Program-made: the position numbers and the translations under genes
From: Candidatus Bathyarchaeota archaeon
Lineage (GTDB): Archaea; Thermoproteota; Bathyarchaeia; Bathyarchaeales; Bathycorpusculaceae
Assembly (NCBI GenBank): GCA_963715865.1
Contig: OY970280.1
Location: 1,056,001-1,120,000, forward strand
Reading direction: 5' to 3'
Length of the DNA stretch: 64,000 nucleotides
Shown: piece after piece, positions 1 to 64,000 of the stretch
Position numbering within the stretch: the first letter of the stretch is position 1
Layout: each line of letters begins with the position of its first letter
Notes under the pieces: model-generated
The model's input: the letters and a program-made list of their open reading frames with translations, nothing else
What the model was told of the DNA's origin: nothing
Database searches by the model: none

Positions 1-1195
1 TGGTGTTCTTTTCCATTACTTGGGTGAATACTCCGCCCATGGTTTCAACACCAAGCGATAATGGCGTAACATCTAAGAGTAATAGGTCTGTGACTTCGCC
101 TGTTATGACTGCGGCTTGGATGGCTGCGCCTATGGCAACGCATTCCATTGGGTCAAGTCCTCGTTCGGGTGCTTTGCCCAAGATTTGTTCTACGAACCTT
201 TGGACTAGGGGCATTCGGGTCATTCCGCCGATTAAGATGATTTTGTCGATTCCTTGCGGCGTTAGTTTTGCGTCTTCCAATGCTTTGAGGAGTGTTTTTT
301 CGGTTTTTTGAACGATTGGTTGCGCTAAAGATTCCAGTTTAGTGCGTGTTAATGCGAGGTGTAAGTGTTTTGGTCCTGCAGCGTCTGCTGTTAGGAATGG
401 CAGGTCAATGTCGGTGCTCATCAGCGTTGAAAGTTCAATTTTGGCTTTTTCCGCTGCTTCTTTAAGCCTGGGCATTGCCATTCTGTCGCTTGAGATATCT
501 ATGCCTGTTTGGCGTTTGAACTCGCCTAGAATGTAGTCCATGACTGCTTTGTCAACGTCTGTTCCGCCGAGTTGGGTATCGCCGCTTGTGCTGAGCACTT
601 GGAAGACTCCTTTGCCGAAATCCATTAATGTTACATCGTGGGTTCCGCCGCCGAAGCTGAAAACGAGAATTTTCATTTCTTGTTGAATCTTGTCTATGCC
701 GTATGCGAGGCATGCGGCGGTTGGTTCGTTGACTATTCGCATGACTTGGAAGCCTGCGATTTCCCCTGCGTCTTTGGTTGCTTGGCGTTGGTTGTCATCG
801 AAGTGGGCTGGGACAGTAATGACGGCTTTGCGCATTGTGCCGCCAAGGTATGTTTCTGCGTCTTTCTTTATTTTTTGCAGTATGAATGCTGAGATTTGCT
901 GTGGGCTGTACTCTTTTCCGTAAACGTTAACTTTGTAGTCAGTGCCCATTTTGCGTTTTATTTCAAAAATGGTTCCATCTGGGTTGGCGGCTGCTTGGCG
1001 TTTCGCCGGTTCACCTACCAAGAGTTGTCCATCTTTTGTGAAGGCAACGACTGATGGAAACATTTTTCCCGCCATTGTGGGGCCTTCCGCGCTTGGAATA
1101 ACGGTGGCGTGTCCGCCTTCGTATATGGCGGCTGCTGAATTGGTTGTTCCCAAATCTATTCCTAATACTTTTTCACTTGTTTTTTGATTACTCAT
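1..1195 (-). CDS. dnaK: Chaperone DnaK (Hsp70), 3' part runs off the window
   Basis: Manual minus-strand translation from ATG 1195: [19 protein letters not shown]...[20 protein letters not shown]...[12 protein letters not shown]. Absent from the ORF track because there is no stop in the window. Directly follows the grpE stop. Confidence 0.97.
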
Positions 1196-1729
1196 TTACT
1201 TTTTTTCCTCCGTTTGGTTACTTTGATTTTTTGATGATTTTACTGCTACTTTGACGATGCTGGGTCGAATCACTTTGCCCCTCATCATGTACCCTTTTCT
1301 TATTTCCTCAATTACGGTAGAGCCTTGAACATCGTCTCGCTCGACTGCGGCAATAGCATTATGCCGTGAGGGGTCAAAAACTTTACCTTCTGGGTTTTCT
1401 ATTGGAGTAACACCTTCTTGCTCAAGAACCTTTCTGAGCTTTTTCAGGGTCATTTCCACGCCTTCTAGCAGGGATTCGGGCGATGTTGAGATTTCACCAT
1501 TTTTAACCGCTAACTCCAACTCATCCACAACATCCAACAGTTGAATGACTAAGCGTTCGGTGCAGTAATTCTTTATCTGCTCCGCTTCCCTATCAAACCG
1601 CTTCTTAAAGTTTTCAAGGTCAGCCTGCAAATACTTCAGCCTAGTCAAATAATCTTCTGCACGCTTCCTCTCGCAATCCAGAAGCTGCTCTAAGCGGTCA
1701 ACAGACTGCTCTTCTTCTGCATCAACCAT
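1196..1729 (-). CDS. grpE: Nucleotide exchange factor GrpE
   Basis: ADLENFKKR, FDPSRHNAI and GYMMRGKVIRPSIVKV motifs. ATG at 1729 preferred over the track start 1759. Confidence 0.96.
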   Translation of the reverse strand: MVDAEEEQSVDRLEQLLDCERKRAEDYLTRLKYLQADLENFKKRFDREAEQIKNYCTERLVIQLLDVVDELELAVKNGEISTSPESLLEGVEMTLKKLRKVLEQEGVTPIENPEGKVFDPSRHNAIAAVERDDVQGSTVIEEIRKGYMMRGKVIRPSIVKVAVKSSKNQSNQTEEKK

Positions 1730-1909
1730 TTTTCGCTTTGCCCCTGTATTCAAAATCAATCTTACACTCTAACAAAAAAATTTTTCTATCCTAAAAAAGA
1801 TTTGCACCTGCAATCTTTATTGTTTACAATTATCTGGGCAGTTTAGCCTAGATTTTTTAGTCGCAACTAATCGCAACGCAATAGTCGCAACTATTGAGAC
1901 AGCTTAAAA

Positions 1910-2254
1910 TCAATTTTTCATGAACTCTTTTTTTCTTTTCGTTGCCACACTGTAGAACAAAATCAGTAGCGGAAAAGCCAACAATAAAATCTTGTACAAT
2001 GTAAATTCTTGGCTTATTGAAACCGCGAGAAGGACCGTTGGAATGATGGTCAATAAGCTATAAGTGACAAGAAGCAAAATTAGCAAAGTGCGTGGCTTTA
2101 CACCGCCGAGTTCAGCTTTTCCGAAGACCAACTCTGATAGCTTGCCAAAACCCATTGTACAAGTTTTGCAATAGGCGCAAGTCTTACAGAGTTGCTTTCG
2201 CACAACGCCATAAACCACTATGAAGGCAACAAACGCGAAAATCAACGCATCCAC
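1910..2254 (-). CDS. Small membrane protein with CxxCxxCxxC motif
   Basis: Three hydrophobic segments around CKTCAYCKTC. Confidence 0.6.
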   Translation of the reverse strand: MDALIFAFVAFIVVYGVVRKQLCKTCAYCKTCTMGFGKLSELVFGKAELGGVKPRTLLILLLVTYSLLTIIPTVLLAVSISQEFTLYKILLLAFPLLILFYSVATKRKKEFMKN

Positions 2255-2387
2255 TGTATTCAGGGACCAAATATTCCCCAGTTAACCTAATTAAAATTTA
2301 ATCCCGCACACACCAAATCTTATATCTGCGAGAAGGCTCCCCTAATATGAGAGAGGTACTATTTCGTTGCAAAAGTGTTTTATTGTT

Positions 2388-3116
2388 ATGGAGAAAAGGT
2401 TTAGCAAAGCAACGCTTGTGCTACTTTTTCTAAGCATATTAACTTTAGCAGCAATAATAACGCCAGTGGCGAAAGCAGAAAACCTGTCGGTAACCTTGAA
2501 TCCTTCCGAGGGTCCCGCAGGAACAATAGTGGTGGTCATGATATCTGGGTTCCAAGCTCCCGACCCAGTAAGCGTCACCTTTGACACAACAAACGTCGGG
2601 ACGATAACAACAGGATATTCGTATAATGTTGCAAGCATGGAATTCACAGTTCCACCAGTATCTCTCGGCACGTATACTGTTACCGCTACGGATAGCCTAG
2701 GCGGCGGCGTTGCCACAACAACATTTGCCGTCACCCAAGCGCCATCTCCAACGCCCACAGGGACATCTACGGGGATACCAACATGGGTAAGCCCCACGAA
2801 TAGCCCCGTAATCGTGAGCACTGGATTTTGGTCACCGCTAATGATCGCCATAATCTCAGCTGTGATAGCTTTCGTCAGTTTTATGATAGTCGTATACGTA
2901 AAACGCGGCAAACAAAAAACGTCACCAGTTCAGGAGACCTCGCTTTACAAGCCTAGGCCGTCAGCTCCGTCAATGAAGCCTACCGCGGGCTCGAAGATTA
3001 ATCAGCCGGCGACTAATAGTCCACAACCGCCTTTTACAAAGGTATGCCGACATTGCAAACGAACTGTTAGAGATGACTTGAATGTCTGTCCATACTGCTT
3101 AAAAAGGCTAAAGTAG
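2388..3116 (+). CDS. Secreted/membrane-anchored Ig-like (IPT/TIG-type) protein with cytoplasmic zinc ribbon
   Basis: Signal peptide, beta-rich domain (LNPSEGPAGTIVVV), P/T linker, TM helix, C-terminal CRHC...CPYC. Confidence 0.75.
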   Translation: MEKRFSKATLVLLFLSILTLAAIITPVAKAENLSVTLNPSEGPAGTIVVVMISGFQAPDPVSVTFDTTNVGTITTGYSYNVASMEFTVPPVSLGTYTVTATDSLGGGVATTTFAVTQAPSPTPTGTSTGIPTWVSPTNSPVIVSTGFWSPLMIAIISAVIAFVSFMIVVYVKRGKQKTSPVQETSLYKPRPSAPSMKPTAGSKINQPATNSPQPPFTKVCRHCKRTVRDDLNVCPYCLKRLK

Positions 3117-3669
3117 ATAGGGGATTTCTAATCTTCTCATTTTTTTGCGTGTTGTGTGTTGTGTTGTGTCGTGTGTTGTGTGCGGCGTCGTGTGTCCCAT
3201 GGGTGTAGTGTAAGGGGGTAAGGGGCTAAGTAGTAAGCGTAAGCGTGTAAGCGGGTTTGGGTTATTAATTTTTAATCTTTTTCTCTGGTGTGTTCTTCCA
3301 CTCGTACACACACGCTAACACGCACGAACGTAAACACGCACTCTAACACGCACACACAACATAAAATACTAAGCTATTCTAATAAACTCATTTTAAACAC
3401 TTATGGAGCTGAAATTGAAAATTTTATGCAGTAAACATGATTTAGTGAATCGACAGAAACATGTTACCGCAAGATTTAAGCTAAGAAACAGACAACAACT
3501 TATGTGAAGTGAGAGACGGAGTCGCTGGCAGAAGCTCAACTGTCCAAGGCTATAAGCAAACAAAGAACAGTTTTTCTCCGTTGAACGAAAGCCCAAGACT
3601 ATCCTCGAAACCGTAGTGACGACCGTGAAGAAAACGAAATCAAAAAAACAGTATAGGTGGTGAAAAATA

Positions 3670-4209
3670 ATGGAGAAAAAAATGATGTACGCTTTAGTCG
3701 CAGTAGTTGTAATAATCGTTGTTGCAGTGGCAGTTGCTGGCGCTTACGTGCTAATGAATAGCGGCGGAGGCGGCGGTGGCGCAGACACTTATACCGTGGC
3801 GAACGCGACCAGTTTACAGTACAACGCTAACGTGACATATCAGGGGGCGTCCCCGACACTATTCAATGTGGCGGCAAAGAATGTGGGCGCTACGGACATG
3901 GTGCTGCGGATCGACATTTTAGGCGGTGAGTCGGGTAATTACACCTACATCATGGACCATGGAACCCAGACGGCTTGGCTATCAAATAACGGCACTTGGA
4001 CTAACGTTTCCAGCGATTTCACAAATCAGTGGAACACTTGGGTGGGAACGGGCAAGCCGCGGACAACCGACTTGGATGCTCTGGCGACAAATTGGAGCGG
4101 CACTGGAGACTACACTTACACTAATTCAGCAACCGGGACCACTATCAGATTCTACAACATAGCCATAAATCCTACGCTGGCTGATTCGCTGTTCCAGCCT
4201 AATACATAA
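3670..4209 (+). CDS. Membrane-anchored secreted hypothetical protein
   Basis: N-terminal TM, poly-Gly linker, N/T/W-rich beta domain with N-x-S/T sequons. Confidence 0.75.
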   Translation: MEKKMMYALVAVVVIIVVAVAVAGAYVLMNSGGGGGGADTYTVANATSLQYNANVTYQGASPTLFNVAAKNVGATDMVLRIDILGGESGNYTYIMDHGTQTAWLSNNGTWTNVSSDFTNQWNTWVGTGKPRTTDLDALATNWSGTGDYTYTNSATGTTIRFYNIAINPTLADSLFQPNT

Positions 4210-4408
4210 GCGGTTGAGCGGTTAAGCGCCTTGAAGCAAAAAAACCAACCTTTTTCTTTTTTTCGACTTTCCCGAGAAAGACAAAACAGCAACCAGAGAA
4301 AACAACACCACAATAGTAGTTTTGGGTTTGGGTTTTATTATAATTTAATTAAAAGTAGAAATAAATTTTAGGATTAAACTAAAGCTATAAAGAAGCTCTT
4401 TCCAAGCA

Positions 4409-7216
4409 CTAGCGCTTTACCTGTTTCTTAATTGCTTCCTCAGCCGCTTTTACTGCTTCCTGCAGTTTGTCAAGCTTTGTTCCGCCGCCTTGCGCAAAAT
4501 TCGCTCTTCCGCCGCCTCCGCCGCCAAAAATCGGCGCAACCTCCTTCATTATCATGTTTGCGTTTACGCCTTTTTGCACTGCCACTTCTCCAGCCATAAC
4601 CATGAGTCTGCAGGTTTTGCCGTCGGAACCATAAAACAGCGTCACGGTTGCTTCGTTGCGTTTTATCATTTCGCTTGCGGTTTGTACCATGCGGTTAACG
4701 TCGATGACTTCGCCGAAGTCACGTTTAACAATGGCTATGCCGTCCGCTTCAACTGTTGCTTCAGCCGTTTTCGCTTGGCCAATTGCGCTTTCTTTCTCAG
4801 CCAGTTCCTTGATTAGTTTACGTTTCTCAAAATTAGCCTCTTTCAGCTCTTTCACGATTTTCTCAGCCGTCTTATCCAACTTCTCCACAGGAGCCATCAA
4901 AACTTCCGAAACCTTCCAGAGCAGGCTTTCCTGTTTCTGCACTGCCTTCAACGCTTCAAGCCCAACCGCGTAACCTAAGCGTTCGACGCCATCTTGCACT
5001 CGCTCAGTGTAAACAATTTTTACAAAGCCAACTTCCAGAGTGCTTCCCAGATGCGTTCCAGCACAAGCTTCAACATCCCAATCGCCAGTCTTCACCACGC
5101 GAATATCCTTCCCTGGAACCGCGCCGCCTTGGTAGAGCCTGAAGCCGTAACGTGCTTCCGCCTCGTTCCGCGGTAGCCAAGCTGTCTCAACCTTCATGTT
5201 AGCCATAATAGCCTGATTCGCTAACGTCTCGATTTTGTGGGTTTCTTCAGGAGTTAATCTTCGGTAATGTGAAATGTCCAATCGTGAAGTTTCCAAGCCC
5301 TTCTGTGTCCCAGACTGCCAAACATGCTCGCCTAGAACTCGTCTTGCAGCGCCGTTAACCACGTGCGTAACCGTATGCGCCTTCATCAATGCATAGCGCC
5401 TGTCCCAGTCAAGAACGCCGTGAACAGTGCTGCCTTCCTTGAATGATGGCGAAGCGCCGATTTTGTGAACTATGACTTTACCAATCTTCTGAACATCAAC
5501 TACATCGTATTTTGAAGCGCCGACTGTTAGCCATCCATGGTCTGCTGGCTGCCCTCCCCCTTCGGGATAAAAGCATGTTCCATCCAATACTACGTACTTG
5601 CCGTTTATTATTTTGAGAACTTTAGCATCGAACTCGCGCATGTACGTGTCAGCATAGTACAGTTGCTCTGTTGCAGGTAGTTGCTCAGCCACTTTTTCCA
5701 GCGTTTCTTCAGCTTGGGTTTCTTCCTCTTCAACGGGTTTTGTTGCCTGCATGTGCCGTTTAGCGATTAACGCGTAAAAGTTCTCAGGAACCTCCACTTG
5801 CACGCCTTCTTTCTCAGCCGCCTGCTTAACAATTTCAGGTGGAAGCCCATGCGAATCGTACAGTTCTGTCAGCGTGTCCTGCGGGATTTTGCCTGTGCCT
5901 TTTGCCTTTAACTCACTGGCTATTCGTTTAACCATACCTTCTCCACGCTTAAGCGTCTCTTCGAACTTTTCCTCTTCAACCTTAAGCATCTCAACAATTT
6001 CGTTTCGCATAGTTTTGATGTGGGGGAAGTCTTTTGACCAGTAATCAACCTGCATATCCACGATATCATAGAGTTTTGCTGGTTCCATGTTGAGGGTTCG
6101 CATTAAACGGTAAACCCTTCGGAACAGCAGCCTAGCCAAGTATCCTTCCTGAATGTTCGATGGCACGACGCCTTCGGAAAGCATGAAGCTCAACGTTTTG
6201 GTGTGGTCTGTTACTGCCCAAGCATTCTCAATTGGAATCAGCACTTTATCGAGCGTTTTCATGTCGATGCCTGAAAGCTCCGACACGCGTTTCCTAGTGA
6301 CAAGTCGATTTGCGTTTTTGTCAACGCTAACTAAACCCGAATACTTCGCCACGCGAGATAAGAAATCGTTGTCAACATTGGTTATTCCCGCCATGCCTAG
6401 GACTTTGTCGAGCATTTTTCCGTAGATTGCTTGGAAGAGGCTTGGTGTACCTTGGCTAATCCAGGTGAAACGGTCGATGCCATATCCCGTGTCCACCGTG
6501 CGAATAGGCAGCTTTACGAATTCGTCGCCGACGACCTTGTACTGCATGAAAACCAACGTGCTAACCTCCAATCCGCGGACGATGCATTCCACGTCTGGGC
6601 CAGCGTTGCCGCCGCCAACCCACACATCCTCCTTGTACACGACCGCCTCAGATTTTATGCCAAGCACTTCAGTGGCAAACCTGTGGTGAAAACGCACTGT
6701 TTCATCCTTCCAGTACACTTCCTTGTCAGGATAATTGAACGCGTGAGCCCCACCCATCTCGAAAATGGTCAAGTGCCTGCCAAACGTAGGTCCAGTATTA
6801 GAAATATCCGTCAGCCTGATGCATGGCTGAGAAATCACCAGCGGATTAGCCGGTGGCGGCGCAATGCCCTCGGTCACGTAGGGTTGGAAATCAATTATGC
6901 TTGCGTGAGTTAGGTAAATGTCTTTTCGCCATCTGGCAACAACAGGATAAGGCTTTATACGCGTGTGCCCGTTCTTCTCGAAAAACGAAAGAAACGCCTC
7001 TCTCATTTCAGAAAGACTATACTTTTTCTTAGTTGCTGGATTATTAATGAAAGTGTAGAATCCGCACTCATCTGAGCTGGCTTCACCGCAAGTCTCCTGC
7101 TCTGCATTCTGGGTCCAGAAATATTCACCGCATTTTGGACAATGCTTCCTAACAAAACCTTCTTGCTTGAAGAATGGAAGTGCATATTCCTCTGCTGGAA
7201 ATCTTTTCTCAGCCAT
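4409..7216 (-). CDS. alaS: Alanine--tRNA ligase (archaeal type)
   Basis: N-terminal Zn finger CPKC, QPCIR, HLTIFEM, editing HTVTH...EACAGTH, C-Ala GGGGGG. Start MAEKRF at 7216. Confidence 0.98.
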   Translation of the reverse strand: MAEKRFPAEEYALPFFKQEGFVRKHCPKCGEYFWTQNAEQETCGEASSDECGFYTFINNPATKKKYSLSEMREAFLSFFEKNGHTRIKPYPVVARWRKDIYLTHASIIDFQPYVTEGIAPPPANPLVISQPCIRLTDISNTGPTFGRHLTIFEMGGAHAFNYPDKEVYWKDETVRFHHRFATEVLGIKSEAVVYKEDVWVGGGNAGPDVECIVRGLEVSTLVFMQYKVVGDEFVKLPIRTVDTGYGIDRFTWISQGTPSLFQAIYGKMLDKVLGMAGITNVDNDFLSRVAKYSGLVSVDKNANRLVTRKRVSELSGIDMKTLDKVLIPIENAWAVTDHTKTLSFMLSEGVVPSNIQEGYLARLLFRRVYRLMRTLNMEPAKLYDIVDMQVDYWSKDFPHIKTMRNEIVEMLKVEEEKFEETLKRGEGMVKRIASELKAKGTGKIPQDTLTELYDSHGLPPEIVKQAAEKEGVQVEVPENFYALIAKRHMQATKPVEEEETQAEETLEKVAEQLPATEQLYYADTYMREFDAKVLKIINGKYVVLDGTCFYPEGGGQPADHGWLTVGASKYDVVDVQKIGKVIVHKIGASPSFKEGSTVHGVLDWDRRYALMKAHTVTHVVNGAARRVLGEHVWQSGTQKGLETSRLDISHYRRLTPEETHKIETLANQAIMANMKVETAWLPRNEAEARYGFRLYQGGAVPGKDIRVVKTGDWDVEACAGTHLGSTLEVGFVKIVYTERVQDGVERLGYAVGLEALKAVQKQESLLWKVSEVLMAPVEKLDKTAEKIVKELKEANFEKRKLIKELAEKESAIGQAKTAEATVEADGIAIVKRDFGEVIDVNRMVQTASEMIKRNEATVTLFYGSDGKTCRLMVMAGEVAVQKGVNANMIMKEVAPIFGGGGGGRANFAQGGGTKLDKLQEAVKAAEEAIKKQVKR

Positions 7217-7439
7217 TAAGATGCCTCTTTTAAACCGTGTTTTCTTTGTTTTGAATTGGTTTATGGGCTTCACGAATTTAAATCATTTCAATAAAATTAG
7301 GTGTTTTTTGCTAAATGAAAAAAGAATATTGGCATTGGCGCCTTAAAATAGTGGACCAGCAGGAATTAGCTCTGCAGTTTGTAAAGTGCTTTCAAAAAGC
7401 AATTAAAAAAAGGGGAATAGTGGATATACTTTCTATAGT

Positions 7440-8351
7440 TCAAAATGTGCCCAAGTACGTTGTTTGGGTTTGTTGAGTCTTGGGCTTGCGGCGGCGTCTG
7501 TACCATGCAAGGATTATGAGGATTAACACTATGATGATAACGGCGATCACTATGAGCCAGTCAACTGCACTGAAAACGAATGCTGCTGCAGTTGCTGTTG
7601 GCGTGTGCGCAGTTGTAGGTGTAGGCGAAATTCCAGTAGCTGTAGGTGTAGGCGAAATTCCAGTAGCTGTAGGTGTAGGCGAAATTCCAGTAGCTGTAGG
7701 TGTAGGCGCGCTCGCTACTGTCCAAACGTCTGCGTTTGTGTTTGTAATCGTTTCTGTGAAAGCTTCCGTTTCGGAACCAAATGTGTCAATGCTTTCGTAA
7801 TACGATGAAACAGCTACACCTTTAATTTTATCGTAGTATACATCTGTTTTGTCATAGTGGTTTACAGATGTTGTTTCGACTAGACGTTCGTTTGTCTGTC
7901 TATTACCGCTTTGATAGGTTCTTACTACTGTATAGTTTATGGTCGCGTCCCCGCCAGATGGATAGATTTTATCGTTTGCATTGAGGTTTCCCGCGATTAT
8001 AAGCGATCCGAAGGGCAGGTGGATAGAGCCAGATTCAACGTCCACGAAGCCTGTTTGTGTATTTGTTGATCCATTGCGGTATGTGCTTATGACTTCGGCG
8101 TTTACTGTTGTTCCTGAAATGCCTGTTATTGTGATTTGAAAGCTTTGAGTTTGGTTCAGTTCAATTACGTCGCTAGGTACTGGTAATGTAGGGTCTGTTG
8201 AGTTCCAGCTAACATTGTAATTATATTGAAACACGTCTCCTTTGGTTACTCCCGGACTTACGAGTTGAGGGGATTGAGCAGATGCGACTGATATGGACAG
8301 TATTGATAGAGCAGATAGAAGAAAGATTGTTAAAATTATTTTGTTTTTCAT
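7440..8351 (-). CDS. Secreted surface protein with P/T tandem-repeat stalk and C-terminal TM anchor
   Basis: Signal peptide, beta-rich domain, (PTPTATGIS)x3, TM followed by RRRRK. Confidence 0.8.
   Translation of the reverse strand: MKNKIILTIFLLSALSILSISVASAQSPQLVSPGVTKGDVFQYNYNVSWNSTDPTLPVPSDVIELNQTQSFQITITGISGTTVNAEVISTYRNGSTNTQTGFVDVESGSIHLPFGSLIIAGNLNANDKIYPSGGDATINYTVVRTYQSGNRQTNERLVETTSVNHYDKTDVYYDKIKGVAVSSYYESIDTFGSETEAFTETITNTNADVWTVASAPTPTATGISPTPTATGISPTPTATGISPTPTTAHTPTATAAAFVFSAVDWLIVIAVIIIVLILIILAWYRRRRKPKTQQTQTTYLGTF
7614..7707 (+). repeat. Perfect 27-bp tandem repeat, 3.5 copies (coding PTPTATGIS)
   Basis: TGTAGGTGTAGGCGAAATTCCAGTAGC at 7614, 7641 and 7668, plus a partial copy at 7695. 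Confidence 0.95.
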
Positions 8352-8448
8352 TTTGCTCTTGCCTTTTTGTTTAATTTAGGCTTATTGTTTTTTAGGCTTT
8401 TAATTTTTTGGAAGAAATAAAAAGGGGGTGAAAAAAGGTTTTTGGGTG

Positions 8449-10617
8449 TCATTTGTACACGGTGATTACCACATTGTCAACCCAAATTGCTGCCCTGCTA
8501 CTCAGACTTTGGCTTAGGAACGATATTCTGAAATCGGTTGTGAAGACTGAGGTGTCAGCGATTGTTACTGTGTACTGGTGCCATACCATGGGGCTATATA
8601 CGCTGGTATCGCCTAGGTTTGCTCCGTTTGTTCCAAGAGTTTTCCAGGTTACGCTGTTGTAATTGTTTGTGACAGTTCCACCATAGCGGACTTGGAAGTT
8701 TGTTGGCTGCGTTTGGTATATCATGAACTCGAAAGTCACTGTTATGTATTTTGCGCCTGTGGCGTCTATCGGGTTGCATGAGAACGGTCCTTCATTGCTA
8801 CTTGTTGCTTTAACTGACTGTGGTGCGCTGTAATAGTAATCAGTAGCAACATTCCATGGTGGGTTGGACCAGTAGTTCCATCCATCTTGCCAACTTGTGC
8901 CACTGCCATCAAAGGATGAATTAAGCACGACTGTGGGTGTTCCGGTGTTAATTGTGAAGGTTGTGCTTACTGAGGCATAGTTTGTTGCAGAAGCTGTTAA
9001 GGTTGGTGTACCTGTAGCGGAAGCCTCATAATAGAAGCTGGCCGTGCTTCCTGAACTGATGGATACTGAACTAATTTGTGTTGTGCAAAACGCATCTGAA
9101 TAGAATGCTCCGGAAGTCGCAGTTAAGGTAACAGTTGTAGTGCCGCTGGTTATTGCGGTGCCTGAGGCTGTTTGGCGTTGAACTGTGATTACTGATGATG
9201 GCTGACCAACCAACAATGTTTGGCTTGCTCCTGCTGTGAATACGAGTTTCTGGCTTGTAGACGAGATAAAGTTGGCGGTTATGCTGCCTGCTCCATTGAT
9301 TTGCGCTGTGGTCGAAGTTGCTACTGGGTTTGTTATTTGAATTGATCCTGAGAATGTCCAAGATGAGAATGTGTAGCCATTAGTTGCGGTGGCAGTAATC
9401 GGTACTGATGCGCTTGCAGTGTAGGTCTGGGTTCCTGTTGGGTTTACGTTTCCACTCCCTGACGGGCTAGCCGCGAAAGTTACCTGGAATTGGTTTCCAG
9501 GTGGAGTTGTCGGGGTTGGAGTTGGTGTAGGTGTTGGGGTTGGAGTAGGCGTTGGAGTAGGGGTAGGTGTTGGGGTTGGTGTAGGCGTTGGGCTGTTAAT
9601 ATTGAATGTTGTGCTTACTGATGAGTAGCCTGTGGCTGAAGCTGTCAACATTGGCGTACCTACAGTTGCATCTTTGTACCAGACATTAGCTGAGCTTGCT
9701 GGGCTGTTAATTGTAATTGAAGTAATTTGGGTTGTACCTGCCGCATCGGAGTAGAAGGTTCCGCTGGAGGTTGTAGCTAAGTTGACGGTTGTGCTGCCGG
9801 TTGTTATTGGGGTGCCAGATAAGTCTTGGCGTTGAATCGTTATTACAGACGACATGGCATTAACAAGGATGCTTTGGCCTGCGCCTGCTGTCAAGGCAAG
9901 TCTTGGGTTTGCTGCTGAGATGAAATTGGCGGTTACTGTGCCTGCCCCGTTGATTTCTGCAGTAGTCGAAGCCGACGTTGGATTGTTTATTTGAATGCTT
10001 CCAGTGAATATCCAGGATGAAAATATGTAGCCATTATTAGCGGTTGCATAAATCGGTATCACTGTGCCTGTAGCGTAAGTTTGAGTCCCTGACGGGCTTA
10101 CGGTTCCAGCTTCCGCAGGACTTGCCGAGAAAGTTACTTGGACTTGTACTGGTGTTTGGGAACCAGAGTTGCCAGAGTTGCCTGAATTACCTGTGATCTG
10201 CATGAATGTTCCTTCAACGGTGACTATTTTGATTCTATCACCAGGATGGAATGGACAATTAACGACAAGTTCGACAGTTTGACCCACATTTATCGGGATA
10301 AGCTGACCCTGTGTAACATCATTGCCGTCTACTCGAAGAATATCTTGGAGGACATCGTTGACGTAGACGCTGCCGTCCTGCTTAAGATGCACTATTCCTT
10401 GGCCGGTGTTTTGCACGTAAACGATTAAGTTGCCTCCGGTTACGTAGTTTTGTATTTGTATTGCGTTGCCTGTCTGCGTGGTTTTGCCACCTATGTAGCC
10501 CATGACCCAGGCGTAAGCGAATAGTGAAGCTACGACGGCTATTGCTATCATTAATAGAACTGATATTACTGGTGAAATTGCTCTGATAGAGCGTTTTATC
10601 TTAGTTATTTTTCGCAT
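8449..10617 (-). CDS. Giant type IV pilin-like adhesin (class III signal peptide, duplicated ~185-aa module, C-terminal beta-sandwich)
   Basis: KRSIRA|ISPVISVLLMIAIAVVAS start. Two similar modules (VTFxASP...GYxFSSW...) separated by a (PT)n linker. Confidence 0.85.
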   Translation of the reverse strand: MRKITKIKRSIRAISPVISVLLMIAIAVVASLFAYAWVMGYIGGKTTQTGNAIQIQNYVTGGNLIVYVQNTGQGIVHLKQDGSVYVNDVLQDILRVDGNDVTQGQLIPINVGQTVELVVNCPFHPGDRIKIVTVEGTFMQITGNSGNSGNSGSQTPVQVQVTFSASPAEAGTVSPSGTQTYATGTVIPIYATANNGYIFSSWIFTGSIQINNPTSASTTAEINGAGTVTANFISAANPRLALTAGAGQSILVNAMSSVITIQRQDLSGTPITTGSTTVNLATTSSGTFYSDAAGTTQITSITINSPASSANVWYKDATVGTPMLTASATGYSSVSTTFNINSPTPTPTPTPTPTPTPTPTPTPTPTPTPTTPPGNQFQVTFAASPSGSGNVNPTGTQTYTASASVPITATATNGYTFSSWTFSGSIQITNPVATSTTAQINGAGSITANFISSTSQKLVFTAGASQTLLVGQPSSVITVQRQTASGTAITSGTTTVTLTATSGAFYSDAFCTTQISSVSISSGSTASFYYEASATGTPTLTASATNYASVSTTFTINTGTPTVVLNSSFDGSGTSWQDGWNYWSNPPWNVATDYYYSAPQSVKATSSNEGPFSCNPIDATGAKYITVTFEFMIYQTQPTNFQVRYGGTVTNNYNSVTWKTLGTNGANLGDTSVYSPMVWHQYTVTIADTSVFTTDFRISFLSQSLSSRAAIWVDNVVITVYK

Positions 10618-11140
10618 ACTTCTTTCTCCTTATTGATTTTTGAATTAGAGCTAAAGTTATCGTTTCTCTCCTTTCTTTTGTGTATCTTTTGCGGTCGCAG
10701 CTATTTAAGGCTGTATAGAACAAATCTCCAGAACAAAAATAAGCTAAAAAATAATTTAATGAAAACATATGCGGATTTTTTGTTGAATTTGAAAAATAAT
10801 TATTTAGTGAATGTTAGCGAAGTCGATGCAAAAAGTGAAGTGAGCAAGGGGCAAAAAGAAGCTGCCGCTGCCGTTTGAATTGCAGAAGCTAAGATGGGAT
10901 TACAAGTAACTAATTGAGTTTGCAGGATTGTGGCAAATGTTGGATTATTGATGTGGCATGTTTTTGTGTTTAATCTTATCTGCCTGGCTTTGATTTGACT
11001 TTTTGATTTATCAGCTTTCTCTTTAGGGTTTATGGAGTCTATATTACGAAATCCGAAATATTAAGACGAACGAAACATGACTTATAACACGAAACCGCTT
11101 AACTCGAATATAGAGAACAGTTCTAGAAGAGGAGACCAAA

Positions 11141-11467
11141 ATGACCTTAACAATAATCGAAAATTCGCCGAAAAGACGGGACAAACTCGTCATTATGGCA
11201 GAAATCATAGACATCGCCAAAAAAGGCACTTCGAAAACCCACATCATGTTTAAAGCCAACCTCAGTTTCAGCCAACTAAAACAGTACCTCGCACTACTCT
11301 CGCATACCAGTCTTCTCGAAACATCTGCATACAACGGAAGAGTAATCTATAAACCCACACAAAAAGGCTTAGAGTTCATGGAAAGACAACAACAAATAAT
11401 GGATCTGCTAAATGAAGATGTGCGTGTATACAGAAACGGCGTGAAAACTCCCCTATTCGACTATTAA
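11141..11467 (+). CDS. Winged helix-turn-helix transcriptional regulator (archaeal COG3432-like)
   Basis: RRDKLVIMAEII...KTHIMFKANLSFSQLKQYL...YKPTQKGLEF pattern. Confidence 0.85.
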   Translation: MTLTIIENSPKRRDKLVIMAEIIDIAKKGTSKTHIMFKANLSFSQLKQYLALLSHTSLLETSAYNGRVIYKPTQKGLEFMERQQQIMDLLNEDVRVYRNGVKTPLFDY

Positions 11468-11901
11468 CGCTCTCCAAAGAAGTTAACCCTTACCGCACCA
11501 ACTGCACAAAAAATCAAATTTCTAACTTCTCAGTCAAAAGAAGAAAAACTTGCTGCTTCATCGGAAACTATTTTTTTTCCAAACTTAGTATGTTAATAAC
11601 AAGCTGATACATTTGAAGTAATTTGCGTTATCAATAGTTCATCCTCGTCAAAATTTCAGCGCGTATGCGTGTTCATTAATTGGTGGAAAATGGTTTTAAT
11701 TCATGTTTTAAGGTTGGGTCAGTTTTGATGGCATGGATTCCGAGCATATTCCAGGATTGGTTGTGGATGCCAAGAGGTGCATTATTACCATTTTTAGCCA
11801 TTTTTCGGAAGAAGGCAACGCGGGAGAAAAGAGAACTAATTCTTCTTTTCCAAATAGTTTAAAACGAAGAGAGAAAAAGGAGGATTTGAAGCAGCTGATT
11901 A

Positions 11902-12123
11902 TTATATTCTGTCGAAGTAGTTCATTGGTGCATACCAATAGATTGTAATGGGTTTTTTGCAATCTGAATTTCGACAAACAAGATTTTGTTCCATGTCGTC
12001 ACCGTAAAAACTGCCTCTTGAAGGCTTTTCAAAGGAATATGCAGAATGAAGTCTATCTGGAGGATTAACTTCAAAAGGCCAATCGCAACAAGGGCATCTG
12101 AGGAGTATTTTGGATACAGCCAT
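11902..12123 (-). CDS. Small Cys-rich (putative Zn-binding) protein
   Basis: CPCC...CRNSDC, ATG start at 12123, upstream TATA-like AT tract. Confidence 0.55.
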   Translation of the reverse strand: MAVSKILLRCPCCDWPFEVNPPDRLHSAYSFEKPSRGSFYGDDMEQNLVCRNSDCKKPITIYWYAPMNYFDRI

Positions 12124-12480
12124 AAAACACCCCAACAGTACCTCAGCATAAGTATTATATTAATTTAGAGACAGAGCCCCTTCGCCTTATTGTTTATAAT
12201 TCTTTATGCTGTAATAGCGTTCTTGAAATGATTATTGTTTAGTTAGCTGTTTTAAAAACATATGGAACATTCTGCTAAACAAATCAATTATATCAAAAAA
12301 AACAATAACTACAAAAAATCAATATATACTATAACTCCAAAATCATTCAAGAATACTCTATTAAACTACCATAAAAGCTCAGAAGACTAAAAATATTTGA
12401 TACCTAGAAAAGACTACCACGCCCCTATAAGGTTAAAACAAGAACTTTTAAATCTAAAAGACCAAAAACAAAAAAAGAAA

Positions 12481-14118
12481 TTATGGAGCTACGAGTCTAA
12501 CGTAGTCAATTTGCCAGGCACTTTGCGTTGTATCTGATGTTCTGGTTGTGTCGTAGAATCTGAGGTCAAACGTTGTTCCAGTCAGGCTTACGGTGTAAGT
12601 ATTAACAGTGTTTGCAGTCAATGTGCCTAAGAGTTGCCAAGACGAACTGGTAGTGCTCCAGTAGTAGACTTGAAGGTTTTCGGTGTCAAGTGTTCCTGTT
12701 TTGATTTGAAGCTGAGTGTAGGATGCAAAGTTGGTTACGCCTGAGAATTGAACTTCTGAGTCAAGTTGGTAGTTTGCTCTGTTGACGGTTGCGTAGAAGG
12801 CGCGGTAGTTATATGTGCCGCTGGATGCGTCTGTTGGGTTTGTCGGGTTGGAGTAGCTGTTGTCATTGTCATATTGGCTTGTACCCCCCGTTGTTCCGAC
12901 GTAATAAAGCCTAAAGGTATCATCCTGGGATACTATTAGGATCCAGTAGGTTGTGCCGGCCGTGATTGTTGGGGGCGTTGCGAATGTAGCTGTTCTGGAT
13001 GCTTCTGAAGTGGTGCAGGATATGGCGGTACTTATACCGTTGGTTAAGATGTGCCCTGTGCTATCAGTTATTATTGCTTTGACGTTGAATGTTCCCGAAT
13101 TTGTTCTGCCGTAGAAAGTGACGCTTGCCACGCTTATGGCGTCTGCGGGGGCTGTGAAGGCTTGCCCTCGTACGTGGTCTTGGTCTATATCACTATAGGA
13201 GGTTCCTGTGTTGGTAAGTGTTCCCATCGTGGTTGTCGTTGGAACAGTATTCGCTTCTGTTAATGTATCGTACGATCCGTCGTTTTGCATGTTTGCGAAG
13301 CTACTATGGGTCCCAACGTTGCTGTCATGAACAGCACTATTTGAAGTAACATAGATTGACGGTAGAGCTGCAGCAGAAACGGTTACTGGGTATTCTTGGT
13401 AGTCAGTTGCACCATCATTGTCAGTAACAGTCAAACGCACAGTATACGTTCCAGCAGAAGCATAAGTGTGAGATGGATTGGTCTCAGTGCTGGTTTGAGT
13501 ATCACCAAAATTCCATGCCCGAGAAGCAATAGTGCCATCTGAGTCAGATGAAGCATCAGTGAACTGAACCACAAGGTTTGTAGCTGAGAATGTAAAGTCT
13601 GCAGAAGGAGCAACATTACCTGAAGGTGGGGTTGTTGTGCTGCTTGGGTTGCCTGTGCTTGTACCCTGTGCGATGGTTCCGCCGACGGTTACTATTTTAA
13701 TTTTGAGCTGCTCACCAGAAGTGTAGATATAACTCACGGTCAGCCCAACAGTTTGTCCTTCTTTTACTGTTATAGTATTCCCTGACAGCATTTCAGACGG
13801 AGCAACTCCATTTTGGATAATTGCTATTGGGACATCGTTGACGTAGACAGTATTATCAGGGTAGTTAAGTTGTATCGCTCCTTGGCCGACGTTCTGAACG
13901 TAAACAGTAAGCTCAGTACCTTCAGTGTTAAATGCGGAGCTTTGTATTTGTATCGCTTGGCCTGTCTTAGCGGTTTGGAATCCTATATACCCCATAACCC
14001 AAGCGTAAGCGACTAATGAGGCCACTACGGCTATTGCTATCATTAGCAAAACTGAAATCACTGGTGATATTGCTTTAATAGATCGTCGAATTTTAGTAAT
14101 TTTTCGCACGTTTTTCAT
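12481..14118 (-). CDS. Type IV pilin-like adhesin with PKD domain
   Basis: RRSIKA|ISPVISVLLMIAIAVVAS start. PKD signature ADFTF...WNFGD...NPSHTYASAGTYTVRLTVTD. Confidence 0.88.
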   Translation of the reverse strand: MKNVRKITKIRRSIKAISPVISVLLMIAIAVVASLVAYAWVMGYIGFQTAKTGQAIQIQSSAFNTEGTELTVYVQNVGQGAIQLNYPDNTVYVNDVPIAIIQNGVAPSEMLSGNTITVKEGQTVGLTVSYIYTSGEQLKIKIVTVGGTIAQGTSTGNPSSTTTPPSGNVAPSADFTFSATNLVVQFTDASSDSDGTIASRAWNFGDTQTSTETNPSHTYASAGTYTVRLTVTDNDGATDYQEYPVTVSAAALPSIYVTSNSAVHDSNVGTHSSFANMQNDGSYDTLTEANTVPTTTTMGTLTNTGTSYSDIDQDHVRGQAFTAPADAISVASVTFYGRTNSGTFNVKAIITDSTGHILTNGISTAISCTTSEASRTATFATPPTITAGTTYWILIVSQDDTFRLYYVGTTGGTSQYDNDNSYSNPTNPTDASSGTYNYRAFYATVNRANYQLDSEVQFSGVTNFASYTQLQIKTGTLDTENLQVYYWSTTSSSWQLLGTLTANTVNTYTVSLTGTTFDLRFYDTTRTSDTTQSAWQIDYVRLVAP

Positions 14119-14371
14119 TTCCTTTCTCTTTTGGAGAGTAACCGCTAAAAAGCGCTCTCTCCAGTTGCAGTTATTTACGCTTGAGGGACTATTTAAGAAT
14201 AAATGGAGTAGTGTTCTATAGCCAAACGGAATGTTCGGTCAAGATCTGGTGCAAAAACCTCAACCAAGCGCATTACAACCACGTTAACTCGTCTGAGGAG
14301 TTTTGCTCTTTTCCGATAAATTAAAATTCTCAAAGCTTAAGATAAGTAACCAATTCTTGGAGCTAAGACTC

Positions 14372-15550
14372 ATGGACCTTTCAAACATACGCATAAAAGA
14401 ACACTTTGGAATAGTAACAAACGACACAAACACCACACAATTCAACTTCCTAGTCAGCCCCCCAAAAAACCGCGAAACCATCCAAAAACAGGACATAATC
14501 TGCCTTGACCACCCAACATACGGCGACGCATGCCAAGTACTCGCCGAAGTTAAAGAAATAACCAGCTATGAACAAGTCGCAGGCTCAACCATCGGCGACC
14601 GCATAGGAAAAATGTTAGCCACAGCCCAAATAATCGGCTACATCGACCTAAGAAACGAAGACCAGCCACTGCGCAAGCTACTTGTGCCGCCAAATCCTGG
14701 CAGCCGCATCTACATGCCCTACGCCTCATTCCTAGAAGACGCATTCAACCGAGGAACCGAAGGAAAACCCTATGTGCAGCCACTTCATCTGGGCAAAGCA
14801 GAAGTCTTCGCTGCCTCCCAGGAAGCTAACGACCAACAAATAAACTATTACCTAAACGCCGCTGACCTCATCAGCAAGCATACACTTATTTCTGCAGTAG
14901 ACGGAGCAGGAAAAACCCACATTGCCGCAGTCATCATTGAAGAACTTGCCAACAAAACCAGCCATCCAATAGTAATCTTCGACCCAAACAACGAATACAC
15001 CACAATAAGCACAGCCAAAAACCCAGACCAAAACTACCCATTCAACTTCCAAACCGCACTAATCAACTCCAACACCGCAAAGAACAGCCAAGACGCAATA
15101 GCGAAAAAAATCAAACAAGGCCAAGTCACCATAATAACTGCCGAAAACTTGACGCTCACCGAAAAAACCGAATACTACGCCAGCATCTTAAACGCATTAG
15201 CTAAAAGCAGACGAGAAAAAACCACACAGCCATTCCTCCTTGTAGTTGAGGACACAGAAAATCTCCCGCCTCAAGTAATCCAAGAAATTCTCACTACAAA
15301 AAATGACATAGCAACCATCCTCATCACATCCCACCCAACCATGCTAGGCGGAAAAGTCCTATCTCAAACACGAAACTACATCATCGGAAAAACCATCGAC
15401 CCACAGGATTTAGCCTACCTAAAAAACATGATCAGCGGATGTGACGAGCAGTTACCCAGCTTAGGCGTTGGCGAATGGGTAATCAACGGCTTAAACATTA
15501 TTCGCCCAACAAAAATCCACGTTAGAGAACGCTACTCCAAAGCAAAATAA
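14372..15550 (+). CDS. HerA/DUF87-family ATPase-like protein (degenerate motifs)
   Basis: N-terminal HAS-barrel-like region, Walker A AVDGAGKT, IVIFDPNNEY, Walker B LLVVEDTE. Start MDLS at 14372. Confidence 0.7.
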   Translation: MDLSNIRIKEHFGIVTNDTNTTQFNFLVSPPKNRETIQKQDIICLDHPTYGDACQVLAEVKEITSYEQVAGSTIGDRIGKMLATAQIIGYIDLRNEDQPLRKLLVPPNPGSRIYMPYASFLEDAFNRGTEGKPYVQPLHLGKAEVFAASQEANDQQINYYLNAADLISKHTLISAVDGAGKTHIAAVIIEELANKTSHPIVIFDPNNEYTTISTAKNPDQNYPFNFQTALINSNTAKNSQDAIAKKIKQGQVTIITAENLTLTEKTEYYASILNALAKSRREKTTQPFLLVVEDTENLPPQVIQEILTTKNDIATILITSHPTMLGGKVLSQTRNYIIGKTIDPQDLAYLKNMISGCDEQLPSLGVGEWVINGLNIIRPTKIHVRERYSKAK

Positions 15551-15641
15551 TCTTTTTTTAACCTTTGCCATTGATTTGTACTCCACAAACGTTTTATGTC
15601 AAATCCCTTCAAATACTACATTCAAAAGGGGAAAAACAGTC

Positions 15642-16091
15642 ATGAGTGAAAAGAAAAGATCACTAAACATAACCAACGTCCTCGGCGCTGTTCTCATAAT
15701 CGTATTAGTCGCCTTAAGCGTTTTATTAGGCGTTTACATCCAGCAAAACACCACCTTACAAGACAAAGACAACCAAATAGCTAGTCTCCAAAACCAATTA
15801 GCCACACCAAAACTCATAATTTTTGGCTTACAATACACAGATAACCGCTCAGATGCAAATGCGCCTTTCCTGCATATTACAGGCTATGTAGTTAATGTTG
15901 GAAGTGCTAAAGCAAACAACTGCACAATCTATGTTAACGCTGTACAAAGTGGAAACGTAACTGCTTTTGACACTACAACAACCATTACCTCACTTGATGC
16001 AGGAGCATACGAGGCTATAGACCTACAGTTTCCATACACAGGGCAAGCGTTAGTAGCGTATACTAGCCCACGTCTAGCATGGACTAACTAG
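15642..16091 (+). CDS. Membrane-anchored protein with short coiled coil and Ig-like (FxLYD/CARDB-like) domain
   Basis: TM, QDKDNQIASLQNQL coil, ITGYVVNVGS...ANNC. Confidence 0.7.
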   Translation: MSEKKRSLNITNVLGAVLIIVLVALSVLLGVYIQQNTTLQDKDNQIASLQNQLATPKLIIFGLQYTDNRSDANAPFLHITGYVVNVGSAKANNCTIYVNAVQSGNVTAFDTTTTITSLDAGAYEAIDLQFPYTGQALVAYTSPRLAWTN

Positions 16092-16172
16092 GCAAACCCA
16101 GCTTTTTTTATATTTTTAAGTAGAAAACACTTAGTTTAAAAAATAAAGTTAATTTTTTTATAGTTAGCGATG

Positions 16173-16595
16173 TCATGGAGGATAGGTGCAAGAGGCCGAG
16201 TTTCCCAGAGTAGTAACAACCTTGAATGATACTTTTCCTGAGCTGTAATGAGATGGTATCAGTACAGATGAACCTGCGGGTACTTTATTGCTAAGCGTAT
16301 AGTTAGAATGCATCTGATCTGGGCCGCCGCTACCGGATTTAAGGTCTACCCATAACATGGTAAGTTGGGCATCCATTCCACCCACATTAGTTACGTTTAA
16401 GTTTAAGCGGTCAGCGGTTAGACTTACCGTGATGGGCGTGTTAATTTTTTCAACATACATGTCGTTCATCTCTTTGGTGGCGGCATCATGCCACAGGTAG
16501 ACATTCGTGAAAAAGAACAATAGTATGACGATAAACATTATTGTACCAATTACTTCGGCTGTTCCCTTGCGATTTTTAATTATTCTTTTCCACAT
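16173..16595 (-). CDS. Minor pilin (class III signal peptide)
   Basis: KNRKG|TAEVIGTIMFIVILLFFF. Last gene of the pilus operon. Confidence 0.8.
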   Translation of the reverse strand: MWKRIIKNRKGTAEVIGTIMFIVILLFFFTNVYLWHDAATKEMNDMYVEKINTPITVSLTADRLNLNVTNVGGMDAQLTMLWVDLKSGSGGPDQMHSNYTLSNKVPAGSSVLIPSHYSSGKVSFKVVTTLGNSASCTYPP

Positions 16596-16614
16596 TTTTT
16601 CTTCACCTCACATT

Positions 16615-17073
16615 TCACGGGGCATCGATTGATTCCACAAAACTCGAGCCTCGCACCGTATTTACTTTGAACACATAAGTGGCGCCACTTATCCAACTTG
16701 ATGATGCTTGAACAGTGATCGGTACATGAGCGCCAACTGGTACGGGAATATTAAAATTAATAGTGGATGATCCATTAGTGGCTGCTACTCCATTGATATA
16801 GATCACGTTAATTGTGGCACCAATTTGTCCTGAGTTGTAGACACAAAGCATTACATGATTGGTGTACTGTAATGGTGAATCTGTAGAGTTTAGACAAATA
16901 TCCTCGATTGTTAAGGATTCCATTACTGAACTGCCTATTCCAGCCTTGTAATTCTGTGCGTAAACAGCAACGTAAGCAAACAGTAAACTCATGCCAACCA
17001 TAACAACCATTATCATCAAGATTGTAGAAATGACCGTTGAAAGACCCTTTTTATTCCTGTAAAGTTTTCTCAT
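16615..17073 (-). CDS. Minor pilin (class III signal peptide)
   Basis: MRKLYRNKKG|LSTVISTILMIMVVMV. ATG at 17073. Confidence 0.82.
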   Translation of the reverse strand: MRKLYRNKKGLSTVISTILMIMVVMVGMSLLFAYVAVYAQNYKAGIGSSVMESLTIEDICLNSTDSPLQYTNHVMLCVYNSGQIGATINVIYINGVAATNGSSTINFNIPVPVGAHVPITVQASSSWISGATYVFKVNTVRGSSFVESIDAP

Positions 17074-17077
17074 GTTT

Positions 17078-17926
17078 TCACACCCAACTCGGCGGAATTG
17101 CAAAGAAGAATATTGCATACCCTACGATACTTAGGATTATGGCGTGTTTTAAGCCGCCTGCCACTCGCCGCTCCCCAAGCTTTCCAGCCATCAACCCGCC
17201 AGTAACCGCGGAAACCAGCATGTCCTCATAGAAGAAGTTTTTCAATCCGCTTGTGCTACCCAATGAAACTTGGCTCATGATTTGCGGCGCTCCTTGCATG
17301 GGAGCAAGGAAAGACCGCACAAGAAGGATTGCTGTAACTATAAAGACGAAAAAAGCCGCGTAAATTATGATTATGTAGGGTTTCATCTGGGCACTTGTTT
17401 CCTTGTCCATGTCGTTCATTTCCTCCATGAAACCCGATGTGGCAGTGAAAACCTTCTTTATTGTGCCACCTGAGCGACTTGCCTCAAGCACCAAAGCGCA
17501 GAACCTGTTTACTATTGGCGAATTGATGCGCTCTTTGAAGTTGATCAGAGCCTGTTCGAAGGATGTCCCCCAAGACATTTGAACGGTCAGCTTCTTGACT
17601 TCGTCAGACAACGGATGCCCTATCATCTTGTTGTCAACGACTTTTTCCAATGCCTTAACTAAAGTTAATCCGGTTTCCTGAGATTCCGAAACTCCACGCA
17701 CTAGAAGGGGCATTTGGTCCTCTATTGCTGAAACCCATCTTTGGTTTTCGTAGTCGAGTATTGCAGAAGGGACTATGATTACAAGGACTGCCACTAGGAA
17801 TATTTCGTTAGCATAAACCGTTAGGGCATTGGAATCAGTTATGGCCAATATGGCAACGTCTATTAGAACCAACATAATGGAAACAACAGCGGTGATCTGC
17901 CTTTTTTTCTTTGATACCTGGCGCAT
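17078..17926 (-). CDS. Type II/IV secretion system F-family membrane platform protein (TadC-like)
   Basis: IEDQMPLLVRGV...GLTLVKAL...SRSGG...MKPY...GLMAGKLGE. Confidence 0.88.
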   Translation of the reverse strand: MRQVSKKKRQITAVVSIMLVLIDVAILAITDSNALTVYANEIFLVAVLVIIVPSAILDYENQRWVSAIEDQMPLLVRGVSESQETGLTLVKALEKVVDNKMIGHPLSDEVKKLTVQMSWGTSFEQALINFKERINSPIVNRFCALVLEASRSGGTIKKVFTATSGFMEEMNDMDKETSAQMKPYIIIIYAAFFVFIVTAILLVRSFLAPMQGAPQIMSQVSLGSTSGLKNFFYEDMLVSAVTGGLMAGKLGERRVAGGLKHAIILSIVGYAIFFFAIPPSWV

Positions 17927-17931
17927 TTTCT

Positions 17932-18798
17932 TTACCTCGGGGGAGTCATCGAATCAATCATCAATAGAAGTATGCCCACACCTGCAGGCGTTATCACGAA
18001 CGCTACGAGCATAAGTATCACCTGTGGGTCAAGGTTGCCTAACATTGATGCGCCACCGCCCAAAAAGGACATTATCGAGAGCATAACCACAAGTGCCAGC
18101 GGAAGAGCAATCATGAAGCTAACGTAGACTTCAGCCATGCCACCTAAACTCTCTAAGTAACTCTTCATCGATGCAACCCTTACTTTTTTGTACTTCTCAG
18201 ACTCTTCCCGCAAATAGGCAGCCAAGTCTCCACCCATGTGCGAAGTGGTCACAATACCGTCAAGCATTGCACCGAACTTTCTTGAAGCTGACCTTAAAGA
18301 ACCGCTTCTCAGAGCAGCGTTAAGGTCTAAACCTAATAGTTCAATATCAGCAATTATTCTGCGCAATTCTTCACCTACACCAAATTCGTCTCCAACATTA
18401 GCTAGTGAACGAAAAATGCGCTCTGGAGGCATACCAGCACTGGCAAGAACAGCCATGAAGTTTGCAGTAAGCGGAAGGTTGGCTTCTATTTTCCTTGCTC
18501 TTGAAGAGATTTCGAGCAAGGGGTATATGTAGCATATGCCAAGCGAAGAAAAAAGGGCTACCAAACCAATTAAGACAGAGAACAAAATAGAGGAGTATAA
18601 GAACATTGGGAACAAGAAGGAGGATAAGAGCATTGAGAACAAGAAGGCTACAATTCCCGAAACAACTGAAGCGAACAGCATTAATCCCATGTAGGCTTGG
18701 AAGGTAATTCTTAAGCTCGTTTTCGCCAAGTTCTTTTGTAAACTCTCAAACTTGGAAAAGATACTTTTTGGTATTAGGTTGGATATTCGCAGGAACAA
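17932..18798 (-). CDS. Type II/IV secretion system F-family membrane platform protein (TadC/FlaJ-like)
   Basis: IEANLPLTANFMAVLASAGMPP...GLDLNAAL...GGDLAAYL. Confidence 0.9.
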   Translation of the reverse strand: MFLRISNLIPKSIFSKFESLQKNLAKTSLRITFQAYMGLMLFASVVSGIVAFLFSMLLSSFLFPMFLYSSILFSVLIGLVALFSSLGICYIYPLLEISSRARKIEANLPLTANFMAVLASAGMPPERIFRSLANVGDEFGVGEELRRIIADIELLGLDLNAALRSGSLRSASRKFGAMLDGIVTTSHMGGDLAAYLREESEKYKKVRVASMKSYLESLGGMAEVYVSFMIALPLALVVMLSIMSFLGGGASMLGNLDPQVILMLVAFVITPAGVGILLLMIDSMTPPR

Positions 18799-18811
18799 GG
18801 TTAGCAGTTGT

Positions 18812-20472
18812 TTATTCGTTTTTCAGGGCCTCCGCGAGAATAGGCTCTGGGTTTTCAAGGTAACTTCTGACTATGTTTGAGACGCCCTTGTAGTTTCGCA
18901 CATTGTTTTTAACCATCCACTGTATAACTTTAGCCCTACGTTGGATCTCTTCACTTGCTTGTTCGGTGGTTATGCCTGTTTTCTCAGCAATTTTCTCTAT
19001 GATGTAACTCCTACCGGTAAAATCAAAAGTGTCTTCAGCAGGGTTCCATCTATAAACTTCGTTTGTAAGGATTTCTCCTGAACGGGGATCCAGACCTACT
19101 ATTTCGGAGGTTGAGACGGTTTTCCTCACGGGTTTGCCGCCTATTTCGACTCTCTTTTGAACAAGAATTATGTCTATTCCAGCGATAAGTGTTCTCGGAA
19201 TATTCATTGGCGCTGACTCTAACCGATATACACGTTGATTCTACTGATTCTGCATGAACCGTTGACATTCCAAGGTGACCTGTGCTTACAGCCTGGAAGA
19301 GAGTGTAAGCTTCTGCTCCTCTGATTTCACCCACAATGATGTAGTCGGGTCTTTGTCTAAGTGAGGCTTTGAGCAGGTCAAAGAGGGAGATATCTGCGTT
19401 TTCTGTGGAAAGCCCAAAATGTGTTCTTGTAGCAGCGGGAATCCAGTTTTCGTGTGGAAGATTCAGTTCAGGAGTATCTTCGATTGATACGACTTTCAGG
19501 TCTGGCTTAATGAACATGCTTAAGCAGTTAAGTAAGGTGGTTTTGCCCGCTGCGATTCCTCCTGCAACCAGAATTGAAACTCTGTTTTCAACTGCATACC
19601 AGAAGAAAGCAGCCATCTCAGGCGAGAGAGAATTAAAGCTTACAAGGTCTGTGACTGTGAAGGGGTCCAGCTTGAATTTTCTGATAGTGAAAGTGGAGCC
19701 TTTGCGTGTGACTTCGCTTCCGTAGGTTAAGTTGATTCGGCTGCCGTCCGGCAAGCTTGCATCTAGCAGTGGCTGCGCTATTGAGACGTGGCTTCCACAG
19801 AGGTAAGCAAGTCTGAGGGCATTTGTGTCGAGTTCATCGGCAGTTTCGAAGCGAATGTTGGTCGGGATGGACTCAAATTTTCTGTGCCAAATGTAAAGGG
19901 GCACGTTGATTCCATCGCATGAAACGTCTTCGATTAATGGATCACGCATGAGTGGATCTATTTTTCCATACCCAAGATTGTCCCTGACGACATAATAGAG
20001 CAGTTTGCCGCGGGTTTCAGACGTTGGATTAAAACGGTAATCATCAAATATTTCATTGCATTTTTTAATCAGATATTCTCCAGCGGCCTGTTTTGAATGC
20101 AGTTCCGTTGGCTTAAGCTGTAACACTTCATTTAGAATTCCTTTCAAGCGCTGGAGATCTGTAACATCAGTTTTGTTAAGCTGTGGCTCTTCCACAGTAT
20201 AAGTGATGTTGCCTCTGACCACATCTCGGGTTACATTGACATAAGCATAAGGTGCGTTAAGCGGGTAATTTTCTAAAACAGCTAACATTCTTGATAGGAG
20301 CTTGCATATCAGCCCCAGATATCCCAAGCGCTATGCCTTGATTATCCAAGTTCGATGAAAGCGGATTCTCCGCAGCTTTGTTTTCGCTACCTAAATTTTC
20401 TTGCGAAGTACCTGCAGGTTTCTTTCGATTAAACAATTTCAATTTCCCTATCTGCCTTAAGTGGAATACCAT
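18812..20472 (-). pseudogene. Type IV pilus assembly ATPase (VirB11/FlaI/TadA family), split by two +1 frameshifts (real or sequencing error)
   Basis: Walker A GGIAAGKTT, LKASLRQRPDYIIVGEIRG, STVHA. Three track ORFs join if one base is removed near 20285 and one near 19228 (restoring ES-T-VYRLESAPMNIPR). Confidence 0.88.
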
Positions 20473-20553
20473 TGCTACATCATCCTTGGTTAAATCAGTT
20501 GTTATTTTAAGTTAAAAATATAGGAAAAAAGGGTTTTGTAAGCGATCACTTTC

Positions 20554-21019
20554 TTATGGGAATGACTGTGTTACTTGACTGAATGTTCCGCCTGTTGTAG
20601 TAACCTTGGCAGTCACGGTCACACTTGTTTGTGTACCTGATGTTATCAGACCAGTGTAGCCTGTAACCCCGATCGCCAAAGTTGATTGCGGTTGTATAGT
20701 GGTAGAGCTCGTTATGTTAGTGGCATATTGTGCACCGTTGACATAAACAGAGTTAGCATCGATATTCACGGCTCCATCACCGACATTTTGGGCATATATC
20801 ACTAATCTGCCCGGAGTAACGCCGACTGTTGCGTTTGCCATACTTTGTATTTGTATTGCTGAACCTGTTTTACCTGTTTGGAACCCTACGTATCCCATGA
20901 CCCAAGCGTAGACTACAAGTGACGCTACGACTGCAACGGCAATCATTAATAGCACTGAAATTACTGGTGAGATCGCTTTCAGATTTCTACGAAATTTACG
21001 GAATTTTTTAAAGTTTCAT
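20554..21019 (-). CDS. Probable major pilin; ATG out of frame by one base
   Basis: FKKFRKFRRNLKA|ISPVISVLLMIAVAVVAS is in frame with the track ORF. ATG at 21019 reads ATG AAA CTT TAA; removing one A gives MNFKKFRK. Confidence 0.85.
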
Positions 21020-21256
21020 TTTTCACTTCTCCTTCTTAAGGAATCTTGATACTTAATTTAAGAACGCTTGCTTAAAAACAACTATGCAATAATGTTCTAC
21101 CTAAATTTGATATAATACCAATAACGAAATAACCATTAAGACTCAATAAGAAAAATCCCAGCCATAAAATTCACAGAAAATACATGAATTATTACATCGC
21201 TTCAATTGAAAAACGTTATAACACAGCAATTCACAAATAAGATAAGGAAGCCAAAC

Positions 21257-21907
21257 ATGAAACTTGTAAAAACAGGAATCGCAGGTCTCGATGAATTCCT
21301 AACTGGAGGCCTACCGCCTAAAATACTCCTTCTCACAGGTTTACCAGGCGCAGGAAACGAAATATTCGCCAGACAAATCGCGTACACAAGGGCAAAACAA
21401 ATCGGAATAACCTACTTCACCGTAAACGCAACCGCAGACAGCGTGAAAGAAGACATGGTAGCTTACAACTGGGACACCACACCACTAGAAGCCACCGGAA
21501 ACTGGAAATTCAAAACCTTAACAAAAACCAACCACTTAGAAGAAACCGTAATCGAAGAAATGAAACAACACCGAACAATCATCATAGACTCACTTTCCGA
21601 ATTGCTCCTCACACGCAAAATCGAAGAAGCCATCAACCTCCTCACCGCAATGTCCCGCCAAAACAAAAACACCGAAGAATACCACCTACTCCTCCTGACC
21701 GAAGGGATGCAAGACCCAAAAGCTGAAACCGCAATGCAACACTTCGCCGAAGGCGTAATAATATTCAACACCACATGGACAACAGACACCACACACAGAG
21801 ACATCCTGATAAAGAAGATGAAAGGCACCTTTGTACCAACACGAAGACTACCATACACAATCAGCAAAAAAGGATTCATCATAGAAACAGCCACTAGAAT
21901 AACATAA
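21257..21907 (+). CDS. KaiC/RAD55-family RecA-fold protein, Walker A lysine absent
   Basis: KTGIAGLDEFLTGGLP...GLPGAGNE...IIIDSLSELL...IKKMKG...YTISKKGFII. Confidence 0.85.
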   Translation: MKLVKTGIAGLDEFLTGGLPPKILLLTGLPGAGNEIFARQIAYTRAKQIGITYFTVNATADSVKEDMVAYNWDTTPLEATGNWKFKTLTKTNHLEETVIEEMKQHRTIIIDSLSELLLTRKIEEAINLLTAMSRQNKNTEEYHLLLLTEGMQDPKAETAMQHFAEGVIIFNTTWTTDTTHRDILIKKMKGTFVPTRRLPYTISKKGFIIETATRIT

Positions 21908-21989
21908 CAAACCCCTCAAACACAAAAACCTAAACATACTACAAATCATTAGCCAAAATTCATAATTTACTTATCACGAAAAACGATAC

Positions 21990-22214
21990 ATGTCCAACGA
22001 TGATACAATGAAGCCAATTCATAACAACTGGAACGAACTCTTCCATGATTGCATGCTAATAATTTTTGTATGCGGAACAATCGGTATAGCGGTAAAATTC
22101 GTAACCTTCTTCAATCAATGGGTTTATTTCCCATCATTCCCAAACGCGCTGGACTCAACATTCCTCATCTCTGCAGTTATGTACCTCGCCTGGAAATCAC
22201 GCAAAGGCAAATAA
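21990..22214 (+). CDS. Small two-TM hypothetical protein
   Basis: Two hydrophobic segments, basic C-terminus. Confidence 0.5.
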   Translation: MSNDDTMKPIHNNWNELFHDCMLIIFVCGTIGIAVKFVTFFNQWVYFPSFPNALDSTFLISAVMYLAWKSRKGK

Positions 22215-22333
22215 TCTCTGATCATTCAACCAATGCCATGAAAATTCGCTTATCAATAACCTAAGACCTTTGTTAAAAAAAGAGATAGACGAACCTTGAA
22301 AGAACAAATTCAAAGCGAAGTTACATAGAAAAA

Positions 22334-22543
22334 TTGATCGACATCAATTGCCGACTAAGCGAATTCCTTAAAGAAAAGAAAATCATAAAGCGTCTCATAA
22401 AAATCTCATGCGCAGTCCAAGGCGTGAATGCTTTGATGGACGGTTTCTTATGGTTCACCTCAGGCTTCCACGTGCCTTCATGGACCATCTCCACACTTGT
22501 CGTCGGCTACTCAGTCATACTCCTAGCCTACGACAGACTATAA
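22334..22543 (+). CDS. Small membrane hypothetical protein
   Basis: Two hydrophobic segments, TTG start. Confidence 0.4.
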   Translation: MIDINCRLSEFLKEKKIIKRLIKISCAVQGVNALMDGFLWFTSGFHVPSWTISTLVVGYSVILLAYDRL

Positions 22544-22691
22544 GTGCCTCTTACTCCGCCCTAGTTTAGACGTGGGATTTGACTCTGCGGTACTCCTCAG
22601 TTAGCTGTCATAGGATTGCTTTAAATAATGCACTTCAGAGTTCGCGAACGCTTCAATTTTGTAAATGCATTTAAATAATTTCCCCAAACTT

Positions 22692-24047
22692 TCAAACAAA
22701 AGAAGAATGCCAGCCCTCAATCATACGCTTCTCTTCTAAGTTCTGTTTTTCTAAGCCATAACGCCTCAACGGCTTAGTGAGATGCCTTTGCGACCTAGTA
22801 GAAGTAATGTATAAACCAGGCTTGAGTGGTCTTGGAATTAAAACCTCTTTTTTACTGTAGTCACTGAATCTTTCACCGCATTTTTCACAGCGGAATCCTT
22901 GGTTTTTGCCCATGGATTTCAATCGTTTACCACAGTTAGGGCAAAGCGGATTTTCCAAAAGCGTTTTTGGTTTAAGGTCTAAGATGTAGATTTTTTCCAG
23001 ATTAATTGTCAACGGCTTGCTTGATGTTGGCTTATGTACGGCTCCATAAACTTCAACGCTGTCGCCAACGATGAGTTCTCTTGCGATTTTGCGAAGGCCG
23101 CCTGTTGGCTCGTAAGCAGCGCAATCCACTTCCGCCGAATCATCCTTAATTGAAAAGATAACGTGGCGCAAGGGAACTATCCGCGGGTTCCGTGAAACAA
23201 CGCCTTTAGCTATGACTGAACTGTATGGTTCAATCCTGCTTAACGCTTCAACATGCTTTAGGTGAGCATCTGTGCCTTGGTTTGAACGGAAAATAACCCA
23301 GCGCTCAACAGGTTCAAGCGGCTTAACCAGCCCGTAAGCTTTCTTTACTATTTCTGGTGATTCGCCTCTGATGCCGAAGAGAATTGGGTCTGGACCTCGT
23401 GGCGTAATGATTACCCGTCGTTTCTCTGAATCCACATTGTTAAAAGTGTACGGCTGCGTCTGTTTATCCATTTCAAAAATTGATGGCTCATCAACTTTTC
23501 TTTTAGAGCCCCAATTTTGCGGTGTTCTATAAGCAATTAACTCGTAGGTGTGGTCGCCTTCGAGGGTTTCGCCAATTGCTGCTAAAGCGCCGATGATGCC
23601 TCTGCAAGAATTAAAGCCTAACGCTTCAGCCTCAAACTTTTTGATAAGCGCCATGGCTTCCTTGAGTGTTACAATGCTTGTTTCAGTTTTTTTCGCAAAA
23701 ACCCCAAGTTCCTCTGAGATTTCTTGCCCTTTCAAAAAAACTATTCCAGGATCCGTGCCTTTCTCTTTGATGGCTGAGTTTTCTTCCCATAAAGTTATAG
23801 CTGCATCTTTTATTTCCCCTTCAAGCTCGGCGTCATGTTTGAATCTTAGGCATAGGGCGCCGTTGCCTCTTGTTTTCCATGGCACGTTAGGATTAAGCCT
23901 AATCAAGCTTGGGTAATCAATAAATTGGACTTGGAACTTTGCAAGTTTTTCGACGAGTAATGCAGCAAGATAAGTAGTGCATCCACCTTTCGTTGAGTCT
24001 GTGTCGTCTAACCCAATGTGCATTACCTGTTGTTTAGTCAAAGGCAA
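22692..24047 (-). CDS. tiaS: tRNA(Ile2) 2-agmatinylcytidine synthetase
   Basis: HIGLDDTDS...GGCTTY, RLNPNVPWKTRGNG, PRGPDPILFGIRG, NQGTDAH, C-terminal Zn ribbon CPNC/CEKC. Confidence 0.96.
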   Translation of the reverse strand: MPLTKQQVMHIGLDDTDSTKGGCTTYLAALLVEKLAKFQVQFIDYPSLIRLNPNVPWKTRGNGALCLRFKHDAELEGEIKDAAITLWEENSAIKEKGTDPGIVFLKGQEISEELGVFAKKTETSIVTLKEAMALIKKFEAEALGFNSCRGIIGALAAIGETLEGDHTYELIAYRTPQNWGSKRKVDEPSIFEMDKQTQPYTFNNVDSEKRRVIITPRGPDPILFGIRGESPEIVKKAYGLVKPLEPVERWVIFRSNQGTDAHLKHVEALSRIEPYSSVIAKGVVSRNPRIVPLRHVIFSIKDDSAEVDCAAYEPTGGLRKIARELIVGDSVEVYGAVHKPTSSKPLTINLEKIYILDLKPKTLLENPLCPNCGKRLKSMGKNQGFRCEKCGERFSDYSKKEVLIPRPLKPGLYITSTRSQRHLTKPLRRYGLEKQNLEEKRMIEGWHSSFV

Positions 24048-24127
24048 CTATTCTCCAAGTCAAACTAGAGAATTAAGCTGCGAAGCTAAAAAATATTGTT
24101 TAGCCTAAAGCTGAGTTTAGCTTTGAC

Positions 24128-24415
24128 TTATAGGAGAATAGGATTTTGTTCAAAAATTACTTGCTCTTGCAGTGTTGTTTGCGGTTTCTCAGCTATTACC
24201 ATGGTTAATTTTGAATTTATTTTGCCGATTTTCTCAATTCTTTTAGTTATGATGAATTTGAGTTTCTCCATATTGTCTGCTTTTATGTTTGCGATTATGT
24301 CGTAGACCCCCCAGAGGGTGTGCGCTTCTTCGACACCTTCAATTTTTTTTAGCGCATTCAGTACCTGGTTTTCAGCTCCTATTTCAGTATTTAAGAGAAC
24401 CCATGCAACTGGCAA
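24128..24415 (-). CDS. Stand-alone Lrp/AsnC ligand-binding (RAM) domain protein
   Basis: AWVLLNTEIG...EAHTLWGVYDIIA. No HTH. Confidence 0.88.
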   Translation of the reverse strand: MPVAWVLLNTEIGAENQVLNALKKIEGVEEAHTLWGVYDIIANIKADNMEKLKFIITKRIEKIGKINSKLTMVIAEKPQTTLQEQVIFEQNPILL

Positions 24416-24965
24416 TTTTTTTTAACTCTCCTTTAGTTTTGAGGTGGTTGGCTTCAGAGGCCTGGGTGCTCTTTCTTGTTCAAGGGGAACGAAAAAAGGT
24501 TCAATGTGAAACCAGACTTCTTCATCCAACCAATAAAAAATTCGGTGCATCTGTAAATAGTGAGAGCTCTTACTATAATTTGGCTACTCCCAGGCATGTT
24601 ATCTTGGATTTGCAAGTTCGCTTTCATTCTCTCACTACTCAGACACACATAAGTATAAATCGGTTGCAAAAAATTTAAAACTATGTGACTGTATCTACGC
24701 AGTCACAACCTACCGTTCATTTTGGAAAAATATTCGTTTTATTAAGCTAACTGCACTTAGAATAGTGGTTTCTAGCATGGGTGTCTAGCTCTTTTCCGTT
24801 TTGGAAGTGGGTTCCACACCATGGGCATTTGAATTCTACTTTCATGTGTTATCATGTTTGCATCTGGTTTTTTGATGATTTACGTTTGTGTACGTATTAA
24901 AAATGACAACAATGGTTACTGGTTTATTTAGGGATATTAGCAAAAGAAAGGGAATTTAAGTGAAG

Positions 24966-25202
24966 TTATCGTTCTTCTACTACAATCATTGTTAGAGTTG
25001 ACCGTACTTTGTCTAACCGTCGAATACGCCATGTCACTATTTCTTTTAGTTTATCCATAGTGTCTGCTTTGACCCTTGCTACTATGTCGTAGACTCCGTA
25101 AACGGCTGATGCTTCTTCAACGCCTTCGACTTTTTTCAGGTCTTTAAGTACGTCTGATTCTGAACCTATTTCGGTATTTATTAATACAAAGGCTGTGGGC
25201 AT
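24966..25202 (-). CDS. Stand-alone Lrp/AsnC ligand-binding (RAM) domain protein
   Basis: MPTAFVLINTEIG...VYGVYDIVA...VRSTLTMIV. Confidence 0.92.
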   Translation of the reverse strand: MPTAFVLINTEIGSESDVLKDLKKVEGVEEASAVYGVYDIVARVKADTMDKLKEIVTWRIRRLDKVRSTLTMIVVEER

Positions 25203-25327
25203 ATCAATCCCGATCCTATAATAAATGATTAGTTCCGTGTACATTAAAATGTTTCCTAGAAAACCGCGCAAGTCACCGCTTACATTGCCATCTGTAAGGC
25301 AAACGTTTGATAAATTAGAAACTAAAA

Positions 25328-26374
25328 TTAAGGAAAGTTATCGTTTTGCTTTTTTCGCATAATTTTTATACCTGCCCATTGCAGGGCTACATAAGAGACG
25401 ACAAGTCGGAACCACAGGCTCACAACCCTCGTCAGCAAAGTGACAGAAACACTTAGTGCCGCTGGGATTCCAAGAGCAGTAAATGAAATGCTCATGATTA
25501 ATTCTGGAAAACCGAAAAATGTTACGCCTATGGTTTGAAGTGTTCCAGTTAAAGTAAACACTATAAGCACTTTATCCACTGGCACAGGATAACCTAAGGC
25601 GATAAAAGTTAGGAATGTGACTGAGATTTCGAAAATAAAACTTATAATAGCATATATAATGGGTTTAACTAGTGCTTTTGGGTTAGCTTTCAATTGTTGT
25701 ATGCCGACATGGAATCTACTCAATAGTTCTTCTGCTTTAAGCCTGAAATTTTGAGGGCTCCAAGTTTTTCGGAAAAACAATGCTATGCGTATCGACCAGT
25801 TTAGCAAAGTTTTGGTTGCCGATGGTTTGATGCTTACGTAGTAAACGAGCAGTAACGTTAAAATTGAGAGCGCCAAGACGAGCGAAATCAAAAAGGTAAC
25901 TATGAACGGCAAGGGATAGCTAATAAGCGCTAATCCTAAACCGAGCGCCATAGCAACAACGGTGATTGCCATTGTAAAAATTTTTTGGCCAACAACCGAT
26001 GCGCCTATTTTTCCTGAATCATGGCTTGAATCCTTGGTTAACAGGTAAGTTTTCGAGACTTCTCCCGACCAGCCCAATTGGGGAACTGTAGCTTCAAAAA
26101 ACAATCCAACCCACGTAAAGAGCAGCGCCTTCCGAGTGCTAATTTTTACTGACAGGTTGTTTAGCAGGTGGTGCCAAACTAGCGCAGAGAAGAATGCATA
26201 AAGGGAATAAGCTACAAAAGCACTTGCATAATAAACGAGATTTGTCTTTGAGAGTATCGCGACAACTTGAGCGGGATTAATGAATAAGATAAAATAAAGA
26301 ATGAAAGCTACTAATCCTAAAATTAAAACTAGCAGAATCACGTTTTGACGTAACGGTCTTTTTAATGAGTTCAT
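25328..26374 (-). CDS. Flippase-like membrane protein (UPF0104 / lysylphosphatidylglycerol synthase TM family)
   Basis: Multi-TM, FFEATVPQLGWSGE, LLTRVVSLW. Confidence 0.85.
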   Translation of the reverse strand: MNSLKRPLRQNVILLVLILGLVAFILYFILFINPAQVVAILSKTNLVYYASAFVAYSLYAFFSALVWHHLLNNLSVKISTRKALLFTWVGLFFEATVPQLGWSGEVSKTYLLTKDSSHDSGKIGASVVGQKIFTMAITVVAMALGLGLALISYPLPFIVTFLISLVLALSILTLLLVYYVSIKPSATKTLLNWSIRIALFFRKTWSPQNFRLKAEELLSRFHVGIQQLKANPKALVKPIIYAIISFIFEISVTFLTFIALGYPVPVDKVLIVFTLTGTLQTIGVTFFGFPELIMSISFTALGIPAALSVSVTLLTRVVSLWFRLVVSYVALQWAGIKIMRKKQNDNFP

Positions 26375-26608
26375 CTAGGATTTCAAGCCTTAGCTAAATT
26401 CTCAGTAGCTAAGCTATTAAGCGTATATACAAAAAATTAAAGCCGCTATTTTTCAGTTATTTTTGGCGCTCTTAAAAGCTCCAAAATCGCAAGGGCAGAT
26501 AACTGGACGAAAAGAAGGAAAACTACAATTTGTCATGAGACATTAATATGTTCATGTTATTAAAACAAAAAAGAGAGCGAGAAGTGATGCCTTTCTAAAT
26601 TTTCGCCG

Positions 26609-26842
26609 TTATTCTTCCATCATTATCAGTGTTAACGTGGATCTAACTCTGCTAATTGCTCTTACTTTTCGTGTTACCATGTCCTTGAGTTTTTCCATTG
26701 AGTCAGCTTTTATTTTAGTAATTATGTCGTACACGCCGTAGGAAAAGTACGCTTCTTCCACGCCTTCAATCTTTTTAAGTTCCCCGAGAACTTCTTCTTC
26801 TGCACCTGATTCAACGTTTATTAATACAAATGCTTTAGGCAT
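26609..26842 (-). CDS. Stand-alone Lrp/AsnC ligand-binding (RAM) domain protein
   Basis: MPKAFVLINVESG...SYGVYDIIT...VRSTLTLIM. Confidence 0.92.
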   Translation of the reverse strand: MPKAFVLINVESGAEEEVLGELKKIEGVEEAYFSYGVYDIITKIKADSMEKLKDMVTRKVRAISRVRSTLTLIMMEE

Positions 26843-26982
26843 TTCAGTCTCCACTTATATTTTAGTGGACTCTTAATTAAAATTTTTCTAAATTAACGGG
26901 CAAATTTGCTTACTAAAATTTTATTTACCGCAAATTTTATGAGCACTTGCCTTCTAAAAAGATAAACAAGGAGAAAATAAGA

Positions 26983-27324
26983 TTGGTTTATTGTACAAAA
27001 TGCGGGACACTCAGCCCTGACAACGCTACCAATTGTTCTAATTGTGGGGCTCCACTTTATGGCGCTAGCGTCGAGAATAAGCCTTACTGGCATGAGCATC
27101 GGCATAGGTATTATGAGGAAGGGTATTATTATCGAAAAGGCAGCGGTGCGGGACTTCTCATTGCGGGTTTAATAGTAATTTTAATCGGGTTAGCATTATT
27201 TTTCGGTACGCTTTCAATGTTTTGGCAGTATTTCTGGCCGCTTGTGTTCGTTTTGATTGGTATATGGCTTATTGTACGAGGGTTAATGCGCCACAGCAGG
27301 AATAGGCAACCACCGCCCCATTAG
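26983..27324 (+). CDS. Zinc-ribbon membrane protein
   Basis: YCTKCG...CSNCG followed by two TMs (FWQYFWPLVFVLIG). TTG start. Confidence 0.8.
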   Translation: MVYCTKCGTLSPDNATNCSNCGAPLYGASVENKPYWHEHRHRYYEEGYYYRKGSGAGLLIAGLIVILIGLALFFGTLSMFWQYFWPLVFVLIGIWLIVRGLMRHSRNRQPPPH

Positions 27325-27436
27325 CCTGTTTACCTGTCTAGCACAAATCATTCTTGATTGCACGTTTTTACAGCTACGCACACAAAAGAGTTATATTAAG
27401 TCAGGTTGAAAGGTGTTTGTTATTGCGGGGAAAAGC

Positions 27437-29065
27437 ATGGTTAAGTACATTTTCGTGACAGGAGGCGTGTTAAGTTCCGTCGGTAAAGGCATTTTAACGT
27501 CTTCCATCGGTAAGATGCTTCAGGCTCGAGGATTAAAGCCTACGGTTATAAAAATCGACCCTTATGTGAACGTTGATGCGGGAACCATGAATCCCTATAT
27601 GCATGGGGAAGTCTTCGTAACGGATGATGGCGGCGAAACCGACTTAGATTTAGGCTGGTACGAACGCTTCTTAGATTTACGCCTCAAACAAGAAAACAAC
27701 TTAACCACTGGCATGGTGTATAAAGCGGTAATTGAGAAAGAGCGTCGCGGCGACTTTTTAGGACGCTGTGTCCAAATTGTGCCGCATATAACTAACGAAA
27801 TTAAAAATCGCATTAAAAGCGTTGGCAAAGCCGCATGTGCCGAGGTTGTTTTGACTGAAGTTGGCGGAACAGTTGGCGACATTGAAGGGTTACCGTTTTT
27901 GGAAGCTATTCGCCAGATGCGTATTGAAGAAGGCTATGAGAATACGCTTTATGTACATTTGGCTTTGGTGCCGATTTTGGATGTTACTGGTGAAATGAAA
28001 ACTAAACCCTTACAGCACAGCGTTAATGAGTTAAGAGGCATCGGTATTCAACCAGATACCATCGTGGCTAGAAGCCCCAAAATGATTGATGCTGAAGCCC
28101 TCAGAAAAATAGCTTTGTTCGGCACTATTCCTGAAAGCGCTGTCTTCTGCTCGTATAACGCTGAGTCTGTTTATCAGGTGCCGCTTATTTTGGATAAGCA
28201 AGGAATGGGCGATTTTATCTGCCAAAGATTAGGTATCAAATGTGAGACTAAAGATTTCGGTGCTTGGCAGCAGTATGTTGACGCCGTGGTTCATCCTGAA
28301 AATGAAGTTAAGATAGCGTTAGTGGGCAAATACGCTGGGTTAACTGACAGTTACGTGAGCATGACCGAGGCACTTCGGCACGCTGGTGGTGCATGCAAGA
28401 CTAAGGTTTGTATTTCTTACTTGGAAGCTGAGAAACTGGAGCAAGAACCTCAATGCGTAAAAGACCTTGCGAATTTTGACGGAGTTTTTGTTCCTTACGG
28501 TTTTGGTCCACGAGGAACTGAAGGCAAAATTGCGGCTACCCAGTTTGCCAGAGAGAATGATATTCCTTTCTTGGGCATATGTTATGGTTTTCAGTTGGCA
28601 GTTATCGAGTTCGCTCGGAATGTTTGCGGCTTAAAGGATGCCAATAGCACAGAGATTAATCCTGAAACGCCTCATCCAGTCATAGACCTTATGCCTGAGC
28701 AGCGTGGAATAGAAATTAAGGGTGCAACTATGCGTTTAGGTGCTCACAAAGTGGTTTTGCAAAAAGGCACGCTTGCTTACAGCTTGTATGGGCAGGAAGA
28801 AATTTACGAGCGCCACCGCCACCGCTTTGAAGTTAACTTAGACTACTTGGAAATCCTCAAAAAGAATGGTTTATGTTTCACTGGCAAAAGCGCTGACGGC
28901 AGAAGAATGGAAACCTTAGAGTTGCCAAACAACTACTTCTTCTTTGCCTCTCAGTTCCATGGAGAATTCAAAAGTCGACCTGGAAGGCCTTCACCTGAAT
29001 ACTTTGGGTTTATTCAAGCATGCGTTAATAAGAAGCTTGGAAAACCAAAACCCATTATTTCTTAG
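27437..29065 (+). CDS. pyrG: CTP synthase
   Basis: KYIFVTGGVLSSVGKG, GEVFVTDDGGETDLDLG, GICYG, ERHRHR, QFHGE. Confidence 0.99.
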   Translation: MVKYIFVTGGVLSSVGKGILTSSIGKMLQARGLKPTVIKIDPYVNVDAGTMNPYMHGEVFVTDDGGETDLDLGWYERFLDLRLKQENNLTTGMVYKAVIEKERRGDFLGRCVQIVPHITNEIKNRIKSVGKAACAEVVLTEVGGTVGDIEGLPFLEAIRQMRIEEGYENTLYVHLALVPILDVTGEMKTKPLQHSVNELRGIGIQPDTIVARSPKMIDAEALRKIALFGTIPESAVFCSYNAESVYQVPLILDKQGMGDFICQRLGIKCETKDFGAWQQYVDAVVHPENEVKIALVGKYAGLTDSYVSMTEALRHAGGACKTKVCISYLEAEKLEQEPQCVKDLANFDGVFVPYGFGPRGTEGKIAATQFARENDIPFLGICYGFQLAVIEFARNVCGLKDANSTEINPETPHPVIDLMPEQRGIEIKGATMRLGAHKVVLQKGTLAYSLYGQEEIYERHRHRFEVNLDYLEILKKNGLCFTGKSADGRRMETLELPNNYFFFASQFHGEFKSRPGRPSPEYFGFIQACVNKKLGKPKPIIS

Positions 29066-29127
29066 AAATTAGCGTAATTACTAGAAAAGGCTATAATGCA
29101 TGATTTACATGAGACGGTAAGGATTGA

Positions 29128-29424
29128 TTGAAAATGGCAGAAGAAGGAAAATGGGATTCAAAAGGCTTTGACAAGTTAATGAAAAACAGCAAAAATGAAT
29201 TAGTTGACTTACAGAATCAACTGCAAAATTTAATGGTAAAGTTTTGCATGCGTGCATTACGTGTTTATCAATCTACAAGGCCTGAACCGCTAAGACCTGA
29301 TGAAGTCTCTTTGTTAATCAAGAACGAACTGAACAATGCTATTGCCGACCTTACAGCGCAGACAAACATGGATAACATTGTTAAGCTCGTTAAGGAAGAA
29401 TGGGCTAAACAACAGAAACCATAG
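29128..29424 (+). CDS. Hypothetical helical protein
   Basis: 98-aa ORF co-directional with pyrG, coding-like composition. Confidence 0.7.
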   Translation: MKMAEEGKWDSKGFDKLMKNSKNELVDLQNQLQNLMVKFCMRALRVYQSTRPEPLRPDEVSLLIKNELNNAIADLTAQTNMDNIVKLVKEEWAKQQKP

Positions 29425-29543
29425 GTTAAGTATCTTAGCCCTGTTTTTTCTTACGGTTTATAATTAATGAAGTTAGGTTTGTGTCTGTTAAATCGTTAAA
29501 AATTGTTGATGTTGGATAAAAAAAGTGTTATCGCTTTCGTCGA

Positions 29544-29966
29544 TTATTTTGTGCGACAGAACTCTTCCATCGTTGACATTAATGAAGGAACCGAGTAGAC
29601 TATGTCCCTGTCGTTTATCATGCCTACGAGGCAGCCGTTTTTGTCAACGATTGGTAAGTGCTTGATTTGCCAGTGTTTCATCAGTTTAGCTGCTTCTTCA
29701 ACTGTTGCTGACTCATCTATTGTTACCAGCGGGTTTGTGTAGACCATTCTTGCAATGATTGTGTTCAGAGGCACGCCATGTTCAACTGCTCTTACGAGAA
29801 CATCTTTGACTGTTATGATTCCTGTTGGTTTTCCGCTTTGCTCGACAAGTATTGCATCTTTGTCATACTTGTTCATTAATGCAACTACTTCTTTGACTGA
29901 CGTATCATTACGCACAGTTTTAACATCTTTTGACATTATGTCTCTTACGAGAACATTGCTTGCCAT
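29544..29966 (-). CDS. CBS-domain pair protein
   Basis: VRDIMSKDV...GIITVKD...HLPIVD...VGMINDRD. Confidence 0.93.
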   Translation of the reverse strand: MASNVLVRDIMSKDVKTVRNDTSVKEVVALMNKYDKDAILVEQSGKPTGIITVKDVLVRAVEHGVPLNTIIARMVYTNPLVTIDESATVEEAAKLMKHWQIKHLPIVDKNGCLVGMINDRDIVYSVPSLMSTMEEFCRTK

Positions 29967-30099
29967 TCAAATTTCACCTTAACGTCTATGACAAAAGCAC
30001 TTGTCATTTATCAATTTTTTGTTTATTGACCCTACCCTGCTAATGGTGCAAAACTTAAAGGCTCGTTTCCCGTCATTCTTTTTGAAGGCGGCTTGCTTT

Positions 30100-30607
30100 T
30101 TGAGCAACAATTCCAAAGAATTGGAGAGGTTTGGCGTCAGGTTAGATAAAGCTGAAAATTACGCTGAAGTTTGGCAAATTGTAAAGGACACAGTGAAGTT
30201 TTCTTTGGGTAAAAGAAGGGATAGTATGATGCTGTTTTTGGATGATTTGCCTCTCCAGTTGGGCGCCTATTATCCCGATTGGAACCAACAACATTGTCCT
30301 AAACAGGTCGCTAGTGGAAATCGTTGAGGCATCTGTGAGCTCCAAGCCAATGGTTAATGCTTTGGTGTACAATCTCTTGTTGCATGAGTATTTGCATGCG
30401 CTCGGCGAGTATTCTGAGGTTGGGGTTAGGCGCATGGTTGTTGAAGTTGCAAAGAAATGCTTTGGAGAACAACACATTGCGACAGAGGTTGCACGCAAGA
30501 CACCTTGGGTTTTGCTAAAGGATATTCCTCTTGGACCATTCAACGCGCCTAAACGAGTAATGGAAATCGTTAAGGATTTCGAAAAAACAGGCAAATACAT
30601 CGTATAA
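30100..30607 (+). pseudogene. HExxH-motif hypothetical protein, split by a +1 frameshift near 30277
   Basis: Removing one C from CCCGATT joins LGAYYP to IGTNNIVLNR...LLHEYLHALG. Confidence 0.7.
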
Positions 30608-30641
30608 AATATAAAATGCAGTGTGCCCAAGGGCTTTTGAA

Positions 30642-31046
30642 TTAATGTTGATCAATTGCCATTATGGAGAATTGTATTTGTTGAACAGGCTTGTTTGCTT
30701 TAAGCCCATCAATTAGGCTTCTAAGACGTTTTGAGGAGCCTTTTACAACCATGACTTCAAGGCAACTTGTTTCAGATAGGTGGGCATGCAGGTATGCGGT
30801 TATCATATCGTCAAATTCATGTTGTAGTCGGAATAATTCTTTATTTTCTTCAGTTTTTCCGTAAAGGACTGTTATTGTTGCGATGACGTTTCCTTTGATT
30901 TTGTCTAGTTCGTTGTATTGTGTAAGGTACATGCGAACAGCTTGTCGGACTACTTCTGACCGGTTTGCGCTTCGATCTTCTTCTCCAAGGATAGTGTCAA
31001 GTTGTTCAAGCAACTCGTTGGGTAATGAAAGACTAATTATGCTCAC
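30642..31046 (-). CDS. nikR: NikR-family ribbon-helix-helix metalloregulator
   Basis: RHH N-terminus (ISLSLPNELL...NRSEVVRQAVR). QHE...LHAH...CLEV matches the NikR His/His/His/Cys site. Confidence 0.85.
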   Translation of the reverse strand: MSIISLSLPNELLEQLDTILGEEDRSANRSEVVRQAVRMYLTQYNELDKIKGNVIATITVLYGKTEENKELFRLQHEFDDMITAYLHAHLSETSCLEVMVVKGSSKRLRSLIDGLKANKPVQQIQFSIMAIDQH

Positions 31047-31203
31047 TAAGCTTCACCTTTACTTAATCTACTTTGTTCTATTAGTTTGCTTGACTTAAAT
31101 ATTGCCTTCATTTCGCCCTAAAAATCAGGAGTTTGTTTACTTCGCTTTTTTGATTGCTTTTTTTGCAGGCGGTTTGGAAAGTAAACATAGAAAGAGTGAC
31201 TCG

Positions 31204-31233
31204 GTTATTAAAAAAAGCGCTAAATTTAATAAC
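31204..31233. promoter_or_regulatory. Putative NikR operator
   Basis: Perfect inverted repeat GTTATTAAA-N12-TTTAATAAC (= TTATTA-N16-TAATAA), adjacent to TATA-like TTTAATAAA upstream of the ABC operon. Confidence 0.65.
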
Positions 31234-31263
31234 GTTTAATAAATAGTGCTGCTATTTTAATAA

Positions 31264-32217
31264 ATGGATATGTTCATGCGGAAAATAACCTATTTAGCCG
31301 TTGGAGTTTTGATTGCAGTAATTATTGTGGCAACAGTAACAGGTTTGTATCTTACTAATCGTCCAGGAACTAGCTCAGGTTCTCAGTTAAAGGTGCTTGC
31401 AACGTTTTATCCGCTGTATGATTTCGCCCAAAATGTGGGCGGCGATAAAGTTAACGTCTCGATACTTGTGCCAGAAACCGTTGATGTACACGAATTTGAA
31501 CCAACGCCCTCTTCCATAGCAGATGTTGCAAGCGCAAATGTACTCGTTTACAACGGCGTTGGACTGGAGCCATGGATCCAGAATATAATCAGCGCATCTG
31601 GAAACACAAAACTCGTACAGGTAGATACAAGCCAAGGAGTTCAACTTCTTCCAGTGCCAGCAGAATTCCAAAGGAATAACCAAACAGTTGACCCACATAT
31701 CTGGCTTGATCCCCTAAACGCAAAACAACAGGTCAACAACATTCTTCAAGGATTAATCAAAGCTGACCCTGCTGACACTCAATATTTCACGCAAAATGCA
31801 CAAGCTTACGAAGCTAAACTCGATAATTTGAACTCTCTTGCAATAAATGCCACATCAAACACTGCAACACGCTACTTTGTTACATTCCATGAAGCATTCG
31901 CCTATTTCGCTAACCAATACAACGTTACCCAACTTCCCATTTCAGGACCATTTGAAGAAGAACCCACACCAAGCGACATTCAAAACGTAATCAACGCAAT
32001 TCACCAGCACCACCTCTTGTACGTGGGTTATGAGTCACTTGAGAACCCAGCAATATCCCAGTCAATCGGCAGCCAGACAAATGCCACTCTAATTGAAATG
32101 AACCCAATAGAAGGCTTGACAACACAAGAAAAGGCTGCAGGCGACAACTACATCAGTCTAATGCAACAAGACATAACAAATATCCATTTGGCGTTGAGTA
32201 AAATTGGAACAAGCTAA
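31264..32217 (+). CDS. znuA: Metal ABC transporter substrate-binding protein (ZnuA/cluster A-I)
   Basis: DVHEFEP, DPHIWLD, TFHEAF and YES ligand motifs. Confidence 0.88.
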   Translation: MDMFMRKITYLAVGVLIAVIIVATVTGLYLTNRPGTSSGSQLKVLATFYPLYDFAQNVGGDKVNVSILVPETVDVHEFEPTPSSIADVASANVLVYNGVGLEPWIQNIISASGNTKLVQVDTSQGVQLLPVPAEFQRNNQTVDPHIWLDPLNAKQQVNNILQGLIKADPADTQYFTQNAQAYEAKLDNLNSLAINATSNTATRYFVTFHEAFAYFANQYNVTQLPISGPFEEEPTPSDIQNVINAIHQHHLLYVGYESLENPAISQSIGSQTNATLIEMNPIEGLTTQEKAAGDNYISLMQQDITNIHLALSKIGTS

Positions 32218-32965
32218 ACCAGTCGTCGAAATACGGGATCTCAGCGTCAAGTACCCAAACGGAGTCATGGCTCTCGAAGGCATAAACGTAGATGTAAACG
32301 AGAGAGATCTAATTGCACTCATAGGACCCAATGGGGCAGGAAAATCAACCCTCCTAAAAGTCATTCTCGGACTCACAAAACCAACAAGCGGCTCAGTCAA
32401 ACTCTTCGGATGCCCAGACTTGAGTAAAAATCTCAAATACGTTGGCTATGTCCCCCAAAGCGCCCAAGCCCGAGACCCAAACTTACCCTTCAGCGTCTAT
32501 GAAACAGTTATGATTGGAAGAACTCCCCACGCAGGATTATTTCACGGAATGGGCGCAGAAGACAGGCAGAAAGTTGAGGAAACACTCAAACTGTTTGGAA
32601 TATACGAGCTCAAAGATAGAAAAATAGGTCAACTCTCAGGCGGTCAATCTCAACGTGTTTTTTTGGCTAAAGCGATGGTTGCTGAACCGAAACTGCTCTT
32701 ACTAGATGAGCCAACAAGCGGAGTAGACACCACTTCAAAAAAAGAGTTCTACAACATACTTGAACGCTTAAACAAAGAGAGAGGAATAGCTGTTATTTTG
32801 TCTTCTCATGACATAGGCGTAATAACAAAGATAGCGAACAGAGTTCTTTGCATAAACAGATCACAGTTCTTCTGTGGCGAAAACGAGGATTTCGCAGCAG
32901 ATATTGAGATTCACAAAATGTATGATCACCCAGTGGAGATTATGGAACATCATGATCACCCTTGA
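32204..32965 (+). CDS. znuC: Metal ABC transporter ATPase
   Basis: GPNGAGKST, LSGGQ, LLLDEPT, SHD. Confidence 0.9.
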   Translation: MEQAKPVVEIRDLSVKYPNGVMALEGINVDVNERDLIALIGPNGAGKSTLLKVILGLTKPTSGSVKLFGCPDLSKNLKYVGYVPQSAQARDPNLPFSVYETVMIGRTPHAGLFHGMGAEDRQKVEETLKLFGIYELKDRKIGQLSGGQSQRVFLAKAMVAEPKLLLLDEPTSGVDTTSKKEFYNILERLNKERGIAVILSSHDIGVITKIANRVLCINRSQFFCGENEDFAADIEIHKMYDHPVEIMEHHDHP

Positions 32966-33800
32966 CGTCTTATCTTTACTTCAAGCGCCTTTCATACAGC
33001 GTGCATTCATAATAAGCATCATAATTGCAATCCTCAGCTCTATTCTGAGCATTTTTATTGTTTTAAAGAAAATTTCGTTGATAGGTGATGGGCTTTCTCA
33101 CACTGCTTTTGGTGGCTTAGCCCTCGGGTACTATCTTAGCGTTTTTCCCCTATGGATAGCGGGAATTACTGTGGTGTTAGGATCCATAGGAATTAACAAG
33201 GCGCTACGTTCTACAAAGATTTCTGGTGACGCCGCAGTCGCTGTTTTCCTACAGCTTGGTCTTGCAGGGGGCATAACCTTATTGAGTCTTGCCCGAGGCT
33301 TCGGCGTTAACCTTGAGAGCCTGCTTTTCGGCAGCATTCTTATAGTAAACTTTGACCAAATTATTACGGCAGCTGTTGTTGCAGCAGTAACCTTAAGCAT
33401 CATTTTTCTGTTCTTCAAGGAGTTAGTTTACATAACGTTTGATGAAACTCAAGCCCGAGCCGCAGGAATCAAGACATGGGTCTTTGACTATCTCCTAAGC
33501 ATTCTCTCAGGCATCGTCGTGATTATTGCCATACCTATAGTGGGTGTTCTTTTAATTTCAGCACTTCTAGTCCTACCCGCATTGATAAGCACTCAAGTCA
33601 CAAAATCTTTCAAACAAACCGTCATACTGTCACCCATAATCGGCCTCATCACCGTAATAATCGGCATACTCATATCAGTCATCATAGACGCCGCGCCGGG
33701 CGGAACAATTGTCCTCACAGGCTTAACGATTCTCGCCATTGCCTTCGCAGGTAGAAGAATTCAAAATATAGCAACAAAACCTAAAGTGAAGCCAATCTGA
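32952..33800 (+). CDS. znuB: Metal ABC transporter permease (ABC-3)
   Basis: GDGLSHTAFGG, LESLLFGSIL, VGVLLISALLVLPA. ATG at 32952. Confidence 0.9.
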   Translation: MITLDVLSLLQAPFIQRAFIISIIIAILSSILSIFIVLKKISLIGDGLSHTAFGGLALGYYLSVFPLWIAGITVVLGSIGINKALRSTKISGDAAVAVFLQLGLAGGITLLSLARGFGVNLESLLFGSILIVNFDQIITAAVVAAVTLSIIFLFFKELVYITFDETQARAAGIKTWVFDYLLSILSGIVVIIAIPIVGVLLISALLVLPALISTQVTKSFKQTVILSPIIGLITVIIGILISVIIDAAPGGTIVLTGLTILAIAFAGRRIQNIATKPKVKPI

Positions 33801-33835
33801 ATTTTTACAGCGTTATACAGAAAAATTGAGGGTTG

Positions 33836-34408
33836 TTAGTAGTTTTCAACCCAAACTTCAAAATAGGCTTTCGGATGAGCGCATACGGGACATTTTTCTG
33901 GCGCTTGCGTTCCTTCGAAGACGTAACCGCAGTTTCTGCATTTCCATTTGATTGGCTGGTCTTTCTTGAAGACTTTGCCTTGCTGCACGCTTTCGAGCAG
34001 TTTATTGTATCTTCTTTCATGGTAGGATTCTACTTTTGCAACCATTCGGAACGTGTTGGCAACATCTGGGAAACCTTCCTGTTGAGCTACGTCTGCAAAG
34101 TTGGGGTAAAGTGTGCCCCACTCGAGTTTTTCGCCTTCAGCTGCAGCCTTGAGATTTTCAGCGGTTGATGCAATGACTCCTGCAGGATAAGAAGCTTTAA
34201 TTTCAACTATTCCACCTTTGAGATGCTTAAAGAATAATTCCGCATGCTCTTTCTCGTTAGCTAATGTTTCCTCGAAAATAGCGGCTATTTGCTCGTATCC
34301 TTCTTTTCTGGCTACGCTCGCAAAGAATGTGTATCTATTTCGTGCCTGTGATTCGCCTGCAAACGCTGCTAAGAGGTTCTTTTCTGTTTGGCTACCAGCA
34401 AAATTCAT
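33836..34408 (-). CDS. rbr: Rubrerythrin
   Basis: AFAGESQARNRY, EKEHA, VESYH, C-terminal CRNC...CPVC. Confidence 0.96.
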   Translation of the reverse strand: MNFAGSQTEKNLLAAFAGESQARNRYTFFASVARKEGYEQIAAIFEETLANEKEHAELFFKHLKGGIVEIKASYPAGVIASTAENLKAAAEGEKLEWGTLYPNFADVAQQEGFPDVANTFRMVAKVESYHERRYNKLLESVQQGKVFKKDQPIKWKCRNCGYVFEGTQAPEKCPVCAHPKAYFEVWVENY

Positions 34409-34684
34409 GGTTTTTACACCTGATACAATTAGGTTTCAAACGAAAAATAAAAGCATTGCCTGTAGTCGGTTTAAATCCGATGTATATGCTTTTATCTTGC
34501 TTACACTAAATATTTTTTGCCGGATGATGAGAAGGCATTAGCTTGACATTATTTGGATGAAAGTTCAGAGTTACTCAGACGGCAACTATTCACTTCTAAC
34601 TCCGCAGACAATAGCGTGCAACCGATAGTAATTCTTAAAAGGCTACGAAACACTCTCTTACTCTATTCGCGAGGAAGAGAGAGA

Positions 34685-36295
34685 TTGGCCTCAGGTTCAG
34701 GCATCAAAATAGTTCTTACAGCGTCAGCTACAGAAATGAGCGACTTTTATAATAATCCTTTTATCGCTTTTGTCGCAGGTTTCGGCAAAGGCCCGATTCC
34801 GCTTGGATTCGTCAGAAAAACACTCTATCCTCCGGTGGAACGCAAGCCTGATGGCAGAGCAAGATTTGCACCTTACGGCTTAAGAAAAGTAGAAGCTATG
34901 CTGCTAGAAAGTGGCTTCACAGAAAAAGAAGTAGCCGTAGTTCACCCCGAAGACCTTGAAGACTTCATAGGACCAGAAACCAAGGTTATAGGCATATCTT
35001 CAATGGACCCAACAGGCATGGGTTACGTAAGCAAAACTTACTCCTCAATCATTGGCGGAGGAGAACCCATGAATGCAGTTGAATTCCAAAAACTCGTCAC
35101 TAACCCGAGCATCAAAAAGTTTAAGCCAAAAATTATTGTTGGCGGATTTGGTTCTTGGCAGCTAGAACGCAAAAAAGTATCAGACAGCTATGACGTTGAT
35201 TGCGTGCTCCTCGGCGGAAGACCAGAACCAATCGTTGAAGTTTTTAAGAAAGCAGTCAATGGCGAAGCTCTTCCGCGTATTGTTAAAGCTGACGAATCAA
35301 TCAGCAACTGGGATTATAATGCCATAATGCCCTTAACTAAACACTCTGCAATTCATGGCGCCGTGGAAATTTCAAAAGGCTGCGGAAGAAACTGCCAGTT
35401 TTGCACGCCTACCATGCAACATAAAGTTGATGTGCCACTGGAAAAAATAATGCAGGAAGTCGCTTTAACAACGGCAGACGGATGCGACCACATAACCTTA
35501 GTCACCGAAGACCTATTCCTGTACGGTTCCAAAGACAAAAAATTTATTCCAAACAAGGAAGCCGTTGTAAAACTAGTAAAAAGAGTTGCTAAGTATCCAG
35601 GCGTTAAAAGTATTCAAGCATCCCACATGTCTTTAGCGCCAGCAGTTCATAATCCGCAAATGGTAAAGGAACTTGCAGAAATTTTGATTGAGCGCAGTTG
35701 GTACTCGTTTGGCAAAAAAGCAATAATCACCGCTGAAACAGGAATTGAAACTGGCAGCACAAGGTTGATGAAGAAGTACATGTCGGGTAAAATGTTGCCT
35801 TTTAAGCCTGAACAATGGCAGGAAGTTGTCGCCAACGCGTTTGGCATACTTAACGATAATGATTGGTATCCTCTGGCGACGTTGATTGTAGGTCTTCCAG
35901 ACGAGAAAGAAGAAGACGTACAGCAAACGCTTGAGTTAATGGATAAATTAAAAGATTATAACGCATTTTATGTGCCGCTGTTCTTTGTTCCACTAGAGAA
36001 TTGTGTGCTAATGAATAAGAAAGGCGCTGAAATTGATTCGCTCTCACAAGTACGCTGGGACTTTTTCATTAAATGCTGGGAATATAACATTAAAATTTGG
36101 AAGCCAACTTTTCTTGAAAACCGCGTACCTAATCCAATCCTGTATAAGGCATTGGACCATATAGTTATCCCGTATTTCGGTAGAATAGCTGGTTTCTATT
36201 ACGGTTGGACACGCGGTGAACAGTTAAAACAAGCCTTCTGGACGCTAAGTATGTCTCAGCCAACAACAGTTAAGAATAAGCAAAAGTTAAGTTGA
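34685..36295 (+). CDS. Radical SAM protein with N-terminal B12-binding-like domain
   Basis: GCGRNCQFC, PYGLRKVEA, GIETG. TTG start at 34685 preferred. Confidence 0.9.
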   Translation: MASGSGIKIVLTASATEMSDFYNNPFIAFVAGFGKGPIPLGFVRKTLYPPVERKPDGRARFAPYGLRKVEAMLLESGFTEKEVAVVHPEDLEDFIGPETKVIGISSMDPTGMGYVSKTYSSIIGGGEPMNAVEFQKLVTNPSIKKFKPKIIVGGFGSWQLERKKVSDSYDVDCVLLGGRPEPIVEVFKKAVNGEALPRIVKADESISNWDYNAIMPLTKHSAIHGAVEISKGCGRNCQFCTPTMQHKVDVPLEKIMQEVALTTADGCDHITLVTEDLFLYGSKDKKFIPNKEAVVKLVKRVAKYPGVKSIQASHMSLAPAVHNPQMVKELAEILIERSWYSFGKKAIITAETGIETGSTRLMKKYMSGKMLPFKPEQWQEVVANAFGILNDNDWYPLATLIVGLPDEKEEDVQQTLELMDKLKDYNAFYVPLFFVPLENCVLMNKKGAEIDSLSQVRWDFFIKCWEYNIKIWKPTFLENRVPNPILYKALDHIVIPYFGRIAGFYYGWTRGEQLKQAFWTLSMSQPTTVKNKQKLS

Positions 36296-37144
36296 TTCAG
36301 CAGCTTCATCTGCTGTCTCCTGTTTTTCCTCTGTTTCCATCGGCTTTTCTTGGGCTGGTTCAGGCTGGGGTTTGAGGATTTTTCTTGCATGAGTAATGTA
36401 CCCTGTATGTCCAGTCATTAGCGTTTGAGGTCTGGTTTTTCCTCGTTCGACTTGCATTGCTCGCATCAGACACTCGACTGTTTCTATGAATACAAAACTG
36501 TTTTCTTTTAGGGCTTCTGTTGTTTTTACGACTTGGTCGATGGTTGGGCTGAACGAGACTATTATTCCAGAAGGCTTTAGCGCTTCGTAAGCGTGGGGGA
36601 CCACGAGCCATGGAGTTGCCAAATCCAAAATTACCGCGTCTACATCTCTCTCTTCAATTCCTAAGGTGACATCTCCGCTTTTCATTTCAACGTAATCTAT
36701 GAGTTTTGAACGTTGCAGATTTTTGGCTGCGTTTTTTTGGAATTCGCTGCGCAACTCGTAAGTGTAAACTTTGCCTGTTGGTCCAACGTAGTGTGCGAGT
36801 GCAGTGGTTAATGCGCCTGTTCCTGTGCCTGATTCTACAACTCGGCTTCCAGGTCCAATTCCGCTGAACATAACAATTAATGCCGCGTCTTTGGGGTAGG
36901 TGATTTGCGTGTTGCGTGAAGACTTCATGATGTAGTCTGTTAAGGCAGGTTTTAGGGCGGTGAAGGTTATGCCAAGGCTGCTTTTGACGGGTTCGCCGTA
37001 TTCTTTGCCGATTAACTCATCAAGCTTCAAGTAGCCTTTGTGTGTGTGGAAGGTTTTTCCTGCTTCAATTTTTATCATGTAGGTTCTGCGTGCGTCTAGG
37101 TAAATTAGCACGTAGTCGCCTTCGCTTATTTTTTGGTTAGCCAA
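36287..37144 (-). CDS. trmI: tRNA (adenine-N1)-methyltransferase
   Basis: FHTHKG, TQITYPKD, VESGTGTGALT, LDLATPW, HTGY. Confidence 0.95.
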   Translation of the reverse strand: MANQKISEGDYVLIYLDARRTYMIKIEAGKTFHTHKGYLKLDELIGKEYGEPVKSSLGITFTALKPALTDYIMKSSRNTQITYPKDAALIVMFSGIGPGSRVVESGTGTGALTTALAHYVGPTGKVYTYELRSEFQKNAAKNLQRSKLIDYVEMKSGDVTLGIEERDVDAVILDLATPWLVVPHAYEALKPSGIIVSFSPTIDQVVKTTEALKENSFVFIETVECLMRAMQVERGKTRPQTLMTGHTGYITHARKILKPQPEPAQEKPMETEEKQETADEAAEST

Positions 37145-37260
37145 CTGTTCTTCCTCTTGGGAAGTGAAAATGCAGGTTGTATCATTTAAGCTTTGAACTC
37201 TATCTGCTCGGAGCATATGTCTATAAAAAACAAAAAGAAGGGTTGGTTGATTTTCAAGAA

Positions 37261-37506
37261 TTAACCGAGTTCCTTGCCACAGTTCGGGCAGAACTTAATA
37301 TTATCCGGTACTACCCGCCCGCATTGAGGGCAAAATCTATTGACGGCTTGCTGCTGGTATCCTGGAGAATATGCTTGATTCGGGTAACCTTGTTGTGTAA
37401 TAATTTTTGGTCTTGTAAAATAGTAGAGAATGGCTGCAGGCCAGCAGAAAATTACTAAAATTATCAACACTGCAAGACTATACTGCCTTGTTTCAACTTG
37501 TGTCAA
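37261..37506 (-). CDS. Small membrane protein with C-terminal double zinc ribbon
   Basis: TM, FCPQCG...FCPNCG. Confidence 0.8.
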   Translation of the reverse strand: MTQVETRQYSLAVLIILVIFCWPAAILYYFTRPKIITQQGYPNQAYSPGYQQQAVNRFCPQCGRVVPDNIKFCPNCGKELG

Positions 37507-37632
37507 ATTTATTCCCCAAATTTATTCAATATCTGAAGCTAATATAATTTAAGCTTTTGCAAACTTTAATTTTTAATAAATTGCAATCAACATACAAGTT
37601 AGCTCCTAAAAGCACCAGTATGAAACTTTTTT

Positions 37633-38130
37633 TCAATCAGTCAAGGAATTGGATTTGTTTTGGATTTGATTTAGCTCTTCAATATAAGAGTCTAAACATT
37701 TCGTTTTAGCTGCTATAAGATAAATCGAAAAAGCATACGCAAAAACTATAACCAGCCCAACTAAAAACATAAAGAGAAAACCTTTAATTATTAACAACAA
37801 AAATAGGGCTTCAGATATTCCTAGCAGGAATCCAGAACTAACACGTATCCAGTTATTGCTTTCTCTTAGCTTTGCACTCTGCGTAAACCAATCAACGGCA
37901 GCGACAAGCGGCAAAAAAGAAATAAAAGGAAGATAGAACACAATTGGGAAACTCAACCCAAAAGTGTTGGCTACAAAAACGCCTATTATCCCTAAACCTG
38001 TTCCTGTGCATCTTGAACAAAGGTAAACCCTTTTTCCCTTAAAACTCACGCGAATAGTTCGATGAAGTCTATCTGGGGGATGATGCGATCCAATTAGAAA
38101 CAGTAAATAGCGCCAATTTTGTTTGCCCAT
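37633..38130 (-). CDS. DUF2085-like membrane protein
   Basis: HHPPDRLHRT...LCSRCTG, DWFTQ...ESNNWIRVSSG. Confidence 0.8.
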   Translation of the reverse strand: MGKQNWRYLLFLIGSHHPPDRLHRTIRVSFKGKRVYLCSRCTGTGLGIIGVFVANTFGLSFPIVFYLPFISFLPLVAAVDWFTQSAKLRESNNWIRVSSGFLLGISEALFLLLIIKGFLFMFLVGLVIVFAYAFSIYLIAAKTKCLDSYIEELNQIQNKSNSLTD

Positions 38131-38255
38131 TGTTTTCCAACTACATATATTATCATTGACTTGTACTTCAATTTAATAAGTGATTTATGCTAATCAAAGT
38201 TTATTCAGTTTAGCAGCCAAGCGGCCAGCCGCCGGTATCTAAGGAAAGCGAACCG

Positions 38256-38537
38256 TTATTTTTCTTTTCTTGGTTTTTTTTCGTGTTCTGCAACCATTTG
38301 TTTTACTTTCTTTTCCAGTTGCCGCTCATACACGTGCTCCGGTATCGGAGGTGGCAGGGTCTTTTTTTTGTGCAAGTCGGTTGGCGCAACAATGCGTCTT
38401 TCGCCTGTTTTAACGGTGGCTTTTTCGCCGTCAACGTTATCCTCAAAATCTTCCAGAGCTTCTACAATCCAGTAGCCTTCACTTTCAGTTAAAACCTTAA
38501 CTTTGTATAATCCCTTGTAGTAGTAATTTTCGCTCAT
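38256..38537 (-). CDS. Hypothetical protein (SH3-like beta fold possible)
   Basis: ATG, clean 93-aa ORF at the end of the minus-strand operon. Confidence 0.7.
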   Translation of the reverse strand: MSENYYYKGLYKVKVLTESEGYWIVEALEDFEDNVDGEKATVKTGERRIVAPTDLHKKKTLPPPIPEHVYERQLEKKVKQMVAEHEKKPRKEK

Positions 38538-38593
38538 AACAATTCACAACTAATAATTCTTTTAAAAGTAAATAAACACTCCCACTTCGGCGG

Positions 38594-39937
38594 CTACAAC
38601 TGGTATTCTCGGCATTTTTCCACAAGCGACACCTGACTGCCAGCGTTTCCCATAAACTTCTTGAATAATTCAGCGTTTTCCGTGTGGATGGGGAAAATCT
38701 GTTTGGCATTTATCTTTCTGAGCGCTGCCTTCAACTGAAGCGGCATCATGTGCCCTGAGACATGTACGTGGTATTGGGGCAAGCCGTAGTGGCTTAGCCA
38801 ATTAATTAGGCGTTCATAGTCAATTTCCATCTCCTCGTTGAAGGGTTCTGATGCTGACAAGACGTAGCAGCTGCCGGCTGCTGGCTGAATGGAAATGAGC
38901 TCTTCAAAATCATAGAAGCTGACCGCTAAAACCACCTTGCATTGCTGCTTCGAAACTTCGAACACGTCGAAAATCTTGTTTTCCCCATCAAAGCGTTCAA
39001 TCAACTGTTTTTCCCACTTGTCATAGCGCTTCTTCGACTTTCGAAAAATCAATATCTCCTCATCATCCAGCGCTGGAACCTGCAAGTGCTTGTCGTTCCG
39101 AAGTGCATCCAGCAAATACGCTTGTTTTAGTGAAACAGCAAGGCACCGATTGTTCTTTTTGGCAATGTGGTAAAAAGAGTTCAATCGGTCAACATCCGAG
39201 TAACCAAACTCTGCAAGCAAGATGCCGTCGACTTGTGATGCAATCTTGTCCAGTTTCGCCTCCACTTCCACTTCGTTGGAAACTGTTGCTCCAGTCATGT
39301 TGGTGGCTTCAGTCACAATTGCCACAGGCTCAGCCTCCTTGGCTTTTTCCACAAATTCATGGGTCATTTCTGGCTTGGCACCGTGGTCTCGAAAGTCGCC
39401 CGTGTAAATTATTGTTCCGTTTGAAGTGTGAATTAGAAAGCCGTAGGCGCCTGGAATTGAATGGTCAACATGGAACGGCTCAACCACTAAGTTGTCTACC
39501 TGAATTTTTTTGCCTGTTCTGAAAACGTTAAAGTTGATGTCTGCAACGTTGAATTCTAAGTCCGCGCGTCGAATGTCGCTTAGGGTTCGCAGGATGGTTT
39601 GTGTTGTTTCGCCGCAGTACACGGGAATTTCCCGTTTAATAAATGACAGATAAGCCGAATGATCCAAATGCCCGTGGGAAAGGAATACAGCGTTTGTTTC
39701 AGGCGGGCTTTGGTCAAACTTGTATACCCCGTTTATCTGCGGCAGAATTCCGAGTTCTTGGAGGCTCTTTTCGTTTTTAGGAGAAAGGAATGGTGGCGAG
39801 TAAAACTGTTTTTTAGCGGTAAAAGACATGCCGAAATCAAAGAAAACCCTCGTATCTCGGTCTTGGAGGAGGATTTTGTTTCCGCCTATCTCGTTAACTC
39901 CGCCATAGAAGGTTAAGGTTGTCTGATTCTTCACCAT
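38594..39937 (-). CDS. MBL-fold metallo-hydrolase (RNase J-like beta-CASP)
   Basis: GGVNEIGGN, SHGHLDH, DHS, YTGDFR, HVSGH, PIHTE. Confidence 0.9.
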   Translation of the reverse strand: MVKNQTTLTFYGGVNEIGGNKILLQDRDTRVFFDFGMSFTAKKQFYSPPFLSPKNEKSLQELGILPQINGVYKFDQSPPETNAVFLSHGHLDHSAYLSFIKREIPVYCGETTQTILRTLSDIRRADLEFNVADINFNVFRTGKKIQVDNLVVEPFHVDHSIPGAYGFLIHTSNGTIIYTGDFRDHGAKPEMTHEFVEKAKEAEPVAIVTEATNMTGATVSNEVEVEAKLDKIASQVDGILLAEFGYSDVDRLNSFYHIAKKNNRCLAVSLKQAYLLDALRNDKHLQVPALDDEEILIFRKSKKRYDKWEKQLIERFDGENKIFDVFEVSKQQCKVVLAVSFYDFEELISIQPAAGSCYVLSASEPFNEEMEIDYERLINWLSHYGLPQYHVHVSGHMMPLQLKAALRKINAKQIFPIHTENAELFKKFMGNAGSQVSLVEKCREYQL

Positions 39938-39943
39938 GCGCTT

Positions 39944-41647
39944 TCACTTTAGTGCTTCAGTTTTTCTGCAGACGCTTGAAATAGCAGAAATAATGGTCCA
40001 CATTGTGAATATGCTAAAAACCCGTGTGTATTTGGGAGACCCAGCCTTTTTGATGACATTGATGTCTCCGCCAGCCTTCAAGTAGCCGTTTATGAACGTT
40101 TTTGCAATCGATTCAGCTTTACCATTCCCATAAAGCGGTTGAAGGTAATGCCCTGAATAATACAGGAACACAGCTACATCCCAAGCTTTATCGCCGTCTT
40201 GAGTGGCCTGCTCAAAGTCAATCATGTAAATAGAGCCATCCGGTTTAACTAACATATTTTCTGGCTTTGTGTCGCCTAATGCAATATTGTGAGAATGAAC
40301 CTTTGCAAGTATTTCGCCTGCTTTGCCAAGGTTAGCTAGTTCCTCTTCAAATGTTTCGTGCTCTGTAGCCGCGGCTATGCGTTTGATAGCTTGGCTGAGG
40401 TTTTCTCCCTCAATGTACTCCATGAAAATTAAACGTTCAGCATTACTCACATGCAAAATCTTCGGCACATTAAACCCTTCACTGAGCAAAAACTCGCTAA
40501 TGGCACATTCCTTTGCAAGCCTAGCTTGACCTGAAACAGCAAAGGACCTTGCACCTAAAGACCACAAAGTTAATGGAAACCATTTGAATCCAGACCAGTC
40601 TTTAAAGCGTTTAGCTAACACCTTCGTTTCACCGCCTTTCGCGTGAACATTGATCACGTATACGTCGTTCAGCATTCCACCGACTGGTTCAACTTTAATA
40701 TCTTCTCCACTTTGACCCTTCAAAAGCATTTTTTGAGCAAAACCTTTAATGTCAATTTTATCTGCTAACGAAACCAAACCGGCTGAAGTTGGAACGAAAA
40801 CGTATTTTTGGGGATCAATAAACAGGTAGCCCGGGTCTGGCTGTTTTCTCCAATTAATCTTTTGCGTTTTTAGAAAGGCTTCGGTATTCTGTGAAACAAT
40901 ATTCATTAGCTGAGGGAAAACCCCAAAGAACGACGTGAATATCGTCCGTGGCGCATTTTTTGACAGGTTAATAATTTTGATTCTTGGGTCTTGGCATCGG
41001 GCAATAAACTTCTTTGAAATCATTACGTAACCATTTAAAAAGTTAATTTTTCCCTCCGCTTCAAGCTGCCTCAAAGCTTCATTGTAACTGCCGAGTGATT
41101 CGGTCTCATTTGATGTGAGTCCATTCACTAAGTCTGAGAGGTCATAGGCAAGCAAAGGGAAAACTCGGATTCGATTCAAAAGCACCTCGTACATGAAGTA
41201 CTGCGGCTTAATTTGAATTCGATGAGCAAGCTCTGGAAAACTTAACGTCAAATTCTCAAGCAATTCAAGAATCAAACGCTTCTTCAACGTTACCTCTTTT
41301 TCATGCAAGTAATCGTCGCCGTAAAGAGTTGAGTGAGGAAAAACAAGTTTACTTGCAATGGCTTCTCCCAGAAAGCCTCTTTCGATGTCTCGCTCGAAAA
41401 TCCACTGGTCAACCGCAAAAACAAAAATTGTTTTTTCATTTACTGTTTTTAGGTAACTCATTACTCTAGGTTGAAAATCATGGATTACAAGCATTATTTC
41501 TATTAATGTTTTCTCGTTAGCTGTTCTCATTGAATATTTATCAACGTGAGCTATAGCGGTGATGTTTGCGGAGCCAGCGACATGTCTACAAAACTCGAGG
41601 ATTTGATTATTCAATTCGCTGTTTGCGCTGGTGCTAATTTGTTTCAA
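39944..41647 (-). CDS. Protein with C-terminal RIO/Bud32/Kdo-like kinase domain
   Basis: LAKRFK, IFMEYIEG, LGDTKPEN, IDFE. Confidence 0.8.
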   Translation of the reverse strand: MKQISTSANSELNNQILEFCRHVAGSANITAIAHVDKYSMRTANEKTLIEIMLVIHDFQPRVMSYLKTVNEKTIFVFAVDQWIFERDIERGFLGEAIASKLVFPHSTLYGDDYLHEKEVTLKKRLILELLENLTLSFPELAHRIQIKPQYFMYEVLLNRIRVFPLLAYDLSDLVNGLTSNETESLGSYNEALRQLEAEGKINFLNGYVMISKKFIARCQDPRIKIINLSKNAPRTIFTSFFGVFPQLMNIVSQNTEAFLKTQKINWRKQPDPGYLFIDPQKYVFVPTSAGLVSLADKIDIKGFAQKMLLKGQSGEDIKVEPVGGMLNDVYVINVHAKGGETKVLAKRFKDWSGFKWFPLTLWSLGARSFAVSGQARLAKECAISEFLLSEGFNVPKILHVSNAERLIFMEYIEGENLSQAIKRIAAATEHETFEEELANLGKAGEILAKVHSHNIALGDTKPENMLVKPDGSIYMIDFEQATQDGDKAWDVAVFLYYSGHYLQPLYGNGKAESIAKTFINGYLKAGGDINVIKKAGSPKYTRVFSIFTMWTIISAISSVCRKTEALK

Positions 41648-41798
41648 TTGGTCACCGATAGTTTGGCCAATATAGAATTAGCATATTGATATATTTAAAA
41701 CACGTTTGTTAACAAAATGAAAAAGTAACTTTTTAACTGAACACCACAGTCCAGCTTAAAGGCTACTTTCTGCCAGAAAGCGCATTAAGTTTTTTGAT

Positions 41799-42236
41799 TT
41801 AGCGGATTTGAAATGCTAAGCGGTTAGTTGGGTCGCTTCTTCCTTTCTTGGCTATCATGCTTACTGTCGACTGGGTTGGTGATTCAACGGTCATTCCTGC
41901 GTTTGTTTGGATTGATATTTTTCGGCATATCAGGTTTAGGGATTCTTCGGTGAAGTTCAGCATGCTTTGTCCATTGCTTGTTAGGCTGTAAATTTTTCTT
42001 GGCCTTTCGGAGTCCATGTTCCATTCGCTGTTTACAAAGCCTTTCTTTTCAAGTGTACCTAGCAATGGGTAGATGGTGCTTGGGCCGAAGTATACGCCGA
42101 AGTTTTTGCGGATTTTGGTTATTATTTGGTATCCGTGCATGGGTTGGGTGCTTAGGAATTGTAGTATTATTAGGTCTAGTAAGCCTTTCATTAGTTTGGT
42201 TGAAACTTCTTTTTGTGAGTTTATACTTCTTAACAT
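41799..42236 (-). CDS. PadR-family transcriptional regulator
   Basis: PMHGYQII...GPSTIYPLL...RPRKIYSLT. Confidence 0.92.
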   Translation of the reverse strand: MLRSINSQKEVSTKLMKGLLDLIILQFLSTQPMHGYQIITKIRKNFGVYFGPSTIYPLLGTLEKKGFVNSEWNMDSERPRKIYSLTSNGQSMLNFTEESLNLICRKISIQTNAGMTVESPTQSTVSMIAKKGRSDPTNRLAFQIR

Positions 42237-42299
42237 TTTTTTATTCCTTCCTTCTCCGTGTATTTTTGTTGTACAGTTTTTCTGTTCTACTTGTATACA

Positions 42300-42321
42300 A
42301 TATGTCCTCTTTCGGACATAT
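42300..42321. promoter_or_regulatory. Putative operator between divergent PadR genes
   Basis: Perfect ATATGTCC-N6-GGACATAT, adjoining the palindrome TTGTATACAA (42291-42300). Confidence 0.5.
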
Positions 42322-42480
42322 CTTGAGTATGTTATATTAATAAACCCTAATATAAAGCTTCATACATAACCAAAGCATACAAAAACATAACACCGCAATA
42401 TAACTCAACACAAAATTAACATAAGCTAAATAAATCAAAACATCAACAATTCACAAACAACAGCCAACAGGAAAAAAACC

Positions 42481-42801
42481 ATGTCTGAAATCTACAAAAA
42501 AGAAATTGTACAACACATAATCAGAAACCTACTAGACATCCAACTATTACGAATAGTGCAAGTCCAACCAACATGGGGATACAAAATCAAAAAACAAGTA
42601 GAAGCAGATTTTAACATAAAACTAAGACATGGCGCACTCTACCCCGCGCTAAATTCTCTAGAACAAAAAGGCTTCCTTGAAAGCAAAAAACAAAAAAAAG
42701 ACGGACGAGCAAGGAAAGTGTACACTATAACAGAAAATGGCAAATCTTACCTGCAAACCTACTACAGCGTACTGCAGGGTCAACTTGATAGCGAAACATA
42801 A
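42481..42801 (+). CDS. PadR-family transcriptional regulator
   Basis: PTWGYKI...GALYPALNSLEQKG...RARKVYTIT. Confidence 0.92.
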   Translation: MSEIYKKEIVQHIIRNLLDIQLLRIVQVQPTWGYKIKKQVEADFNIKLRHGALYPALNSLEQKGFLESKKQKKDGRARKVYTITENGKSYLQTYYSVLQGQLDSET

Positions 42802-42965
42802 AAACCAATTAAGCCCAATTTCACCGCTTTTATTTGTCAACCAATCAGTCATAAAATTTTGAGTTTTTGATACATAGTTTAACATGCCGACTAACATAGC
42901 CTTTGAATAAGCATGAAAAAGCTTTTATTCTAAGTAAGATGACAAAAAATTAGAGGAAAAAACAA

Positions 42966-43634
42966 ATGACTCTTGAATCAAGCAAAATCTTAGGCTGCAT
43001 AGGCGCAATACTAATGCTAATAGGCTCATTGGTTACTAGCTATACTTTTGGCATTCTTGACCTTGTTGGTGTAATACTCGTTTTGGTTGCACTGAACGGT
43101 TTAGCGAACAATTATAAAGAAAGAGGTATATTCACTAATGCACTTTACAGTCTCGTTGCAGGCATAGTGGGCGTAGTAGGGGCAGTTGCGGCGGCTCTCT
43201 ACATAGTTTTTGACACGACCATATTAACAAGTTTACTTCAGAAGCTTTATCCGTCTTGGAATGGCAGTTGGTCAACAATTTCGTCACTTTCAGGCTTAAC
43301 GCCCAACACCTCGAACATAACCGCAAGCGACGCCATGCCTATAATAAGCGCACTATTTTTAGTGTTAGTCGTACTTTGGATTTTCACCATAATTGCAGCT
43401 TTCTTCGCTAGACGATCACTGAAAGCTCTTTCAGCCAAAGCGAGTGTAGGTTTATTCTCAACTGCTGCTCTACTGTTATTCATAGGTGCATTTCTAACAA
43501 TAATTCTCATAGGATTCCTTCTAATCTGGATCGCTGTACTGTTGATTGCGATTGCCTTTTTCCAAATAAAACCGCAGCCAGAACAACCAGTAGCAACAAT
43601 GGCTCCTCCGCCGTTAACACCAACGCCAGTCTAA
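42966..43634 (+). CDS. DUF996-like membrane protein
   Basis: MTLESSKILGCIGAILMLIG...IFTNALYS...LIAIAFFQI. Confidence 0.8.
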   Translation: MTLESSKILGCIGAILMLIGSLVTSYTFGILDLVGVILVLVALNGLANNYKERGIFTNALYSLVAGIVGVVGAVAAALYIVFDTTILTSLLQKLYPSWNGSWSTISSLSGLTPNTSNITASDAMPIISALFLVLVVLWIFTIIAAFFARRSLKALSAKASVGLFSTAALLLFIGAFLTIILIGFLLIWIAVLLIAIAFFQIKPQPEQPVATMAPPPLTPTPV

Positions 43635-44346
43635 AAACCAAACAATCTCCTTTTTTTATTTAACAATCCTACTCATTACAAATGTCATCGTCATTTTTTC
43701 TATTTTCGTGAATAAGTAAAAGTGACAGCTTCCAAGGCGCAGGGTTTGTAAATCGTAAGTTTGTTGTTTTATCGATGATTAAATTGTTTGGGTTCATTTG
43801 TTGTAAGCATGGTTTAGGGGCAGAGACGTTTGTTCGTTTTGGTAAATGCTTTGTTCAAACAATCGAGTTAAATGCGGAGGCTATGGATGTTTGTCCGTTC
43901 CTCAAAAAGTTTTGTCTAGGCAATCCCTTGGGCAAAAGGAGCTTTTACCGTTGGAAATCTGAACTTGATGAGTGGGAAGCTCAAGTTGTACCGCCTAGGT
44001 CTTGTAGTTTCTGAAAAGGAAAACAATAGTTCATCATCTTCATCATCAACAAGCAGGCATTACGACCGCCTAGACTTGTGATTTCTGAGGAAACACTAGT
44101 GTCATCATAAACAACTGGTAAATCTGGAGAACCGACAGATGCCGAGTTGTCTGGGCAAAAGGTTGCATTCGCATTTACATAAACTGACTAGTTTACCTCT
44201 CAATAAAGCAGGCAGTTAAGTCGCTGGACCAATATTTACGCCCAAGCTAAATACTCCCGTCATGTTGAAAACAATCTGCATACATCCACCAAAGAACGTT
44301 TTGGAATATCACAAGGTTGAAATTTGGGGGACGATGTTTCATTCAC

Positions 44347-44368
44347 GGGGATGATGTCGCCGTCCCAG
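44347..44368 (+). repeat. att-like copy 1 (22 bp)
   Basis: GGGGATGATGTCGCCGTCCCAG. ATTCAC upstream is shared with copy 2. Confidence 0.9.
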
Positions 44369-44538
44369 CCTTAGGGCTTACTGGTTCTTTACTGTTTACT
44401 TGTGTGTTGTCTTGGTTTGTTATCTTTTCCATGTTTATATCCCTACACCGTTATTAGGTAGCTTCTCACATAAGCTTTATCTGGGCAAATACACGGGGTA
44501 CCCTAATGGAAAAAATAGTACTGCTAAAAATTTCAACC

Positions 44539-44652
44539 ATGAAAGGCTCTCGCATAGAGAGCGTTCCTCTAAACAAACTGCGATTATTGGCTGATGACAA
44601 GCACAGGTTCTGGTCTTTAGAAGGCGATTTCTTGGTGCTTAAATCCTATTGA
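44539..44652 (+). CDS. Micro-ORF paralogue A (37 aa)
   Basis: MKGSRIESVPLNKLRLLADDKHRFWSLEGDFLVLKSY. Mostly synonymous divergence from paralogue B. N-terminal frame uncertain. Confidence 0.5.
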   Translation: MKGSRIESVPLNKLRLLADDKHRFWSLEGDFLVLKSY

Positions 44653-44808
44653 TTTTTTTATTTCGTTTAGCGTAAAAGGCATAGCTTGCCGATGCTATTT
44701 AGGCATGTTTTACATTCCTATTTTCTTCGTTCGCACTGATATGACTTTTTAGAAAAAGTGGGGAAATATATTAAAGTCTTGAGCTGTAGTATTACCTTTG
44801 GTGGTTTC

Positions 44809-45018
44809 ATGTCTGAGGGTGTTCTCCTTACGGATGAAGATAGGGCTTTACTGGTAAAGGTAAGCGGTTTACTTGAGGAAATAGTCGAAACTTTCAGCAT
44901 ACTGGAAGATAAAGAAGCTATGTCTTGCTTAAAAAAGGCTGAAGCAGATGTCAAAGCTGGAAGAGTTAGAGATTATGACGCGTTCCTCAAGGAGCTGAAA
45001 CAAACTGGCGAAATATAA
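44809..45018 (+). CDS. RelB-like antitoxin
   Basis: Acidic 69-aa protein (ILEDKEAMSCLKKAEADVKAGRV) overlapping the toxin start. Confidence 0.8.
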   Translation: MSEGVLLTDEDRALLVKVSGLLEEIVETFSILEDKEAMSCLKKAEADVKAGRVRDYDAFLKELKQTGEI

Positions 45019-45262
45019 ACTGCAGGTTACGAAAACTTTTGAAAAAGATTTTCGAAAGTTTGATACCCAAACAAAACGGAGAATAGACTCAGCGATAAGA
45101 CTGCTTGAAGCTGACCCTTATGTGGGGAAGCCTTTGAGAGGGAATCTTGCTGGTAAATGGTCGATTAGAAGCGGCGACTACAGAGTCATCTATACAATAA
45201 GCGAAAACGAGAAAATAGTGCTACTTTATGACACAAGACATAGAAAGAAAGTCTACGAATAA
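45005..45262 (+). CDS. relE: RelE/ParE-family toxin (CTG start, missing from the ORF track)
   Basis: Manual translation: (M)AKYKLQVTKTFEKDFRKFD...DPYVGKPLRGNLAGKWSIRSGDYRVIYTI...HRKKVYE. Confidence 0.9.
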   Translation: MAKYKLQVTKTFEKDFRKFDTQTKRRIDSAIRLLEADPYVGKPLRGNLAGKWSIRSGDYRVIYTISENEKIVLLYDTRHRKKVYE

Positions 45263-45276
45263 CTCAAACAGCCAAT

Positions 45277-45378
45277 TTGTGTCACGAGTGTTCCTTTGAC
45301 AAATTACGATTGTTAGCTAATGATAAACATAGGTTTTGGTCTTTAGAAGGCGATTTCTTGGTTTTGCATTCCTATTAG
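45277..45378 (+). CDS. Micro-ORF paralogue B (33 aa)
   Basis: TTG start, (M)CHECSFDKLRLLANDKHRFWSLEGDFLVLHSY, 14 nt after the relE stop. Confidence 0.5.
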   Translation: MCHECSFDKLRLLANDKHRFWSLEGDFLVLHSY

Positions 45379-45394
45379 TTTTGTCGATTTGGAG

Positions 45395-45781
45395 TTAAAC
45401 GTTTGCAATTAACCTAACCTTTGTAGGTCTATTATGATTAACTTCAACAATCCTCAGGTACGCAAGCAGAGGAGCAACATAGGATGCTTGAGAGTGCTTA
45501 CTCTTAGTTTTAGTGGTTAACCGTAGGTACTTTTCAAGTGTAAAGTCATCAACATAGGAAGTAGCTTCATGCTTTGCTCCAATCTTAACCCAACTCTTGC
45601 CCTTAAGAAACTTTGGGATTCCATTGAAGCTGTCCTTTGAAACTTCGATTTCTATAGTTTTAATAAAGAATACCACTCTATCGGCTTCTACTGATTTAAC
45701 TGTAAATGGTTTGTCGTAATAGGGAGTGCCCAATTCTAAACCTGAATGTACTTCTTTTTTTATTCTATCAAATACTGACAT
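45395..45781 (-). CDS. Hypothetical protein (island cargo)
   Basis: ATG, 128 aa, no recognised motif. Confidence 0.65.
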   Translation of the reverse strand: MSVFDRIKKEVHSGLELGTPYYDKPFTVKSVEADRVVFFIKTIEIEVSKDSFNGIPKFLKGKSWVKIGAKHEATSYVDDFTLEKYLRLTTKTKSKHSQASYVAPLLAYLRIVEVNHNRPTKVRLIANV

Positions 45782-45797
45782 ATGGCATCCAACTTTT

Positions 45798-46274
45798 CTA
45801 TGGGTTACGTTCTAATTCAGCGATAGAGGGAAGGCTCTCTCCATTTTCAAGTCTATTCATCAATCTATTGATCCTTTCCAATAGCTTCCTATGTTCGCCT
45901 CTCATGTGAATTATAATATAGACTCCGCCAATAGCACTCATAATAAATGCTATATCACCACCTAAAACACTAAGTGTATAGTAGATTGTTACAGAAACAG
46001 TGATTAACAGTATTAAACCACCCGCAGCGATTGCACTCAAGAAATTAAACCATGATTCCTCATGGCTAGCTATAATCTGAACTTTCTGAAAATCGACCTC
46101 TCGTTTGGTATCCTTTGACTTATCACAAATTGAATCAAGTTTTTCCTTGAGAGCCTTTATAGTATCTAAATCTTTGCTAATTTCCTTCACTGCCTTCTCC
46201 AAATCACTCTCAGACATGTTTACGCTATTTCTCGGTTGTTTGAATTTAAAACTTTCTTGAAAGCTTCTTTCCAA
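45798..46274 (-). CDS. Hypothetical two-TM protein with coiled coil (island cargo)
   Basis: Coiled N-terminus, two TMs. Start may be MSES. Confidence 0.65.
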   Translation of the reverse strand: MERSFQESFKFKQPRNSVNMSESDLEKAVKEISKDLDTIKALKEKLDSICDKSKDTKREVDFQKVQIIASHEESWFNFLSAIAAGGLILLITVSVTIYYTLSVLGGDIAFIMSAIGGVYIIIHMRGEHRKLLERINRLMNRLENGESLPSIAELERNP

Positions 46275-46291
46275 AAAAGGTTAACTCTGCC

Positions 46292-46367
46292 GCAATCGAC
46301 AGAGCCCTTAGGTGTGTGGGGGTTGCCTTTTAAGGAGGGGTCATCCACTGCCTGAGGTGTCGATTGC
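46292..46367. other. Long nested hairpin (candidate ncRNA or DNA structure)
   Basis: GCAATCGACA/TGTCGATTGC, CCTTAGG/CCTGAGG, GTGG/CCAC, CCTT/AAGG. Confidence 0.5.
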
Positions 46368-46610
46368 TTGTAAGAATCCCCTAAGGAGTGTGGAGTTCTG
46401 GAGTTCAGGGCATCGCTGATGTACAGTTTCGGTTTGTCGTTGCTTCTTAAGCTGGGTAATACCTATTTTGCTTAAACATATCTATTACCATGAAAAAGCT
46501 ATATTTGTCCGTCTCTTCTTTGCTGATGATGCCTCTTTCTACCTACTAAATTGTAATAATTCGTGCAAAAAAATTAATATAGCAAAAACGAAAACCGTAT
46601 GCAGTCAGTA

Positions 46611-46722
46611 GCGCGGAAGGAAAGCAGGGAGCGGGAGCAACTCGGTGGTCTTTTCCCGCACACTGGCTCCTTAACGCGGTGGCTCAGGTGCTTGCTTCCT
46701 CGTACCTACGCGTCTTCCGCGC
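46611..46722. other. GC-rich multi-stem element (candidate ncRNA)
   Basis: GCGCGGAAG/CTTCCGCGC closing stem, inner GCGGGA/TCCCGC, in AT-rich intergenic DNA. Confidence 0.45.
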
Positions 46723-47138
46723 ATTTTCTACTTAAGACGAGGGCAGTTTTAAGCTTTGCTCTCATATCGAAGTTAATTGAGAGCCTGTCAATCACTAATG
46801 AACGCGAAGATTTTGGTCGTTTTTATGTCAATTTAGTATATGGATATCAATTTCTTTGTTGGAATATACTTAGAGAATTTGATGAATGCTGTTGTTTCAA
46901 GACCACATATATATAAAACTGTTCCATGAAGAAAGACAATAGCTTTCGATTGAATTTCGCAAAAACTATGTAAAATTTACATAAAGCGAAAATTGTCGTA
47001 ATTAATTGAACGCAGACTTTTCACATAACTATCAGAGTTTTATTAGGTAACTCGATTAGTTACCTTAATCACATATCCCTGCAACAAGCCCAATACGTTA
47101 ACAATATTCATATCTAACTGGGATGCTGTATTATTCAC

Positions 47139-47167
47139 GGGGGATGATGTCGCCGTCCCAGTCTGAT
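47139..47167 (+). repeat. att-like copy 2 (29 bp, identical to copy 3)
   Basis: GGGGGATGATGTCGCCGTCCCAGTCTGAT, followed by hairpin AGCGG-TTTC-CCGCT. Confidence 0.92.
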
Positions 47168-47364
47168 AGCGGTTTCCCGCTGTTCTTATTTTCTATTTCA
47201 GTCATTTTTCAAACCTCATTGGTAGATATAATCGCAATTTGGGCTTAAAAGGCTTGCTAACGCTGAATTATAGATTGGTAGAGCAAAATTAACGTTAATA
47301 ACGTGCGCCAGAGCTTTAGTTGGTATTATATACCAGTTAAGTTAAGAAACTAACTTGGTAGTGC

Positions 47365-48300
47365 ATGGTTCAATACTCAACACAAGAAGCAGCTAAGCGA
47401 ATCGGTATTAGTTTCATTACTCTGAAGAGGTGGATTTATTCTGGTAAAATCAAGGCGGTTAAGGATGAAAGAGGATGGTGGAGAATTGACGAAGAAGAGA
47501 TTGTTCGCATAGTTACTGAGGTACGCGGTACAAGGCAAGGGCTAGCAGAGAAAATTTTAGCTCTTATTTTCTCTAAGCGAGTGGCGTATCTTAGAGAGCT
47601 TCAAGTTTGTCTTGAAGAGGATTGCTTGCATAAGGATGTGAATGCTACTCTGGCAAGTCTTTTCAATGTGGGCAAGATTGACACGAAGTCAGCTTTTGGT
47701 GATAGATGGTTTTTCCCCAAAAGTTTGACTTGGGAAAATGTCGAGCAGACTGCTAAAGAGAAATTAGAATTAATCAATTTATATGTGAGTCATCCAAGAC
47801 GTTTTGAAAAAGACAGCGTCGTCTATATGGATTATTCGGAATATCTTGTTGAGCAAGCGTTAATCACAGCTTCGTATGTTGTGGTGTCAAAGGATGCTTA
47901 CTACTTCAATGGTCGTTCATATCGGCGAAGCTTGACCGCAGGTAGACCTACCGATTTGGACTTCATTGCAAAAGTTCCTCAAAAAGAAATCTTTGTTGGT
48001 ATTCAAGTGAAAAACAAGATGCAGCACCCTTCGCTTGATGAAGTTAACTCACTTTTAGATATTTGTGGCTTCTTAGGGCTTAAACCAGTCCTTGTTGCTC
48101 GTATAATACACCCAAAGACCTATGAATTGCTTAAGGAGAATGGCGGTCGTGCATTAAGGGTTAAACGGTACTTCTTGCAGCCGCCTTTTCCGAGAGATAG
48201 GTTTCAAGATATCGTCGGTTTGGGTATTCCTTTGGGTGTCTATAATCGGGCACCTGATTTTTTGGTAAATATGTTCAAGAGTTTACCTGCGGCTCTTTAG
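47365..48300 (+). CDS. Excisionase/MerR-like HTH fused to a PD-(D/E)XK-like domain
   Basis: YSTQEAAKRIGISFITLKRWIYSGKI...GWWRI, and PTDLDFIA...GIQVKN. Confidence 0.7.
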   Translation: MVQYSTQEAAKRIGISFITLKRWIYSGKIKAVKDERGWWRIDEEEIVRIVTEVRGTRQGLAEKILALIFSKRVAYLRELQVCLEEDCLHKDVNATLASLFNVGKIDTKSAFGDRWFFPKSLTWENVEQTAKEKLELINLYVSHPRRFEKDSVVYMDYSEYLVEQALITASYVVVSKDAYYFNGRSYRRSLTAGRPTDLDFIAKVPQKEIFVGIQVKNKMQHPSLDEVNSLLDICGFLGLKPVLVARIIHPKTYELLKENGGRALRVKRYFLQPPFPRDRFQDIVGLGIPLGVYNRAPDFLVNMFKSLPAAL

Positions 48301-48757
48301 CTGTTTACTGTATCATTTCTAAGCAGTAGAATTAAAATACAAAAGTTCTATTATTATCTCGCTTTTCTGTTTGTTACTAAAAAATAATTTTTTGAACTGT
48401 TTTAGCTTCACCGATATTAAAACACTGTATTGGTAGAGAGCAGTGCTCCTAACAGAGTTTTGCTCCGTAAAAAAATCTGAAAATGGATTGAAAACAATTG
48501 AAAGAAAAAAATATAGCTATAATTTTAAGAATGTTTCCAGAACGATGGAAGCAAGTAAATATCCCATAGAAAAAGCTCTGCCATCGAATCGCCTTACCCC
48601 GACTCTCATCATAAAGTGAAACAAATCTGCAAGGCTTCGTTGGTCGAGAGCAAAGAGCCTTTGATGAAATTTTTAATATCCAGCTTCGCCATTGAAAAGT
48701 TGAAAAGTGAAACTTAAAATCCTGAGCTATCGCTCTTTACTGAGTCTCGACCGCGCG

Positions 48758-49213
48758 CTAAAACTCCTCTCCGCTGCTTTTATGGAACTTCCCGTCTTTA
48801 CAAAGGTGCATGAGAGGAAAATCTTTTGGAACCTCTTTTCTGCAAACTGGACAATTTACATAAACAGGATGTTTCCAACCAACCGGGAAACCCCTCGAAT
48901 CTCTTTCTATTTTTTCAACAAATCTAATTCGTTCGTTTGTTGTGAGATTGCTTGAATTACGGTTCTTCACTTCTTCTTCGTGGTCAGCCATAATATGGTC
49001 TAAAGCTATGTTTTCAGCAAGCTCTCTCCCATACTTACGACCAAACATTTCACCGACAAGTTTTACTGTATTCGAATCATGTCTATATTGCCTGTGAGAT
49101 TGTGAATAGCTTTTGCTCGGTTCGTCAATATAACTGTGAATATCATCACCTCTAATACCATACCGCTTTAACGAATGCTGGCAATGTTCTTCGTGTTGAG
49201 GTACCCCAGACAC
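48758..49213 (-). CDS. His-rich hypothetical protein with C-terminal CxxC
   Basis: HEEHC...IHSYID...HRQYRH...LDHIMAD, CPVC. Confidence 0.65.
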   Translation of the reverse strand: MSGVPQHEEHCQHSLKRYGIRGDDIHSYIDEPSKSYSQSHRQYRHDSNTVKLVGEMFGRKYGRELAENIALDHIMADHEEEVKNRNSSNLTTNERIRFVEKIERDSRGFPVGWKHPVYVNCPVCRKEVPKDFPLMHLCKDGKFHKSSGEEF

Positions 49214-49598
49214 CTCTTAATAAAAAATAAAATTGGTATTGTTTTCTTTATAAGATTTGTCACATCTCATTTGCGAGCTATCTTTATTTTCCCTGTGTGT
49301 GTGAGCGCCAAAACATAGGTATTTGAATAATACAAATATGACAGCATTAACCAAACTTGTGTGTGTTGGCGAAAAAACTATGGTACAAAAATAATAAAAG
49401 CGTAGTTTGGTTGTGTGTGGTTGGACTATGGGTATAAAATTAATATCAGTTTTTAAAAAGTTTCACAAATGCTGGAAGGCGCAAAGTCCTAGAAGCATTG
49501 TGATATGTTCATCTTTAGACCCATGTTTCGCTTTTGCAGAATTTCAAACTGTTTTTTTCTCTGACTTGCAAAACTGAAAACAAAAAAAGGAGAACTTG

Positions 49599-49931
49599 CT
49601 ACTTGCAAGTTTTCTGAATCTCACTATTCAGCAATTTCAGCAACTTCGTCACGTCAGCATTATTACTGTAGTCCTTAGTTGCATCCTTGAAATTTTCCAA
49701 AGACGACTCGTTCAGCTTCTCCTCTTTACCTGCTTTTATTCCCGTTATAGTCAATCCTGTCAACAGCTCGTAGCGTAGTTCCACGAGTAGGCAAACCTTG
49801 TTTGATAGACTAAGTTTCGCATCGGCTTCAATGAAATTTTTTGCTGTGTCAACGGTCAAAAGTTTTCCGTGCTTCTCTTGTTCTTCCAGAACTTTTCTCA
49901 CACAGCCCAACTTATCAACCATAATAACCAC
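49599..49931 (-). CDS. Hypothetical protein
   Basis: 110-aa ORF with charged helical composition. Confidence 0.5.
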   Translation of the reverse strand: MVIMVDKLGCVRKVLEEQEKHGKLLTVDTAKNFIEADAKLSLSNKVCLLVELRYELLTGLTITGIKAGKEEKLNESSLENFKDATKDYSNNADVTKLLKLLNSEIQKTCK

Positions 49932-50412
49932 AAGCCATTATTGCGGTCAATACTAAAAGATGTTTCACTTAAGAAATGAATCCCGCATCTTTTTCTTCCT
50001 CTATGTCCAATTCCAAATTTAAAATAACCAGTATTCCAAACAACATCAGCGGTCCCCAAACAAAGAAGAAGAATAAGGATATCGCTGAACCATCAGCTAA
50101 TTGTCCAAAGACGAGAACAAATGGTGTTAAAAACCTTAGAAACAGTGTAAGCCATCAAAGTACCACTTCTGCATAGCATAGCGTCAAAACAAGGCTTTTT
50201 ATGAATTTACTGCGAGTTTTCATTGTCGCCTACCGCAATTTTTTTCAGTGGACACACTCCGTTTTAAGGTCTTGATTAGTTCAAGAACTCCTGCCGTGCA
50301 GCCGTCATTAAGTCGTTCAGTCACTTGCTCATCTACTTAGCGTGCGCAAGAAAGTGCGGAAAAGTAATTCTTTTCATTTTCATTTGTTTAAGTAAAATTA
50401 CTAACTGAACTC

Positions 50413-50811
50413 TTACTTAGCCCTCGCTATGAGCAAAAAGCCGACTAACGTAACCCCAAATATAACCGCAATCCATGCTATTGCATTATAGTACCACCAC
50501 ACATTCAAATGAGGAAACGTTAGAAAATCTCCAATGAAGGTTATTACACTGTTAATCAACAATATTCCAAAAGCAAGCACTGTAACTAAAGCCGCAAGTT
50601 TTGTCCACCTATGTTTACGCCGCATAATAGCCAAGCCGAGCGTTATGAACGCAATGATAACCCACAGAAAAGCTAAAGAATATATCCAAGCCGTGGCATC
50701 CCAATAACTAAAAATCGGATTAACAATAAACAGTATTGTAGCTATCAGCAATAATGACGCGCCAATTAATTGGAGCTTAGTCTTTTTACTGACCCTTAAC
50801 TCCATAGGCAT
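50413..50811 (-). CDS. Four-TM membrane protein (degenerate zinc ribbon immediately upstream)
   Basis: Four hydrophobic segments. In-frame upstream DFCPKCG. Confidence 0.65.
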   Translation of the reverse strand: MPMELRVSKKTKLQLIGASLLLIATILFIVNPIFSYWDATAWIYSLAFLWVIIAFITLGLAIMRRKHRWTKLAALVTVLAFGILLINSVITFIGDFLTFPHLNVWWYYNAIAWIAVIFGVTLVGFLLIARAK

Positions 50812-50974
50812 CTCAGCACCGCATTTTGGGCAAAAATCCGCTTTATCATCATTAACATCTTGACCCAGACTTAGGACAAACTCTAATGTTTTAGACTCCA
50901 GTCGGCGTTTCTCGTTGTGAGTATCTTGTATTTAGCTTTTTAAAATTTGTGCACTAAAGTTTAATCTGATTCCT

Positions 50975-51286
50975 CTACTTTCGCTTTCTGAATAGCTTGA
51001 CTCCATCTATTTCTGTGACGTACTCGAAGCCTTGCTCAATGAGATTCTGAGCTTCTTGCAATGTCTTCGCAGTAGCAGAATGATATTCATCGCCTTCAAT
51101 TTCAATTAGTTGCGTATATCTTAAAGTTGTCCGCAAGTCTTTATGCCCAAGAAGTCTTTTAACATGAAGCAAATCTTTTGTTCTATGATACTCCATTGTC
51201 GCCTTGAAGTGTCTGAAGTCATACAATCGAATGCTCTTTAAGCTCATGTCACCGTATGCTTTCTTGTTCATGTTCCAACATGTCAA
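50975..51286 (-). pseudogene. Tyrosine recombinase/integrase C-terminal fragment
   Basis: LYDFRH, LLGH, TTLRY (catalytic Tyr), tail EYVTEIDGVKLFRKRK. N-terminal two-thirds absent. Confidence 0.88.
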
Positions 51287-51321
51287 GAATACTTTATTTG
51301 TGGGGGACGATGCTACATTGT

Positions 51322-51387
51322 GGGGGATGATGTCGCCGTCCCAGTCTGATCGGGAAAGATGAAGAATTCGAGATTTAGACAGACCCC
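51322..51387 (+). ncRNA. Box C/D guide sRNA (D' guide fits 23S rRNA Gm2251); also att copy 3
   Basis: GGGG(G)-ATGATGT(C)-CGCCGTCCCAGT-CTGA(D')-TCGGGAAAG-ATGAAGA(C')-ATTCGAGATTTAGA-CAGA(D)-CCCC. Terminal 4-bp stem. TATA-like TTTATTT about 27 bp upstream. Confidence 0.75.
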
Positions 51388-51550
51388 AAATAATTTTAAA
51401 AATTCATTGGTAGATGCAATATATCTCTTAGCAACGGGAACGGATGTGATTTAGTCGTGATCTTCGGTGAAAACGTGTTAAGCGGAGTTGTTGCGGTAGA
51501 GAAACATGCGAATCTTTCAACTAAAGAAGTGAATAGAAACAACACCTATA

Positions 51551-51967
51551 GTGGGCACACCTTACGTTGAGATGATCGCTGTCATGGCAAAGTATAATCC
51601 GTTTGCAGAAAAAGCGAGTATGCAAAAAATTGCACAACAGCAAGCGGTAGAAAGCGTTTCCATGGTTTCTCAAATGCTCTCGGAGTTGGGTTTTAATCTG
51701 CATCTCATAGGCAGTGAACGGTACGTTCGGGAAAAACTTGAAAGCTTAAACCCTCTACAAGCGAGCAAGCTCAAAGAGTCATTCATTAAGAACAAGCATC
51801 CACGATTCAAAAAAGAAATTGCAGCTAGTCGGCGTCAGCCCTTTGGAAAAACATCCGACTATGTTGAATGCATTCAGAATGCGGATGTATCGAAAATTGC
51901 GAAGCTGGTTAAGCTCGTTGGAATGCTACTGCAAACAAAGGTTTACTTGTTTTGGAAAAAACCTTAA
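51551..51967 (+). CDS. Hypothetical protein (possibly a fragment)
   Basis: GTG start, no recognised motif. Confidence 0.45.
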   Translation: MGTPYVEMIAVMAKYNPFAEKASMQKIAQQQAVESVSMVSQMLSELGFNLHLIGSERYVREKLESLNPLQASKLKESFIKNKHPRFKKEIAASRRQPFGKTSDYVECIQNADVSKIAKLVKLVGMLLQTKVYLFWKKP

Positions 51968-52180
51968 GTTTGATTCTGTGAGGCGAAACAATCGGCAAGG
52001 TGATAGGCTGAGCCAACTACGACACCAACACAGGAAGCATATTCGCGGAAGTGGACCCAAATTTGTCGTCCGTGACAGTTTTACACAAGTTTTATAAACA
52101 AAATTCAATGAAAGAGAGAGCTATTGAGCGAGAGCAAACCTTACGCTTTCGTTCAAATAAAATTTAGGAGAAAAAGAAAA

Positions 52181-54865
52181 ATGCAAATTACAAAAAGTAA
52201 AACTGCAGCTATTGCTATTGCTATATTCTTAATGCTTTCGATGTCAGCTTCAATGATGCTTGTACCAAATGCTAGTGCACATACACCTGCATGGCAGATT
52301 CCAACATATGCCTACATACAAGGTTTGCCTAACCCGGTCGGTGTCGGTCAGTCAGTGCACATTCTCATGTGGCTTGACAAGGTAATAGATGGAGCAGAAC
52401 CAACCAATGACATTCGGTTCCAGAACTACAAGCTCACCATTACTGCACCTGACGGCACAATAACAACACAAACTTTTCCTGTTTGCACAGACCCAACATC
52501 AAGTCAGGGCTATACCTATACTCCTACCCAAGCCGGCACATACAATCTCACCTTTACTTTCCCAGGACAAGTGTACACATACACCGAACCAGTCATGAGC
52601 TTCTTCGGTCCTCCCGCGCCAAGTCAATTCATAAACGATACTTATGAGGCCAGCTCTGCGTCAGCAACACTTACTGTTCAGCAAGCACCAGTAGGCATAT
52701 ATCCAACTACTCCGCTTCCGACGGCGTACTGGACGCGCCCAATATACGGTGAGAACTGGAACTGGTATACGGTTTCGTCAAACTGGCTAGGTGCAGGTGT
52801 ACCAGGCTTCGCGAGTGGTTTCCCAGGTGATGCTGTAGGTCCTCTCACTGGCCATGTCATGTGGACAAAGCCGCTTGATATGGGAGGAGTTGTCGGAGGA
52901 AACGAAACTGTTATTCAGGGAGACACATACGCCGAGGGATCTGCATACGCTACTAGATACAGCAACCCAATAATAATAGACGGGTACCTATACTACACGG
53001 AACCAATATCACTTGCGGGTACCCCAGGAATGTTCGGGGGTACGGGTTATGGACCAACCGTCTGCGTTAACCTGCAAACAGGACAACTTATTTGGTCTCG
53101 GACTGATGTACCTGCGCTATCCTTCGGTTATATCTATGACGTTCAAGACCCTAACCAGCACGGAGTTTATCCGCCAATTCTAGTTGCAAGCATTGGAGGA
53201 TCCTTCCTTGGACCTCCAGTACCGACGACATGGGAAGCTTTTGATGCATACACAGGAAACTTTCTGTTCAACGTAACCAACGTTCCCTCGGGCACAACTG
53301 TACTCGGTCCGAATGGTGAACACTTGATAATTAGCCTGACAAATGATGGACCAATGACAATGACACCTTTTGGCCCTGTTCCTAGCGGTCCACCGCAGTA
53401 TTATTTGAGTGAATGGAACTCCTCTAGACTGTGGGATAATCAATACTCAGGGCCGTCAACAACACCAAGCGTAGTTCCACCCATTACTGACGGAAACGAT
53501 CCAAGCTTATATGACTGGAACATTTCGATACCATCGCTCAACACTATGACCTCACCACCTACTATAGAAGCAGCTTTCAGTGGTAATATGTTGCTTTGCA
53601 TGAGCGGCTCTTACCCTGCTGGTCCTAGTACTTTATTCAGTGCAGCAAGCAGTGCTCCCTACACGTACTTCACTGTCAATCTCGACCCAAGTAAAGGTGC
53701 GATCGGTTCAGTACCATGGACAAATACAGTTAGCGCACCAGCAGGCAACATAACTGTCGAATTTGTCGGAGCCGATCCAACGGCTGGTGTCTTCGTTGAA
53801 TACCATGCGGAAACTTTGCAATGGGTAGGATACAGCCTGACAACAGGCAAGCAAATTTGGGGTCCAACCGGCAATCAAACAGCCCTTGACTTCTACTGGA
53901 TGGGCTGGTCTAGCATGGCCGGGCATATAGCTTACGGGAACCTCTACAGTTGCAATGGTATGGGAGGAATAATCTACTGTTATAATTTGAAAACTGGAAA
54001 CCTAGAGTGGACCTACGGTAACGGCGGCGCAGGCAACAGTACTAACAGCGGTTTACCGTGGCCTGGTCCATATCCAACTATCATATACGCTATTGCCAAC
54101 GGAGTAATATACACGATTACTAATGAGCACACTTTCGAAACACCGATTTTCAAGGGTGCATTGTCACGCGCTATTAATGCTACAACCGGGCAAGAAATCT
54201 GGACTGTTTCAGCTGCCTCAGCCTCTTCCGGATCAACTGCTATCGCAGACGGCTATGCAACATGGTTCAACGGCTATGACAACCAAATCTACGTTGTTGG
54301 CAGAGGACCCAGCGATACCACAGTACAGGCACCACTGACTCAAATTACAGCAGGCAACAAAGTAGTTATACAGGGCACAGTGATGGATATTTCTGCGGGC
54401 ACAAAGCAAACTCAGCAGGCAGCAGACTTTCCAAATGGTGTTCCAGTTGCATCTGATGCAAGCATGAATGATTGGATGGGCTTCGTTTACCAGCAACAAC
54501 CATGCCCAACCAATTTCACAGGCGTTACAGTATCAATAGACGCTATTGATCCGAACAGTAATCTCATCCACATCGGCGACGCCACAAGCAATGCAAACGG
54601 CTTATTCTACTACACTTGGACGACTCCAAACATCCCAGGGGACTACCTCGTCACCGCAACATTCGCTGGCACCAACAGTTACTGGCCGTCAAACGCACAA
54701 ACCGCCATGACCGTACAAGAAGCACCATCAGTAGCACCGACCGCTACACCTCAATCAAACCTAGCAACCACAGCAGACCTAATGACGTACATAGCCGTTG
54801 CCGCAATCGCTATAATCATTGCAATAGCCATAGCCACAGTCCTCATGCTCAGGAAACACGCGTAA
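52181..54865 (+). CDS. Large secreted PQQ-like beta-propeller repeat surface protein with C-terminal TM anchor
   Basis: Signal peptide, Ig-like N-domain, repeated WxxxxG/NATTGQEIW blades, YDNQIY, TM then RKH. ATG at 52181. Confidence 0.88.
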   Translation: MQITKSKTAAIAIAIFLMLSMSASMMLVPNASAHTPAWQIPTYAYIQGLPNPVGVGQSVHILMWLDKVIDGAEPTNDIRFQNYKLTITAPDGTITTQTFPVCTDPTSSQGYTYTPTQAGTYNLTFTFPGQVYTYTEPVMSFFGPPAPSQFINDTYEASSASATLTVQQAPVGIYPTTPLPTAYWTRPIYGENWNWYTVSSNWLGAGVPGFASGFPGDAVGPLTGHVMWTKPLDMGGVVGGNETVIQGDTYAEGSAYATRYSNPIIIDGYLYYTEPISLAGTPGMFGGTGYGPTVCVNLQTGQLIWSRTDVPALSFGYIYDVQDPNQHGVYPPILVASIGGSFLGPPVPTTWEAFDAYTGNFLFNVTNVPSGTTVLGPNGEHLIISLTNDGPMTMTPFGPVPSGPPQYYLSEWNSSRLWDNQYSGPSTTPSVVPPITDGNDPSLYDWNISIPSLNTMTSPPTIEAAFSGNMLLCMSGSYPAGPSTLFSAASSAPYTYFTVNLDPSKGAIGSVPWTNTVSAPAGNITVEFVGADPTAGVFVEYHAETLQWVGYSLTTGKQIWGPTGNQTALDFYWMGWSSMAGHIAYGNLYSCNGMGGIIYCYNLKTGNLEWTYGNGGAGNSTNSGLPWPGPYPTIIYAIANGVIYTITNEHTFETPIFKGALSRAINATTGQEIWTVSAASASSGSTAIADGYATWFNGYDNQIYVVGRGPSDTTVQAPLTQITAGNKVVIQGTVMDISAGTKQTQQAADFPNGVPVASDASMNDWMGFVYQQQPCPTNFTGVTVSIDAIDPNSNLIHIGDATSNANGLFYYTWTTPNIPGDYLVTATFAGTNSYWPSNAQTAMTVQEAPSVAPTATPQSNLATTADLMTYIAVAAIAIIIAIAIATVLMLRKHA

Positions 54866-54877
54866 GAACAGCACAAC

Positions 54878-55034
54878 CAAAAAATCCACTTTCCCCTTTT
54901 TTAGTCTCTAGAAAGCAATGGAGAAGAGATAAGGGCTGAGAAGGCTCTAGTAAAATTTACCATACAATCGTGATTAGCATTTGCATTCTTTTCTCCTAAA
55001 GAGTGTTCCAGAGCCTCAGCAAACCTCACTAAAA
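54878..55034 (+). repeat. Conserved non-coding element copy 1 (terminator-like U tract plus structured region)
   Basis: Collinear blocks shared with 59751-59931. Crossing complementary segments. Confidence 0.8.
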
Positions 55035-55217
55035 AGTCAATTATGTAAATAGATTTTCACTTTCACTTACCTCTCTACTGCTTAGCTGAGTCGTTTGTTC
55101 ACTTTCCTTTTAAGCAATCTGAACCATAAGCACGAGCCCCAAGTAGCGCGCTGGCTTGTAAAGAGAAACCTGTTAATAAATCTATAAGAATGCCTAAGAA
55201 TATGAGGACTGTTTGAT

Positions 55218-55604
55218 ATGTCTGATGGAAGATTTGTTATTCAAAAACATTCAGCATCGCATTTACATTATGATTTGCGTTTAGAGATGGATGGTGTTCT
55301 TAAAAGTTGGGCTGTACCAAAAGAACCTCCAGAAGAGACAGGGGTAAAAAGACTGGCTATTCCAGTTGAAGACCATAAACTTTCATACATAAATTTTGAG
55401 GGAATTATTCCCAAAGGTGAATATGGAGCTGGGAATGTTGAAATTTGGGACAAAGGCAACTATCTACTGAAAAAGAGAACCAAAGATGAAATTGAAGTTG
55501 AATTGTTTGGTTCTAAGATGAAAGGAACCTATGTTCTAACTAAATATGGTGATAATTGGTTATTTTTCAAGAAGAATAGTAGAGTTTCTAATGTTCCTCC
55601 TTAA
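55218..55604 (+). CDS. Stand-alone DNA ligase D 3'-phosphoesterase domain protein
   Basis: FVIQKHSASHLHYDLRLE...LKSWAVPK...VEDH...YGAG.VEIWDKG. Confidence 0.93.
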   Translation: MSDGRFVIQKHSASHLHYDLRLEMDGVLKSWAVPKEPPEETGVKRLAIPVEDHKLSYINFEGIIPKGEYGAGNVEIWDKGNYLLKKRTKDEIEVELFGSKMKGTYVLTKYGDNWLFFKKNSRVSNVPP

Positions 55605-55815
55605 GAACAAGACTTCGAGTTGATAGCCGTTGAAGATGCTGTTGCAAAGTGTTATGTGTGAAGCCTGCTTCGCCCAGAAGTGCGTTCGTCAAAAAAGTCC
55701 ATTATAGGCATAAATATATAAAAACGGACTTATAACCATTTTTAACCATTTTCGGGACAAGGCAGCGCGCTATTAAAATAATGCACCCGCGCTTAAAGCA
55801 TAACTTGCATTTACT

Positions 55816-56967
55816 TTAGCGCCCCATTGTAGACGTATCTACCTTTTTATCTGATTTGTTTAATAGTGGAGACCAGAAATCTATGGGAAATAGTGGACTC
55901 TTATCTAAGTAGAGGTCGACTTGATCAATATTCTCGAGTCGATCGGTCATCTCTTTCAATTCAAAGAAGTCGGAAAGCTCTCTCACCGCAACACCTATAC
56001 ACAGATCAAGTGGTGATGCAACAAACCTTATCGACGTGATGACGTTCGGCGTCTGCAATATTTGGCCAAGGATATCTTCTATCTTGTTTTTGTTTTTAGC
56101 TTTGATGTATATAAGAACCCAAGCAGGGTATCCGATCTTGCTTAAATCGACTACTATCGTGGAAAGTGTCAGCACGTTTGTTTTGAGTTTTTTGTATCTC
56201 TGGATTACGGTATTGGTTGATATGTTGAGTTCTTTGGCTATTTTGCTGAAGGATTTCCTAGATTCCTTTACGAGTATTGCTGCAATCTGGCGATCCAGAT
56301 CATCGATTTCCGCTTTTTTCTCGAGATCTACAGCCTCTCGTCTGGGTAGTTTCAAATCATTTTTCTCTTTTCCTAATAACAGATTTTCAGGATGTTCCGC
56401 AATGGGATGTCCCCAAATTAGTGGGTTTTCTGTGCGTTTGACATAGATGCAGGATTCTATATACTTCAATACTTGGGTAAACTCGTTCATGTTTCGACAG
56501 GCTAAAGCTGCACCAATATTGTTTTTGCCGATAGGAGGCAGGATTCTTACAACATTATAATTCATTAGTAGATATTTTTCGACTTCCTTCTCTTTGCCTT
56601 TGAACGTTTGGATTGACAAACCTGCAAAGATATCGTAACCCAAGCTGTGGGGGTTTACGAGTGTTATTTCGCCTTTTATGATGCCTTTTCTTTTGAGGTT
56701 TGCAATCCGCATTTGGGTTGCGCCAACGGTTATGCCGCATTTATGGGCGATCTCTGTTAGGCTTGTGCGAGCATCGCATAGCATCATCTTCAAAATCTTG
56801 GCATCGATTTCATCAATCGTATTTTTATTAGATGAGTTATCCAATGGTTTATCCGCCGAACCTGAATTTGATATTTCATTGGGCTGTTCAGCATTTAAGC
56901 ATATCTGTAATCTGTTTCTGACTGAACGTTTTTTAGAATTATGAGATAAAAATTGAATTATATTCAA
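55816..56967 (-). CDS. Tandem (double) Lrp/AsnC-family regulator
   Basis: Two HTH+RAM units (IDEIDAKIL...ARTSLTEIA; IDDLDRQI...SRKSFSKIAKEL). True start likely downstream of 56967. Confidence 0.88.
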   Translation of the reverse strand: MNIIQFLSHNSKKRSVRNRLQICLNAEQPNEISNSGSADKPLDNSSNKNTIDEIDAKILKMMLCDARTSLTEIAHKCGITVGATQMRIANLKRKGIIKGEITLVNPHSLGYDIFAGLSIQTFKGKEKEVEKYLLMNYNVVRILPPIGKNNIGAALACRNMNEFTQVLKYIESCIYVKRTENPLIWGHPIAEHPENLLLGKEKNDLKLPRREAVDLEKKAEIDDLDRQIAAILVKESRKSFSKIAKELNISTNTVIQRYKKLKTNVLTLSTIVVDLSKIGYPAWVLIYIKAKNKNKIEDILGQILQTPNVITSIRFVASPLDLCIGVAVRELSDFFELKEMTDRLENIDQVDLYLDKSPLFPIDFWSPLLNKSDKKVDTSTMGR

Positions 56968-56968
56968 T
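56952..56968. promoter_or_regulatory. Putative Lrp-type operator upstream of the second beta-propeller gene
   Basis: Perfect ATTGAAT-TAT-ATTCAAT, ending 21 bp before TATA TTTTATAA (56990). Confidence 0.55.
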
Positions 56969-57047
56969 AATCAGCAATTTTGGCACAAGTTTTATAAGCG
57001 ATGAGATGACAACTTTGATTTCATCAAAAAAAGGAGAATAAAAATAC

Positions 57048-59738
57048 ATGAAATTTGCAAAAAACAAAACTACAACTATTGTGATCGCTCTATTCTTAAT
57101 GTTTTCAATCGGAGTTTCAATGATGCTAGTGCCAACTGCTAACGCGCACACGCCGCCATGGCAAATTCCAACCATGGCCTTTCTCAATGTGGCACCTAAC
57201 CCTATAGGTGTCGGTCAAACACTTACCGTTAACTTCTGGCTCCAGATGCCACCACCCACAGCAGGCATTACGTATGGCGATAGATGGGAGAATATAACAG
57301 TGAAAGTTACACTGCCTGATGGAACTACTACAACACTGGGACCTTTTGCATCCGATGACACAGGAGGAACATTTACCACATACACGCCCACTCAACTTGG
57401 CAACTACACTTTCCAGATGAGTTTTCCAGGACAAACATTAGCAGGCAACAATCCTCCGCCGGCAGGCTTCGGTGTCGCAGCACCGTTTGTTGGCGATTAT
57501 TTTGGGCCTTCTGTTAGCAACACAGTAAAGGTTACAGTGCAACAGGAGCCCATGCCCTCTATTCCGCTAAATCCGCTTCCGACAAGCTACTGGACACGCC
57601 CAATAAGCGCTGAGAACAACAATTGGTACTCGATAGCCGGGAACTGGCTTGGGATGGGAGGATCCTACAACGCCAGTGGCAATTATAATCCATGGAGCAC
57701 AGCGCCAACCACCGCCCATATCCTATGGACAAAGCCTATTGCATTCGGAGGCACAGTCGGAGGAGAATTCGGCGGAAGCCTAACAAGCAACTTCTACACA
57801 AACAGGCAGTATGAAACACCGTATGAACCGATAATTATGAACGGCATCCTCTACTACACTGAATACCCCACTGGAGGATCAGCCTACATGGGATACCCCG
57901 CTAATAATCAAGGTTGGGCTGCCGTAAACTTGCAGACGGGACAAACAATTTGGACTGACGATTCCGCCAACTACGGTGGTGGTTCTCCAGAGCAGACTGC
58001 TCTAATATCAAGTGGCATATGTACGTATTTAGCTTGCGGTCAACTACTCAATTTTGTATCACCTAACCAGTACGGATGCCAAGCATTCTTATGGAGCACC
58101 GGAACCCCGGATGGAATCAATGCGGTCGCTGGGTCAACTACATGGAACATGTTTGACGCCTTTGATGGAAAGTATTTGCTGAGCATTGTTAACGGTACTG
58201 GACTGACGCTTACGGAAGATCAAAATGGAGACTTGATAGGCTACTACATTAACTTCGCTGATAACACGCTGAATATGTGGAACTCGACATGGTGCATCCA
58301 GAACTACGATAACATAACTGGAATGACAACCGGAATCAGCCAGTATACTAATCCTTGGATGTGGAGGCCTATTCAAGGTTCTCAAATTCCGTTTTCAGAT
58401 GGAATAGAATGGTCAGAACCAATAGCTACTAACTATTCAGGTAATGCTTTGCCAGGGACTCTCTGGCCTGGCGCTATTAATAGCGGTGTAATAATCATGA
58501 GCGCAAATAACGGTGCTAACGGTGGAGGCTCAGGTGGAATGGCAGGTGGAGGCATTTTCCAATCTGGATATCAAATTGAAGCAGGCTACAGTGCAGACAC
58601 GGGTGCACAACTATGGATAACTAACCGAACTGAAACACCGTACACATCGCTTGCTGGTCCTAGCTCATTTCTAGATGGATGTGGAGTCTACGTTGTAGTG
58701 AACCAAAACACGCTTACAGCAACTGGTTACAGTATTTATACAGGCGCGGAGCTGTGGACAAAAGTACTTCCCAATGCTAATACTTATGATACCTATATGA
58801 TTAGTGGAATGGTTGCTAATGGCACACTTTACATGTATGCGCTTGGAGGAGACGTGTATGCTATGAACATACAGACAGGAGCTATCTTGTGGCACTATAC
58901 TACTGGAAGCGCCGAGTATAATACTCCCTATGGTGTATGGCCAATTTGGGCGTGGAATTATCCGTCGTCAGAGGCTATTGCTGGCGGAGTGCTATTCATC
59001 AACGAGGGTCATGAGTATAGTCCACCACTATTCCGTGGCGCTCAAGTAGTAGCCTTGAACCTCACTGATGGGCAACCGATATGGAACGATCTTGGATTTT
59101 ACGTTAGTGGTGGTCCAGCTATTTCAGACGGTGTCTTGGTAATGCTCAATTCCTATGACAATCAGCTATACAGCTATGGCATGGGACCCAGCAAAACAAC
59201 GGTTACAGCACCTAGCGTTGGCGTGACAACTTCCACACCAGTAACGATAACGGGCACAGTAACTGACATCTCTGCCGGCTCACAACAAGAAGCACCAGCA
59301 GCGAACTTCCCAAATGGTCTTCCATGCGTTTCTGACGCAAGCATGACTCAATGGATGGACTACGTTTACCAGCAGCAGTCAATGCCAACCAACGCAACCG
59401 GAGTTCCAGTTACCATAAGCGTCGTTGACTCTAACGGCAACTACAGAACTATCGGCACCGCCACAAGCAATGTCTATGGGACCTACAGTTTAACTTGGAC
59501 ACCTGACATTCCAGGCAACTACACTGTCATCGCCAGCTTCGCAGGTTCAGGATCATACTATGGATCGTCCGCTACAACAGCCTTCTATGCTAGCGCTGCA
59601 CCCGCAACACCATCTCCATATCCAGTTACAGTGTTGCCTCCTACTGAAATGTACATTGGCGTAGCAGCAGTCGCAATAATAGTTGTAATAATCATCGGCT
59701 TTGCTTTACTCTTCTTAACGCTTAGAAAACGCCCATAA
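57048..59738 (+). CDS. Large secreted PQQ-like beta-propeller repeat surface protein (paralogue 2)
   Basis: Same architecture as 52181-54865 (AHTPxWQIPT, YWTRPI, SMxxWMxxVYQQQ). Confidence 0.88.
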   Translation: MKFAKNKTTTIVIALFLMFSIGVSMMLVPTANAHTPPWQIPTMAFLNVAPNPIGVGQTLTVNFWLQMPPPTAGITYGDRWENITVKVTLPDGTTTTLGPFASDDTGGTFTTYTPTQLGNYTFQMSFPGQTLAGNNPPPAGFGVAAPFVGDYFGPSVSNTVKVTVQQEPMPSIPLNPLPTSYWTRPISAENNNWYSIAGNWLGMGGSYNASGNYNPWSTAPTTAHILWTKPIAFGGTVGGEFGGSLTSNFYTNRQYETPYEPIIMNGILYYTEYPTGGSAYMGYPANNQGWAAVNLQTGQTIWTDDSANYGGGSPEQTALISSGICTYLACGQLLNFVSPNQYGCQAFLWSTGTPDGINAVAGSTTWNMFDAFDGKYLLSIVNGTGLTLTEDQNGDLIGYYINFADNTLNMWNSTWCIQNYDNITGMTTGISQYTNPWMWRPIQGSQIPFSDGIEWSEPIATNYSGNALPGTLWPGAINSGVIIMSANNGANGGGSGGMAGGGIFQSGYQIEAGYSADTGAQLWITNRTETPYTSLAGPSSFLDGCGVYVVVNQNTLTATGYSIYTGAELWTKVLPNANTYDTYMISGMVANGTLYMYALGGDVYAMNIQTGAILWHYTTGSAEYNTPYGVWPIWAWNYPSSEAIAGGVLFINEGHEYSPPLFRGAQVVALNLTDGQPIWNDLGFYVSGGPAISDGVLVMLNSYDNQLYSYGMGPSKTTVTAPSVGVTTSTPVTITGTVTDISAGSQQEAPAANFPNGLPCVSDASMTQWMDYVYQQQSMPTNATGVPVTISVVDSNGNYRTIGTATSNVYGTYSLTWTPDIPGNYTVIASFAGSGSYYGSSATTAFYASAAPATPSPYPVTVLPPTEMYIGVAAVAIIVVIIIGFALLFLTLRKRP

Positions 59739-59750
59739 AAACTGCAAAAG

Positions 59751-59931
59751 CAAAAATCCACTTTCCCCTTTTTTAGTCTTAAAAAGCAATGGAGAAGAGT
59801 TAGGGGCTGAGAAGGCTCTGGTTAAAATTCACGATGTTAGTCATAGCAATCGTGATTACGCATTTGCATTTACGTTCTTTTCTCCTAAAGAATGTTCAAG
59901 TTCCCAGAGCCTCAGCAAACCCTTACTAAAA
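59751..59931 (+). repeat. Conserved non-coding element copy 2
   Basis: CAAAAATCCACTTTCCCC...GCAATGGAGAAGAG...GCTGAGAAGGCTCT...AATCGTGATTA...CTTTTCTCCTAAAGA...CCAGAGCCTCAGCAAACC. Confidence 0.8.
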
Positions 59932-60029
59932 TGTAAACTATTGGTGACATAGACAAGTTACTAATATTCAAATTAATAAAACTCAGCTGCACTGTAACAA
60001 TAGTTACCCAAGTATAGGAGCTAAAAAAA

Positions 60030-61220
60030 ATGAGTTCAAAAGAGGAAATAAATCAAGAGCTAAGAGCTTTAACATCTGGTTATAGATGGGTAATATTGCT
60101 TGTTGTTGTATATTCTTTTGTGGCTTCCAGTGTTGCTTTTGAATCAGCACCCCCTGCCCTTCCTGCAATGATAAAGGCGTTTTCTATAAATGATGTGCAT
60201 GCAGGTCTCATTATGTCAATCGTTCTTATTCCCGGACTTTTTTTGAGTGTACCATCAGGTTGGCTTTTAATTAAATATCAAGCAAAAAAGGTTGGTGTAA
60301 CTTCATTAATATTTGTTACAGCCGCTTCCTTTTTTACTTCTATTTCAAATTCTTTCGAAACAGTTCTTCTGTCAAGATTTATTTTAGGAGTTGGAGCAGT
60401 TTTAATCACAATAACAGGTTTCGCAGCAATTCCTCAGTGGTTTGAATCTCATGATTTGGGAAAAGCTATGGGCTTACTTGGAACTAGCTTTCCACTCTCA
60501 ATCGTTATCACTTTTCCCATCATGAGTTTTGTCACAACCAATTTTGGTTGGCGTTTCCCTTTCTACATTGCTACTTCTTTGGCAATTATTGCAACAGTGC
60601 TTTTTCTGACAGTTGTTAAAGATGGTCCCTATTCAAAGAATGCGATTGCAAAAGGTAGTCGCAAGACTTACTTTAATCTCGAGATTTGGAAATTGGGGTT
60701 CTGCTTACTTTGTGCGCAAGGTGCAACATTTTCGTTCTCAACATGGGCGCCGACCCTTTTCACCAGATTTTCTGGCTTGCCCAATATTCAAGCAAGTTTT
60801 TTGGCTAGTTTGAGCAGTTTTCCGACCATTTTTCTTGTTCCTCTTTTTGGATATTTGTCTGACAGAATGGGAAATAGGCGGTCCTTCGTTATATTTGGGT
60901 CCTTCTTGATGACAATTGCATTTGTTAGTATGGGGTTTGGTTTAAACATAGCAATGGTAGGTTCAGTTCTATTCTTAGGATTAGCCACTGCAATAATCTT
61001 ACCAGCTGCCAATTCAATGCCCTCTAAAATCTTAGGTAGTAGCCAAGCAGGAATAGGGTTTGGTATAGTATCAATTTGTAGTTTAGCGGGCGCAGTTTTG
61101 TTAGTTACTTTAGTCGGTTACCTAATAGATTCGACTAGCTCTTTAACGATACCTTTTCTTGCAATGGGTTTTTTTTCGGCAATGGGCGTCGTGCTAGCTT
61201 TTTCAATTAAAACAAAGTGA
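60030..61220 (+). CDS. MFS transporter
   Basis: About 12 TM segments, GYLSDRMGNRR loop motif. Confidence 0.92.
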   Translation: MSSKEEINQELRALTSGYRWVILLVVVYSFVASSVAFESAPPALPAMIKAFSINDVHAGLIMSIVLIPGLFLSVPSGWLLIKYQAKKVGVTSLIFVTAASFFTSISNSFETVLLSRFILGVGAVLITITGFAAIPQWFESHDLGKAMGLLGTSFPLSIVITFPIMSFVTTNFGWRFPFYIATSLAIIATVLFLTVVKDGPYSKNAIAKGSRKTYFNLEIWKLGFCLLCAQGATFSFSTWAPTLFTRFSGLPNIQASFLASLSSFPTIFLVPLFGYLSDRMGNRRSFVIFGSFLMTIAFVSMGFGLNIAMVGSVLFLGLATAIILPAANSMPSKILGSSQAGIGFGIVSICSLAGAVLLVTLVGYLIDSTSSLTIPFLAMGFFSAMGVVLAFSIKTK

Positions 61221-61381
61221 CAAGGATTCTAATTCTGAATAGAACATACTGGAATCATCCGAGTCGTCATTATAATGAATATACTATTCTGGTTTGACTA
61301 TGTTGCCCCTTGATTTTATAAGAGTTATATAGTGAAAACTCTGATACGAAGACCAACTAAGGACCAAGGAGAAGAGGATAA

Positions 61382-63473
61382 ATGCAAAAGTCAGAAGAAA
61401 AACCAGTCCTTTTAGGATATGTACATTTTGATATGCCAACAATGCGTAATCACATTTCGGAATTCCTTGTAACTCAAGAAATATCAAACAAAGTTTTCCG
61501 AAATAAGTATGTAAAAATAGATGACGCAAATAAACACCTTTTCATTGGAAGAGTTATCGAAGGTCCCTTTTTCTTACCCGAAGAAGTTGAAAGAGGGTCT
61601 GCTTTTGCCCAAACCTCAATCCTGAGGGGGGACAAATTTCCAGTGGTTCCAAATTATTATGCACTTGCAAGGCTGAGAAAGCATTTGGAAAGCAAAAAGC
61701 CTTGCCATGAAAAGGAGAAAGGGCAACCAGAGTGGGTTGTGCTTAAGAAAAGACTTGAGACAATTCTCAACAACATAAATGGTATAGACATTAATCCTTT
61801 TGCGGCTTTTCTGACGACTCTTAACCTTACGTTCCAAGTTATAGATATGTACGCTGCTGTAAAACACAAGTATCCTGAGTTTTCTCTTGCATTCAACATA
61901 GCAACTCATGATTCACTAGCCGATAAGCCTGTTATCCAAAAAATAGACCCTAAAGTAAACTCTAGAATCAAAGAGGCTTGGATTAGAAGTAAAAAGTACG
62001 CAGATTTATGCGAAAGGGAGTTCTCAATAGTAATAGGAAACCCACCTTGGGGAGCAGTTCTAAGGGGTTCAATTGGACCTTTGGGAGATGAAGCACAAAG
62101 AGAAATCTATAAGGAAAAATTTCATAGCGCCACAGGAAAGTATGATTTTTATGTGTTGTTTATTGAACGCGGTCTGAGTTGGCTAAGAAGTGATGGTATA
62201 CTTTCGATGATAACACAAGTGACTTATGTCAGTCAAGACTTCGGAAAAGGAATACGTAAGGTTATAGAAGAAGAATCAGGGATGAAACTCTTCATAGACA
62301 TTTCGGACTTTGGAGCTACGATTTTTCCAAAACGAACGAATTATCCAGCAATTACAGTTTTAAAACACGGAATAGGAAAGAGAGACTTAGAATTGGTCGA
62401 GGTCAAGAGAATTGAGTAATGAAGATACAGAAAATGGAGTTATCAGAAAAGTTGTTCTAGATGCTATCAAGAATGGAAAAGCCGAAATTAAGGGCATCAA
62501 AGCTTCCATGAGAAAGGTCAGTATCTCTGAATTGTTCGAGGAAAAAGAATTGCATAATTTTGACGGTTGGTTGGTGACAGAATTGTTCGATCTTGAACAA
62601 GGAGTAACGTGGGGCGGAGAGAATTGCAAGGAGATATATGTAATAGGAAAAGAAGTTGCTGGTCATCTTGAGCAAAAACTCCTCTACAAAACCATTGGAG
62701 GTAGAGACATCAAGGCGGGAAGAATAGACTGGAGAGAAGAATACTTGATTTTCCCCTATGTTAGAGCAAAGTCCAAATGGATTCCAGTCTTCAGACACCC
62801 GAGTCTTGGTGGTGACGACGCACTTGATTTTGCGAAATCAGTGAGCAGTACTGAGGAGGGGAAGGATATTAAGGGAAAGTTGAACTATAGAATCGCCAAA
62901 GGTTTGGTCAGTTATCCTCTTGTTGCGAGTTATTTTGTCGAGCATTACGAAAAATTGGAAAACAGAGAATTTGAAGATAAGAAGATGTCCAGCTATAACA
63001 AGTGTTGGTATGAGTATCACAGACCAAGAAAGGTTAGTCTTCTTAAGAAACCGAAAATTGGTTACAAGAGAGTAATGAAAGACCCATCCTTTGCGATAGA
63101 CGAAAAAGGATACTTGCCAAGAGACTCTGTTGTTTCGATGACTCCCAGGAATAAATTCGCTGAATTGAAAGCCAACATTGAGAGTATACTTAAGAAAGAA
63201 GTCACGGTGGAGCAGGCTTTAGGTTATGCTGTTGCTTTTCTAAACTCGGATTTGTTCCGCGAAGTTCTTGAGCATAGAAGGTCCAAGAAGCGTGGGGGAT
63301 ATCCAATTGTTGATGAACGTCTAATGAAAAGATTTACTATTCCAAGGGGCACCAGCAAAGACGTGTCTATATTGAACAAAATCCTGCAAGGAAATGCTGA
63401 TGAGAAAGATCTGCTAATTCTGTGTCGCCCTTCAAGAAAGAAGCAAGCAAAACTAACCCATTTACAAAAATAA
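61382..63473 (+). pseudogene. Chimeric HerA-like N-terminus fused to the C-terminal half of an N6-adenine DNA methyltransferase with TaqI-like specificity domain; +1 frameshift near 62410
   Basis: Residues ~1-97 are HAS-barrel-like (FIGRVIEGPFF). Then GIDIN, IGNPPW and KYDFYVLFIERG. No SAM-binding motif I. 62412-63473 continues with YHRPRK...PKI. Confidence 0.75.
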
Positions 63474-63525
63474 TCTGCGATCCAAGTGGCCTGGTACACT
63501 TCCATCATGTTGTGAACGTTTTTGG

Positions 63526-63837
63526 TTACTTGCAGTATTTTGCTGTTTCTTCAATGTAATTTTTGACCTCTTGAAGTAATGCAGGCGAATAAAACTGAAG
63601 ACGAATCTTCGCTTTTTGTCTACCCTTGAAATGTGCGGTGAGCGTTTCGCCTTTTATTTCGGCTTTATCAAAATCGCGTAAAAGGTACATTTCGGGGTCT
63701 TGCCTCTCCATGATGTTAAGGCGCTGGTTATGTGTCTCTTGTTGGATGATGAGGTGACATGTGGTTAACCAGCCTACACCATTTGCCAGCTTGAAGGATA
63801 AGATCGTCTTTTCGTCTGGAAAACCGTCAAATTTCAT
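63526..63837 (-). CDS. Hypothetical protein
   Basis: ATG, 103 aa, no recognised motif. Confidence 0.55.
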   Translation of the reverse strand: MKFDGFPDEKTILSFKLANGVGWLTTCHLIIQQETHNQRLNIMERQDPEMYLLRDFDKAEIKGETLTAHFKGRQKAKIRLQFYSPALLQEVKNYIEETAKYCK

Positions 63838-64000
63838 AATGCTCTCTCTATCCTTGGTCCTATTTTGATTTTTTCTGTCATCTGCTTTCTCAACAATCCA
63901 CGGAGCAGTACTTATCTCGCGACAATATATGACTCATAAGCTACAAAGGGGGTGCTGAAATCAAGCAACAGGTAACAAATATCGCTGAAAAACATAACTT

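Follow-up and report, generated by a model that had tools for sequence, protein, structure and literature searches.

Archaeal tyrosine integrases usually target tRNA genes and duplicate part of the target. For the pTN3-like integrases of Thermococcales, the 5′ half of a tRNA gene serves as attB, and the regenerated gene acquires upstream DNA and a promoter from the element (PMC8371274). In archaeal integrases of the SSV ("suicidal") type, attP lies inside int and integration splits the gene in two (PMC7253208). Bacterial islands and phages also integrate into the genes for tmRNA (ssrA) and 4.5S RNA (ffs) (PMC4383910; PMC12540744).

The DNA analyzed here, a 64,000-nt stretch (the window), belongs to a peat-soil archaeon of the Bathyarchaeia and carries two small decayed mobile elements in tandem. 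A C/D guide RNA gene appears to serve as a landing site in this lineage, as tRNA genes usually do: it is highly probable that three repeats in the window are att sites left when two small (2- to 7-kb) elements from a single family integrated site-specifically, one after the other, into a conserved box C/D sRNA gene, within its 5′ half. Successive insertion into such a gene had been proposed in a sequence-only reading of this DNA, and the integrases of relatives, the empty and occupied alleles, and the rarity of the core support it. That reading knew of no integrase family targeting C/D guides, and the literature likewise yielded no report of a C/D sRNA gene as an att site.

The layout resembles that of pTN3-like elements in that a stable RNA gene provides attB through its 5′ half and the intact gene comes to lie behind element DNA next to the integrase, but the target is a box C/D sRNA rather than a tRNA and the hosts are mesophilic Bathyarchaeia; the comparison concerns layout alone. 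With elements that target ssrA and ffs it shares a conserved small noncoding RNA gene as attB and restoration of that gene, in a different domain of life and with a different class of RNA, as C/D sRNAs are modification guides.

Core repeats and the box C/D sRNA gene

The 18-nt core ATGATGTCGCCGTCCCAG occurs at 44351, 47144, and 51327 (Table 1), exactly three times in the window and always as a direct repeat on the + strand; no match is expected by chance, and none of 100 shuffles contained one. With its G-run, the core of copy 1 measures 22 nt. Copies 2 and 3 have 29 nt in common (47139-47167 and 51322-51350), ending in TCTGAT, and likeness between copies also reaches ∼25 nt upstream of the core. 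Past the core, copy 1 continues into CCTTAGGGC and copy 2 diverges beyond TCTGAT, and only in copy 3 is the core followed by a C′ box, a D-like box, and a closing CCCC. Both the three direct copies and the complete C/D architecture claimed for the rightmost copy alone were therefore confirmed. Scattering of the core through the genome would have spoken against the sequence-only reading, but only four copies exist: the three in the window and one in a complete, unoccupied paralogous sRNA gene 500 kb away (G000:601618).

Table 1. Coordinates of features at the locus (positions in the window)
Feature	Position	Strand	Description
Host left flank	42966-43661	+	DUF996 membrane-protein gene and 3′ end (PF06195, E 6.5e-28)
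Variable segment	43662-44324		∼660 nt; takes the place of the native sRNA promoter
Copy 1	44347-44368	+	Read as attL of E1; exact core, then CCTTAGGGC as at attL of many relatives; sRNA 5′ half (C box and guide) severed from the remainder of the gene
E1	44369-47138		Decayed relic, 2.77 kb, between copies 1 and 2
E1 left arm	44369-44432	−	5′ exon of split integrase gene; ATG at 44432; frame crosses core
E1 type II toxin-antitoxin pair	44758-45262	+
E1 small ORF	44758-45018	+	Upstream of toxin; presumed antitoxin
E1 toxin	44999-45262	+	ParE/RelE family (PF05016, 44.2 bits; cutoff, 23)
E1 ORFs (two)	45395-45781, 45798-46274	−
E1 integrase remnant	47043-47138	−	Core-proximal region and first ∼7 codons (MNIVNVL); rest deleted
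Copy 2	47139-47167	+	Read as a hybrid of attR (E1) and attL (E2); exact core and TCTGAT, without C′ box, D box, or closing stem
E2	47168-51321		Decayed relic, 4.15 kb, from copy 2 to copy 3 (annotated with Pfam and PHROG)
E2 left arm	47168-47232	−	5′ exon of split integrase; ATG at 47205; frame crosses core
E2 HTH_17 protein	47365-48300
E2 DUF6915 protein	48758-49213	−
E2 110-aa ORF	49599-49931	−
E2 membrane protein	50413-50811	−
E2 integrase relic	50975-51286	−	C-terminal PF00589 match (E 2.7e-4)
Element-derived upstream DNA	51255-51321	+	90% identity with L122 and L042 at their integrase-proximal end
Intact box C/D-type sRNA gene	51322-51387	+	Copy 3 of core (read as attR) and rest of RNA

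The intact RNA consists of a GGGG stem, a C box (AUGAUGU), a 12-nt guide, a D′ box (CUGA), a C′ box (AGAUGA), a variable second guide, CAGA, and CCCC. Its orthologues comprise 70 distinct variants in which the 5′ half is invariant and the second guide differs in both sequence and length. Eleven of the 12 positions of the conserved guide pair with the P-loop of 23S rRNA (LSU rRNA 2361-2372), and the nucleotide indicated by the fifth-nucleotide rule is the second G of the P-loop GGGG. In its C box, 12-nt guide, and D′ layout, its pairing with the LSU P-loop, and the nucleotide indicated by that rule, the RNA resembles yeast snR67 and its archaeal analogues, guides for P-loop Gm; snR67 guides the equivalent site in yeast, which corresponds to Gm2251 of Escherichia coli. 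It differs in its variable second guide, in a D box that reads CAGA rather than CUGA, and in its Rfam score, as only weak matches to C/D families were obtained, the best being snR67 at 19.1 bits against a gathering threshold of 55. Fibrillarin and Nop5 genes are present in the genome. It is plausible from sequence, with Rfam scores far below threshold and without data on expression or methylation, that the att target is a functional C/D sRNA.

The sequence-only reading had also placed the intact RNA behind element-side DNA, and its immediate upstream region does match the integrase-proximal end of relatives' elements (Table 1). A TATA-like A/T-rich box (TTTATTT) lies in this region ∼30 nt before the G-run of the sRNA (position-specific A/T profile), where the native promoter would be; its use as a promoter is inferred.

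Integrases beside the core in relatives

Intact integrases beside the same core, named in the sequence-only reading as evidence that would support it, were found in relatives. In all 38 loci from related Bathyarchaeia (genome-contig loci whose integrase shares 44% identity or more with the reference), the integrase gene lies 30 to 110 nt from the sRNA core in divergent orientation, in every case at the sRNA-proximal end. Seventeen of these loci have another direct copy of the core 2.5 to 7 kb away, with CCTTAGGGCAAAG... after it. The element end after the second core is conserved (CCTTAGGGC...), and the junction between core and element end was present in 83 metagenome contigs. Pairs of integrase/sRNA and second core occur in 10 of the 36 genomes of the genus. 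Intact integrases are ∼315 aa long and score above the Pfam PF00589 cutoff; among solved structures, the nearest in sequence is XerA of Pyrococcus (4a8e, E 4.7e-6).

The family of sRNA-adjacent integrases is nested among tRNA-associated integrases. Twenty-four sRNA-adjacent integrases make up one side of a branch (support, 98/90), and the remaining members of the family adjoin RNase P RNA (the sister clade) or, among more distant integrases, tRNA-Ala, tRNA-Leu, and tRNA-Cys genes. Two integrase subtypes, ∼45% identical, occupy the same sRNA site, and the upstream flanks of copies 2 and 3 are 85 to 92% identical to the integrase-proximal ends of two different subtypes.

The invariable position of the integrase at the sRNA-proximal end could also be expected of an integron-like platform, in which a host-resident integrase beside the sRNA serially captures promoterless cassettes at the core and the segments are not themselves mobile. 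Such a platform would fit the tandem core arrays, in which as many as three cores stand (the window and L081), and also a 790-nt toxin-antitoxin minisegment between two cores of L081 that is 95% identical to part of E1. We nevertheless regard it as improbable: the integrase lies within the attL-attR interval and changes with the cargo, as the two subtypes at one site illustrate; the paralogous gene, G011, and G001 are sites without any integrase; and the left arms carry the 5′ exon of their own integrase type, which fits a circular element with its own int.

Under site-specific integration by mobile elements, a tyrosine integrase would recombine a 22- to 23-bp core, GGGG(G)ATGATGTCGCCGTCCCAG, which is common to attP and attB and comprises the G-run of the terminal stem, the C box, and the P-loop guide; catalysis by the integrase is inferred, and the crossover point is undetermined. 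Integration would leave the native promoter on a truncated 5′ fragment at attL and rebuild the full RNA gene at attR, behind element DNA with its promoter-like A/T box. In elements of the E1 and E2 types, the int ORF would start in the opposite arm and cross attP, and integration would split off its first ∼15 to 30 codons. A free circular form is likewise inferred: neither a free circular element nor a circle carrying attP was found, tandem junctions are an equal possibility for the attP-like contigs L141 and L146/L177, and IMG/VR contained no member of the sRNA-associated integrase clade.

Two relics and a split integrase gene

At the left end of each relic lies a short 5′ exon of int whose frame matches the integrase type of that relic; both exons are ATG initiated and read across the core. 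That of E1 translates as MEKITNQDNTQVNSKEPVSPKAGTATSSP, continues in frame at copy 2, and matches the in silico attP ORFs of L074 and L176; that of E2 (MTEIENKNSGKPLSDWDGDIIP) is in frame with the L122-type integrase at copy 3. ORFs are also continuous across seven attPs reconstructed in silico from elements whose integrases are intact, and three different frames are used. The left-end exons suggest that the reading frame of int extends over attP, here a reconstruction, as it does in SSV-type elements. Beyond the core comes an in-frame Met, and the integrated integrase copy may therefore remain functional. As in SSV-type elements, attP is apparently within the int ORF and pieces of the gene lie at both element ends. 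In contrast to those elements, the split takes only ∼15 to 35 N-terminal codons, and int of the P0001-type subclade has a start of its own, without an ORF that runs on through attP; the comparison concerns gene arrangement alone.

The E1 integrase remnant was identified by BLASTP and translation in addition to its nucleotide flank (47091-47167), which shares 85 to 92% identity with the flanks next to the integrases of L065, L074, and L083. The E2 integrase has 84% nucleotide identity to L122 and an in-frame internal deletion of ∼182 residues (549 nt; L122 6021-6569 is absent), resolved as a two-segment BLASTP match; the His-X-X-Arg motif and the catalytic Tyr are retained, but the first Arg and the Lys region are missing. 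E1 and E2 are both dead relics, and the genome has no intact integrase of the sRNA-associated clade left. E1 is inferred to have arrived first and E2 next, into the regenerated site at the right end of E1, and later deletions would have cost both elements integrase function, leaving them as fixed relics.

The cargo proposed from sequence alone was upheld with one exception: a ParE/RelE toxin with a small upstream ORF, a C-terminal integrase fragment, and an HTH protein (HTH_17) were found as described, but no profile supported the nuclease half of the putative HTH-nuclease. A profile search with the presumed antitoxin ORF of E1 gave no match. Cassettes that L069 and L081 carry at this locus match positions 44702-45342 of E1 with 95% identity.

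The E2 left arm departs from the canonical CCTTAGGGC end, and part of it (repeat D5, 47206-47232) resembles 51394-51420, host DNA just downstream of the sRNA. Given this host-like arm, homologous recombination could have been involved in the arrival of E2. The shared block of downstream host-like DNA at copies 2 and 3, and the paralogous sRNA with the same 5′ half, might instead suggest that the half copies are pseudogenes, which arose when a mobile C/D sRNA gene was duplicated and drifted or when sRNA paralogs recombined homologously, with the integrase a bystander. Archaeal C/D sRNA genes do move and duplicate. This explanation is already disfavored, and we give it very little credence: truncation occurs at the same nucleotide (after CCCAG) and is followed by the CCTTAGGGC arm in dozens of species as well as in the metagenome contigs, an integrase is adjacent at all 38 loci, and frame-matched split integrase exons are unexpected under simple duplication.

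Left flank and empty and occupied sites

Synteny of the left flank with L038, L039, L047, and L069 (blastn, 78 to 88% identity) stops at 43661. The variable segment that follows is present in L203 (87% over 42685-44379) and absent both from G041, where the flank meets the core after ∼55 nt, and from one peat contig (run X1), in which 43641 is joined to 44347; it may be an older relic. G041 also lacks the E2 segment, with the break precisely at the core, and represents the pre-E2 state, in which the upstream flank of copy 2 is fused to the RNA of copy 3.

Flank matching among the genome representatives revealed no empty main site. The empty site expected from the sequence-only reading was found in peat metagenomes, in which contigs of two runs join the left flank to the RNA gene (43636 to 51321, skipping 7684 nt) at a depth equal to that of both flanks. 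These are Logan contigs with only 30 nt (k−1) on the right side of the joint, and the intervening letters are unknown.

The peat runs hold several strain variants of the locus at differing depths, and mis-joining of such variants in metagenome assembly could in principle have created the repeats and the order of segments. An artefact of this kind is scarcely credible. The copy 1 junction recurs in independent 355-nt contigs from X2 and X4 that cover 44023-44377, the match to L203 runs through it, an 8.7-kb contig of X1 covers 48557-51037, the sRNA side is likewise reproduced in independent assemblies, and the architecture recurs in unrelated genomes. The paralogous site, empty in this genome, is occupied in metagenome contig L151, the flank of which is 97% identical.

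Core repeats and the putative guide RNA gene

The sequence-only reading had described three direct copies of a core in the window, of which only the rightmost continues into a full C/D architecture. Both points hold. The 18-mer ATGATGTCGCCGTCCCAG occurs exactly three times (44351, 47144, and 51327), always on the + strand, and had no match in 100 shuffles of the window; after the core, copy 1 runs into CCTTAGGGC and copy 2 diverges beyond TCTGAT, and the complete C/D-type layout is found at copy 3 only. Counting the G-run in front of the 18-mer, the common core measures 22 nt in copy 1; copies 2 and 3 have 29 nt in common, reaching through TCTGAT. Scattering of the core across the genome, which would have spoken against an island, can be dismissed: the rest of the 2.35-Mb source genome (G000) holds a single further copy (G000:C1:601618; L001:1496-1560), which is itself a complete C/D-type RNA gene with the same 5' half and P-loop guide and another second guide. 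No tRNA genes and no Rfam matches at gathering score were found in the window. Of 36 genomes sampled from the genus, 33 contain the core and 10 show pairs of cores 0.85 to 5 kb apart; other families of the order have it with one or two changes. By eye, the core contains GGGATG and the inverse of GGGACG flanking the 7-bp stretch ATGTCGC. Inverted arms around a center of ∼7 bp are typical of tyrosine recombinase sites, but that the pattern represents such a layout here is an inference only.

The C box of the small RNA (sRNA) matches the RUGAUGA consensus at 6 of 7 positions, and GGGG and CCCC form its terminal stem. Across 70 distinct orthologues, the 5' half, the C' box, and the end are constant, the D box is CAGA (consensus, CUGA) in every variant, and the second guide differs in sequence and length (10 to 17 nt). 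This invariance arises partly by construction, because the extraction pattern demanded CAGACCCC. The first guide forms 11 of 12 possible pairs (nine Watson-Crick and two G-U) with positions 2361 to 2372 of the large-subunit (LSU) rRNA (GCUGGGGCGGCA), within the P-loop. The fifth guide nucleotide upstream of D' pairs with G2365, the second G of GGGG and the equivalent of Escherichia coli G2251, a position that is 2'-O-methylated in all three domains. No curated Rfam covariance model matched the sRNA at gathering score; the best subthreshold match, to yeast snR67, was weak (19.1 versus 55 bits; E value, 0.083), as were those to sR22 (15.8 versus 40 bits) and snoPyro_CD (13.9 versus 45 bits). Fibrillarin and Nop5 genes were found in the genome. 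No RNA run was listed as containing the stretch, and expression of the sRNA and its assembly with L7Ae, Nop5, and fibrillarin are inferred.

Integrated, empty, and possible excised forms

Two tandem elements, E1 and E2, lie between the core copies, and left host synteny stops at 43661. Copy 1 is assigned as attL, where the sRNA 5' half is severed from the remainder of its gene, because the canonical arm follows it.

Features of the island (window coordinates)
Feature	Position	Description
Copy 1	44347-44368	canonical arm follows
E1	44369-47138	ParE/RelE toxin (PF05016) in a cassette, plus two small ORFs
E1 right end	47091-47138	85-92% identity to integrase-proximal ends of other elements; ~7 int codons left
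Copy 2	47139-47167	hybrid junction
E2	47168-51321	HTH_17 protein, DUF6915 protein, other ORFs, integrase relic
Copy 3 and sRNA gene	51322-51387	intact gene: GGGG stem, C AUGAUGU, 12-nt guide, D' CUGA, C' AGAUGA, second guide, CAGA, CCCC

The integrase remnant that had been reported in the cargo is a 103-amino-acid (aa) ORF (50975-51286, − strand) corresponding to the C-terminal end of a tyrosine recombinase. It aligns with the C-terminal part of PF00589 only, at 21.2 bits (cutoff, 27.1 bits). The fragment retains GHKDLRTTLRY, with His-X-X-Arg and Tyr, and ∼182 residues are gone, among them the first Arg and those of the Lys region; the full catalytic set (Arg, Lys, His-X-X-Arg, and Tyr) is therefore missing, while intact relatives keep all blocks. 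DNA identity to the integrase gene of locus L122 is 84% on either side of a 549-nt in-frame deletion, and it is because of this loss of ∼182 codons that the fragment abuts the core of copy 3. The cargo had also been said to encode an HTH-nuclease protein: the HTH_17 part was recovered, and the nuclease half remains unconfirmed. Most ORFs of E1, E2, and the elements of relatives belong to no Pfam or PHROG family. The genome contains several distant integrase homologues and no intact member of the sRNA-associated clade, and E1 and E2 are therefore probably immobile.

The E1 toxin cassette shares 95% identity with cassettes that occupy the corresponding position in the related loci L069 and L081. 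Direct repeats of 84 nt (81% identical; 44573-44656 and 45299-45382) flank this toxin-antitoxin cassette, which in L081 stands alone between two cores and seems to move between elements. The left arm of E2 contains a 27-nt block that resembles, at an equal offset, the host DNA immediately following the RNA gene; an ancestor of E2 may have taken up the host region by imprecise excision, or homologous recombination may have aided the arrival of E2. An 8.7-kb contig in peat metagenome run X1 contains E2-like DNA (48557-51037), with 47256-48556 (the HTH protein gene) skipped or replaced; as it diverges from the window after 51037, variant E2 elements circulate. To the right of the island, a gene for a 913-aa surface-type protein (52124-54865), with many paralogs in the genome and throughout the genus, has a G+C content of 0.48 to 0.50, higher than that of the island (0.35 to 0.42).

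Empty sites, proposed earlier as a check on the island, were sought in related genomes and metagenomes. First, in G041, a genome of a different species of the genus, a copy 2-type upstream flank (89% identity) is fused at the core to a copy 3-like RNA and right flank (97.7%), which, judged from sequence alone, is exactly the site without E2. Second, a contig in two peat runs joins 43636 to 51321, skipping 7,684 nt. Its depths in the two runs (73 and 173) equal those of both flanks, and the depth of E1/E2 DNA is ≤10. The right side of this joint comprises 30 nt only (the assembler k-1 overlap), the intervening letters are not given, and the ∼76 nt unaccounted for equal the size of the native promoter in G041. 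E1/E2 stretches without contig cover in four peat runs were treated as uninformative. Third, the paralogous site at 601618 has no integrase nearby and is unoccupied in the source genome, and metagenome contig L151, in which its left flank (97% over 134 nt) leads into the core and then the CCTTAGGG arm, represents the occupied form. The paralogous sRNA also serves as attR, the copy that rebuilds the full RNA gene, in locus L176, and locus L203 has both flanks of the window's locus (87 to 92%) around a different 4.8-kb insert. Comparison of attL-type host flanks with full-sRNA flanks among the fetched loci, in search of an empty main site, gave integrase-proximal matches only.

Direct repeats of the core bound an integrase-bearing segment, and empty and occupied alleles exist, as expected of a site-specific integrative element. 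The observation is real, and its earlier interpretation as an island in a guide RNA gene is supported. An integron (IntI, attI, and attC cassettes) would have a resident integrase outside its cassettes and attC hairpins at their boundaries. The integrase here is located within the segment that the repeats bound and is not the same in all elements, and on this ground, without a search for attC structures, the alternative was rejected.

Junctions resembling attP, the element site (integrase-proximal flank, core, and CCTTAGGG), were found in loci L141, L146/L177, L173, and L190; none closes into a circle. Three candidate circles (L152, L176, and L189) were rejected as contigs running from attL to attR, and L146 plus L177 was rejected as a linear overlap. 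In IMG/VR, the junction pattern had no matches and the integrase profile retrieved two distant relatives only.

Proposed promoter replacement and an apparently split integrase gene

The claim that the intact RNA is placed behind element-side DNA was borne out: over the 67 nt that precede copy 3, identity to the L122 element end is 90%, which places the RNA gene behind element DNA. The flanks (69 of attR type and 80 of attL type) conserve an A/T-rich box at −34 to −28 and a GGGAnGnTG motif at −24 to −14, which suggests that the elements carry a replacement promoter for the sRNA, with promoter use being inferred. In the window itself, a segment of ∼660 nt (43662-44324) with a Cys-rich 79-aa ORF (43775-44014) takes the place of the native sRNA promoter. 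The segment also occurs in L203 and is missing in G041 and one peat contig; possibly it is an older relic, the third here, that has lost its left repeat.

The 5' end of the integrase gene appears to be divided by the core. In E1 (− strand), a frame that starts with the ATG at 44432 reads MEKITNQDNTQVNSKEPVSPKAGTATSSP through copy 1 and resumes at copy 2 as ...GTATSSPVNNTASQLDMNIVNVL; the joined exons match the N terminus of L074/L176-type integrases. In E2, another frame is used: it starts with the ATG at 47205, reads MTEIENKNSGKPLSDWDGDIIP through copy 2, and resumes at copy 3 as SDWDGDIIPHNVASSPTNKVFL..., running into the L122-type relic. For 32 elements, the attP, which was not itself observed, was rebuilt in silico. 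In seven of these, all with an intact integrase (L074, L080, L152, L160, L176, L182, and L189), the ORF begins in the other arm and continues through the core; three different frames are used. This continuity is the basis for suggesting that attP, as reconstructed, seems to lie within the 5' end of int. The P0001 subclade has its own start codon and lacks the split-ORF architecture, and in locus L036 the int ATG coincides with the end of a short ORF upstream. A split in the middle of the gene, suggested by the open frame across the core at copy 3, was rejected, as the real split is near the N terminus; similarly, no integrase 5' part in the WDGD frame exists at copy 1, where E1 uses another frame.

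An attP within the int ORF, with int split upon integration, is likewise found in SSV-type (type I, “suicidal”) elements. The split proposed here would remove only a few dozen codons, after which an in-frame Met follows. The position of attP inside int would explain the strong conservation of the CCTTAGGGC arm; integrase binding is an alternative explanation. A PDB sequence search with the integrase gave XerA (4a8e) as the best match (E value, 4.7e-6), with no SSV1 integrase chain among the matches listed.

The integrase family and its targets

Intact integrases beside the same core, the second check proposed earlier, are widespread in relatives. By tblastn, integrase genes of ∼315 aa adjoin the same RNA gene, and three of the proteins (P0001, P0002, and P0003) score 29.8 to 48.3 bits against PF00589 (cutoff, 27.1 bits). 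A profile scan of 185,579 species genomes yielded 80 loci, almost all in Bathyarchaeia metagenome-assembled genomes (MAGs) from peat, soil, and sediment. Every one of the 38 loci at ≥44% identity to the reference has the sRNA core 30 to 110 nt upstream of int in divergent orientation. A second direct core copy lies 2.5 to 7 kb beyond int in 17 of these and leads not into RNA but into a conserved arm, CCTTAGGGCAAAGTAATTT. The junction is present in 83 metagenome contigs. Distant integrases (25 to 36% identity) lack the core, and most abut tRNA-Ala(TGC), tRNA-Leu, or tRNA-Cys genes. In a maximum-likelihood tree, a branch with support of 98/90 sets apart the 24 sRNA-adjacent proteins, and their sister group comprises four proteins encoded beside the archaeal RNase P RNA gene. 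As the tree is unrooted, the direction in which the target switched is inferred.

That tRNA and tmRNA genes are sites of specific integration is textbook knowledge. In bacteria, integration into tmRNA and 4.5S RNA genes is known (PMC4383910; PMC12540744). For archaeal tyrosine recombinases, the only targets given in a 2021 review are tRNA genes, protein-coding genes, and intergenic sites (PMC8371274). The closest functional analogues are pTN3-like integrases, which target the 5' half of tRNA genes, the regenerated gene being expressed from the integrase promoter (PMC8371274). Full-text literature searches, which did not extend to most subscription journals, revealed no C/D sRNA or snoRNA gene described as an att site, and this absence is not proof. 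A survey of Bathyarchaeia viruses did not map att sites, and the TIGER/Islander note gives no target classes. The mechanism is well known; what seems to be new is the target class, which recurs across a whole element family.

We propose that the integrase clade, which once used tRNA genes, switched to stable RNA genes of other kinds (with one branch specific for the box C/D guide gene and its sister for the RNase P RNA gene), that its elements take over transcription of this important guide for ribosome modification, and that int is assembled only in the excised form, a combination that we judge to have an even chance of being correct. If so, it represents a previously undescribed class of att site; a box C/D guide RNA gene as a recurrent, family-wide target seems unreported. 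The idea that integrases choose short, extremely conserved RNA genes would be extended to a new RNA class, a P-loop methylation guide, and the locus would be a natural case of a mobile element replacing the promoter of an rRNA modification guide. Bathyarchaeia are abundant and uncultured or barely cultured. For these so far genetically intractable archaea, the elements would offer a ready-made integrase/att pair, and the small size of the integrase, together with a defined 22-bp site that is conserved across the order, means that a genetic tool could be developed from it. As a hot spot that varies among strains, the locus is useful for the population genomics of peat archaea as well.

Several minor observations concern the wider family. 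The RNase P RNA gene (RF00373, 205 to 214 bits) lies beside sister-clade integrases in three loci (L087:5634-5939, L096:5673-5972, and L086:616-918); in L086, a partial copy of its end adjoins an int gene, with the complete RNA gene 5 kb away. A further att site outside tRNA genes may be the RNase P RNA gene. In the source genome, a full-length distant homologue (G000:C1:563859-564698; 32% identity to the L122 type) lies ∼270 nt past the 3' end of the 23S rRNA gene (560559-563585). The intact 6.6-kb element of L189 encodes a 347-aa Cys-rich protein (L189:2215-3258) with an HFHVL motif, noted by eye, that recalls rolling-circle Rep proteins; it had no Pfam or PHROG match, and its identity as a Rep protein is unconfirmed. 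Finally, four loci with a Bathyarchaeia integrase and sRNA (L057, L059, L072, and L093) are filed under Methanocella, Sulfotelmatobacter, Pirellulales, and Thermotogae MAGs, which probably reflects binning errors in public records.

Follow-up and report, generated by a model that had tools for sequence, protein, structure and literature searches.

A 66-nt box C/D sRNA gene lies on the plus strand at positions 51322-51387 of the window, that is, of the whole 64,000-nt stretch of DNA that was analysed. The layout that the first-pass annotation had described at these positions was matched base for base (Table 1). The C box AUGAUGU agrees with RUGAUGA at six of seven positions and the D box CAGA agrees with CUGA at three of four, and both GA dinucleotides are retained despite these departures from the consensus. 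The D' box is an exact CUGA and the C' box AUGAAGA is a match at five of six positions (UGAAGA), both being conserved over the 126 homologous sequences described below. When both strands of the 2.35-Mb genome were searched with a relaxed pattern (RUGAUGN, 10-14 nt, CNGA, 2-14 nt, UGANGA, 10-14 nt, and CNGA, together with a 4-bp terminal stem), the layout was found at two loci, this one and G000:C1:601613-601676, and six second-order Markov null genomes gave no match. No Rfam family matched in the window at the gathering thresholds. The 66-nt RNA showed no excess of fold stability over its shuffles (z 0.16); low fold stability against shuffles is expected for C/D sRNAs and is uninformative.

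Table 1. Positions in the window of the parts of the sRNA gene, its upstream elements, and the features of the inserted DNA
Feature	Position	Strand	Remarks
Terminal stem, 5' strand GGGG	51322-51325	+	
3-nt bulge GAU	51326-51328	+	A51327 and U51328 double as the first two C-box bases
C box AUGAUGU	51327-51333	+	
D' guide CGCCGUCCCAGU	51334-51345	+	12 nt
D' box CUGA	51346-51349	+	
Loop UCGGGAAAG	51350-51358	+	
C' box AUGAAGA	51359-51365	+	
D guide AUUCGAGAUUUAGA	51366-51379	+	14 nt
D box CAGA	51380-51383	+	
Terminal stem, 3' strand CCCC	51384-51387	+	
TATA-like box CTTTATTT	51292-51299	+	Centre about 26 nt 5' of the sRNA start
Upstream motif TGGGGGACGATGC	51301-51313	+	Consensus CTGGGAYGRTG; conserved; follows the TATA-like box
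att core copy C (attR)	51322-51344	+	23 nt common to copies A and B; the 5' end of the sRNA
att core copy B	47139-47161	+	5' 23 nt of the sRNA; runs through UCUGAU, then diverges
att core copy A	44346-44368	+	Typical attL junction, core followed by CCTTAGGGC
Tyrosine integrase, C-terminal fragment	50975-51286	-	103 aa; PF00589, E 2.7e-4, profile positions 118-168 of 172
Decayed inserted mobile DNA	43637-51321		About 7.7 kb; between the membrane-protein gene (42966-43634) and the sRNA

The guide upstream of the D' box is complementary to the P-loop of the host 23S rRNA. Against the P-loop segment GCUGGGGCGGCA (LSU 2361-2372) it forms nine Watson-Crick and two G-U pairs and leaves one terminal mismatch, so that 11 of its 12 positions are paired (LSU 2361-2371) and the mismatch lies at the C-box end. 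In this register the fifth nucleotide upstream of D' faces host G2365, which is G2251 of E. coli in the P-loop of helix 80; the numbering was anchored on E. coli rrlH, where CUGGGGCGG stands at 2248-2256. This is the target, Gm2251, that had been predicted from the sequence, and the G-U pair expected at 2253 is there too, but it is not the single G-U pair that had been described because two are present, at the equivalents of 2247 and 2253. The ribose at E. coli G2251 is methylated in other organisms, and yeast snR67 is the known guide for the equivalent 25S Gm2619. For three other archaea, Dennis et al. (2015, PMC4644070) have predicted that a C/D guide directs methylation of the same nucleotide. 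The score of the pairing between the D' guide and the P-loop was not significant by itself, since 20 of 60 shuffled guides scored equally well or better against about 7 kb of rRNA and tRNA, and therefore the case for a P-loop guide rests on conservation. The other matches of the D' guide, including one to the 5' end of tRNA-Cys with eight Watson-Crick and three G-U pairs, were rejected because they were weaker and lacked a conserved rationale. Judged on pairing and conservation, the sRNA gene would most likely direct methylation of P-loop G2365.

Full-length homologues were found by BLAST in all 24 genomes of the genus that were sampled, and weaker matches were found in other families of the order. 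In the alignments of these homologues the boxes and the D' guide are invariant and the loops, the D guides, and the flanks are variable; conservation of the boxes in relatives, the absence of which would have counted against the first-pass annotation, is thus borne out, in the genome scans as well, and it extends to the D' guide. Of the 81 genomes of the genus, 71 contain an 18-mer across the C box and the guide; among the 47 of high quality the number is 46. The reversed control gave no match. A 23-mer was detected in 164 of the 301 genomes in the class, with a concentration in the order to which the window belongs, and its control gave one match; the sRNA family occurs in most families of that order. 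Because these and the other conservation queries contained the guide itself, the sole unbiased search was the one with a guide-free pattern that was anchored on the boxes and the other guide and left all 13 positions after AUGANG free. This pattern gave 20 matches from 15 genera, and 19 of the 20 carry the guide core GCCGUCCCAG with loops that differ freely. The one variant core, GCCGCUCCAG, shifts the wobble from G2253 to G2252 and keeps all the pairs with GGGG. Among named genome records, pattern matches come almost entirely from Bathyarchaeia, and one of the genomes of the genus is the record for Candidatus Bathycorpusculum acidaminoxidans. A canonical C/D sRNA from outside Bathyarchaeia (L107, in a record named Candidatus Terraquivivens tikiterensis) has the same D' core and an unrelated D guide. 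Its D' core could be due to shared descent or to convergence on the P-loop.

Constraint at the level of the RNA was examined in 126 distinct homologous sequences with the same layout. Position 5 of the C box and position 2 of the D box are U-A in 116 of them, G-C in three, and U-U, the canonical form, in two. Position 7 of the C box is paired with the base before D in 117 of the 126 (U-A 93, U-G 16, C-G 4, A-U 3, and G-C 1). From the covariation of U5 with A2 and of U7 with its partner it follows that the unusual boxes AUGAUGU and CAGA compensate each other. The outer stem pair is G-C in 105 sequences, A-U in three, U-A in two, and G-U in two, and it is a non-pair in 14. This covariation supports the predicted terminal stem and k-turn, and the resulting k-turn would have a Watson-Crick third pair in place of the canonical U-U. 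Every one of the 126 sequences has a D' guide of 12 nt; D guides of 12 nt occur in 84, of 11 nt in 27, and of 14 nt in five, so that the 14 nt of the window copy is atypical. These data give the first well-supported C/D sRNA family for Bathyarchaeia, a class that is very abundant and nearly uncultured.

The second guide, to which the first-pass annotation could assign no target, now has a candidate, which we propose tentatively. The D guide of the window copy forms 11 contiguous pairs with SSU 1425-1436 (UCUAAGUUUCGU) on the 3' strand of helix 44, with its fifth nucleotide on A1429, a match that is not significant by itself because nine of 60 shuffles score as well. A variant of the D guide in one relative, G018, pairs with the same site at 12 of 12 positions and none of 60 shuffles was as good, and two of the differences between the window and G018 guides preserve the pairing. 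The site is conserved in four relatives, and five related D guides, which are non-independent, map to it; shuffled guides never share a site. On this sequence evidence SSU A1429 is a tentative methylation target of the D guide of the window copy. Other families share a conserved D guide, NCU(C/U)AUGACGG(A/G), which pairs with LSU 2707-2716 in helix 93 and has its fifth nucleotide on U2710, the equivalent of E. coli U2593. Most genomes of the genus have one gene only, and its D guide is AT-rich and fast-changing. The anti-P-loop guide is retained while its partner guide turns over.

The genome has the genes for the RNP proteins, and all three score above the curated cut-offs (fibrillarin 324 bits, Nop5 243 bits, and L7Ae 99 bits), those for Nop5 and fibrillarin being adjacent. 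The 23S rRNA gene, which matches the archaeal LSU model with 2809 bits, is single-copy (G000:C1:560559-563585), as are the genes for 16S (1565827-1567321) and 5S rRNA (1261300-1261419), and the three are unlinked and hundreds of kb apart. In the mechanism that we propose, the RNA would fold with a terminal k-turn (C/D) and an internal k-loop (C'/D'), as its sequence and covariation suggest, and would assemble with L7Ae, Nop5, and fibrillarin. The invariant 12-nt D' guide would then pair with the P-loop and fibrillarin would 2'-O-methylate host G2365. That the RNA is mainly an rRNA-folding chaperone, which brings the P-loop together with a second site and does not methylate efficiently, appears very improbable. 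It would suit such a role that the peptidyl-transferase region (helix 80 and helix 93) is the target of both guides in the other families, and chaperone roles of dual and orphan guides have been discussed (PMC6009581), but a spacing of exactly 12 nt and an intact D' box are requirements of catalysis and not of pairing alone, and within the genus the first guide has been kept and the second has altered or lost its target.

With the archaeal sRNAs for G2251 (PMC4644070) the window sRNA shares the class of RNP, the order of the boxes, the 12-nt spacing, and the predicted P-loop ribose. It differs from them in its host lineage, the mesophilic and uncultured Bathyarchaeia, in having the P-loop guide at D' and not at D, and in its D box CAGA, the A of which is Watson-Crick paired to U5 of the C box where the canonical pair is U-U. 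A similar D guide, AGCCGUUCCAGU, occurs in Rfam sR22 (RF01275), and both the score of sR22 (15.8 against 40 bits) and that of snoPyro_CD (13.9 against 45 bits) were below the thresholds. The best Rfam score was that of snR67 (RF01177), 19.1 bits against a gathering threshold of 55 bits with an E value of 0.06, and it is driven by the shared anti-P-loop guide upstream of D', which has the same target nucleotide. Since snR67 is eukaryotic and longer, with an unrelated second guide, the likeness may be due to convergence on a universal target rather than to shared descent. By its sequence the window sRNA would work like snR67, sR22, and snoPyro_CD and be a member of none of these families. In bacteria Gm2251 is made by a protein-only methyltransferase, RlmB, a stand-alone SPOUT enzyme that modifies the same nucleotide with no guide RNA.

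The gene is also the end point of inserted DNA. A 47-nt segment is present three times in the window in direct orientation, at 44325, 47118, and 51301, and of these three copies the last one alone extends into the full gene. The exact shared core is the first 23 nt of the sRNA, and in 12 genomes the block of identity stops after CCCAG. The core spans the stem strand, the C box, and most of the D' guide, and it holds the dyad GGGAUG-N7-CGUCCC, from which a hairpin is predicted; arm, spacer, and arm is the layout of classical integrase core sites. Just upstream of the sRNA lies the C-terminal part of a tyrosine integrase, which is 37-39% identical to residues 200 to 314, approximately, of the intact 315-aa integrases in relatives and which, by this homology, is a remnant of the int gene of the element. 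In copy B (47139-47232) the D' box (UCUGAU) is followed by a GC hairpin and then a T-rich tract, unlike the usual attL junction, and 27 nt downstream are similar to the flank of the full gene (47206-47232 and 51394-51420). The inner insertion has as cargo a 311-aa protein with an N-terminal HTH_17 (excisionase-like) domain (47365-48300, plus strand) and a DUF6915 protein (48758-49213, minus strand). A tRNA gene as the att site was ruled out because ARAGORN found no tRNA gene in the window.

Peat metagenome contigs from two runs (depth 72.8 and 172.9) join 43636 to 51321, the bases between the two sides being unread. These contigs are about 94% identical to the window and therefore come from related strains and not from the same strain; the joined contigs represent the empty site in such strains.

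A TATA-like box is found at equal spacing upstream of homologues of the sRNA. In the window it lies within the inserted DNA, from which we infer that the sRNA promoter would be supplied by the element. The motif CTGGGAYGRTG, between this box and the sRNA, repeats the 5' end of the sRNA in direct orientation and is the reverse complement of the core of the D' guide. It was also observed upstream of the homologues L003-L021 and L157-L184, in element-borne promoters and in apparently native ones. The motif may serve as an additional site for the integrase or belong to the promoter, and is better described as a repeat of the left arm of the core. That it is a transcribed mimic of the target of the guide is unlikely because the spacing of the TATA-like box puts the start of transcription at the 5' end of the sRNA.

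Since the conserved block is an att core with a dyad and a 7-nt spacer, and a related motif is repeated upstream in presumably untranscribed DNA, the 5' half could have been conserved as a DNA site for a recombinase or as a promoter-proximal element and its complementarity to the P-loop could be incidental, as the non-significant pairing score by itself would allow. We consider this highly unlikely. The same guide is found in complete C/D layouts in families and genomes in which no element was seen and in an Aigarchaeota-like MAG. The box pairs covary, which is a constraint at the RNA level, and the single guide variant moves the wobble and keeps all the GGGG pairs. In addition, the register falls exactly on a ribose with established methylation in other organisms (see also PMC4644070). 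Conservation of the 5' half as part of a guide RNA is the reading that we retain.

The arrangement in which direct repeats of a part of the sRNA flank inserted DNA and the complete gene stands at one end only was found in the window, in 11 relatives, and on metagenome contigs. Junctions of the copy A type were present in these 11 relatives and on 94 metagenome contigs, several of which have a complete attL-Rep-Int-sRNA unit of 5.5-9.2 kb. In G009 and G007 the gene for an intact 315-aa integrase (PF00589, 30.9 bits) begins some 55-65 nt away from the 5' end of the sRNA, and a partial copy that continues as CCTTAGGGCAAAG lies 3.9-4.7 kb away. This unit of intact integrase at about 55-65 nt, sRNA, and attL is present in G009, G007, G054, G057, G064, and G072, with attL 3.9-5.9 kb away, and decayed units are present in G044, G084, G018, and G022; the junction proximal to int, core followed by CCTTAGGG, is the presumed attP. 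Between the att copies the cargo of G007 consists of a 330-aa Rep-like protein and a HEPN protein, and that of G009 is an unrelated 383-aa protein with no Rep-like gene. The elements are roughly 4-9 kb in size and most carry a Rep-like gene. Two to three core copies on the same strand, 1-22 kb apart, were found in 17 of 71 genomes of the genus. The gene cluster on the left flank (a kinase, two PadR-like genes, and a membrane protein) is conserved, and its distance from the sRNA is 1.2-7.6 kb across species. The suggestion in the first-pass annotation that a guide for so conserved a site would be a stable integration target agrees with these findings, for element junctions beside a tyrosine integrase carry repeats of the first 23 nt of the gene both in the window and in many relatives.

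The minus-strand frame is open through att, but an integrase of the SSV type, which is split by integration, was rejected because the relatives carry an unsplit 315-aa int with its start codon outside the core. In addition, neither copy A nor copy B has an Int(N) of useful length next to it.

The second full copy in this genome, at G000:C1:601613-601676 on the plus strand, raises the question of which of the two is the working P-loop guide. Its 5' half through D' is identical to that of the window copy, and its D guide, GCUUAUGACGGA, is of the helix 93 type that pairs with LSU 2707-2716. No integrase was found near it. Its immediate downstream neighbours share 70-75% identity with genes situated about 4.3-7 kb from the sRNA in a genome of another family. 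It could be argued that the 601-kb copy is the working guide and the window copy a redundant or decaying duplicate, an att scar, because the two full copies have an identical 5' half, the D guide of the 601-kb copy is the one conserved in other families with its pairing to helix 93, and the window copy has a 14-nt, fast-evolving D guide and stands behind decayed mobile DNA with a truncated integrase. We regard this as unlikely since the four boxes, the stem, and a well-spaced TATA-like box are all intact in the window copy and its D guide keeps 11 contiguous pairs with the SSU site of the related guides. Moreover, the gene beside the same flanking cluster is the only copy in most genomes of the genus, and therefore that locus is the working gene there. 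The idea that the window gene is a genus-wide paralogue of an older gene was dropped, as most genomes of the genus have a single gene.

The explanation that we favor, and that is likely in our judgment, is that 51322-51387 is a functional C/D sRNA gene that guides modification of the P-loop and that its 5' 23 nt are at the same time the attB core of integrase elements. On insertion upstream of it, the elements would reconstitute the gene from a 5' part and a promoter that they carry themselves, and the window copy would be such an attR with two decayed insertions and an integrase stump behind it. It is quite likely, too, that this guide RNA gene is the dedicated attachment site of small integrative plasmid-like elements in Bathyarchaeia, and it would be the first attB of its kind. 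The proposed elements have a tyrosine integrase, a Rep-like protein in most cases, and variable cargo. Their 23-nt core would be held near-invariant by the universal P-loop, and it has a dyad of arm, 7-bp spacer, and arm as in the anticodon stem-loops of tRNAs.

Targets of integrases known previously are the genes for tRNA, tmRNA, and 4.5S RNA. An archaeal sRNA or snoRNA gene as attB was not found in our literature searches, and use of a C/D sRNA gene in this role appears to be undescribed; the attB classes in a 2021 review are tRNA genes, a few protein genes, and intergenic sites only (PMC8371274). The nearest likeness is to the pTN3-like integrases (PMC8371274), tyrosine recombinases that use the 5' portion of a gene for a small stable RNA as att. 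There too the element is located upstream, and the rebuilt gene is read from an element-borne promoter beside int. The elements described here differ from these in that the target is a C/D sRNA gene and not a tRNA gene and the integrase is unsplit by integration. The att role is the more unusual point, the guide RNA itself being an expected kind of gene, and it extends the choice by integrases of small, slow-evolving RNA genes with a dyad to guide RNA genes. A defined 23-nt attB together with a compact 315-aa integrase could be developed into a genetic tool for this lineage, for which there is none so far.

Junctions that resemble attP were found on metagenome contigs (L192/L227, L243, and L193) and are indistinguishable from those of tandem arrays; no terminal repeats were found, and the attP-type junction gave no match in IMG/VR. 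L192:859 and L227:3612, from two samples, have in common an identical stretch of 1542 nt that runs without interruption over a full-length integrase and the region upstream of it, the 23-nt core, and the element arm CCTTAGGGCAAAG. Such an attP-like arrangement could be a free circle or a tandem array. In G075 two core copies on the same strand (G075:C27:37813 and 59861; L177 and L178) are 22 kb apart, a spacing that suggests a much larger insertion at the same site.
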